Below, piece after piece: positions 1-10,004 of a stretch of DNA of 10,004 nt. Origin of the DNA: Sulfurimonas sp. (GTDB taxonomy: Bacteria > Campylobacterota > Campylobacteria > Campylobacterales > Sulfurimonadaceae). Location of the stretch: NCBI GenBank assembly GCA_003978465.1, contig QNZS01000073.1, forward strand, positions 1 through 10,004, read 5' to 3'. Each line of letters starts with the position of its first letter. Positions within the stretch are counted from its first letter, which is position 1. The notes beneath the pieces were generated by a model that was given only the letters and a program-made list of their open reading frames with translations, did no database searches and was not told the DNA's origin. Both the position numbers and the translations under genes were made by a program.

Positions 1-306
1 GAAGATCTCGGAGCCTCTCAGTTTAGAATACTATGGGAAATTGACTTACCTCTGGCTTCTCCGGGGATTGTTGTTGGTTCTCTTCTCAGTTTTGTCCTAG
101 CTGCTGGTGCTTTAGCTGAATCTAAATTGTTAGGTGGACAGGCTATTATTGTTTTTGCAGACGAGGTAGAAACAGCATTTACATATGGCCAGAACTGGCC
201 ACTTGGTTCAGCCCTAGCAATGATATTAATTCTGATTATAGGAATTCTTGCATTTTTCTCGATTACTAAGATAGATTTAGATACAATGATGGGGAGAAGA
301 CATTAA
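1..306 (+). CDS. ABC transporter permease, 3' partial (PotB-like, spermidine/putrescine-family inner membrane component)
   Basis: Frame 1 is open from base 1 to TAA at 304-306. Translation EDLGASQFRILWEIDLPLASPGIVVGSLLSF... carries the EAA-loop signature of ABC importer permeases (E-x-LGAS...F..I.LP...PGI) followed by a hydrophobic C-terminal TM segment. The stop overlaps the next permease start (TAATG). Confidence 0.8.
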   Translation, partial: EDLGASQFRILWEIDLPLASPGIVVGSLLSFVLAAGALAESKLLGGQAIIVFADEVETAFTYGQNWPLGSALAMILILIIGILAFFSITKIDLDTMMGRRH

Positions 307-1100
307 TGAGATCATCACGAAAAACCGTGTACTTTCTTCATGCATATGGAGTATTGGCTATTTTCTTTCTTTATTTACCACTTGTTTCCGTTTTTTACGC
401 TTCTATCTCAAAAACGAGATATTTATCCTTTCCAATACGGAGGTACGCGACACATTGGTATTTGAAGGCATTAGAAAGTCCTACAGTCTCAAATTTGGTC
501 GAAACATCGCTGAAAATAGCTATAATTGTCACAGTCATTTCTATGCTAGTTGGTTTCTTTGGGGCCTTAGCATACGCAAGATATCACTGGAAGTATAGAA
601 ACGTATTTCAAAAAATCATTATTTTGCCAATTTTTTTTCCACAAGCAGTGCTTGGTCTGGCGTTGTTGATTTGGTTTAACTCCATTGGATTAATACCTTC
701 TTGGAAAACTGCTGTTGTGGCTCATCTTGTATGGATTGCACCCATTTCAACATTAATAATCGCTATCCGTGCATATAGCTTTGATCCTGCACTTGAGGAA
801 GCGGCCAGAGATATGGGAGCAACTACTTGGACAATTATGCGTGAAATTACAGTACCCTTGCTAATGCCTGGAGTCATATCTGCTGGATTATTCTCTTTTC
901 TTCTAAGTTGGGGGAATTTCCCATTATCTTTATTTACTACTGGTGCAGACTCTACACTACCTGAATGGCTTTATGCGAAAATGGTTTCGGGTTATTCGCC
1001 TTTAGTTCCATCTGTGGGAATTATTTCTATCAGTGCCTCAGTTATTCTGATAATCATTGCATATACTGTAACTAAATTAGTAGCATCAGTTAGTAAGTGA
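306..1100 (+). CDS. ABC transporter permease (PotC-like, polyamine/amino-compound importer family)
   Basis: 264 aa, about six hydrophobic segments, EAA motif EEAARDMGATTWTIMREITVPLLMPGV. Translationally coupled to the upstream permease. Confidence 0.85.
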   Translation: MRSSRKTVYFLHAYGVLAIFFLYLPLVSVFYASISKTRYLSFPIRRYATHWYLKALESPTVSNLVETSLKIAIIVTVISMLVGFFGALAYARYHWKYRNVFQKIIILPIFFPQAVLGLALLIWFNSIGLIPSWKTAVVAHLVWIAPISTLIIAIRAYSFDPALEEAARDMGATTWTIMREITVPLLMPGVISAGLFSFLLSWGNFPLSLFTTGADSTLPEWLYAKMVSGYSPLVPSVGIISISASVILIIIAYTVTKLVASVSK

Positions 1101-1135
1101 CTAATGACAAATTTGCTTATAAAAACTAAAAACTC

Positions 1136-1141
1136 AAGGAG
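1136..1141 (+). promoter_or_regulatory. Shine-Dalgarno (AAGGAG) for the SDR gene
   Basis: AAGGAG 5 nt upstream of ATG at 1147. Confidence 0.6.
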
Positions 1142-1146
1142 AAAAA

Positions 1147-1926
1147 ATGTTTACTAGCATCAAGGGGCGTTCTGTTATCGTTACAGGTGCATCCAAAGGT
1201 ATAGGAAGGGGAATTGCCAATGTATTTGCTTTGCAAGGTGCAAAGGTGATGGTGGTGGCCCGTGGAGAGGAGGAGGCAAAAGCAACTGTTGATGAAATCC
1301 GTTCAAAGAAAGGGATTGCGGAAATGCAGTTGTGCGATGTGACAGATTGGGAAGCGGTGGAGGAAATGGTGACAGCAACTGAATCGGAGTTTGGAAGTGT
1401 TGATATACTTTGCGCAAATGCGGGGATATTCCCTCAAACTAAAATATTTGAAATGGATCCAGAGGAGTGGGACCAAGTTATGAAAACTAATCTGAAAAGT
1501 GCTTTTTTGTGTGTAAAAGCCTGTATTCCGCAATTTAAAAAGAAAAGAAATGGGCGGATTATTCTAACTTCATCTATAACTGGGCCCGTAACTGCTTACC
1601 CAGGCTGGTCTCATTACGGAGCTTCCAAATCGGGACAACTGGGATTCATGAAGACCGCAGCGATGGAACTCTCGAAGTATGGTACTACTATAAATGCTGT
1701 ATTGCCTGGTAATATTTTCACAGAAGGATTACAGGATTTAGGACAAGATTATTTAGATTCCATGGCGGCTACAATTCCTCTAAAACGTCTTGGTGTGGTT
1801 GAAGATATTGGTAACGCAGCATTATTTTTTGCTTCTGATGAAGCCTCCTACATCACAGGTCAGACTTTGATAGTAGATGGCGGACAAATTCTTCCTGAAT
1901 CTCTGGAAGCAATTGAAGAAATATAA
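1147..1926 (+). CDS. short-chain dehydrogenase/reductase (classical SDR); candidate amino-alcohol/aminoketone dehydrogenase
   Basis: N-terminal Rossmann motif TGASKGIGRGIA (TGxxxGxG), NAG motif (CANAGI), catalytic S (TSSITG) and YxxxK (YGASKSG), C-terminal IVDGG. About 13-aa extension beyond the usual SDR end. Confidence 0.85.
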   Translation: MFTSIKGRSVIVTGASKGIGRGIANVFALQGAKVMVVARGEEEAKATVDEIRSKKGIAEMQLCDVTDWEAVEEMVTATESEFGSVDILCANAGIFPQTKIFEMDPEEWDQVMKTNLKSAFLCVKACIPQFKKKRNGRIILTSSITGPVTAYPGWSHYGASKSGQLGFMKTAAMELSKYGTTINAVLPGNIFTEGLQDLGQDYLDSMAATIPLKRLGVVEDIGNAALFFASDEASYITGQTLIVDGGQILPESLEAIEEI

Positions 1927-1944
1927 CAAAAATGGAGAAATATT

Positions 1945-2949
1945 ATGGTTGATAGTCAGCAATCTCATTTCATGCTGATAGATCATCTTGGTGAATTAGC
2001 TAATTCTTCACTTAAATTGTGGGAGGTCCCCGGTGAAGCTTCAGCAAAATTGATCAATTTCTCAGAAAATGCAACATATCTTGTTTCGTCGTCTAAAGGT
2101 TACCGGTCTATTCTAAGAATTCATCGTGAAAATTACCACACTAAGCCTGCAATAGCATCAGAAATAGCTTGGACTCGTGCTTTGAACAAAGAAAGTGAAG
2201 TTGAAACGCCAAACATCATTCCGGGGAGAGATAATCAAGATATTCAACAAGGCAAAGTTGATGGTTTGAAAAACAACCGTTACATGGTTATGTTCGAGTA
2301 TGTTGAAGGAGAAGAACCCAATGAAGAACAGGATCTCGTTGGACCATTTGAAGAACTAGGTGAAATTAGTGCTAAAACCCACATACATTCCATTGGCTGG
2401 AATCGACCAAATTACTTTGAAAGGCTTGAATGGAACATAGATGCTTTTTTTGGTTCAAAGCCAATTTGGGGCAAATGGCAAGATGCACCAGCAATGGAAA
2501 AACCTGTTTTAAAATTGCTAATTCAGCAGGAAGATCTTATTGTTAAGCGTATAAAAAAATTTGGAAGGGGATGTGGAAAGTTCGGTCTTATTCATGCTGA
2601 TATGAGACTAGCAAATCTATTGATTCATGAAGGTAAAACTCGCCTTATTGATTTTGACGATTGCGGAATAGGCTGGTTCTTATATGACTTCGCTGCTGGG
2701 ATCAGTTTTATGGAAGATAATCCAACAGTTGAAACACTAAAAGATGCTTGGGTGAGGGGATATAGAAATGTTAGTTCTCTTTCGAATGAAGAAGAAAAAG
2801 AAATAGATACTTTCATCATGCTCCGTAGAATGGCGCTATTGGCATGGATTGGTTCTCATTCAGATACTGATTTGGCCAAAGAACAAGGGCCTGAATTTAC
2901 GAAAGTCTCAGGAGAACTTGCTGAAAAATTCATGATAAAAATGGGGTAA
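1945..2949 (+). CDS. APH/choline-kinase-fold phosphotransferase; candidate amino-alcohol kinase (1-amino-2-propanol or ethanolamine kinase)
   Basis: Brenner motif LIHADMRLANLLI (HxDxxxxN) and Mg-binding IDFDDCGIG (D-F-D), typical of PF01636 kinases. N-terminal ...NATYLV...ILRIHRE nucleotide-lobe pattern. GGAGA RBS 6 nt upstream. Confidence 0.75.
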   Translation: MVDSQQSHFMLIDHLGELANSSLKLWEVPGEASAKLINFSENATYLVSSSKGYRSILRIHRENYHTKPAIASEIAWTRALNKESEVETPNIIPGRDNQDIQQGKVDGLKNNRYMVMFEYVEGEEPNEEQDLVGPFEELGEISAKTHIHSIGWNRPNYFERLEWNIDAFFGSKPIWGKWQDAPAMEKPVLKLLIQQEDLIVKRIKKFGRGCGKFGLIHADMRLANLLIHEGKTRLIDFDDCGIGWFLYDFAAGISFMEDNPTVETLKDAWVRGYRNVSSLSNEEEKEIDTFIMLRRMALLAWIGSHSDTDLAKEQGPEFTKVSGELAEKFMIKMG

Positions 2950-3019
2950 CTCCTTGATGTTAAAATTAGTAACGCTATCAATTCTAATCAGTATTAATAT
3001 TAAGGTTTAACCTCAAAAA

Positions 3020-3634
3020 CTATTTATTTTTAATCAAATCATCAATAGCACTTTGAGCAATGACCATATCTTCCTTTCTTCCAGACATAAAAACTCTTCC
3101 GGAAGCACCAATCATTTGTACATCATTGATTATAGCTTGCGGTGCAGCTCTTTCAGCCTCATTGGCTGCTTTGCAAGCAAACAAAGCTGGAGTCATTTCA
3201 CAAACGAGTAATGATGATCCAGAGATCAACATTGAAGCTGATCTTGTCCGATTTAAAATAATAGAATGTTGATCTGATATATTTTCAATAATATCACGGT
3301 ACAATATCTTTGGAAGTAGTTGATCAGAAGGTTTTGCACTGATACCATCCAGAATGGCTTTCCCAGCAGACTCCAGTTCAGCTTCAATGCTTGAGTGGAG
3401 TTCCAGCAATCCAAACTGACGTTCAGTAAACAAAATTCCTGGTTCCATGTCAGGTGAGGCTTTAAGTGCCAAATCTACTATTCTATGGATTGATAATGCT
3501 GGTGCAACTTCAACAATTAAACTATGTTCACCAGCATAAACTGGATATCCTCTTGCACGAGTTGGACTACTTAAGTAAGCAGCAAACTGTGGTTGTAAGT
3601 CCAAGATTGGTAAATAGACCCTCAGTTCAGTCAT
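3020..3634 (-). CDS. tandem BMC-domain shell protein (BMC-T), possibly permuted EutL/PduB-like
   Basis: 204 aa with two consecutive segments following the BMC-domain pattern (beta-strand / A-rich helix ...ALKAS..., ...ACKAANEAERA... / G-rich hairpin / A-rich helix). N-terminal LPILDLQPQF resembles the EutL N-terminus. Paralogue of ORF 4763..5371. Confidence 0.55.
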   Translation of the reverse strand: MTELRVYLPILDLQPQFAAYLSSPTRARGYPVYAGEHSLIVEVAPALSIHRIVDLALKASPDMEPGILFTERQFGLLELHSSIEAELESAGKAILDGISAKPSDQLLPKILYRDIIENISDQHSIILNRTRSASMLISGSSLLVCEMTPALFACKAANEAERAAPQAIINDVQMIGASGRVFMSGRKEDMVIAQSAIDDLIKNK

Positions 3635-3687
3635 TAATATTTATTCTTGTATATTTTATTCAAAAATAATTGAGCATAATCTTATTG

Positions 3688-3969
3688 TTATTTCCCGTCA
3701 AGAGAGAAGTATTTCCCTAGGTCGGTATGGGGCCGTGGTATCACATGAACAGAAATGAGTTCTCCTACTTCATTAGCAGTTTCTGCTCCTGCTTCAGTTG
3801 CTGCCTTTACAGCGCCAACATCACCTTTTATGATAACTGATACAAGGCCATCACCAACCTCTTCCCTTCCAGCAATGGTTACATTAGCTGCTTTAACCAT
3901 TGCATCCGCAGCAGCAAGTGATGCGACATAACCTTTTGTTTCAATCATTCCTATAGCTTGATTGGACAT
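3688..3969 (-). CDS. BMC-H hexameric shell protein (PduA/EutM/CcmK family)
   Basis: 93 aa. [26 protein letters not shown]...[13 protein letters not shown]...VHVIPRPH is the canonical PF00936 signature. Confidence 0.92.
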
Positions 3970-3976
3970 GAGACTT

Positions 3977-3982
3977 TCTCCT
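3977..3982 (-). promoter_or_regulatory. Shine-Dalgarno (AGGAGA on minus strand) for the BMC-H gene
   Basis: Plus-strand TCTCCT, 7 nt upstream (in the mRNA) of the BMC-H ATG (3967-3969). Confidence 0.6.
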
Positions 3983-4069
3983 ATTTGTGTTTTGGCTTTT
4001 AGGCCAGTTTGCGCCGCTATTGTTTGCTAACGGCAATGGATCGATTTGAAGAAGTTTTTGCCATTTACA

Positions 4070-4312
4070 TTACTCCTTCTCATCAATAGAACCAATGATT
4101 AGAGAATCAATTGGTGCCTTGAATTCTGTAAAATAACCGGCTGCAACAGAACCTTGAGTTAACAATACCGCTTCTCCTACGGCACATCCTAACGGGTCGT
4201 AAGCAATAATATTTTCACCGCTTTCAACTTCTACTTCCAAATACCCTCCCTTGGGAAGCTTATCAACATGTTTAGATGACCAAATTTGGCCTTTTACCCT
4301 TCCTCTGATCAT
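4070..4312 (-). CDS. BMC vertex protein (BMC-P pentamer, EutN/PduN/CcmL family)
   Basis: 80 aa. MIRGRVKGQIWSSKH...GEAVLLTQGSVAAG matches the PF03319 size and pattern (N-terminal IxGxVxG). 4-nt overlap with the upstream gene. Confidence 0.85.
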   Translation of the reverse strand: MIRGRVKGQIWSSKHVDKLPKGGYLEVEVESGENIIAYDPLGCAVGEAVLLTQGSVAAGYFTEFKAPIDSLIIGSIDEKE

Positions 4313-4755
4313 ATTTGTGTCCTTTCCATTTTTATCCCCTTTTTACGTAACTCATCTTTTGCCAAAGGGGTTAATTTAGCATTTTTTAAAACCTGCAAAA
4401 CAGTAATATTTTCATCCAATTTTGCTATATCATATTCTGTAATCAAACCATCTTCTATTTTGTTTGAAGTAGGATGAGAAGTACAAGATCTACTATTTAA
4501 ATTAGCAGATGATGGCACATCTAAATGAAAAATAATATCCCCATTTTCAATGTTTGAAAATCCATCAGTTTCTCTTACAATATTCAATATTTTTTTAACA
4601 AATTTCATTAGATCTTCATCCGTTCTGATAGAGACTATTACTTCTCTAGTAGTTTTCTGATCCAACGAAACTGACTCCTTGTTGATTGAAGCTATCTCTT
4701 CTACCAACAATTCACGTATTATTTTTCTAATTTCTTTCCCCACAGTTGGCCTCAT
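4309..4755 (-). CDS. hypothetical 148-aa protein with N-terminal amphipathic helix (encapsulation-peptide-like); BMC-associated protein of unknown function
   Basis: Embedded between shell genes and coupled to the vertex gene. N-terminal GKEIRKIIRELLVEEIASI has i/i+3/i+4 hydrophobic periodicity. No catalytic motif recognised by eye. C-terminal ...LKNAKLTPLAKDELRKKGI. Confidence 0.5.
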   Translation of the reverse strand: MRPTVGKEIRKIIRELLVEEIASINKESVSLDQKTTREVIVSIRTDEDLMKFVKKILNIVRETDGFSNIENGDIIFHLDVPSSANLNSRSCTSHPTSNKIEDGLITEYDIAKLDENITVLQVLKNAKLTPLAKDELRKKGIKMERTQI

Positions 4756-4762
4756 CTATTGT

Positions 4763-5371
4763 TCATTGTTTTCGTAAGGCCAACTCAGCAGCTTCACGCG
4801 CGTTACGTATCTCAGCTTCGCTACCAGACAGGTAAAGTCGACCATTTGCACCAATCATACGATAGTCAATTATTTTTATATTAGCTTTTTTTTCTGCTTC
4901 ATTGCAGGCTAAAATTGCGTAGGATGCTGGTTGGCATTCCAATAGATAAAGAGACTCCCCTCCTAAAATCATCGAACCTAACTTATTTCGATTAATTAAA
5001 TAAGCATGTTGGTTTTCGACTCGCGTAACTATCTTTGAAGCAAGAATAGTTGCTGGCTTAGCATCTTTGGGAGTCGCTCCTAAACTTTTCAATACTGCTT
5101 CTGCACTTGCTTTGACTTCTGCTGTAGAATCGGCATGAAACTCTAGATACCCAAATTGACGTTCTACAACCAAAATGCCAGCCTTAACATTTGCGCCTTT
5201 CAAAGCAACATCTGTTAAAGCCTCAATGTCTAAACCAGGTGCAATTTCAATGATCTGAGACGCCATATTTTTACGAGGCAATGAGCCTCTCATCCAAGTT
5301 GCAATATAAGCCAAAGTTTGAGGTTGCAACTGATCAATGAATATAAAAGAACGTAATTCAGCCATGTACAC
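4763..5371 (-). CDS. tandem BMC-domain shell protein (BMC-T), paralogue of 3020..3634
   Basis: 202 aa. Two BMC-like segments (SQIIEIAPGLDIEALTDVALKGANVKA...; ...AILACNEAEKKANIKIIDYRMIGANGRLYLSGSEAEIRNA). Shares the N-terminal ELR...D(Q)LQPQ..AY motif with the other BMC-T. Confidence 0.55.
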   Translation of the reverse strand: MYMAELRSFIFIDQLQPQTLAYIATWMRGSLPRKNMASQIIEIAPGLDIEALTDVALKGANVKAGILVVERQFGYLEFHADSTAEVKASAEAVLKSLGATPKDAKPATILASKIVTRVENQHAYLINRNKLGSMILGGESLYLLECQPASYAILACNEAEKKANIKIIDYRMIGANGRLYLSGSEAEIRNAREAAELALRKQ

Positions 5372-5374
5372 AAA

Positions 5375-6952
5375 TCATTTTTTCAGAACATTCTTAAGCT
5401 CTTCCGCAATCAATTTACGGAGTTCTTCTCTGTTCACATTATCAATTGAGAAACTGGTGCTTGTCGAGGTTGTATCCACTCGACGAGACTTTGGTGAACC
5501 TGGTACTCCATCTGATGGAGACCTTGGCAATGGACCGTCTAATGATAAAGACAGTTCATTAAATTTACCAAAAGCTACAGACGGATCTGAATTATAAGCA
5601 ATTTGTGTCCAATGAATTAGATGTTGTGGACCAAGATTTTCACCAAGTGAACTCCTCCCATAAAATCCAGTACCTATGGTAAATGATGGAGCCAGATTGG
5701 TGTTAAACCCTGATGCCCCTAAACTACAAGAGGCATTTACTACTACTCGATAACATTCGACTCTTGATGCAAAATCAAGAATCATTCTCTCGTTTTGACT
5801 ATGTATGACAGCCGAATGACCAGCACCCGTTGCTCTAAGCGTAGCCCTTGACTGAGCGATTGCTTGTTTGGGACTGTTTGCAACATAAAAAGACAGTACA
5901 GGGCAAAGTTTTTCTCTAGCTAACGGTTCTTCAATACCGATACTGTTAATTGGTGTTACAAGGATTAGTGTTTTTTTGGGAACCCGGATGCCGCATTCAC
6001 GTGCAATCCAAACTGCATCACGGCCTAAAGCCTCAACGTTAAAGCCATTGGGGTGAAAAAGATAATTGCGTATTTGTACTACCTCATTATTATTGCAAAT
6101 ATAGGCTCCTTCATTTTTCAAACTTTTGCGAAGGGGTTTGTCAACATCCGTCAAAGTGATGAGGTTAGATTCACTGGTACAAAGTACGGAATTGTCAAAA
6201 CTTTTAGATGTCACAATTTGATTTGCTGCCAATGCAATATCTGCCGATGAATCAACGAATACAGGCGCATTACCTGGACCAACTCCTATGGCCGGATTAG
6301 AAGAAGAATAAGCTGCACGAACCATTGCTGTACCACCAGTTGCCAGGATCACGTTCGTTTTTGGTGATGACATGAATTCTTCTATCAACGGAATAGACGG
6401 GGTTTCTAATACTTGTATTGCCCCCTCAGGCGCTCCAGAAGAAATTGCAGCCTCTGTCAAAATTCGAACTGCATCTATACATGATTTCTTTGCTGCTGGA
6501 TGTGGGCTAATAACAATTGAGTTTCGTGTAATTAGTGCAAGAATAATTTTAAAATTCAGTGTTGAAATAGGATTTGTCGATGGAATCAAAGCAAATATTA
6601 CTCCCGCAGGTCTTGGGATTTCTACAATTTTCTTTTCTTCTTTAACACGCATCGAAACAAGGTCTTGCTCTCTATAATAATCTACTAATGGTTTTGCTGT
6701 GAACTCATTTTTCAGCTTCTTGTGTGAAACTACCCCAAAACCTGTCTCAACAACAACTTGTTCGGCCCATTCCCCCGCATGACTATGGGCAACGTTGGCT
6801 ACGGCATCAACAATTTTCATTGTTCTTTTTTTATCGAATCTCTGAAATATATATGATGCCCACCGCGCTCGCTCTAAAACTATGTCAGCACGCCCCGATA
6901 AAGATGCTTGAGATTCTGAGATATCAACTAGAGTTCTGATTTGTGGTTCCAT
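5375..6952 (-). CDS. CoA-acylating aldehyde dehydrogenase (PduP/EutE-like) with C-terminal extension: P/S/T-rich linker plus amphipathic helix
   Basis: 525 aa. ALDH-fold blocks (IVISPHPAAKKS..., ATGGTAMVRAAY..., active-site context FDNSVLCTSESNLI, ...GTGFYGRSSLGEN). The last ~55 aa are GPLPRSPSDGVPGSPKSRRVDTTSTSTS...NREELRKLIAEELKNVLKK. The start codon overlaps the upstream stop (TGATG). Confidence 0.85.
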   Translation of the reverse strand: MEPQIRTLVDISESQASLSGRADIVLERARWASYIFQRFDKKRTMKIVDAVANVAHSHAGEWAEQVVVETGFGVVSHKKLKNEFTAKPLVDYYREQDLVSMRVKEEKKIVEIPRPAGVIFALIPSTNPISTLNFKIILALITRNSIVISPHPAAKKSCIDAVRILTEAAISSGAPEGAIQVLETPSIPLIEEFMSSPKTNVILATGGTAMVRAAYSSSNPAIGVGPGNAPVFVDSSADIALAANQIVTSKSFDNSVLCTSESNLITLTDVDKPLRKSLKNEGAYICNNNEVVQIRNYLFHPNGFNVEALGRDAVWIARECGIRVPKKTLILVTPINSIGIEEPLAREKLCPVLSFYVANSPKQAIAQSRATLRATGAGHSAVIHSQNERMILDFASRVECYRVVVNASCSLGASGFNTNLAPSFTIGTGFYGRSSLGENLGPQHLIHWTQIAYNSDPSVAFGKFNELSLSLDGPLPRSPSDGVPGSPKSRRVDTTSTSTSFSIDNVNREELRKLIAEELKNVLKK

Positions 6953-8229
6953 CAGTGTATACTCCTCCGGTTTCTGACCCCAAGGACTTCCTCTCGTGCT
7001 TGTTCAATTCCTATTTGCACCCTTCCTAAAAGTTCCTCACACTCCGACTGTGTCATTAACAAACCTGGTTTGAACTGAAGCACACTTGGGTCAAGTGCTG
7101 AAAAAATTGCCCAAACACCGTTTTCATAAAGATATTTCATAACCGGTTTTGCACCTTGTTCATGACTGAACTCTAAACCCATAATGAGACCGTGTTGACG
7201 AATACCTATAAAGAAATCCGAATACTCTTCCATAATTTCATCCAAACCTGATCGAATATAATCAGAAATAAAATGAACTACAGACCGAACTTCTGGACGT
7301 TGGACGATTTCAAGAGTTTTCATTGCTACCACACATCCAAGCTCTGCCCCACCCATCGTTGACATATGACCAAAACCATCTTCTTTTAACCAGCCACTAC
7401 ATTTTTCTGAAATTAAGACACAGGCAATTGGGTACATACCTCCAGAAATTCCTTTGCCGGTAACCATAATGTCAGGCTGGACTTTATACTTAGTACATCC
7501 CCAAAGTTCTCCTGTACGCATTAGACCTGTTTGAACTTCATCAGCTATATATAAGGTGTCGTATCGTTCACAAAGTTGTTTGACTGATGGAAGGTATCCT
7601 TCCTCTGGCATTGGGAAACCATATGTTGCTGGGATAGTTTCCATAATTACTGCAGCCACGTCTCGTCTTTTTAGAGCATCTTCCATTGTGTTGAGATCAT
7701 TGAACGGAACTTGGACAAATTCACCAACAGTATCTTCCGATAAAAATAATTTGGAAAAACGGTCATCTCCAGTTTTAACAGCCAGTCCTGTGTGACCATG
7801 ATAAGCTTTGATTATTGACACAATTTTTCTTCTCTGTGTGGCGTGACGTGCAGTTTTAAGCGCAATATCAACAGCTTCTCCGCCCCCTGAACCATATGCT
7901 GTATATCTCAACTCCGGACCAGGTGCACTCTCAGCCAAAGCCTCTGCTAAGGCAGTCCGTGCAAGTGCCGGAAAATGATGATTACCCATATCAAAGCGAG
8001 AAGTCCCAGCTTTTAGTACCTCAACCAACTCTGGATGTCGGTGCCCCAAATTATAGGTTCCTCCATTTAGATGGACATCAATCAAACGCCGACCATCCAT
8101 ATCATGAAGATAATATTTCTCTCGATGATCGATCACAAGATCAATCCCCATATCTTGCCAATCTTGTGTTTTTCCAGGATTCCAGAACGTTTTAGAACGT
8201 TCTAGAAAATCAATTTTTTCTTGACTCAT
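6952..8229 (-). CDS. class-III aminotransferase-fold PLP-dependent enzyme; candidate amino-alcohol O-phosphate phospho-lyase (or omega-transaminase)
   Basis: 425 aa. YGSGGGEAVDIALKTAR (PLP phosphate pocket), DEVQTGLMRTGELWG (class-III DEVQTGxGRTG block), candidate Schiff-base Lys in DIMVTGKGISGG. Confidence 0.8.
   Translation of the reverse strand: MSQEKIDFLERSKTFWNPGKTQDWQDMGIDLVIDHREKYYLHDMDGRRLIDVHLNGGTYNLGHRHPELVEVLKAGTSRFDMGNHHFPALARTALAEALAESAPGPELRYTAYGSGGGEAVDIALKTARHATQRRKIVSIIKAYHGHTGLAVKTGDDRFSKLFLSEDTVGEFVQVPFNDLNTMEDALKRRDVAAVIMETIPATYGFPMPEEGYLPSVKQLCERYDTLYIADEVQTGLMRTGELWGCTKYKVQPDIMVTGKGISGGMYPIACVLISEKCSGWLKEDGFGHMSTMGGAELGCVVAMKTLEIVQRPEVRSVVHFISDYIRSGLDEIMEEYSDFFIGIRQHGLIMGLEFSHEQGAKPVMKYLYENGVWAIFSALDPSVLQFKPGLLMTQSECEELLGRVQIGIEQAREEVLGVRNRRSIH
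6962..6968 (-). promoter_or_regulatory. Shine-Dalgarno (GGAGGAG) for the aldehyde dehydrogenase, inside the 3' end of the upstream gene
   Basis: Plus-strand CTCCTCC 9 nt upstream (mRNA sense) of the ATG at 6950-6952. Supports translational coupling. Confidence 0.6.
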
Positions 8230-8288
8230 TCTCTTTCATAGACAAGATGTGATTTAAGACGCAGGTCAAAGAGTTTTTCTAGCATCGA

Positions 8289-8302
8289 TAGTATTAATAC
8301 TA
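8289..8302. repeat. 14-bp perfect palindrome TAGTATTAATACTA in the operon upstream region (candidate operator)
   Basis: Self-complementary sequence about 60 bp upstream of the first operon gene. Overlaps the candidate -10. Confidence 0.4.
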
Positions 8303-8325
8303 AACATTGGGTATATTCCATTCAA
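8297..8325 (-). promoter_or_regulatory. candidate sigma70-type promoter of the minus-strand metabolosome operon (-35 TTGAAT, 17-nt spacer, -10 TAGTAT)
   Basis: Read on the minus strand: TTGAAT (plus 8320-8325), 17 nt, TAGTAT (plus 8297-8302), about 65 nt upstream of the ATG at 8229. Overlaps a 14-bp palindrome. Identified by eye only. Confidence 0.3.
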
Positions 8326-8384
8326 ATAACTATGTAAATAAGGTTGATAAAGGAAAATAATTTTTTTAAGAATCATATTGCGAC

Positions 8385-9614
8385 CTATGTATTTTGAATA
8401 GTTTTAACATAGTTTGCCCACCACACCATCATTTTTCTTCTTTCTTTTAGATACTTGTTTCTATTGTATCTATGTATTTTATTCAGTTCCGTGCATGCAA
8501 GTTGTTCCTCTATAACATTATGATACCAGAGACCGCTTTCACTCAATACCTCAGAAGCAAGAGTTCTGAGACCATTGATAGTGTTTCTTCCCGCGTATCC
8601 TAATCGATTTGAAAAATATAACAGTGTGTTTTCACTCATTGCTTTTTGTGAGTTACGGACTTGAGTAAATACATATCCATTCTTGCCGGAATATTCTTGC
8701 ATTTCTTTTAAGATACAAACTGCTTGAGAAGAAAGAGGAACATAATGTTCGCCTCTCATTTTCATTCTTGTTGATGGAATCACCCAAAGGGGTTCAGCAC
8801 AATCAATATCAAACTCACTCCAATCAGCAAAACGTAATTCTGAAGATCGAACGAAGGTTAATATAAGAAAGTTCATTGCAAGCACTGTAGATAGGTTTGT
8901 TACTTTGTCAGCTTTCATTCTTGAAAGAAATTCTGGAAGTTCTGAGATTGGAATTGAACTATGTGATTTTGGTTCCGGTTTTACAAAGGTCTTGTTTAGT
9001 CCTTTTGCTGGGTTGTTTATGCAAAGTTCATTAGTTTTTGCGTAGTTAAAAATTGATTCAAGTCTTTGCCGAATTCTATAACAGGTTTCGTGCTTCCCTA
9101 CGACTTCCAGTTTTTTTAACATTGAAATTACATCCTGTTTGTTGATCTTTACAATGGGTATTTCACCAAGATATGGAAAAACGTGGATGATAAGAGAATT
9201 GAATACAACCTTTGAATATTCCTTTGTCCATAAAGTTTCTTGTCTAACGTGCCATTCTTGGGCAACTTGTTGAAAAGTAAACCCTTTAATTTCTTCACGG
9301 CGTTTCTTTTTATCATAATTTTCTATATGCAAGCTACTCCTAAATCTTTTTTCATCAAGTGGATTGATCCCCTCCTTTATTTTTTTGTTTGCTTCATAAC
9401 GCCTAGATCTTGCTTCGGGCAATTTAACGTTTGGCCATTTCCCAAAAGATAATACTTTCTGTTTCCCTTCAAACCAAAATTGTAATTGCCAGTATTTTTT
9501 CCCATCAGGGTAAATCCTTAGGTACATGCCATCACCATCTGTCAATTTGTATTGTTTTTCTTTTGGTTTTGCCCGTTTAATTGCTAGCTCAGTAAGTTTA
9601 TTTGTACGATTCAT
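8385..9614 (-). CDS. int: tyrosine site-specific integrase, P4-like with DUF4102-type N-terminal arm-binding domain
   Basis: 409 aa. The N-terminus LTELAIKRAKPKEKQYKLTDGDGMYLRIYPDGKKYWQLQFWFEGKQKVLSFG is the typical P4-family integrase N-domain. The C-terminus carries box I R (LTFVRSSELRFADWSEFD), K (RMKMRGEHYVPLS), box II N-G-L-R, ...QLACTELNKIHRYNRNKYLKERRKMMVWWANY with the catalytic Tyr in HRYNR. Confidence 0.88.
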   Translation of the reverse strand: MNRTNKLTELAIKRAKPKEKQYKLTDGDGMYLRIYPDGKKYWQLQFWFEGKQKVLSFGKWPNVKLPEARSRRYEANKKIKEGINPLDEKRFRSSLHIENYDKKKRREEIKGFTFQQVAQEWHVRQETLWTKEYSKVVFNSLIIHVFPYLGEIPIVKINKQDVISMLKKLEVVGKHETCYRIRQRLESIFNYAKTNELCINNPAKGLNKTFVKPEPKSHSSIPISELPEFLSRMKADKVTNLSTVLAMNFLILTFVRSSELRFADWSEFDIDCAEPLWVIPSTRMKMRGEHYVPLSSQAVCILKEMQEYSGKNGYVFTQVRNSQKAMSENTLLYFSNRLGYAGRNTINGLRTLASEVLSESGLWYHNVIEEQLACTELNKIHRYNRNKYLKERRKMMVWWANYVKTIQNT

Positions 9615-9662
9615 GAAAAATTAATTATGTTGTATGTGTAAATTACCACTAAACTTTAATAG
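9468..9662. repeat. direct repeat copy A (~195 bp; int codons 1-49 plus ~48 bp upstream)
   Basis: Identical to 9810..10004 except for one mismatch (about 9563 vs 9905, K-to-I in the fragment). Coordinates read by eye, +/-1. Confidence 0.85.
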
Positions 9663-9809
9663 TTTACCACCATTATATAATACTAATTAACTATATATAT
9701 ATAATAAATATATCATATAGTTACAATGGATTATATATTGACCAAATGAGAAAAATTATATCTTATATCCTTTTTAAGGGAAACGAACCCGCGTTTAAAA
9801 TGATGCAAA
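9663..9809. other. AT-rich 147-bp spacer between repeat copies, containing a (TA)n tract
   Basis: ...actatatatatataataaatatatcatatag... with very low GC. No ORF. The sequence diverges from int immediately at the repeat boundary. Confidence 0.5.
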
Positions 9810-9957
9810 CTTCAAACCAAAATTGTAATTGCCAGTATTTTTTCCCATCAGGGTAAATCCTTAGGTACATGCCATCACCATCTGTCAATTTGTATTGTTT
9901 TTCTATTGGTTTTGCCCGTTTAATTGCTAGCTCAGTAAGTTTATTTGTACGATTCAT
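9763..9957 (-). pseudogene. truncated integrase 5' fragment (first 49 codons of the int N-domain, then out-of-context tail)
   Basis: MNRTNKLTELAIKRAKPIEKQYKLTDGDGMYLRIYPDGKKYWQLQFWFE is identical to the int N-terminus except K18I. It then reads into the AT-rich spacer (VCIILNAGSFPLKRI*). Confidence 0.75.
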
Positions 9958-10004
9958 GAAAAATTAATTATGTTGTATGTGTAAATTACCACTAAACTTT
10001 AATA
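9810..10004. repeat. direct repeat copy B (runs to the window edge; may extend further)
   Basis: See copy A. Truncated by the window end, so the true repeat length is unknown. Confidence 0.85.

Follow-up and report, generated by a model that had tools for sequence, protein, structure and literature searches.

A probable RMM2/AAUM2 metabolosome locus with an inverted shell operon next to an integrase gene in marine bacterial DNA

Genes of the locus

The window analysed here is a stretch of 10,004 nt from Sulfurimonas sp. (GCA_003978465.1, contig QNZS01000073.1, positions 1 to 10,004, forward strand). It starts within a PotB-like ABC permease gene cut by the window edge; the remaining 3' part (1..305, plus strand) is stop-free in frame 1 and encodes a fragment that shares 67-82% identity with the permease encoded first in RMM2 loci. 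The following gene encodes a PotC-like permease of 264 aa (306..1100, plus strand; PF00528 1.4e-14), whose best NCBIfam match is PotC (8e-35, under the curated cut-off) and which shares 68-76% identity with its counterparts in the majority of the best 80 RMM2 loci. Next come the genes for a short-chain dehydrogenase (SDR; 1147..1926, plus strand; PF00106 7e-56, PF13561 1e-63) and an APH-fold kinase (1945..2949, plus strand; PF01636 7e-23). The SDR contains the motifs TGASKGIG and YGASK and matches best the PDB entries 6ci8 (4e-91) and 6ci9 (1.3e-90); its RMM orthologue is reportedly a characterised (S)-1-amino-2-propanol dehydrogenase. The kinase contains the motifs HADMRLAN and DFD and aligns over its full length with PDB 6ef6 (2e-76), while the next structure match reaches just 1e-11. 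A sequence reconstructed from the alignment with 6ef6 has 97% identity to the product of the M. smegmatis kinase gene within the RMM1 locus; on this basis, we take 6ef6 to be the M. smegmatis aminopropanol kinase. The (S)-1-amino-2-propanol kinase of this species is said to have been published as such.

The other genes of the locus lie on the minus strand. In the direction of transcription, the first encodes the signature enzyme, a class-III-fold PLP enzyme and putative amino-alcohol O-phosphate phospho-lyase (6952..8229; PF00202 2e-72) with the motif DEVQTGLMRTG and the TGKG lysine. Its stop overlaps the start of a gene for a CoA-acylating aldehyde dehydrogenase (AldDH) of 525 aa with a C-terminal extension (5375..6952; PF00171 1.5e-23). 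The best NCBIfam matches of AldDH are acetylating aldehyde dehydrogenases (3e-121) and AdhE (2e-129), a range of 1e-121 to 1e-129 that lies under the curated cut-offs. At its C-terminus, it has a conserved encapsulation-peptide-like amphipathic helix, REELRKLIAEELKNVLKK (5378..5434, minus strand). This helix, preceded by a GPLPxAPxDGVPG motif plus a variable linker, is kept in 20 of the 20 RMM2 loci aligned, the window and locus L011 among them, and the M. smegmatis AldDH carries a matching one, LRAELRALVVEELAQLIKR. All genes named in a preliminary description of this DNA exist at the coordinates given there. Its four enzymes (SDR, APH kinase, class-III PLP enzyme and acylating AldDH) are borne out by profile models, and the encapsulation-peptide-like tail of AldDH is present as well.

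Downstream of AldDH follow the shell genes, likewise on the minus strand. The two BMC-T proteins are tandem-domain and CcmP-like: the one encoded at 4763..5371 is the orthologue of MSM0275 (PDB 5l39 2e-83 vs 5suh 1e-39; PF00936 1.7e-8; CcmP model 7e-62), and the one at 3020..3634 that of MSM0271 (5suh 9e-74 vs 5l39 4e-36). The latter has no Pfam match at E<=0.01 and fits the CcmP model at 1.8e-50, under its cut-off; its near-identical counterpart in locus L001 carries PF27545 CsoS1D_N. The pentamer vertex protein BMC-P (4070..4312; PF03319 2.5e-16) has MSM0273 (5l37, 8e-22) as its sole PDB match, and the best natural PDB match of the hexamer protein BMC-H (3688..3969; PF00936 3e-27) is MSM0272 (5l38, 7e-42, full length). 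The expected shell set, with a single BMC-H, a single BMC-P and two BMC-T proteins, is present in full, with the qualification that one BMC-T is recognised by CcmP and 5suh instead of Pfam.

Between BMC-T and BMC-P lies the gene for a conserved 148-aa RMM protein (u148; 4309..4755, minus strand), with a 4-nt overlap between its stop and the start of BMC-P. The protein has an encapsulation-peptide-like N-terminal helix, conserved across RMM2 and RMM1, and a PduM-like C-terminus. RMM2 loci have a member of this family at the same position, and so does the M. smegmatis RMM1 locus, where the counterpart has 173 aa as called and 175 aa by ORF extraction. The family alignment contains an invariant T-P-L motif, and sub-threshold matches to PduM and TIGR02536 were obtained for 8 and 7 of 16 members, respectively.

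For the kinase, the SDR, BMC-H, BMC-P and both BMC-T proteins, the best natural solved structure is the M. smegmatis RMM counterpart, one-to-one. This lends good support to the early proposal of an RMM-type, B12-independent amino-alcohol metabolosome outside Actinobacteria. As also described before, the locus is low in GC (0.36-0.42) and the window encodes no B12-dependent lyase; nor does it encode a phosphotransacylase or an alcohol dehydrogenase.

Inversion of the shell operon and the adjoining integrase gene

A genome scan revealed relatives of the locus encoded in 279 species genomes. Nearly all of the best 80 are colinear, with the order potB-potC-SDR-APH-PLP-AldDH-T-u148-P-H-T. In the lineage of the window, the block from the PLP gene to the last BMC-T gene is inverted relative to the transporter, SDR and kinase genes. 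Whereas in canonical RMM2 loci the kinase gene is followed by the PLP gene on one strand, in the window it and the last shell gene converge, and a 70-nt spacer between their 3' ends marks the left inversion junction (2950..3019). The right junction lies in the region upstream of the PLP-shell operon (8230..8384). The left junction recurs in several separately deposited assemblies, as does the inversion together with the adjacent integrase gene, at 95-99% nucleotide identity; the rest of the best 80 loci did not show the inverted arrangement.

The integrase gene adjoining the locus encodes a tyrosine integrase of 409 aa (8385..9614, minus strand; PF13356 2e-22, PF22022 1.5e-22, PF00589 3.4e-13). 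Sutter et al. 2021 give RMM2 outliers with a PF13356 and PF00589 integrase adjoining the locus, and the window integrase has these domains. Its 5' end is included in a 343-nt tandem duplication (9467..10004; positions 9467-9661 and 9810-10004 are 99% identical), which some assemblies have and others lack. In a 95% relative (L096), a tRNA-Arg(TCG) gene is located some 0.9 kb past the integrase region. The preliminary description mentioned neither the inversion of half the locus nor the integrase gene.

Could the window copy have been rearranged and be decaying on a mobile island, as a remnant which no longer gives rise to a working organelle? The inversion splits the operon, and the direct repeat TGTCAA-N14-15-TGTCAA, which most of the other loci fetched carry 55-95 nt ahead of the PLP gene, is missing upstream of the window PLP gene (8230..8384). 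The isochorismatase gene usual after the last shell gene in canonical RMM2 loci is absent in the window lineage, and the BMC-P gene of locus L009 contains an in-frame stop. Furthermore, L011, the one relative extending that far, harbours frameshifted pieces of an IS5-type transposase upstream of the ABC ATPase gene, at the site where canonical RMM2 loci have binding-protein and AraC genes, neither of which is adjacent in L011. Since both the upstream repeat and, in L011, these two genes are missing, regulated expression and uptake are uncertain. However, every one of the 11 complete ORFs of the window is intact, and the ends of two gene pairs overlap in a manner that serves translational coupling elsewhere. 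The transporter-SDR-kinase arm is under purifying selection, with dN/dS values of 0.09-0.15 (0.09 for the PotC-like permease, compared with L010 and L011), and many marine assemblies contain the lineage, with identities of 95-99%. Finally, other RMM2 loci (L064, L079, L081 and L088) are likewise broken at the boundary between the kinase and PLP genes, which suggests two separable transcription units. On balance, we consider decay unlikely.

The proposed pathway and its substrate

Based on homology and conserved linkage, the Pot-type ABC importer would take up the amine. The SDR would interconvert aminoacetone and (S)-1-amino-2-propanol, as suggested by its orthology to the characterised enzyme, and the APH-fold kinase, as an orthologue of the M. 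smegmatis aminopropanol kinase, would phosphorylate the amino alcohol. The PLP enzyme may then eliminate phosphate and ammonia to yield propionaldehyde. By homology, AldDH, targeted by its C-terminal helix, would turn the aldehyde into propionyl-CoA within a shell predicted to comprise a single BMC-H, a single BMC-P and two BMC-Tdp proteins. The locus additionally encodes the 148-aa protein, which is probably PduM-like and has a targeting-like helix at its N-terminus. The published RMM proposal likewise leads from aminoacetone to propionyl-CoA (PMC8156839). No enzyme for NAD+ or CoA recycling is encoded at the locus, and recycling of these cofactors is a known open problem for RMM.

The same chemistry could operate in the marine hosts with ethanolamine or another small amino alcohol, leading to acetaldehyde and acetyl-CoA. 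The best family matches of AldDH are acetaldehyde dehydrogenases, the window kinase is just 39% identical to the mycobacterial kinase, so that its specificity may differ, and PLP-APH fusion relatives weakly match a choline/ethanolamine kinase model, under its cut-off. On the other hand, essentially every locus retains the SDR orthologue, and an SDR would find no ketone counterpart of ethanolamine to act on, whereas the pair aminoacetone/aminopropanol provides one. We therefore give this substrate a low probability.

The proposed phospho-lyase step deserves separate consideration. The PLP enzyme shares 74-86% identity with RMM2 enzymes, compared with 66% for the RMM1 enzyme; among the matches listed, the next-nearest full-length clusters share 45-49% identity and are APH-fused, or DUF6206-fused or -coupled. 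The solved structures nearest to it are bona fide aminotransferases, acting on putrescine, acetylornithine and ornithine (4e-48 to 1e-39), its best NCBIfam matches are transaminase families, and none of the 60 structure matches listed is a chain named phospho-lyase. In the accessible literature, we found no experimental demonstration of phospho-lyase activity for any RMM PLP enzyme. The aminotransferase and transaminase matches are in line with a transaminase route proposed by Axen 2014 and Ravcheev 2019, in which the PLP enzyme would convert aminoacetone/aminopropanol to methylglyoxal/lactaldehyde, AldDH would produce pyruvyl- or lactyl-CoA, and the acyl product would be the substrate of the APH protein. 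We regard this route as improbable, since the kinase is a clear orthologue of the published (S)-1-amino-2-propanol kinase and a phosphate ester thus has a substrate role. Further, PLP-APH fusion proteins in the sister clade, among the nearest non-RMM relatives of the PLP enzyme, join the two domains in one chain. The kinase and PLP genes are neighbours in most RMM2 loci. APH-fold enzymes carry out ATP-dependent phosphorylation of hydroxyl groups and are not known to be phosphotransacylases, which also argues against the transaminase route. Finally, later reviews have adopted the conversion of aminoacetone to propionyl-CoA.

Relation to RMM1 and RMM2 loci and hosts

When compared to the M. smegmatis RMM1 locus (L089), identity is 66% for the PLP enzyme, 49% for AldDH, 56% for the SDR, 39% for the kinase and 51-76% for the shell proteins. 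Identity to RMM2 loci is higher: for L015, from strain CECT 8287, the number of which is that of an RMM2 entry in the tree file of Sutter et al. 2021, it is 84% for the PLP enzyme, 63% for AldDH, 58% for the kinase, 71% for the SDR, and 81% and 75% for the BMC-T proteins. M. smegmatis RMM1 has an amino-acid permease where the window has an ABC importer, and the gene order also differs.

These differences, like the inversion described above, could speak for the undescribed metabolosome subtype suggested in the preliminary description, set off from RMM by the importer, by a shell complement of its own and by an additional EP-bearing 148-aa protein, but we reject this highly improbable reading, because exactly this gene set was named RMM2/AAUM2 by Sutter et al. 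2021 and found in Proteobacteria and Ca. Marinimicrobia, and the listed features are conserved. The importer does distinguish the window from M. smegmatis RMM1, but together with the shell set and the 148-aa protein it is common to nearly all of the best 80 relatives. The set of one BMC-H, one BMC-P and two different BMC-Tdp is identical to that of RMM1, which also has the small protein. We conclude that the window very probably contains the known RMM2/AAUM2 BMC locus, for utilisation of aminoacetone or 1-amino-2-propanol, on an integrase-flanked island of uncultured marine bacteria.

Copies 97-99% identical to the window locus are present in MAGs labelled Gammaproteobacteria and Neomarinimicrobiota, and the public MAG UBA8229, which carries the latter label, has a locus 98-99% identical to it. 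The hosts of the rearranged locus are uncultured deep-sea bacteria.

Gene content and probable assignment to RMM2/AAUM2

Every gene listed in the preliminary description is present at its position, and Pfam searches confirmed the domains given below. On the plus strand, a PotB-like permease gene is cut by the window edge, so that its 3' end alone is present (1-305), and genes follow for a PotC-like permease (306-1100; PF00528), an SDR (1147-1926; PF00106/PF13561) and an APH-fold kinase (1945-2949; PF01636). On the minus strand lie genes for a tandem-domain BMC-T (3020-3634), BMC-H (3688-3969; PF00936), BMC-P (4070-4312; PF03319), a 148-aa protein (4309-4755), a second BMC-T (4763-5371; PF00936), a 525-aa aldehyde dehydrogenase (AldDH; 5375-6952; PF00171) and a class-III PLP enzyme (6952-8229; PF00202). 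The BMC ORFs matched their Pfam models with the exception of the BMC-T at 3020-3634, which was missed by PF00936 but matched by the CcmP model (1.8e-50) and by PDB 5suh (9e-74). The gene list was right, but a 409-aa integrase gene (8385-9614, minus strand) had gone unmentioned. The GC content over the locus is 0.36-0.42.

Sutter et al. (2021, Nat Commun 12:3809, Supplementary Data 2; PMC8217296) distinguish two types of such loci, RMM1/AAUM1 and RMM2/AAUM2, and their catalogue contains 32 RMM2 loci and gives the RMM2 gene order. Two RMM2 loci in it, one from Epsilonproteobacteria and the other from Ca. Marinimicrobia, are outliers by phylum, and an integrase with PF13356 and PF00589 adjoins them (PMC8217296). 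The window contains the RMM2 enzyme set (class-III PLP enzyme, acylating AldDH, APH-family kinase and SDR) and the RMM2 shell set (one BMC-H, one BMC-P and two different CcmP-like BMC-Tdp), and the domains of its integrase are exactly PF13356, PF22022 and PF00589. The RMM2 gene order is kept inside each half of the locus, the PLP-to-T half being inverted. Locus classification by Sutter et al. is said to go by protein-family content. As judged from the sequence, the window locus is most probably a member of RMM2/AAUM2 and not the undescribed metabolosome subtype that had been considered possible, this type being already catalogued, including integrase-flanked outliers outside Proteobacteria. 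The main value of the result lies in correcting the record in this respect.

The locus L015 is that of strain CECT 8287; we take it to be a catalogued RMM2 member because Sutter's tree file has an RMM2 entry with this strain number. The identities of the window proteins to L015 and to the Mycobacterium smegmatis RMM1 locus (L089) are, respectively, 84 and 66% for the PLP enzyme, 63 and 49% for AldDH, 58 and 39% for the kinase, 71 and 56% for the SDR, 81 and 67% for the BMC-T at 4763-5371, 75 and 58% for the BMC-T at 3020-3634, 68 and 51% for BMC-P, and 76% in both cases for BMC-H. With the exception of BMC-H, for which there is a tie, all window proteins are nearer to L015 than to their RMM1 counterparts.

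The PLP enzyme has thousands of close homologues (80-86% identity), among others in Paracoccaceae, Stappia, Afifella and Acidiferrobacter. With relatives in 279 species genomes in a single scan (one genome per species), compared to the 32 loci of the 2021 catalogue, RMM2/AAUM2 is widespread in marine Alpha- and Gammaproteobacteria. A canonical layout was obtained by mapping the window proteins onto the best 80 of the 279 loci, together with Pfam-labelled contexts. It starts with a divergent AraC gene, followed on one strand by genes for a binding protein, an ATPase, two permeases, SDR, kinase, PLP enzyme, AldDH, BMC-T, a protein of approximately 146 aa, BMC-P, BMC-H, BMC-T and often an isochorismatase-family protein. 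Where the sequence reaches far enough, the binding protein gene is present in 58 of 58 loci, the ATPase gene in 57 of 58, the AraC gene in 44 of 54 and the isochorismatase gene in 40 of 71.

The window shares with these loci the four enzymes, including the C-terminal encapsulation peptide (EP) of AldDH, the shell set, the small protein of about 148 aa and, as far as its permease genes show, the Pot-type ABC importer. Its proteins are approximately 55-86% identical to theirs, the fast-evolving 148-aa protein approximately 30-40%. Since the window is closer to L015 and these features are ordinary in the best 80 RMM2 loci and the Pfam-labelled contexts, the window locus is not set apart by its importer, its shell complement or its small protein, contrary to what had been proposed. 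The GC content of the window (38%) is lower than in most relatives (46-69%), but two colinear loci (L082 and L085) also have 36-39%.

The likeness to mycobacterial RMM1 is nevertheless extensive. In a PDB search, every window protein tabulated had its M. smegmatis RMM counterpart as the best, or best natural, solved structure: the kinase 6ef6 (2e-76; next match 1e-11), the SDR 6ci8 and 6ci9 (4e-91 and 1.3e-90), BMC-H MSM0272 (5l38; 7e-42) and BMC-P MSM0273 (5l37, the sole match; 8e-22). The two BMC-T prefer different paralogues, MSM0275 for 4763-5371 (5l39; 2e-83) and MSM0271 for 3020-3634 (5suh; 9e-74). L089, which comprises the MSMEG_0271-0275 region and was retrieved with the 6ef6 sequence rebuilt from its alignment, has a permease gene on the opposite strand and then genes for PLP enzyme, AldDH, BMC-T, a 173-aa protein, BMC-P, BMC-H, BMC-T, kinase, SDR and GntR. 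The enzymes and shell proteins all have one-to-one orthologues there, and therefore the RMM enzyme logic recognized in the preliminary description is correct at the orthology level. The block order PLP-AldDH-T-small protein-P-H-T is identical and the C-terminal EP of AldDH is conserved. [quoted passage not shown] Moreover, the identities (39-76%) are lower than to RMM2, and the small protein has diverged beyond what BLAST can match.

With EUT and PDU loci the window shares the aldehyde-trapping logic, an EP-bearing acylating AldDH, homologous BMC-H and BMC-P, and a PduM-like small protein. By contrast, domains of a B12-dependent lyase, phosphotransacylase or alcohol dehydrogenase are absent from the locus proteins and from other window ORFs of at least 60 aa. 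The EUT/PDU signature, a domain of B12-dependent ethanolamine ammonia-lyase or diol dehydratase, was found in none of the 10 locus proteins scanned. Further, the window has CcmP-like BMC-Tdp tiles, which classic EUT1 and PDU1 lack (PMC8217296).

The signature PLP enzyme and the encapsulation signals

The PLP enzyme has a class-III fold and the catalytic lysine. Against representatives clustered at 50% identity, its best cluster among the matches listed is an RMM-like protein (69%); further clusters comprise proteins of 600-800 aa (47-49%), standalone enzymes (40-46%) and ordinary class-III enzymes (approximately 30-35%). The names of the nearest clusters gave no further clue. Two of the long relatives (P0122 and P0276) contain a C-terminal APH kinase domain and another (P0123) contains DUF6206, while the genes of the standalone relatives P0132 and P0129 are directly followed by a DUF6206 gene.

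In general, the nearest non-RMM relatives (45-49% identity) either contain an additional APH kinase domain or have DUF6206 as partner, by fusion or tight coupling. Loci of relatives with such APH or DUF6206 partners are L107:4001-6208 and L108:4001-6222, and P0158 is a more distant DUF6206 fusion (34% identity). We do not regard DUF6206 as a kinase, because structure and profile searches revealed no solved relative and no kinase-family match, and thus no recognisable kinase signal.

Pairs of a kinase and a class-III phospho-lyase (ETNPPL/PHYKPL and the APH-aminotransferase fusions PRK06148/PRK06149) follow the same two-step logic, in which an amino alcohol is phosphorylated and a PLP-dependent 1,2-elimination then yields aldehyde, phosphate and ammonia. 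The fused PRK06149 model matches the window kinase weakly (2.6e-10). There are differences, however: the RMM PLP enzyme is 31-34% identical to the listed multidomain relatives of approximately 1000-1160 aa, of which P0158, the sole one with checked domains, has DUF6206 and not APH, and the proteins nearest to the RMM enzyme form a set of their own (PLP-APH and PLP-DUF6206).

Older schemes assign a transaminase reaction to the PLP enzyme, and its closest solved structures among the matches listed are indeed true aminotransferases. These schemes fit less well with the PLP-kinase fusions, the near-universal adjacency of kinase and PLP genes and the mycobacterial RMM kinase, which was reportedly published as an aminopropanol kinase. 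Because of these three points we favour a route in which the kinase would act before a phospho-lyase, the phospho-lyase step being inferred from sequence relationships. In particular, the natural PLP-kinase fusions among the nearest relatives would strengthen the phospho-lyase assignment of the signature PLP enzyme. The published RMM proposal leads from aminoacetone to propionyl-CoA (PMC8156839). In the kinase-then-phospho-lyase route, the kinase would phosphorylate an amino alcohol and the PLP enzyme would act next as phospho-lyase, with the overall conversion of aminoacetone to propionyl-CoA.

In the C-terminal extension of AldDH, a conserved GPLPxAPxDGVPG motif is followed by a variable linker rich in Pro and Ser and, at the end, by an amphipathic helix, which has the sequence REELRKLIAEELKNVLKK in the window. 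This helix is conserved in all 20 aligned RMM2 loci (the window and its near-identical relative L011 included) and in M. smegmatis (LRAELRALVVEELAQLIKR). The 148-aa protein belongs to a conserved family found at the same locus position in RMM2 and RMM1. Its N-terminal helix, with the consensus DLRxLIRExLxEEL, resembles the AldDH helix in character, and its conserved C-terminus reads ...TPLARDELRRRGIxIER in an alignment of 16 members. The C-terminus gave sub-threshold matches to PduM (8 of the 16 members, best 8e-5) and TIGR02536 (7 of 16), and no solved structure was matched in a family profile search. Three of the 16 members also weakly matched the model of the encapsulin cargo protein EncB (best 1.8e-6); our guess is that this match stems from a helical, targeting-like segment.

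Inversion of the PLP-to-BMC-T block and flanking elements

In the window the PLP-to-BMC-T block is inverted relative to the transporter-SDR-kinase genes, so that it faces the kinase gene rather than following it as in canonical RMM2 loci. The same arrangement is present at 95-99% nucleotide identity in the contigs L001, L009, L010, L011, L091, L092, L093, L095 and L096, and therefore it is not an artefact of a single assembly. The contig index had no exact match to the window PLP enzyme, and L001 was retrieved with P0001, a 98% identical relative of this enzyme. The kinase|PLP boundary is also broken in the RMM2 loci L064, L079, L081 and L088, in which the kinase and PLP genes diverge. No kinase or transporter gene was detected beside the PLP-shell block in L036, L040 and L072; L070 has kept the upstream kinase gene, and adjacent transporter or SDR genes were not detected.

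Most other fetched loci have a direct repeat, TGTCAA-N14-15-TGTCAA(G), located 55-95 nt upstream of the PLP start (for example in L005, L007 and L013, at locus positions ~9908-9948). In many loci a second copy lies in the intergenic region between the AraC and binding-protein genes (~3700-4090), and several of the remaining loci have repeats with one mismatch. In contrast, the spacer upstream of the PLP gene in the window (8230-8384) and in its near-identical relatives is devoid of the repeat, one-mismatch versions included. No mention of this repeat in RMM2 loci was found in the literature examined. It appears that RMM2 loci consist of two units, with a conserved TGTCAA direct repeat before each, an arrangement that would explain the recurrent rearrangement at the kinase|PLP boundary. 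We infer that the repeat may be a two-site operator of the divergent AraC regulator, in which case the canonical locus would consist of two regulated units.

The window also differs from canonical loci in its flanks. Neither the window nor its close relatives showed the downstream isochorismatase gene, and AraC and binding-protein genes were not seen in the available sequence of these relatives. Of the transporter genes, the window has both permeases, and L010 and L011 add the ATPase. In L011, frameshifted pieces of an IS5-type transposase (PF05598 and PF01609; L011:11948-13352) are located upstream of the ABC ATPase gene, the place of the binding-protein and AraC genes in canonical RMM2. In a promoter/terminator scan of the window, sites were no commoner than in shuffled sequence (28 vs 28.9; 5 vs 6.9) and thus no promoter was assigned.

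Host labels, mosaic divergence and the integrase

Near-identical contigs of 9-17 kb (97-99%; L009, L010 and L011) were binned in species-representative MAGs, two labelled Gammaproteobacteria (CB27_Tmax.92 and UWMA-0062) and one Candidatus Neomarinimicrobiota (UBA8229). It is plausible that UBA8229 corresponds to the outlier from Marinimicrobia catalogued in 2021. The contradictory phylum labels could have arisen either by recent horizontal transfer of an entire organelle or by an error in the binning of a short island contig. An integrase-linked, low-GC version of RMM2 circulates in deep-ocean populations and is binned into different phyla.

The divergence between these contigs is mosaic. Compared to L010, the window shows 88.7% identity at 4-1814 and approximately 99% at 1885-9198; the per-gene split is the same with L011, for which the alignment reaches the window end. 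The breakpoint lies inside the 3' end of the SDR gene and not at the inversion junction, and identity is approximately 99% from the kinase through the integrase gene. In the diverged permease-SDR arm, dS is 0.32-0.47 and dN/dS approximately 0.09-0.10 (against L010 and L011). Together, this points to recombination between sublineages, with the transporter arm evolving under purifying selection.

Purifying selection also bears on the question of whether the window copy is a remnant. Such a reading would agree with the loss of the TGTCAA upstream repeat, with the binding-protein and regulator genes not being seen, and with one in-frame stop in the otherwise 99% identical BMC-P gene of L009 (homologue of 4070-4312), a stop that could mark a pseudogene or a sequencing error. 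However, in addition to the selection on the transporter arm, all window ORFs are intact and the gene pairs PLP/AldDH and 148-aa/BMC-P overlap. We consider a locus that works but has been rewired more likely than a remnant.

Window positions 1885-9810 are approximately 99% identical across contigs in Gammaproteobacteria- and Neomarinimicrobiota-labelled MAGs, while the transporter arm differs by approximately 11%. It is conceivable, albeit unlikely, that the complete block of kinase, PLP enzyme, AldDH, shell genes and integrase has recently moved as a unit between distant deep-sea bacteria, and that ancestral AraC-type control was lost via the inversion and the loss of the upstream repeat. The remaining interest of the locus lies in this possible transfer of an organelle block among deep-sea lineages, in the inversion and regulatory loss, and in the TGTCAA repeats of the canonical loci.

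It is more speculative that the adjacent tyrosine recombinase might flip the 5.3-kb block as an on/off switch, the sole hint being a near-palindromic AGTATTAATA(T/C)T at both junctions. In both junction spacers this sequence extends to AGTATTAATA(T/C)TAA (2990-3003 and 8290-8303). Since the right copy is broken by a 2-nt insertion in the 95% identical relative L096, the palindrome is probably an AT-rich chance occurrence.

The integrase gene immediately precedes the PLP gene, and both are on the same strand. In tRNA-associated islands with P4-type tyrosine integrases, an integrase that has an Arm-DNA-binding domain adjoins a tRNA gene, and direct repeats of the tRNA 3' end flank the island; the window integrase has the domains expected of this type. 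L096, a 20-kb marine contig 95% identical to the whole window, starts with a tRNA-Arg(TCG) gene (L096:1-77) approximately 0.9 kb beyond the integrase region, with a truncated copy of a 175-aa ORF of L009 in between. Near the integrase, a tRNA gene was found in L096 only, with none in the window or its closest relatives, and no att-like repeat of the L096 tRNA-Arg was found elsewhere in the available sequence; more distant relatives of the integrase adjoin tRNA-Ser genes. A phage vector found no support, as scans of viral contigs revealed no relative of the PLP enzyme and an integrase relative at 34% only. Finally, the window contains a 343-nt tandem duplication (9467-9661 and 9810-10004, copies 99% identical), the duplicated unit comprising integrase codons 1-49, 47 nt upstream of them and a 148-nt spacer. 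The duplication is absent from L001, L009, L091 and L093 and present in L011, L092, L096 and L106.

Follow-up and report, generated by a model that had tools for sequence, protein, structure and literature searches.

A conserved protein encoded between the trimer and pentamer genes of RMM/AAUM microcompartment loci, a candidate PduM-like tether or assembly protein

What is the role of a small protein whose gene lies among microcompartment shell genes, directly upstream of the gene for the vertex pentamer? The question is raised by an open reading frame, hereafter X, in a 10,004-nucleotide stretch of DNA (the window). In the ORF listing of the window, X is an ATG-initiated frame of 148 aa at 4309..4755 on the minus strand. 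The first-pass annotation placed it between shell genes and proposed that it might be a novel cargo, scaffold, assembly or regulatory factor specific to this type of metabolosome. The placement is correct: X has a BMC-T gene on one side and a BMC-P gene on the other. The main features of the window are the following.

6952-8229, minus strand: class-III aminotransferase, first in operon order
5375-6952, minus strand: acylating aldehyde dehydrogenase (AldDH), in the operon
4763..5371, minus strand: BMC-T, a CcmP/CsoS1D-like double-stacking trimer, directly upstream of X (NF053796, E 7.4e-62)
4309..4755, minus strand: X, 148 aa (144 aa if the GTG at 4743 is the true start), a conserved RMM/AAUM-locus protein
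4309..4312, minus strand: ATGA stop/start overlap of X and BMC-P, candidate translational coupling
4070..4312, minus strand: BMC-P, an EutN/CcmL vertex pentamer, directly downstream of X (PF03319, E 2.5e-16)
3688..3969, minus strand: BMC-H, downstream of BMC-P
3020..3634, minus strand: second BMC-T, downstream of BMC-H, with the operon end at 3020
8385-9614: phage-type integrase

Genes for an ABC permease, a short-chain dehydrogenase and an APH-type kinase lie on the plus strand and converge on the operon. The first BMC-T gene is separated from X by 7 nt. Its start is a GTG in the window ORF call (202 aa), and an ATG two codons further in close variants (200 aa). PF27545 (CsoS1D_N) matches the homologues of this trimer in related loci.

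The combination of enzymes and shell proteins identifies the operon as encoding an RMM/AAUM (aminoacetone/1-amino-2-propanol) microcompartment. A passage in Sutter et al. on such a locus fits the window, and the integrase-adjacent setting in a marine lineage is already in the literature. The operon has no isochorismatase and no large/medium or small diol-dehydratase subunits, and beyond its end it converges on the kinase gene. In some proteobacterial relatives (L001-L003, ~10650-14100), the isochorismatase and diol-dehydratase subunits directly follow the second BMC-T. The dehydratase is considered non-essential to RMM2 (Sutter et al.).

At the integrase end of the window we observe a direct repeat (9467-9661 and 9810-10004, 99% identical) composed of the 5' end of the integrase gene, about its first 49 codons, and the upstream region. 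The repeat runs off the window end and gives a shortened 64-aa ORF at 9763-9957. The same repeat is found as a tandem unit of ~342 nt in a close variant contig (L037, 1421-2100). No tRNA gene was found beside the integrase or the repeat, which may be an attachment site or a remnant of integration.

X belongs to a large family. An exhaustive HMMER scan retrieved 220 cluster representatives at E<=1e-3, 57 of them at <=1e-10. The homologues are mostly ~140-150 aa long, nearly all within 134-217 aa, and match X from end to end at 28-43% identity. A word-indexed search returned only relatives of at least 92% identity from marine metagenomes, the source of 87 near-identical X proteins. The window copy is a divergent member of the family from a marine lineage (Marinimicrobia-binned), beside a phage-type integrase. 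As for the labels of its near relatives, one 98%-identical protein comes from a Marinimicrobia MAG and another, a fragment, from a Gammaproteobacteria MAG. In an alignment of 104 members, P130 and A132 are invariant, while R14, E20, V41, L49, F52, G72, F76, L78 and E107 are nearly so, together with the C-terminal columns T129, L131, D134, R137, I141 and R145. The protein is Cys-poor, as first described, with C91 as its single cysteine.

The genomic context of the family is uniform. The order AldDH, BMC-T, X, BMC-P, BMC-H, BMC-T is found in every related locus with flanks examined. The sample comprises 27 loci from a genome scan, three homologues identified through exact sequence look-up, and two each of long divergent members and close variants. 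The genome scan used a single pattern derived from a 12-sequence subset and biased to Proteobacteria. Hosts include Paracoccaceae, Roseovarius, Stappia, Rhizobium, Gammaproteobacteria and a gutless-worm symbiont. No homologue outside a microcompartment locus was found, every locus examined being of this kind. This constancy bears out the earlier view that X is under selection and associated with the microcompartment, as does the presence of X in the same slot in each of these syntenic loci. X is a real, conserved and unnamed component of RMM/AAUM loci.

The junction with the pentamer gene is equally well kept. The 4-nt overlap noted in the first-pass annotation is present, the X stop codon overlapping the BMC-P ATG within ATGA at 4309-4312, and it recurs in 30 of the 30 loci measured. 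The exceptions are L004 and L038, where a gap of ~145-155 nt separates X from BMC-P. The opposite end of the frame is ambiguous. The ATG at 4755 has no Shine-Dalgarno-like sequence, and the GTG at 4743 has a GAGG 6 nt upstream. Initiation at the GTG (144 aa) agrees with the N-termini of the family; database gene calls are split between 148 and 144 aa, and many use the GTG.

The family extends to actinobacteria. The pRHL2 locus of Rhodococcus jostii RHA1 is among those that gave RMM its name. There, the X slot is occupied by a 145-aa 'hypothetical protein', WP_011600239.1, which is a full-length X homologue (hhalign 99.3%, E 1.6e-20, 136 aligned columns). It resembles X in its position between BMC-T and BMC-P and in its 4-nt overlaps, identical in two copies of the gene, and differs in its 26% identity to the X family alignment and its actinobacterial host of high GC. 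The block BMC-T, X, BMC-P, BMC-H occurs twice on pRHL2 (L034, 7001-8597 and 10894-12490) with identical protein accessions, and the two blocks flank a third BMC gene and an aminotransferase. By full-length homology and by its place between BMC-T(dp) and BMC-P in an operon of aminotransferase, AldDH and shell genes, X is a member of this unnamed WP_011600239-like RMM/AAUM family. Its supposed novelty to the present locus is not borne out, the gene being part of the type RMM locus of R. jostii.

The family has no name and no Pfam family. Window X gave no match in Pfam, and the main BMC catalogue (Sutter 2021 supplement) lists no such protein in its HMM table. In the Mycobacterium smegmatis part of that catalogue, msmeg_0271 and 0275 are listed as BMC-T, 0272 as BMC-H and 0273 as BMC-P, and the 0274 slot is unlisted. 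From this numbering we infer that the M. smegmatis counterpart of X occupies the msmeg_0274 slot; no mention of MSMEG_0274 was found in the literature searched. This gene among the shell genes is unnamed even though the mycobacterial RMM/AAUM shell has been well studied structurally.

The rate at which X changes sets it apart within the operon. Compared with alpha- and gammaproteobacterial loci (L001-L032), the shell and enzyme proteins of the window show 45-89% identity, and X only 27-37%. By this measure no other gene of the operon evolves nearly as fast as X. The DNA of the window operon has 35-43% GC, despite the 45-89% protein identity to proteobacterial loci. Within the lineage, dN/dS of X is 0.45 and 0.95, as against 0.1-0.6 for its neighbours, from only 11-14 substitutions, a number too small to be informative, and short-range constraint on X appears weak or unmeasurable.

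AlphaFold2 with the family alignment models X with a mean pLDDT of 85.7; without an alignment the value is 35. The prediction, together with the sequence comparisons described below, divides the protein into four parts.

4672..4746, minus strand: N-terminal helix, residues 4-28, with the encapsulation-peptide-like motif EIRKIIRELL (AlphaFold2; pLDDT 94 for block 11-20)
4522..4647, minus strand: middle domain, residues 37-78, predicted strand-helix-helix-strand (AlphaFold2 pLDDT 93-97)
4465..4521, minus strand: variable disordered linker, residues 79-97 (low pLDDT and 47% variable positions)
4312..4464, minus strand: C-terminal module, residues 98-148, core ~103-147, with TPLAxD..R..GI (similarity to TIGR02536 and PduM C-termini)

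The C-terminal module is predicted to contain a small alpha/beta domain at residues 98-146. The linker has pLDDT values of 53-63 (blocks covering residues 81-100), falling below 50 for residues 87-93, and its length variation accounts for the range of family sizes from 134 to 217 aa. Among 81 close variants, 47% of linker positions vary; the helix and the two domains have 20-25% variable positions, and residues 126-148 show no variation at all. For the middle domain, no match outside the X family and no significant PDB sequence or fold match was found. PDB sequence searches, with the single X sequence and then with the family profile, gave chance-level matches only, such as T4 lysozyme, YebT and a cytochrome c555 repeat. 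As no solved structure matched X, its fold gives no hint of a binding partner.

The two peptides singled out at first are as described, GKEIRKIIRELLVEEIASI forming residues 6-24 and LTPLAKDELRKKGI residues 128-141. The former lies in the N-terminal helix, which had been called strongly amphipathic and likened to an encapsulation peptide. A hydrophobic pattern of i, i+3/4 and i+7/8 is indeed present in the helix, but when its residues are shuffled, 2056 of 10000 random orders attain its Eisenberg moment of 0.416, and strong amphipathicity is confirmed only in part. The helix is conserved, with the family consensus [DE]LRxLIRE[VI]LxEEL ([DE]LRxLIRExL core), and it has a motif in common with the C-terminus of the AldDH encoded in the same operon (EIRKIIRELL in X, ELRKLIAEEL in AldDH), itself a predicted encapsulation peptide.

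5378..5431, minus strand: AldDH C-terminal encapsulation-peptide-like helix, REELRKLIAEELKNVLKK, after a Pro/Ser/Gly-rich linker

In the six-frame translation of the window the motif pattern occurs only twice, at the N-terminus of X and at the C-terminus of AldDH. The AldDH C-termini of related loci, in 29 of the 29 cases where they were recovered, consist of a Pro/Gly/Ser-rich linker followed by DELRRLIAEELRDLLRK; the window has EELRKLIAEELKNVLKK. A linker followed by a terminal helix is the usual layout of encapsulation peptides. X likewise shows a terminal helix (residues 4-28; ~18 residues expected) next to a poorly conserved linker (lower confidence at residues 21-40), and the family consensus is undefined after the helix. 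As the Eisenberg moment is unremarkable against shuffled sequences, the argument for an encapsulation peptide is based on motif sharing and position, and not on amphipathicity statistics. On these grounds the AldDH C-terminal helix is a likely partner or analogue of the N-terminal helix of X.

The opposite end of the protein links X to other microcompartments. The ~120 aa beyond the helix had been left without an assignable motif, but they include the LTPLAKDELRKKGI segment, where the family is conserved most strongly and which matches the C-termini of TIGR02536 (EUT2) and PduM. Window X matches TIGR02536 with E 2.8e-5 and 23.8 bits (curated cut-off 152.6) and the PduM model TIGR04493 with E 1.4e-3 and 18.5 bits (curated cut-off 50). 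Across the 104 family members, TIGR02536 is matched by 77 (best E 5e-11, all below the cut-off), TIGR04493 by 64 (best E 1.8e-5) and the Pfam family PDU_like, PF15953, weakly by 35 (best E 3.8e-5). The match always falls at the extreme C-terminus, both of the X family members and of the two models. Because the scores fall below the curated cut-offs of PduM and TIGR02536, we regard X as a distinct, unnamed sister family and not as PduM itself.

Profile comparisons give the same picture. The PduM sequences aligned were those of Salmonella, Klebsiella and Citrobacter only, which were retrieved with a PduM sequence used solely as bait (248 bits on NF011957). Aligned with PduM by hhalign, the X family reaches 84-86% and E 5e-6 over 43 columns (X 103-147 vs PduM 121-163); no hhalign alignment to X was obtained for the body of PduM (residues ~24-120). 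Salmonella PduM obtains 13.3 bits from the X family HMM, whereas none of 4000 shuffles exceeds 7.4. These comparisons lend moderate support to homology between the C-terminal ~43 residues of PduM and X. With the TIGR02536 protein of Listeria, hhalign gives 95.5%, E 1.3e-8 and 40% identity (FLTPLAKDYL vs KLTPLAKDEL). A direct comparison of PduM with the single Listeria sequence was not significant with the thin profiles used, and the three-way link is consequently one in which X serves as the intermediate. The similarity is confined to ~45 residues.

The positions of the genes are also alike. In Salmonella, 3 nt separate the end of pduM from pduN, and in Listeria the gap from the TIGR02536 gene to eutN downstream is 14 nt. 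As judged from their sequences, then, three microcompartment types have, directly 5' of the pentamer gene, a gene for a small protein that combines an N-terminal helix with this C-terminal module.

Taken together, the motif in common with AldDH, the C-terminal module and the position of the gene directly upstream of the pentamer gene suggest a concrete PduM-like role for X. We propose, with somewhat better than even confidence, that X is a structural tether or assembly protein of the RMM/AAUM microcompartment, distantly related to PduM and to the TIGR02536 protein. Among the roles listed in the first-pass annotation, that of scaffold or assembly factor is the best reading, and those of cargo enzyme and regulator are without support. 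We infer the binding steps and the tethering function alike. The N-terminal helix would act as an encapsulation peptide and bring X into the enzyme core by co-assembly, probably by way of the same contact that the near-identical C-terminal helix of AldDH uses. The flexible linker would then bridge the gap to the shell, where the C-terminal module with its invariant TPLAxD segment would dock on a shell component, possibly at a vertex. X would in this way tie core to shell and affect closure or size, and strict translational coupling to the pentamer gene would hold it at a low, vertex-like stoichiometry. For PduM, residues 1-23 are necessary and sufficient for wild-type targeting to the Pdu core, the protein is of low abundance, and deletion of pduM or of the signal sequence leads to partial core-shell separation and oversized compartments (PMC12108088).

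The emphasis could instead lie on the vertex. X would then be present in a fixed ratio with BMC-P, and its C-terminal module would bind the pentamer or the pentamer-hexamer junction and recruit or chaperone vertices, which the helix would anchor to the core. The ATGA overlap with BMC-P in all 30 loci measured and in both RHA1 copies is consistent with such an adaptor, as is the position of the PduM and TIGR02536 genes, likewise directly 5' of the pentamer gene; the oversized compartments that follow pduM deletion are compatible with a defect in closure (PMC12108088). However, adjacency of genes is no evidence of binding, the coupling is not universal (L004 and L038), and PduM is core-localised, with core-shell separation as the reported defect (PMC12108088). 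We regard a vertex-specific adaptor as unlikely.

A role restricted to the enzyme core is another alternative, which we consider decidedly unlikely. Here X would nucleate or cross-link the core through its helix and through self-association of its domains, without contacting the shell. The helix motif common to X and the AldDH peptide would fit this role, as would the targeting of PduM by its signal sequence to the core and not to the shell (PMC12108088), and AlphaFold2 models X as two small folded domains with a flexible linker. The most conserved part of X, however, is the C-terminal module and not the helix. Moreover, this module is common to microcompartment types that differ in cargo but have homologous shell proteins, which points to a shell-side partner.

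X could also be an enzyme or a regulatory domain protein, such as one that takes part in phosphotransfer with the locus kinase. Many near-identical copies (P0003, P0004, P0012 and others) carry the JGI name 'phosphohistidine swiveling domain-containing protein', and an APH-type kinase gene is present in the locus. Several observations make this reading very improbable: window X has no Pfam match, no PEP-utilising-enzyme family is among the 25 most frequently matched of the 57 Pfam families that the 104 members hit, PDB sequence and fold searches gave no match, and no histidine is found among the invariant or nearly invariant columns. We rejected the JGI name itself, for which no Pfam, NCBIfam, PDB or fold evidence was found. 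Finally, a spurious ORF in an intergenic spacer among shell genes, for which the absent Pfam match and the high short-range dN/dS might speak, has a negligible chance of being the explanation, given hundreds of homologues, synteny and reading frame kept across phyla, and a confident AlphaFold2 model derived from covariation.

The PduM-like tether that we favour is not a new kind of system, and several proteins offer points of comparison. In concept X is like CcmN, CsoS2 and the N-terminus of PduB, linkers of low abundance in which one side carries a terminal peptide and the other contacts the shell, but a sequence relationship is neither detected nor expected. In Eut compartments, the N-terminus of EutQ is a two-sided linker between shell and cargo with a flexible middle (PMC12487888). 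The logic resembles that proposed for X: in EutQ, one short segment binds the shell, another segment binds cargo or an encapsulation peptide, and the stretch between them is flexible. The cupin acetate-kinase domain of EutQ is absent from X. EutQ residues 1-45 (LITANDI...IITPEAREVA) resemble the C-terminal module of X by eye only. As a homologue of this module the EutQ N-terminus (residues 1-99) was rejected in a weak test with a single EutQ sequence: the score of E. coli EutQ, 3.5 bits, lies among those of the shuffles, and hhalign leaves the region unaligned.

TIGR02536, found in EUT2 loci of Firmicutes, is the closest match found for the C-terminal module. The Listeria monocytogenes protein (WP_014930878.1) has TPLAKD in common with X, an N-terminal helix resembling an encapsulation peptide (MSMELDALIKAVTEEVMRRL) and a gene directly upstream of eutN, but it is 190 aa long with an unrelated central region. 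PduM (TIGR04493, NF011957, PF15953) is closer in size, with 163 aa vs 148 aa in X. Its N-terminal amphipathic signal helix, established by experiment for residues 1-23 (PMC12108088), corresponds to a predicted helix in X, its C-terminal ~43 residues align, and its gene is directly 5' of the pentamer gene. The two proteins differ in residues ~24-120 of PduM, which are unaligned, X having another middle domain and a disordered linker; in the type of microcompartment, propanediol for PduM and aminoacetone for X; and in that X scores below all curated cut-offs. X is accordingly not strictly specific to this metabolosome type, as had been suggested at first, but would form the RMM branch within a broader group of PduM-like proteins.

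We tentatively extend this comparison to a possible, though less than probable, common origin, in which PduM of PDU, TIGR02536 of EUT2 and the X family of RMM are branches of one pan-metabolosome class of assembly factors. Its members might be recognized by an N-terminal core-targeting helix, a C-terminal ~45-aa TPLA(R/K)(D/E) module that docks on the shell, at the vertex or close to it, and a location of the gene directly 5' of the pentamer gene, often with translational coupling to it. If true, many catabolic microcompartments would rely on a single conserved and hitherto unrecognised module for tethering core to shell or closing the vertices. A module common to several metabolosome types could also be of use in engineering minimal shells with cargo and in understanding how core and shell come to be joined. 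The authors of the PduM study report no known homologues outside Pdu (PMC12108088), a claim that such a class would contradict, with X and the TIGR02536 protein as the relatives of PduM in RMM/AAUM and EUT2 compartments.

Follow-up and report, generated by a model that had tools for sequence, protein, structure and literature searches.

The class-III PLP enzyme of an RMM-type microcompartment locus from Sulfurimonas sp. is a probable phospho-lyase acting on O-phospho-amino alcohols

Results

Gene content of the locus

The window, i.e., the whole stretch of 10,004 nucleotides analysed here, carries on its minus strand a gene (6952-8229; start ATG at 8229, stop TGA at 6954-6952) for a class-III PLP enzyme of 425 aa, recognised by its open reading frame, its PF00202 match and its identity to the "aminotransferases" of RMM loci, of which it is an ortholog (hereafter AT). 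The following genes on this strand encode a CoA-acylating aldehyde dehydrogenase of 525 aa (ALDH, 5375-6952; PF00171; NCBIfam AdhE-N, 433 bits, and EutE-type, 406 bits), a CcmP-like tandem-domain BMC-T shell protein (4763-5371; PF00936; NCBIfam CcmP, E = 7e-62), a 148-aa protein of unknown function (4309-4755) with a weak TIGR02536 match and no Pfam match, a BMC-P pentamer protein (EutN/CcmL, 4070-4312; PF03319, E = 2.5e-16), a BMC-H hexamer shell protein (3688-3969; PF00936, E = 3.4e-27) and a second tandem-domain BMC-T shell protein (3020-3634). The plus strand carries two PotB/PotC-like ABC permease genes (4-303, cut by the window edge, and 306-1100; identified with NCBIfam PotC, E = 8e-35, and by tblastn with a Roseovarius permease), a short-chain dehydrogenase (SDR, 1147-1926) and an APH-fold kinase (1945-2949). 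Finally, a P4-type tyrosine integrase (8385-9614, minus strand; PF13356, PF22022, PF00589) adjoins the locus, which we therefore regard as a mobile island.

The whole RMM set, namely an acylating ALDH, BMC-H, BMC-P, two BMC-T(dp), an APH kinase and an SDR, is present, and each window gene of this set is the best match of its counterpart in Mycobacterium smegmatis. Over 417 residues, AT and its M. smegmatis RMM ortholog share 65.7% identity; the corresponding values are 49% for ALDH, 67% and 58% for the first and second BMC-T and 76% for BMC-H, while the 148-aa protein has a 173-aa homolog there (E = 1e-11). The order AT-ALDH-BMC-T-unknown-BMC-P-BMC-H-BMC-T is the same as in RMM1/AAUM of M. smegmatis, and the kinase and SDR partners are the same too. 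The bacterial microcompartment is of the RMM type, which has been catalogued before, and AT is its signature enzyme.

The position and type of the accessory genes distinguish the window from its relatives. [quoted passage not shown] In most proteobacterial loci, a transporter-SDR-kinase module is placed directly upstream on the same strand together with an AraC regulator; in the window this module is inverted. The locus content is that of the RMM2-type loci of Alpha- and Gammaproteobacteria (Axen 2014; Sutter 2021), although the diol dehydratase genes used to define RMM2 (Axen 2014) are absent from the window, where the inverted kinase module holds their position. RMM2 outliers from Ca. Marinimicrobia and Epsilonproteobacteria have, as here, a PF13356+PF00589 integrase beside the locus (Sutter et al., PMC8217296). 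Contigs with 97-100% protein identity belong to MAGs that are labelled as Gammaproteobacteria and as Ca. Neomarinimicrobiota.

Translational coupling of AT and ALDH

The minus strand across the AT/ALDH junction reads CCGGAGGAGTATACACTGATGG. The preliminary description had the AT stop overlapping the ALDH start, with a ribosome-binding site inside the AT 3′ end, and both elements can be read directly in this sequence: TGATG (6950-6954, minus strand) is a one-base overlap of the AT stop (TGA, 6954-6952) and the ALDH start (ATG, 6952-6950), and a GGAGGAG Shine-Dalgarno sequence for ALDH (6962-6968, minus strand) lies within that 3′ end, 9 nt upstream of the ALDH ATG. We analysed the overlap in 78 orthologous loci, other features of the gene context in 80 loci, and residue conservation in 121 AT orthologs. 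An ALDH start that overlaps the AT stop, by either 1 or 4 nt, occurs in 70 of the 78 loci, so the coupling is no chance feature of the window; M. smegmatis has a 4-nt overlap preceded by GGAGGA.

The same description called AT the first gene of the operon. This holds here by gene order only, and no promoter or terminator scoring above chance was found in the window; however, the kinase gene immediately precedes AT, on the same strand, in most of the 80 orthologous loci. AT is first only in the rearranged, integrase-flanked version of the locus found in the window.

Family placement of AT

The class-III aminotransferase motifs previously noted in AT correspond to a strong match to Pfam PF00202 (Aminotran_3; E = 2.3e-72; 244 bits, gathering score 30.5) over residues 30-404. 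The ATs of the 80 proteobacterial loci are 75-86% identical to that of the window. Among solved structures, the best match is E. coli PatA/YgjG (PDB 4UOX, E = 6e-48), and the closest matches by overall similarity in PDB and NCBIfam are transaminases (PatA, ArgD, PigE). Nevertheless, AT reaches the curated NCBIfam cut-off of none of these named families, scoring 223 vs. 410 bits with argD, 223 vs. 850 with PigE and 221 vs. 612 with PatA; the PbfA model gives 185 bits.

AT had initially been tied to the ETNPPL/AGXT2L1 family. This assignment was rejected on three grounds: the identity to ETNPPL is 26% (28% to PatA and 23% to A1RDF1), the best NCBIfam profiles belong to another group, and ETNPPL, like A1RDF1, falls outside the AT clade in a neighbour-joining tree. 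In the kinase-AT fusion models PRK06148 and PRK06149, it is the C-terminal half that ETNPPL matches (643 and 499 bits). Neither model appears in the top 25 NCBIfam models for AT, and the window and Mycobacterium ATs match PatA, PigE and ArgD best. Likewise, the lyase structures 6TOR and 5G4I are not among the 60 best PDB matches of AT. As judged from these comparisons of sequence, AT belongs to a lineage separate from ETNPPL and nearer to putrescine aminotransferase.

Active-site residues

The active site of AT was examined by alignment, the register of which was checked against the published YgjG numbering. PatA/YgjG and AT share loop lengths and PLP-binding residues, including the GHR(H/N)P and DEVQTG motifs. 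The Schiff-base lysine is Lys259 (codon 7453-7455, minus strand, as are all codons given below), and Lys259, Asp230, Gln233 and Thr291, equivalent to YgjG K300, D271, Q274 and T332, are invariant or nearly so in the 121 orthologs, with Lys259 the same in all; Gly116 is likewise kept. On the other hand, at 28% identity, YgjG E243, R426, K183 and Q119 are replaced in AT by Thr, Gln, His and His, respectively. The first two form the Glu-Arg gateway of 2-oxoacid-dependent class-III transaminases (GabT E211 and R398). In AT, the QGEGG motif containing the Glu has become PATYG (Thr202-Tyr203, codons 7621-7626), the Arg has become Gln385 (codon 7075-7077), and His146 (codon 7792-7794) stands at the site of the Arg that contacts the distal carboxylate or amine (GabT R141; Lys in PatA). 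The Thr202, Gln385 and His146 replacements are invariant among the 121 orthologs, as is Lys387 (codon 7069-7071), two residues after Gln385. YgjG E243 and R426 have been called strictly conserved and required for 2-oxoglutarate binding (PMC4244111), and the GabT E211/R398 gateway together with R141 has been described as the 2-oxoacid-binding set of class-III transaminases, ETNPPL having His at the R141 position (PMC8154272 supplement). The nearest proven transaminases (PatA, ArgD, PigE) retain both QGEGG and the Arg. In AT, all three residues for binding the 2-oxoacid are thus replaced.

The comparison with structurally characterised lyases, which the preliminary description had proposed, gave the converse picture. 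ETNPPL (6TOR) and A1RDF1 (5G4I) have the class-III fold and, like AT, have lost the gateway: the residues at the Glu, Arg and R141 positions are Thr, Gln and His in AT, Cys, Lys and His in ETNPPL, and Thr, Lys and Asn in A1RDF1. AT thus displays the lyase-type pattern, i.e., loss of both gateway residues and a non-Arg residue at the R141 position, and it shares the His at this position with ETNPPL alone. Moreover, both lyases have Lys or Arg two residues after the former Arg, where AT has Lys387. Two features count against a phospho-lyase: ETNPPL, A1RDF1 and PbfA carry Lys at the gateway Arg site, in place of which AT has Gln385, and Gly117 of AT occupies the site of the Ser/Thr that binds the PLP phosphate.

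The M. smegmatis AT has the same diagnostic residues (His84-His85, Gly117, His146, Thr202-Tyr203, Gln385, Lys387). His84-His85 (codons 7975-7980) belong to a GNHHF motif, and His84 occupies the position of YgjG Gln119, a residue in contact with putrescine at its distal end. His84, His85, His146 and Lys387 may be considered candidate phosphate ligands; the AlphaFold model of AT (pLDDT 52) is too poor to place phosphate-binding residues. Four short motifs, GNHH, YHGH, IPAT(Y)G and Q-F-K-P, would make up the signature of the putative lineage discussed below.

Kinase, SDR and partner genes

Co-location with an APH-fold kinase, noted previously, is confirmed by the gene at 1945-2949 (plus strand, opposite to AT; PF01636), an ortholog of (S)-1-amino-2-propanol kinase. 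Its match to PDB 6EF6 covers the full length (E = 2.2e-76), the next PDB match having E = 1e-11; 6EF6, from M. smegmatis, has been named aminopropanol kinase (PMC7314540), and the two kinases are 39% identical. The SDR (1147-1926, plus strand) is orthologous to aminopropanol dehydrogenase of RMM (PDB 6CI8/6CI9, E = 4e-91) and shares 56% identity with the SDR encoded in the M. smegmatis RMM locus; an SDR ortholog is found in most of the orthologous loci.

The kinase and AT genes adjoin in nearly all of the 80 loci, and this association extends beyond the orthologs. The closest non-orthologous relatives of AT are AT-APH (P0122) and AT-DUF6206 fusion proteins, and further relatives adjoin APH or DUF6206 genes; overall, most AT relatives whose context was examined have an APH kinase or a DUF6206 protein as neighbour or fusion partner. 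The window kinase shows homology to these APH partners (E = 1e-53 to 1e-74). The AT lineage thus shows the adjacency to, or fusion with, APH-like kinases that is typical of ETNPPL-type enzymes, and the genomic link to such kinases is common to ETNPPL, A1RDF1 and the AT lineage. The order within the fusions is, however, reversed: AT is N-terminal and the kinase C-terminal in the AT lineage, in contrast to the ETNPPL-type PRK06148/PRK06149 fusions.

Encapsulation

Inspection of the lengths of its termini revealed no encapsulation peptide (EP) on AT, in agreement with the earlier remark that none was obvious: 55 N-terminal and 36 C-terminal residues lie outside the conserved core, compared with 53-74 and 8-83 in relatives outside microcompartment loci, so that the termini are no longer than in these relatives. 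The M. smegmatis AT likewise has no EP. EP-like helices are found only in ALDH, at the C-terminus, and in the 148-aa protein, at the N-terminus. The former (REELRKLIAEELKNVLKK, 5378-5431, minus strand) is an amphipathic helix behind a Pro/Ser/Thr-rich linker; it has the top helical hydrophobic moment in ALDH and an equivalent in the M. smegmatis ALDH. The latter, also detected by its hydrophobic moment, covers residues about 6-24. Because AT has no EP of its own, it may be encapsulated by piggy-backing on ALDH or the 148-aa protein.

Discussion

Taken together, the replacement of the 2-oxoacid-binding residues in an enzyme whose PLP machinery is intact, and the coupling to APH or DUF6206 proteins, favour a phospho-lyase, as the preliminary description had suggested in preference to transamination. 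We consider it probable that AT, the RMM signature enzyme, is a PLP-dependent O-phospho-amino-alcohol phospho-lyase and no transaminase, operating in an aminoacetone/1-amino-2-propanol pathway. Mallette and Kimber, writing in J Biol Chem in 2018, reportedly regarded the M. smegmatis RMM "aminotransferase" as a candidate phospho-lyase; the idea is already published for the RMM enzyme, and there is little new in it.

The pathway that we infer, in its lyase reaction as in the identity of its substrate, would proceed as follows. The ABC transporter would import the amine, the SDR would interconvert aminoacetone and 1-amino-2-propanol, and the APH-fold kinase would produce 1-amino-2-propanol O-phosphate. 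On AT, this compound would form an external aldimine on the Lys259-bound PLP, followed by abstraction of the alpha-proton and expulsion of phosphate in a 1,2-elimination; the released enamine would hydrolyse to propionaldehyde and ammonia. The translationally coupled, EP-tagged acylating ALDH would then convert propionaldehyde to propionyl-CoA.

A phospho-lyase with another physiological substrate in these marine bacteria, either O-phosphoethanolamine (yielding acetaldehyde) or a different phosphorylated amino alcohol that the Pot-type transporter imports, is in our opinion unlikely. The polyamine (Pot) type of the transporter, PotABCD-like as opposed to the amino-acid permease of Mycobacterium, implies that the true substrate could differ from aminopropanol, and the kinase has diverged from its M. 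smegmatis counterpart much more than AT has (39% vs. 66% identity). The historical Pseudomonas phospho-lyase used both ethanolamine and aminopropanol phosphates, which also speaks for this alternative. However, the conservation of the SDR does not favour it, and neither does the B12-dependent diol dehydratase that 20 of the 80 loci encode in the same cluster, behind the shell genes: this enzyme makes propionaldehyde, which points to a C3 aldehyde and fits propionaldehyde as the shared intermediate.

A true transamination, the product of which would then be acylated by ALDH, appears improbable. Two such reactions are in print, aminoacetone to methylglyoxal (Axen 2014, PMC4207490) and 1-amino-2-propanol to lactaldehyde (Ravcheev 2019, PMC6620236), and they agree with the class-III fold, with the best PDB and NCBIfam matches to putrescine and acetylornithine aminotransferases and with the intactness of every PLP-binding residue. 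Yet the Glu-Arg gateway and the distal Arg/Lys for the 2-oxoacid acceptor are all replaced, invariantly, and the scores of AT with the NCBIfam transaminase models all stay far below the cut-offs. Transamination would also leave the conserved aminopropanol-kinase ortholog and the AT-kinase fusions without a role. In the lactaldehyde scheme the kinase protein (AutD) was treated as a phosphotransferase on lactyl-CoA (PMC6620236), whereas the M. smegmatis ortholog, PDB 6EF6, is listed as an aminopropanol kinase. A different PLP reaction with an unphosphorylated substrate, such as a PbfA-like elimination of water and ammonia from the free amino alcohol or a racemase/epimerase reaction with the kinase serving elsewhere, is very improbable: PbfA and several class-III racemases do lack the gateway Arg, and the PbfA model does score on AT, but APH or DUF6206 adjacency or fusion recurs among the AT relatives examined, a racemase would feed no aldehyde dehydrogenase, and the AT/ALDH overlap is conserved.

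For the aldehyde-forming step of RMM, three chemistries are now in print (methylglyoxal transamination, lactaldehyde transamination and phospho-lyase), and our literature search found no published enzyme assay of any member of the AT lineage, which places RMM among the few metabolosome types in this situation for their aldehyde-forming signature enzyme. As far as sequence can tell, the combined evidence of residues and gene context argues strongly for the phospho-lyase over the other published RMM chemistries, and Gln385, Lys387, His146, His84/His85 and Thr202 constitute a short list of residues for mutation.

In a wider reading, to which we give an even chance, the RMM-type ATs belong to a second, independently evolved lineage of class-III phospho-lyases that arose from PatA/ArgD-like transaminases through a gateway loss of its own and that forms, with its APH/DUF6206 partners, a large, uncharacterised "kinase + lyase" family. 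Since AT is not, strictly speaking, a homolog of ETNPPL, annotations transferred from that enzyme would miss the AT family, and the "acetylornithine/putrescine aminotransferase" labels borne by thousands of genes are probably wrong. If the second-lineage reading is true, DUF6206 would be a new small-molecule kinase, and the microcompartment-associated enzymes would represent only one branch of amino-alcohol catabolism modules.

Gene content and correspondence with the M. smegmatis locus

The window (10,004 nt, 38% G+C) contains at 6952–8229, on the minus strand, a 425-aa ORF (AT) that the preliminary description had taken for a class-III aminotransferase-fold enzyme, an assignment that Pfam bears out (PF00202, E = 2.3e-72, residues 30–404). 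The same strand carries a CoA-acylating aldehyde dehydrogenase of 525 aa (ALDH; 5375–6952; PF00171; NCBIfam AdhE-N 433 bits, EutE-type 406 bits), a first BMC-T (4763–5371), a 148-aa protein (4309–4755), BMC-P (4070–4312), BMC-H (3688–3969) and a second BMC-T (3020–3634), while a P4-type integrase (8385–9614), also on the minus strand, lies upstream of AT. On the plus strand are two PotB/PotC-like permease genes, the first of them cut by the window edge, a short-chain dehydrogenase (SDR; 1147–1926) and, as had been noted, an APH-fold kinase (1945–2949); these genes are convergent to the AT-ALDH-shell genes. Scans for promoters and terminators upstream of AT and between the convergent genes returned no score above the shuffled expectation. 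The locus lacks two enzymes that usually belong to a metabolosome core, a phosphotransacylase and an alcohol dehydrogenase.

Among PDB sequences, the kinase matches over its full length 6EF6 (E = 2.2e-76; second match E = 1e-11), which is an aminopropanol kinase (PMC7314540), and the SDR matches 6CI8/6CI9 (E = 4e-91). The 6EF6 kinase sequence led to the Mycobacterium smegmatis microcompartment (RMM) locus, the mycobacterial AT having no separate entry among representatives clustered at 50% identity. Its order is AT, ALDH, BMC-T, a 173-aa protein, BMC-P, BMC-H, BMC-T, APH, SDR and GntR, with an amino-acid permease upstream. Protein identities between the two loci are 65.7% for AT, 49% for ALDH, 67% and 58% for the first and second BMC-T, 76% for BMC-H, 51% for BMC-P, 56% for SDR and 39% for APH, and the 148-aa protein is 26% identical to the 173-aa protein (E = 1e-11). 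As every one of these proteins has an M. smegmatis counterpart, the window AT is the ortholog of the RMM "aminotransferase".

Active-site residues

Two transamination reactions have been proposed for the RMM enzyme, one to methylglyoxal (PMC4207490) and one to lactaldehyde (PMC6620236). The closest solved structure to AT is a transaminase, the E. coli putrescine aminotransferase YgjG/PatA (E = 6e-48, 28% identity). We carried out the comparison with characterised enzymes envisaged in the preliminary description, aligning AT with PatA, ArgD and GabT from the E. coli K-12 genome and with two proven lyases, human ETNPPL (6TOR) and Arthrobacter A1RDF1 (5G4I). The register of the alignment was checked by its reproducing the published YgjG numbering (K300, D271, Q274, T332, E243, R426, K183).

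The PLP machinery of AT is complete (Lys259, Asp230, Gln233, Thr291, Gly116), and the set of residues that binds the 2-oxoacid is replaced. The strictly conserved residues E243 and R426 of YgjG make an ion pair, and it is by opening this pair that the enzyme binds 2-oxoglutarate at its alpha-carboxylate (PMC4244111); the same Glu-Arg pair has been termed the "gateway system" (supplement of PMC8154272). AT has Thr202 at the E243 position (GabT E211), PATYG replacing QGEGG, and Gln385, within the motif VLQFKPG, at the R426 position (GabT R398). Furthermore, His146 occupies the position of YgjG K183 (GabT R141, OAT R180), and His84, in the motif GNHHF, that of YgjG Q119, the residue that holds putrescine at its far end. 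Among the lyases, ETNPPL also carries His in place of R141, and PbfA has neither the gateway pair nor R141 (supplement of PMC8154272); ETNPPL and A1RDF1 carry Cys/Thr at the Glu site and Lys at the Arg site. A basic residue two positions past the Arg site is common to ETNPPL (K), A1RDF1 (R) and the window AT (K387). The 121 orthologs show no variation at His84, His85, His146, Thr202, Tyr203, Gln385 or Lys387, and the M. smegmatis AT has the identical set of diagnostic residues. Unlike AT, the nearest proven transaminases, PatA, ArgD and PigE (4PPM), retain QGEGG and Arg; the PigE NCBIfam score for AT is as high as that of PatA. An AlphaFold2 model of AT from 28 orthologs (mean pLDDT 52, pTM 0.44) was too poor for fold search or residue geometry. 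Assignment as a putrescine aminotransferase, prompted by the best PDB and NCBIfam matches and by the Pot-type transporter, was rejected, since AT retains none of YgjG E243, R426, K183 and Q119 and scores one third of the family cut-off.

Relation to ETNPPL

The preliminary description had cited the elimination chemistry of this fold in the RMM and ETNPPL/AGXT2L1 families. AT belongs with the former by orthology and not with the latter, being 26% identical to ETNPPL and placed on a separate branch. Membership of the ETNPPL family was rejected by identity, PDB ranking, profile models and tree. Identity to A1RDF1 is 23%, both values lying below that to PatA, and neither ETNPPL nor A1RDF1 appears among the 60 best PDB matches of AT. 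ETNPPL matches the kinase-AT fusion models PRK06148 and PRK06149 in their C-terminal halves, scoring 643 and 499 bits, respectively, while the best models for the window and Mycobacterium ATs are PatA, PigE and ArgD, at ~220–230 bits. In a neighbour-joining tree, which is indicative only because it lacks bootstrap values and samples the families to a limited extent, the window AT falls deep in the clade bearing Gln at the Arg site, next to Glu/Arg-bearing PatA-like sequences, with ETNPPL and A1RDF1 outside. The fusions also have opposite domain orders, the kinase being N-terminal in PRK06149 and C-terminal in P0122, a fused relative of AT; the window kinase aligns to positions 43–302 of the PRK06149 profile. 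Given this separation by identity, models, tree and domain order, loss of the gateway in the AT lineage and in ETNPPL looks convergent.

Kinase and DUF6206 partners of AT relatives

Relatives of AT were searched for among 1.8 billion cluster representatives. The "PATxG ... Q" signature spans the closest ~30 representative clusters, down to ~35% identity, beyond which sequences have QGEGG and R. Most members of this clade with an examinable context are linked to a second gene. P0122 (795 aa) joins an AT to an APH/choline-kinase domain at its C-terminus; a Pseudomonas plasmid carries AT followed by genes for a phosphotransferase and an MFS transporter, in that order. AT-DUF6206 fusions are represented by P0123 (Ruegeria meonggei, 738 aa) and by several proteins of 1,100 aa, an overlapping or abutting DUF6206 gene comes next after P0129 and P0132, and a divergently transcribed one adjoins P0172. 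For P0127, no kinase-type neighbour was found in the available contig stretch, which ends just past the gene, and the contig of P0144 is too short to judge context. The window kinase and these APH partners are homologs (E = 1e-53 to 1e-74). Such maintenance of a kinase-AT module by fusion, adjacency and co-divergence is what would be expected if AT uses the product of the kinase.

DUF6206 (PF19709) also accompanies AT relatives in P0158, P0166 and P0185, as well as P0123, and at L088 679–1536, L090 10305–11222 and L092 4162–5064; as fusion partner or immediate neighbour, it takes the place that APH kinases fill in other AT relatives. Its invariant residues (G-E...K-R...D-x-Q-x-S-N-W...D-x-x-T-P) recall kinase motifs; however, hhalign put the probability of a match between DUF6206 and an APH alignment at 0.14%, and a phmmer search of the PDB returned nothing. 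Two further arrangements were seen. A Phyllobacterium zundukense plasmid (L084 7706–10263) carries a 56%-identical AT relative after an alkaline-phosphatase-family gene, in an oligopeptide-type ABC-transporter operon near phnF, which suggests phosphorus scavenging from phospho-amine compounds. A metagenomic contig (L091 4144–12161) has two tandem AT-APH pairs around an 834-aa amino-acid permease with a weak Usp-domain match, and a HAD phosphatase comes afterwards; this is a duplicated, non-microcompartment form of the kinase-lyase module.

Taken together, replacement of the 2-oxoacid-binding residues and the coupling of kinase and AT favour a phospho-lyase over a transaminase, as the preliminary description had argued. 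We consider it quite probable that AT is an amino-alcohol O-phosphate phospho-lyase, which would feed propionaldehyde to ALDH.

AT-ALDH coupling and encapsulation

The minus-strand sequence at the 3′ end of AT is CCGGAGGAGTATACACTGATGG. The TGATG junction described for it is present, the AT stop TGA (6954–6952) and the ALDH ATG (6952–6950) having one A in common, and so is the GGAGGAG ribosome binding site within AT, at 6968–6962, 9 nt 5′ of the ALDH ATG. The stop/start overlap is 1 or 4 nt in 70 of 78 loci; in M. smegmatis the ALDH start overlaps AT by 4 nt, behind GGAGGA. Co-expression of AT and ALDH is a conserved trait. In a Ca. Neomarinimicrobiota contig (L002 2246–3127), the ALDH match begins ~470–880 nt past the AT stop, with no overlap; this copy may have acquired an insertion or a frameshift, or may be misassembled.

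As had been observed, AT has no obvious encapsulation peptide (EP): 55 residues precede and 36 follow the conserved core, with no terminal extension, and these lengths are not above those of relatives outside microcompartment loci. The M. smegmatis AT likewise has no terminal extension. EP-like amphipathic helices are found at the ALDH C-terminus (5378–5431, minus strand; REELRKLIAEELKNVLKK), after a Pro/Ser/Thr-rich linker, and, strongly amphipathic, at the N-terminus of the 148-aa protein (KEIRKIIRELLVEEIASI); both are kept in the M. smegmatis counterparts. AT may enter the shell together with one of these two proteins, or it may remain outside. The 148-aa protein, whose position between BMC-T and BMC-P is conserved with the M. 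smegmatis RMM locus, gave no PDB or Pfam match and a weak one to TIGR02536; it may serve EP-less cargo as a scaffold or adaptor.

Distribution and mobility of the locus

Close relatives of AT number in the thousands, the best 120 being 80–98% identical and mostly from marine Alpha- and Gammaproteobacteria. Scanning one genome per species yielded 80 loci, whose gene order was obtained by tblastn with all window proteins. The recurring order, almost always on one strand, is permease, SDR, APH, AT, ALDH, BMC-T, 148-aa-type protein, BMC-P, BMC-H and BMC-T, and the locus is of the RMM2 type of Axen et al. (PMC4207490). The Roseovarius aestuarii cluster adds an AraC regulator, a binding protein, an ATPase, an isochorismatase-family gene and a B12-dependent diol dehydratase. 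The diol dehydratase, with fused large and medium subunits, lies directly after the shell genes (L005 15120–18127 and 19 other loci, i.e., 20 of 80), and the isochorismatase-family hydrolase (38 of 80) also sits after them. Given these additional genes, one microcompartment may handle two propionaldehyde sources. AT is conserved well above the other locus enzymes: 75–86% among Proteobacteria and 66% to Mycobacterium, against 44–60% and 39% for the kinase and 55–68% and 49% for ALDH. Across 121 orthologs, 193 of its 425 columns are invariant, an unusually strong constraint.

RMM2 outliers adjoining a PF13356+PF00589 integrase have been described in Ca. Marinimicrobia and Epsilonproteobacteria (Sutter et al., PMC8217296), and the window resembles them in having an integrase beside the locus, which lies in a low-GC (38%) island next to a P4-type integrase. 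Its permease-SDR-kinase module (1–2949) is inverted with respect to the colinear layout of ~75 other loci. Three contigs (L001–L003) share the arrangement of the window, inverted transporter-SDR-kinase module included, at 91–100% protein identity (97–100% for integrase, operon genes and kinase); their source MAGs are labelled Gammaproteobacteria and Ca. Neomarinimicrobiota. The shared arrangement in MAGs with these two labels points either to recent horizontal transfer or to ambiguous binning. A search for a tRNA at which the integrase could have attached found none in the window or in L001–L003.

Relation to previous work

The RMM locus type is already in the literature and so, by report, is the phospho-lyase hypothesis: Mallette & Kimber, in J Biol Chem in 2018, reportedly proposed the M. 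smegmatis AT counterpart as a propanolamine-phosphate phospho-lyase. A literature search found no enzymatic assay of any member of the AT lineage. New here are the residue-level argument, the APH and DUF6206 fusions, and a lineage separate from ETNPPL; AT would function like ETNPPL from outside its family.

Follow-up and report, generated by a model that had tools for sequence, protein, structure and literature searches.

A P4-family integrase with an altered active site and a tandemly duplicated start beside a marine microcompartment locus

The stretch of DNA analysed here (the window, 10,004 nt) carries an amino-alcohol microcompartment (BMC) locus and, directly beside it, a gene for a tyrosine integrase of the phage P4 family, here called int. 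The features discussed below, in window coordinates, are these:

306..2949, plus strand: genes for an ABC permease, a short-chain dehydrogenase (SDR) and an APH-family kinase, part of the same locus and convergent with the shell operon
3020..8229, minus strand: RMM2/AAUM2 microcompartment operon (Pfam and NCBIfam)
8230..8384, minus strand: spacer of 155 nt between int and the aminotransferase gene, one breakpoint of a lineage-specific inversion
8385..9614, minus strand: int, P4-family tyrosine integrase of 409 aa, intact ORF with altered active site (PF13356, PF22022, PF00589)
8493..8495, minus strand: codon C374, in the place of the conserved His-III (QLAC vs QLAH), from alignments and comparison with P4
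8574..8576, minus strand: codon N347, in the place of the conserved His-II in HxxR (TINGLR vs T-x-HGFR), from alignments and comparison with P4
9467..9809, minus strand: int-proximal 343-bp unit (c2), with 149 nt of upstream region, a 47-nt 5' leader and int codons 1-49
9643-9650 and 9664-9671, minus strand: two RGTGGTAA motifs, 29-57 nt upstream of the int start
9763..9957, minus strand: truncated 64-aa ORF produced by the duplication, with 49 arm-binding-domain residues and 15 unrelated ones
9810..10004, minus strand: distal unit (c1), cut by the window end and continuing for a further 148 nt in longer contigs, with one mismatch to c2 (9905)
9986-9993, minus strand: third copy of RGTGGTAA, in the duplicate, by motif match

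The operon on the minus strand encodes a class-III aminotransferase, an acylating aldehyde dehydrogenase, a BMC-T(dp) protein, an unknown protein of 148 aa, a BMC-P (EutN) protein, a BMC-H protein and a second BMC-T(dp) protein. The locus as a whole has the aminotransferase, aldehyde dehydrogenase, SDR, phosphotransferase, single BMC-H, single BMC-P and two BMC-T(dp) proteins of the RMM2/AAUM2 type as defined in PMC4207490 and in PMC8217296 with its supplement; no exact match to the window's aminotransferase is on record. As had been described from the letters alone, 155 nt separate the stop codon of int from the start of the aminotransferase gene at 8229. About 70 related RMM2/AAUM2 loci carry no integrase and have a collinear gene order, with the ABC permease, SDR and APH genes upstream of the aminotransferase, and no inverted repeats are seen at the two breakpoints of the inversion (window 2950-3019 and 8230-8384). 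In all of the more than 50 contigs examined that carry it, int is followed by the RMM2/AAUM2 operon, and the two are never found apart. Values of dS are 0.01-0.07 for the genes from int to BMC-T vs 0.32-0.49 for SDR and permease, and this discontinuity was considered as a sign of recent transfer of int and BMC genes together; it was rejected in favor of ordinary homologous recombination, because the divergence is confined to some 2 kb (window ~250-2200), stops on the right at a breakpoint within the APH gene and is bordered on either side by sequence of 95-99% identity.

The int product shows the Arm-DNA-bind_3, Phage_int_M and Phage_integrase domains of Pfam, and its N-terminal arm domain (PF13356/DUF4102, E=2e-22) also matches PDB entries 3JU0 and 3JTZ, the N-terminal domains of CP4-like integrases. 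It aligns with phage P4 Int at 35% identity over 99% of its length (E=7e-92), so that arm domain, core-binding and catalytic domains and full-length similarity all bear out its earlier assignment to the P4 type. Its nearest intact homologues, at 60-64% identity, sit in canonical modules of tRNA-Ser or tmRNA, int, AlpA and a primase-like gene. These are represented here by islands L115-L122, from the same or related marine genomes, which run from tRNA-Ser(GCT) or tmRNA through about 207 nt to int, AlpA, an AAA_25/DUF5906 primase-like gene, cargo and attR; in L115 the attR, of 16 nt, is 11.1 kb away.

The active site departs from that of these relatives. R256 (Arg-I), K285 (Lys-beta), R350 (Arg-II) and Y383 (Tyr) are retained, and the full catalytic signature (Arg-I, Lys-beta, His-II-x-x-Arg-II, His-III, Tyr) is broken by Asn at His-II and Cys at His-III, with one residue deleted after C374, just ahead of Tyr383 (8466-8468). 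Asn stands at His-II in all 19 cluster representatives of the window's own lineage and His in every 60-64% relative matched by pattern; His occupies both positions in P4 Int, in 12 homologues sampled at 60-64% and in the more distant ones that were aligned. Judged from these alignments, the histidine replacements are specific to the lineage of this integrase. The ORF is intact in 30 of 30 full-length copies, and with a pN/pS of 0.30 (p=2.6e-5; neighboring enzymes 0.22-0.37), an estimate that is noisy at divergences of 1-3%, the gene appears to be under purifying selection. In Cre, the H289N variant remains moderately active, and variants with small residues at the His/Trp-III position have weak activity (PMC2943603). 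Since Asn at His-II can leave moderate activity in Cre, the word anchored, as used below, does not mean proven inactive; by likeness to Cre, the integrase may retain some recombinase activity.

Of special concern is a direct repeat at the 5' end of int, which the preliminary description took to resemble attL/attR or the junctions of tandem islands. Positions 9467-9661 (195 nt) do recur in the window at 9810-10004 with a single mismatch, T/A at 9562/9905, which gives K18I in the truncated copy, and by its length such a repeat is not due to chance. It spans int codons 1-49, as stated earlier, with 47 nt upstream of them rather than about 48; the copies are 343 nt apart from start to start, slightly more than the 342 first given, and the 148-nt spacer between them (9662-9809) does contain a (TA)n run, at about 9692-9703. 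The truncated copy of int is likewise real, and its 64-aa ORF matches PF13356 over 52 of 83 profile positions. Longer contigs have the spacer twice as well, giving two complete and directly abutting 343-bp units, located in L003 at 428-770 and 771-1113 (L003 compared by blastn with itself and with single-copy contigs). At the unit junction, window 9809/9810, GGTTTGAAG is followed directly by TTTGCATCATT, with 1 nt of microhomology. The data consist entirely of metagenome contigs, which end near the repeat, and the unit may be present in more than two copies. No other sequence separates the units, single-copy alleles exist and the junction is not found elsewhere: the "att-like" repeat is a tandem duplication in which a 343-bp unit from the start of int is repeated head to tail. 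A local tandem duplication is also what the preliminary description had set against its own island reading, though it had pictured a third copy of the 195-nt segment, and the longer contigs contain none.

A single copy of the unit is present in about a third of the contigs, in which int and the BMC genes remain; in nine of these alleles (L001, L002, L012, L025, L026, L101, L102, L110 and L113) int and the whole BMC locus are kept. Because single-copy contigs retain both int and the BMC genes, the two copies do not represent attL/attR: they do not flank the element, and losing one does not entail its loss. That an active P4-type island with BMC cargo nonetheless has its att sites or tandem-island junctions here is very improbable. 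A P4-type Int pointing into the BMC locus, with arm-type-like motifs upstream, is what such an island would show, and against it stand copies joined head to tail with no DNA enclosed, single-copy alleles with the locus entire, and a repeat of which half is int coding sequence and which has no tRNA-like core.

The identical junction occurs in two lineages whose int genes are about 3% apart at the DNA level, and each of the two contains duplicated as well as single-copy alleles. Most SPAdes or MEGAHIT contigs show no difference between the two copies, as a loop in a de Bruijn graph would give, and contigs tend to stop near the repeat; one might therefore suspect an assembly artefact of short-read metagenomes. 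That explanation we regard as very unlikely, for the end-to-start junction must be present in the reads, and distinguishable copies have been assembled through in many independent samples: they differ at 15 sites in L107-L109, L112 and L023, at several sites in L022, and at a single base in the window and L006. In L023, a member of the sister lineage, all 15 lie in the unit's first 172 nt. The 15 differences between sister-lineage copies show the duplication to be old. It may have arisen by a single illegitimate event, either replication slippage or unequal exchange, with unequal crossing-over presumably removing it at times and gene conversion homogenizing its int-proximal half; we infer that it has no att role.

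The region that was duplicated has features of its own. The window holds four matches to RGTGGTAA vs 0.46 expected, a number reached in none of 200 shuffles, and the motifs align positionally with the TTGGTGGTAAA repeats upstream of the intact relatives. In phage P4, attP consists of an arm doublet, the core and a second arm doublet, followed by int, and TTGGGGGCAT arm doublets, to which the RGTGGTAA motifs are analogous, are annotated directly upstream of P4 int. The motifs are probably arm-type Int-binding sites, a putative assignment from sequence, and the duplicated unit probably holds such motifs together with the promoter of int. No tRNA-derived core is present in the 343-bp unit (Rfam tRNA, no match at E<=10), and the repeat does not include the 3' part of a tRNA or tmRNA. 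A T-arm-like stretch, CGCGGGTTCGTTTCC (window ~9779-9793), was considered as a decayed tRNA or att core; its best match is the T-arm of tmRNA (14/15, p ~0.008 before correction for 5 tests, from Smith-Waterman alignments and shuffles), it has no Rfam tRNA match at E<=10, it is out of line with the tRNA position in the canonical relatives, and the similarity is not significant, which leaves the idea unproven.

These motifs bear on whether int has been domesticated or repurposed, either in DNA binding and regulation of the BMC operon or as a resident recombinase at a tRNA-Arg site, which seems to us improbable. The gene would then be a regulator co-transcribed with the operon, or would service int-less elements at tRNA-Arg, with the duplication tuning expression or forming a decoy array, a set of roles to which we likewise give little credence. 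Such a role would fit the retention of putative arm-type motifs, purifying selection on a par with the metabolic genes, the unbroken ORF in every full-length copy, active-site changes that are fixed and lineage-specific, and the position of int, co-oriented with the operon and 155 nt upstream of it with no terminator-like site between. The selection estimates are, however, noisy as noted, and the terminator scan was a simple consensus search, which across 8000-10004 gave neither promoters nor terminators beyond shuffled expectation and in the int-aminotransferase spacer showed no terminator-like site and no promoter excess. With its four essential catalytic residues intact, ordinary weakened recombinase activity would explain the conservation of int equally well.

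Searching confirmed that the window contains no tRNA gene. Extending the sequence, as had been proposed, did reveal tRNA genes upstream of int, in the sister lineage only: L023 and L107-L109 carry tRNA-His and tRNA-Arg(TCG) on the same strand, 0.9-1.2 kb upstream of int vs about 207 nt in the canonical relatives. In the window's own lineage none is seen within 2.8-3.2 kb upstream. The tRNA-adjacent form carries a 5'-truncated orf173 and for that reason looks like a derived deletion; orf173 and its 118-aa neighbor belong to no Pfam or PHROG family. In L112 a different island occupies tRNA-Arg, with 5.8 kb of foreign cargo upstream of a 47-48-nt tRNA-Arg 3' fragment, and int and the BMC locus lie outside its attR; this polymorphic island is on the other side of int from the BMC genes. 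Contigs with the further int variants P0012 and P0006 break about 300 nt upstream of int.

The tRNA-Arg upstream in the sister lineage is a point in favor of an active island, and the far end of the locus speaks against one. No repeat of the tRNA-Arg 3' end occurs in any own-lineage locus, in a search from the tRNA to about 6 kb past the window's left edge that did find the repeat in the positive control L115, and there is no AlpA or excisionase gene or replication module at int, which is directly followed by the aminotransferase gene. Junctions on the far side form a ragged edge, falling 447, 532 and 559 nt from the start of SBP. Both flanks of the int-BMC-ABC block (about 15 kb) are variable, and no empty site was found in the contigs examined; in ten contigs a DUF3750 block of 97-98% identity has no BMC locus beside it. 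GC3 is 0.286 in the block, 0.285 in int and 0.283 in island cargo vs 0.415 in housekeeping genes, these last being from contigs linked to the organism only by a common REP-like repeat, so that the composition check suggested earlier comes out as cargo-like against a baseline that is not a genome average. The identity to successive relatives drops in the same way for int (95% to 64%) and SBP (99% to 81%).

Three candidate boundaries were set aside. The end of L106 (1-37), which has a tRNA-Lys(TTT) 3' fragment, an 18-mer that also occurs in the L112 attR, and a TTGTGCCA doublet, was rejected as the attR of an island of int and BMC genes, its core being Lys vs Arg and its repeat motif different; only about 100 nt of L106 are island-end-like, a 32-nt block there recurs at the island end of L115, and this block and the doublet are part of a DUF3750-DMSP-lyase intergenic region also present in the ten BMC-less contigs. 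The tRNA-Lys fragment itself is situated past a block that BMC-less contigs have too. L126 (PhzF-PhyH-DUF3750) is not the empty site of L002 (PhyH ... int), because their PhyH genes lack DNA similarity, and a repeat at 179-273 of L107 is a dispersed REP-like element rather than a boundary marker.

The earlier proposal that int marks the edge of a BMC island thus survives in part. The upstream tRNA, the 70 or so loci without int, the GC3 values and the variable flanks agree with it; a discrete or currently mobile element does not emerge, given the missing far-end att and accessory modules, the ragged boundaries, the invariant int-BMC linkage and the separate location of the L112 island. Likewise, the comparison with relatives that had been called for revealed loci without int and variable flanks, and neither polymorphism between int and the BMC genes nor an empty site. 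The reading we favor, with some confidence, is that an old P4-like integration at a tRNA-Arg hot-spot left int and the BMC/ABC block behind as its anchored remnant, the repeat being a tandem duplication. An old element would have integrated there, bringing int and the block of about 15 kb; the block would subsequently have lost its att partner and accessory genes, gone through an internal inversion and become fixed in the marine lineage, with newer islands inserting between tRNA-Arg and int.

It is possible, though rather unlikely, that int had nothing to do with acquisition of the BMC genes and is the stump of an unrelated decayed island, placed beside the aminotransferase gene by the lineage-specific inversion; the BMC/ABC block would then have come or stayed otherwise, for example by homologous recombination in a flexible region. 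The position of int exactly at one inversion breakpoint would agree with this, as would the ragged boundaries, the activity of homologous recombination in the locus (the 2-kb mosaic patch with a breakpoint in the APH gene) and the spread of the same locus among relatives without integrases. Pointing the other way, each as a weak discriminator, are the common GC3 of int and the block, their similar gap to the nearest relatives and their constant association in more than 50 contigs.

BMC loci are seen as self-contained modules that spread horizontally, and physical links to mobility genes have rarely been documented. Sutter et al. 2021 (PMC8217296) reported a phage integrase adjoining an RMM2 locus in a 'Candidatus Marinimicrobia' genome, which is probably the locus described here; the adjacency of int and BMC genes has apparently been noted already, and the present analysis is a modest refinement. 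A near-identical locus, L013, comes from a Marinimicrobia-labelled bin (UBA8229), and because two other MAGs with the same locus are labelled Gammaproteobacteria, the published Marinimicrobia 'phylum outlier' may reflect binning. The locus is among the few cited examples linked to mobility, a citation resting on adjacency alone, and any such link lies at best in the past: int has a non-canonical active site and neither att sites nor partner genes, and is fixed with the BMC locus in a cosmopolitan marine lineage, and the DNA that comes and goes at the site is on the other side of the integrase from the BMC genes. The case also cautions that direct repeats at the 5' end of an integrase gene are not necessarily att sites, and a selectively maintained integrase without both conserved histidines is a small, testable curiosity of recombinase biochemistry.

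Several known systems invite comparison. With the integrase of phage P4 int shares its three-domain architecture and full-length similarity; it differs in having Asn and Cys for His-II and His-III and one residue fewer before the Tyr, and the locus differs from P4 in lacking an identifiable core site, a partner arm and P4-type replication and regulatory genes, and in the tandem duplication upstream of int. Closer are the islands L115-L122, whose int-proximal upstream region is homologous to the window's, including the TTGGTGGTAAA repeats, whose GC3 equals that of the block and whose contigs carry the same REP-like repeat. They have the canonical His/His pair, an excisionase-type AlpA, a replication module and an att repeat, none of which the window's locus has, and the latter's "cargo" is a complete metabolic locus. 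That islands build up in tandem at tRNA hot-spots is an established concept, and the complete tRNA-Arg in some contigs is reminiscent of it, as is L112, where a tRNA 3' fragment follows foreign cargo and the older, island-like int and BMC genes lie further downstream; here, in contrast, no tRNA fragment is left directly upstream of int. Apart from the altered active site and missing att sites of the present locus, the Marinimicrobia locus of Sutter et al. is very much alike, with the same integrase domain pair, PF13356 and PF00589, directly beside a BMC locus of the same type (aminotransferase, AldDH, SDR, kinase, one BMC-H, one BMC-P and two BMC-T(dp)).

The integrase gene (int) stands beside a bacterial microcompartment (BMC) operon, and its 5' segment is repeated further on to give a truncated second copy, just as the preliminary description had it:

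306-2949, plus strand: ABC permease, short-chain dehydrogenase (SDR) and APH-family kinase, convergent with the BMC operon
8229 down to 3020, minus strand: seven-gene BMC operon, starting 155 nt past int
8385-9614, minus strand: int, integrase of 409 aa
9467-9661 and 9810-10004: direct repeat of 195 nt, 343-nt spacing, one mismatch (9562/9905)

The repeat covers int codons 1-49 plus 47 nt upstream and yields a truncated 64-aa ORF; no tRNA genes were found within the window.

The int product carries all three P4-type integrase domains and shares 35% identity with phage P4 Int along its entire length. An exact-protein look-up found it in more than 200 data blocks of public assemblies, mostly marine metagenomes. 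Two RGTGGTAA motifs lie upstream of the start and a third in the duplicate copy (4 matches in the window vs. 0.46 expected); they match in position a set of three TTGGTGGTAAA repeats that intact homologues carry ahead of int, and in the window a (TA)n run takes the place of the first repeat. The layout corresponds to that of P4, where arm-repeat doublets are annotated directly upstream of int. The active site is altered, and we write int* for this form: R256, K285, R350 and Y383 are retained, with Asn347 at the conserved His of HxxR, Cys374 at the second conserved His and a one-residue deletion directly before the catalytic Tyr. Both positions are His in P4 Int, in 12 sampled homologues (60-64% identity) and in the more distant homologues aligned; the window's own lineage has Asn and Cys there in each of its 19 cluster representatives. 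His-II is partly dispensable in Cre, where the H289N variant is moderately active and variants with a small residue in the His/Trp-III place are weak (PMC2943603). Since all 30 full-length copies (14 haplotypes) keep the int ORF whole and it is under purifying selection (pN/pS 0.30, p=2.6e-5 against neutrality; neighbouring enzymes 0.22-0.37), and since Cre H289N keeps moderate activity, int* is taken as a non-canonical enzyme, probably weakened rather than dead.

The repeat had been taken for an att-like segment, a reading now refuted by homologous contigs extending past the window end, which reveal a local tandem duplication. There the 148-nt spacer is duplicated as well; in one such contig (L003) positions 428-770 equal 771-1113, two full 343-bp units directly abutting head to tail. 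Among scorable contigs the duplication is present in about 18 and absent in 9, and these collinear one-unit contigs (L001, L002, L012, L025, L026, L101, L102, L110, L113) retain int and the entire BMC locus. The unit junction, ...GGTTTGAAG running directly into TTTGCATCATT..., has 1 nt of microhomology and is the same in a sister lineage (contigs such as L023 and L107-L109) whose int DNA differs by about 3%. The sister-lineage copies differ from each other at 15 positions, all within the unit's first 172 nt, and are identical over the int-proximal 171 nt; gene conversion has apparently homogenised them in part. Because the junction is common to both lineages, copies have diverged and one-unit alleles exist, the duplication is real, old and polymorphic in both. 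Identical copies in most short-read contigs are not independent evidence of it, since a de Bruijn graph loop would give the same result; distinguishable copies, which are, occur in L022, L023, L107-L109, L112 and the window itself. The left edge of the duplication (window 9809/9810) is 196 nt upstream of the int start codon, roughly at the position expected of a P4-type att core (152-171 nt upstream of int in P4; in relatives, the tRNA end lies at about 207 nt), which may be a coincidence. The duplication would have arisen incidentally, by illegitimate recombination where int begins; aberrant Int-mediated exchange may have been its source. Just inside the unit is a T-arm-like stretch matching a tmRNA T-arm at 14 of 15 positions.

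The locus had also been proposed as a candidate mobile BMC island. A scan with the aminotransferase returned about 70 related loci (72-84% identity) in one collinear order: substrate-binding protein (SBP), ATPase, two permeases, SDR, kinase, aminotransferase, AldDH and shell genes. No integrase was found near them, up to 10 kb searched, and int occurs only in the window's lineage among these loci. In the relatives the aminotransferase-to-BMC-T block follows downstream of the kinase; in the window's lineage it is flipped, convergent with the kinase, between breakpoints at 2950-3019 and 8230-8384, where no inverted repeats were found. Int sits at one breakpoint, and in the main rival explanation int* may be an unrelated stump brought beside the BMC operon by the inversion. 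The best reading is an old history of P4-like integration or accretion for int* and, plausibly, for BMC. As history only, the proposed island has circumstantial support from the confinement of int to this inverted form of the locus, from tRNA linkage, from composition and from variable flanks. In the sister lineage, whose int is 96% identical to the window's, four independent contigs carry on one strand tRNA-His(GTG), tRNA-Arg(TCG), 125 nt, a 5'-truncated orf173 (the ORF upstream of int), the duplication, int and the BMC operon. GC3 is 0.286 for the int-BMC-ABC transporter block, 0.285 for int and 0.283 for cargo genes of canonical tRNA-linked islands; in GC3 the block resembles island cargo and does not overlap the range of housekeeping genes (0.359-0.472), the baseline being contigs that share a REP-like repeat. 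Both block flanks differ among contigs.

As a claim of current mobility the proposal is not supported. A search starting at the tRNA and reaching about 6 kb past the left edge of the window gave no copy of the tRNA-Arg 3' end; as a positive control, the same search recovered the 16-nt attR of a canonical tRNA-Ser island (L115) 11.1 kb from its tRNA. Intact relatives follow the textbook order, with tRNA-Ser or tmRNA some 207 nt before int, then AlpA, a primase-like gene and cargo; all these partners are missing beside int*. The far side is ragged, with three junctions 447, 532 and 559 nt upstream of the SBP start into unrelated DNA. In the window's own lineage no tRNA was seen within about 3 kb upstream of int, and the DNA past orf173 varies between contigs. 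An old P4-like integration, or island accretion, downstream of tRNA-Arg would have left int* behind, plausibly with the RMM2/AAUM2-ABC block as its cargo; loss of the att partner and accessory genes, internal inversion of the block and its fixation in the lineage would have been later steps.

The tRNA-Arg site has taken up other DNA. Contig L112 matches the sister lineage only from tRNA-Arg position 30 onward, with a 47-48-nt tRNA-Arg(TCG) 3' fragment, beginning in the anticodon stem, preceded by 5.8 kb of foreign cargo:

L112 1-5850: different island in tRNA-Arg(TCG), with MmeI/Eco57I-type methylase fragments, a MORN-repeat protein and an internal 280-nt duplication

This fragment is the attR of another island. 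Because int*-BMC falls outside it, the DNA demonstrably polymorphic at tRNA-Arg lies beyond int as seen from the BMC genes.

Some 5.8 kb to the left of the window's first base, L106 1-104 includes a tRNA-Lys(TTT) 3' fragment cut at the contig end; the 18-mer ACTGATATTATTATCCTT precedes both this fragment and the tRNA-Arg fragment of L112. The stretch resembles what is left of one more island end, and it replaces the start of a DMSP-lyase-like gene present there in ten other contigs. A 32-nt block, AAAAAATCACTACACGCACGCACGAGGGCAAA (L106 176-207; L115 ~17885-17916), occurs both downstream of DUF3750 and at the right end of the canonical tRNA-Ser island, followed at each site by a tandem short-motif doublet, TTGTGCCA or TTGGTGGTAA. 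An intergenic REP-like repeat, about 50-95 nt long and dispersed over many loci (among them L107 179-273, L102, four times in L115, L118, L123-L132), is frequent where contigs end or synteny breaks; through it the canonical tRNA-Ser island contigs are tied to the same or related genomes.

Window ~250-2200 (perm2, SDR and the first ~85 APH codons) is only 86-91% identical to most other lineage contigs; 2200-9660 is 98-100% and the DNA left of the patch 95-99% identical. The right breakpoint of this mosaic patch falls inside the kinase gene, which suggests that homologous recombination brought in a divergent allele. SBP is parted from the ATPase gene and the rest of the ABC transporter operon by an IS whose DDE_Tnp_1 transposase is split (86 aa + 189 aa; L106 2772-3845); every own-lineage contig reaching there has it (also L022-L024, L104, L105 and L135-L144). 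About 4 of 31 contigs have a split or gapped aminotransferase (equivalents of window 6952-8229; L006, 197+244 aa; L111, 305+93 aa; L026; L103), owing either to misassembly or, in some of the population, to pseudogenisation. The 148-aa ORF at 4309-4755, between BMC-T and EutN, matched no Pfam family; among the operon's genes it is under the weakest constraint (pN/pS 0.63) and lowest in GC (0.31), with 144- and 148-aa variants and an indel variant in the sister lineage.

With aminotransferase, AldDH, SDR, kinase, one BMC-H, one BMC-P and two BMC-T(dp), the predicted gene content fits the RMM2/AAUM2 type (PMC4207490; PMC8217296 supplement). For RMM2, Sutter et al. (PMC8217296) published a Marinimicrobia 'phylum outlier'. 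The same locus, at least 97% identical, is found in three GTDB genome contigs (L011-L013), from two MAGs labelled Gammaproteobacteria and one labelled Candidatus Neomarinimicrobiota; the last, L013 in bin UBA8229 (labelled Marinimicrobia), matches the window at 98.8-99.6% identity, and the published outlier may be a binning artefact. Integrase-BMC adjacency appears to be already in print (Sutter et al.): the system is of a known kind, and this very locus has probably been noted before. New relative to it are the tandem-duplication polymorphism at the int 5' end, the loss, specific to this lineage, of both conserved histidines in a gene still under purifying selection, and a tRNA-Arg hot-spot with a second island.
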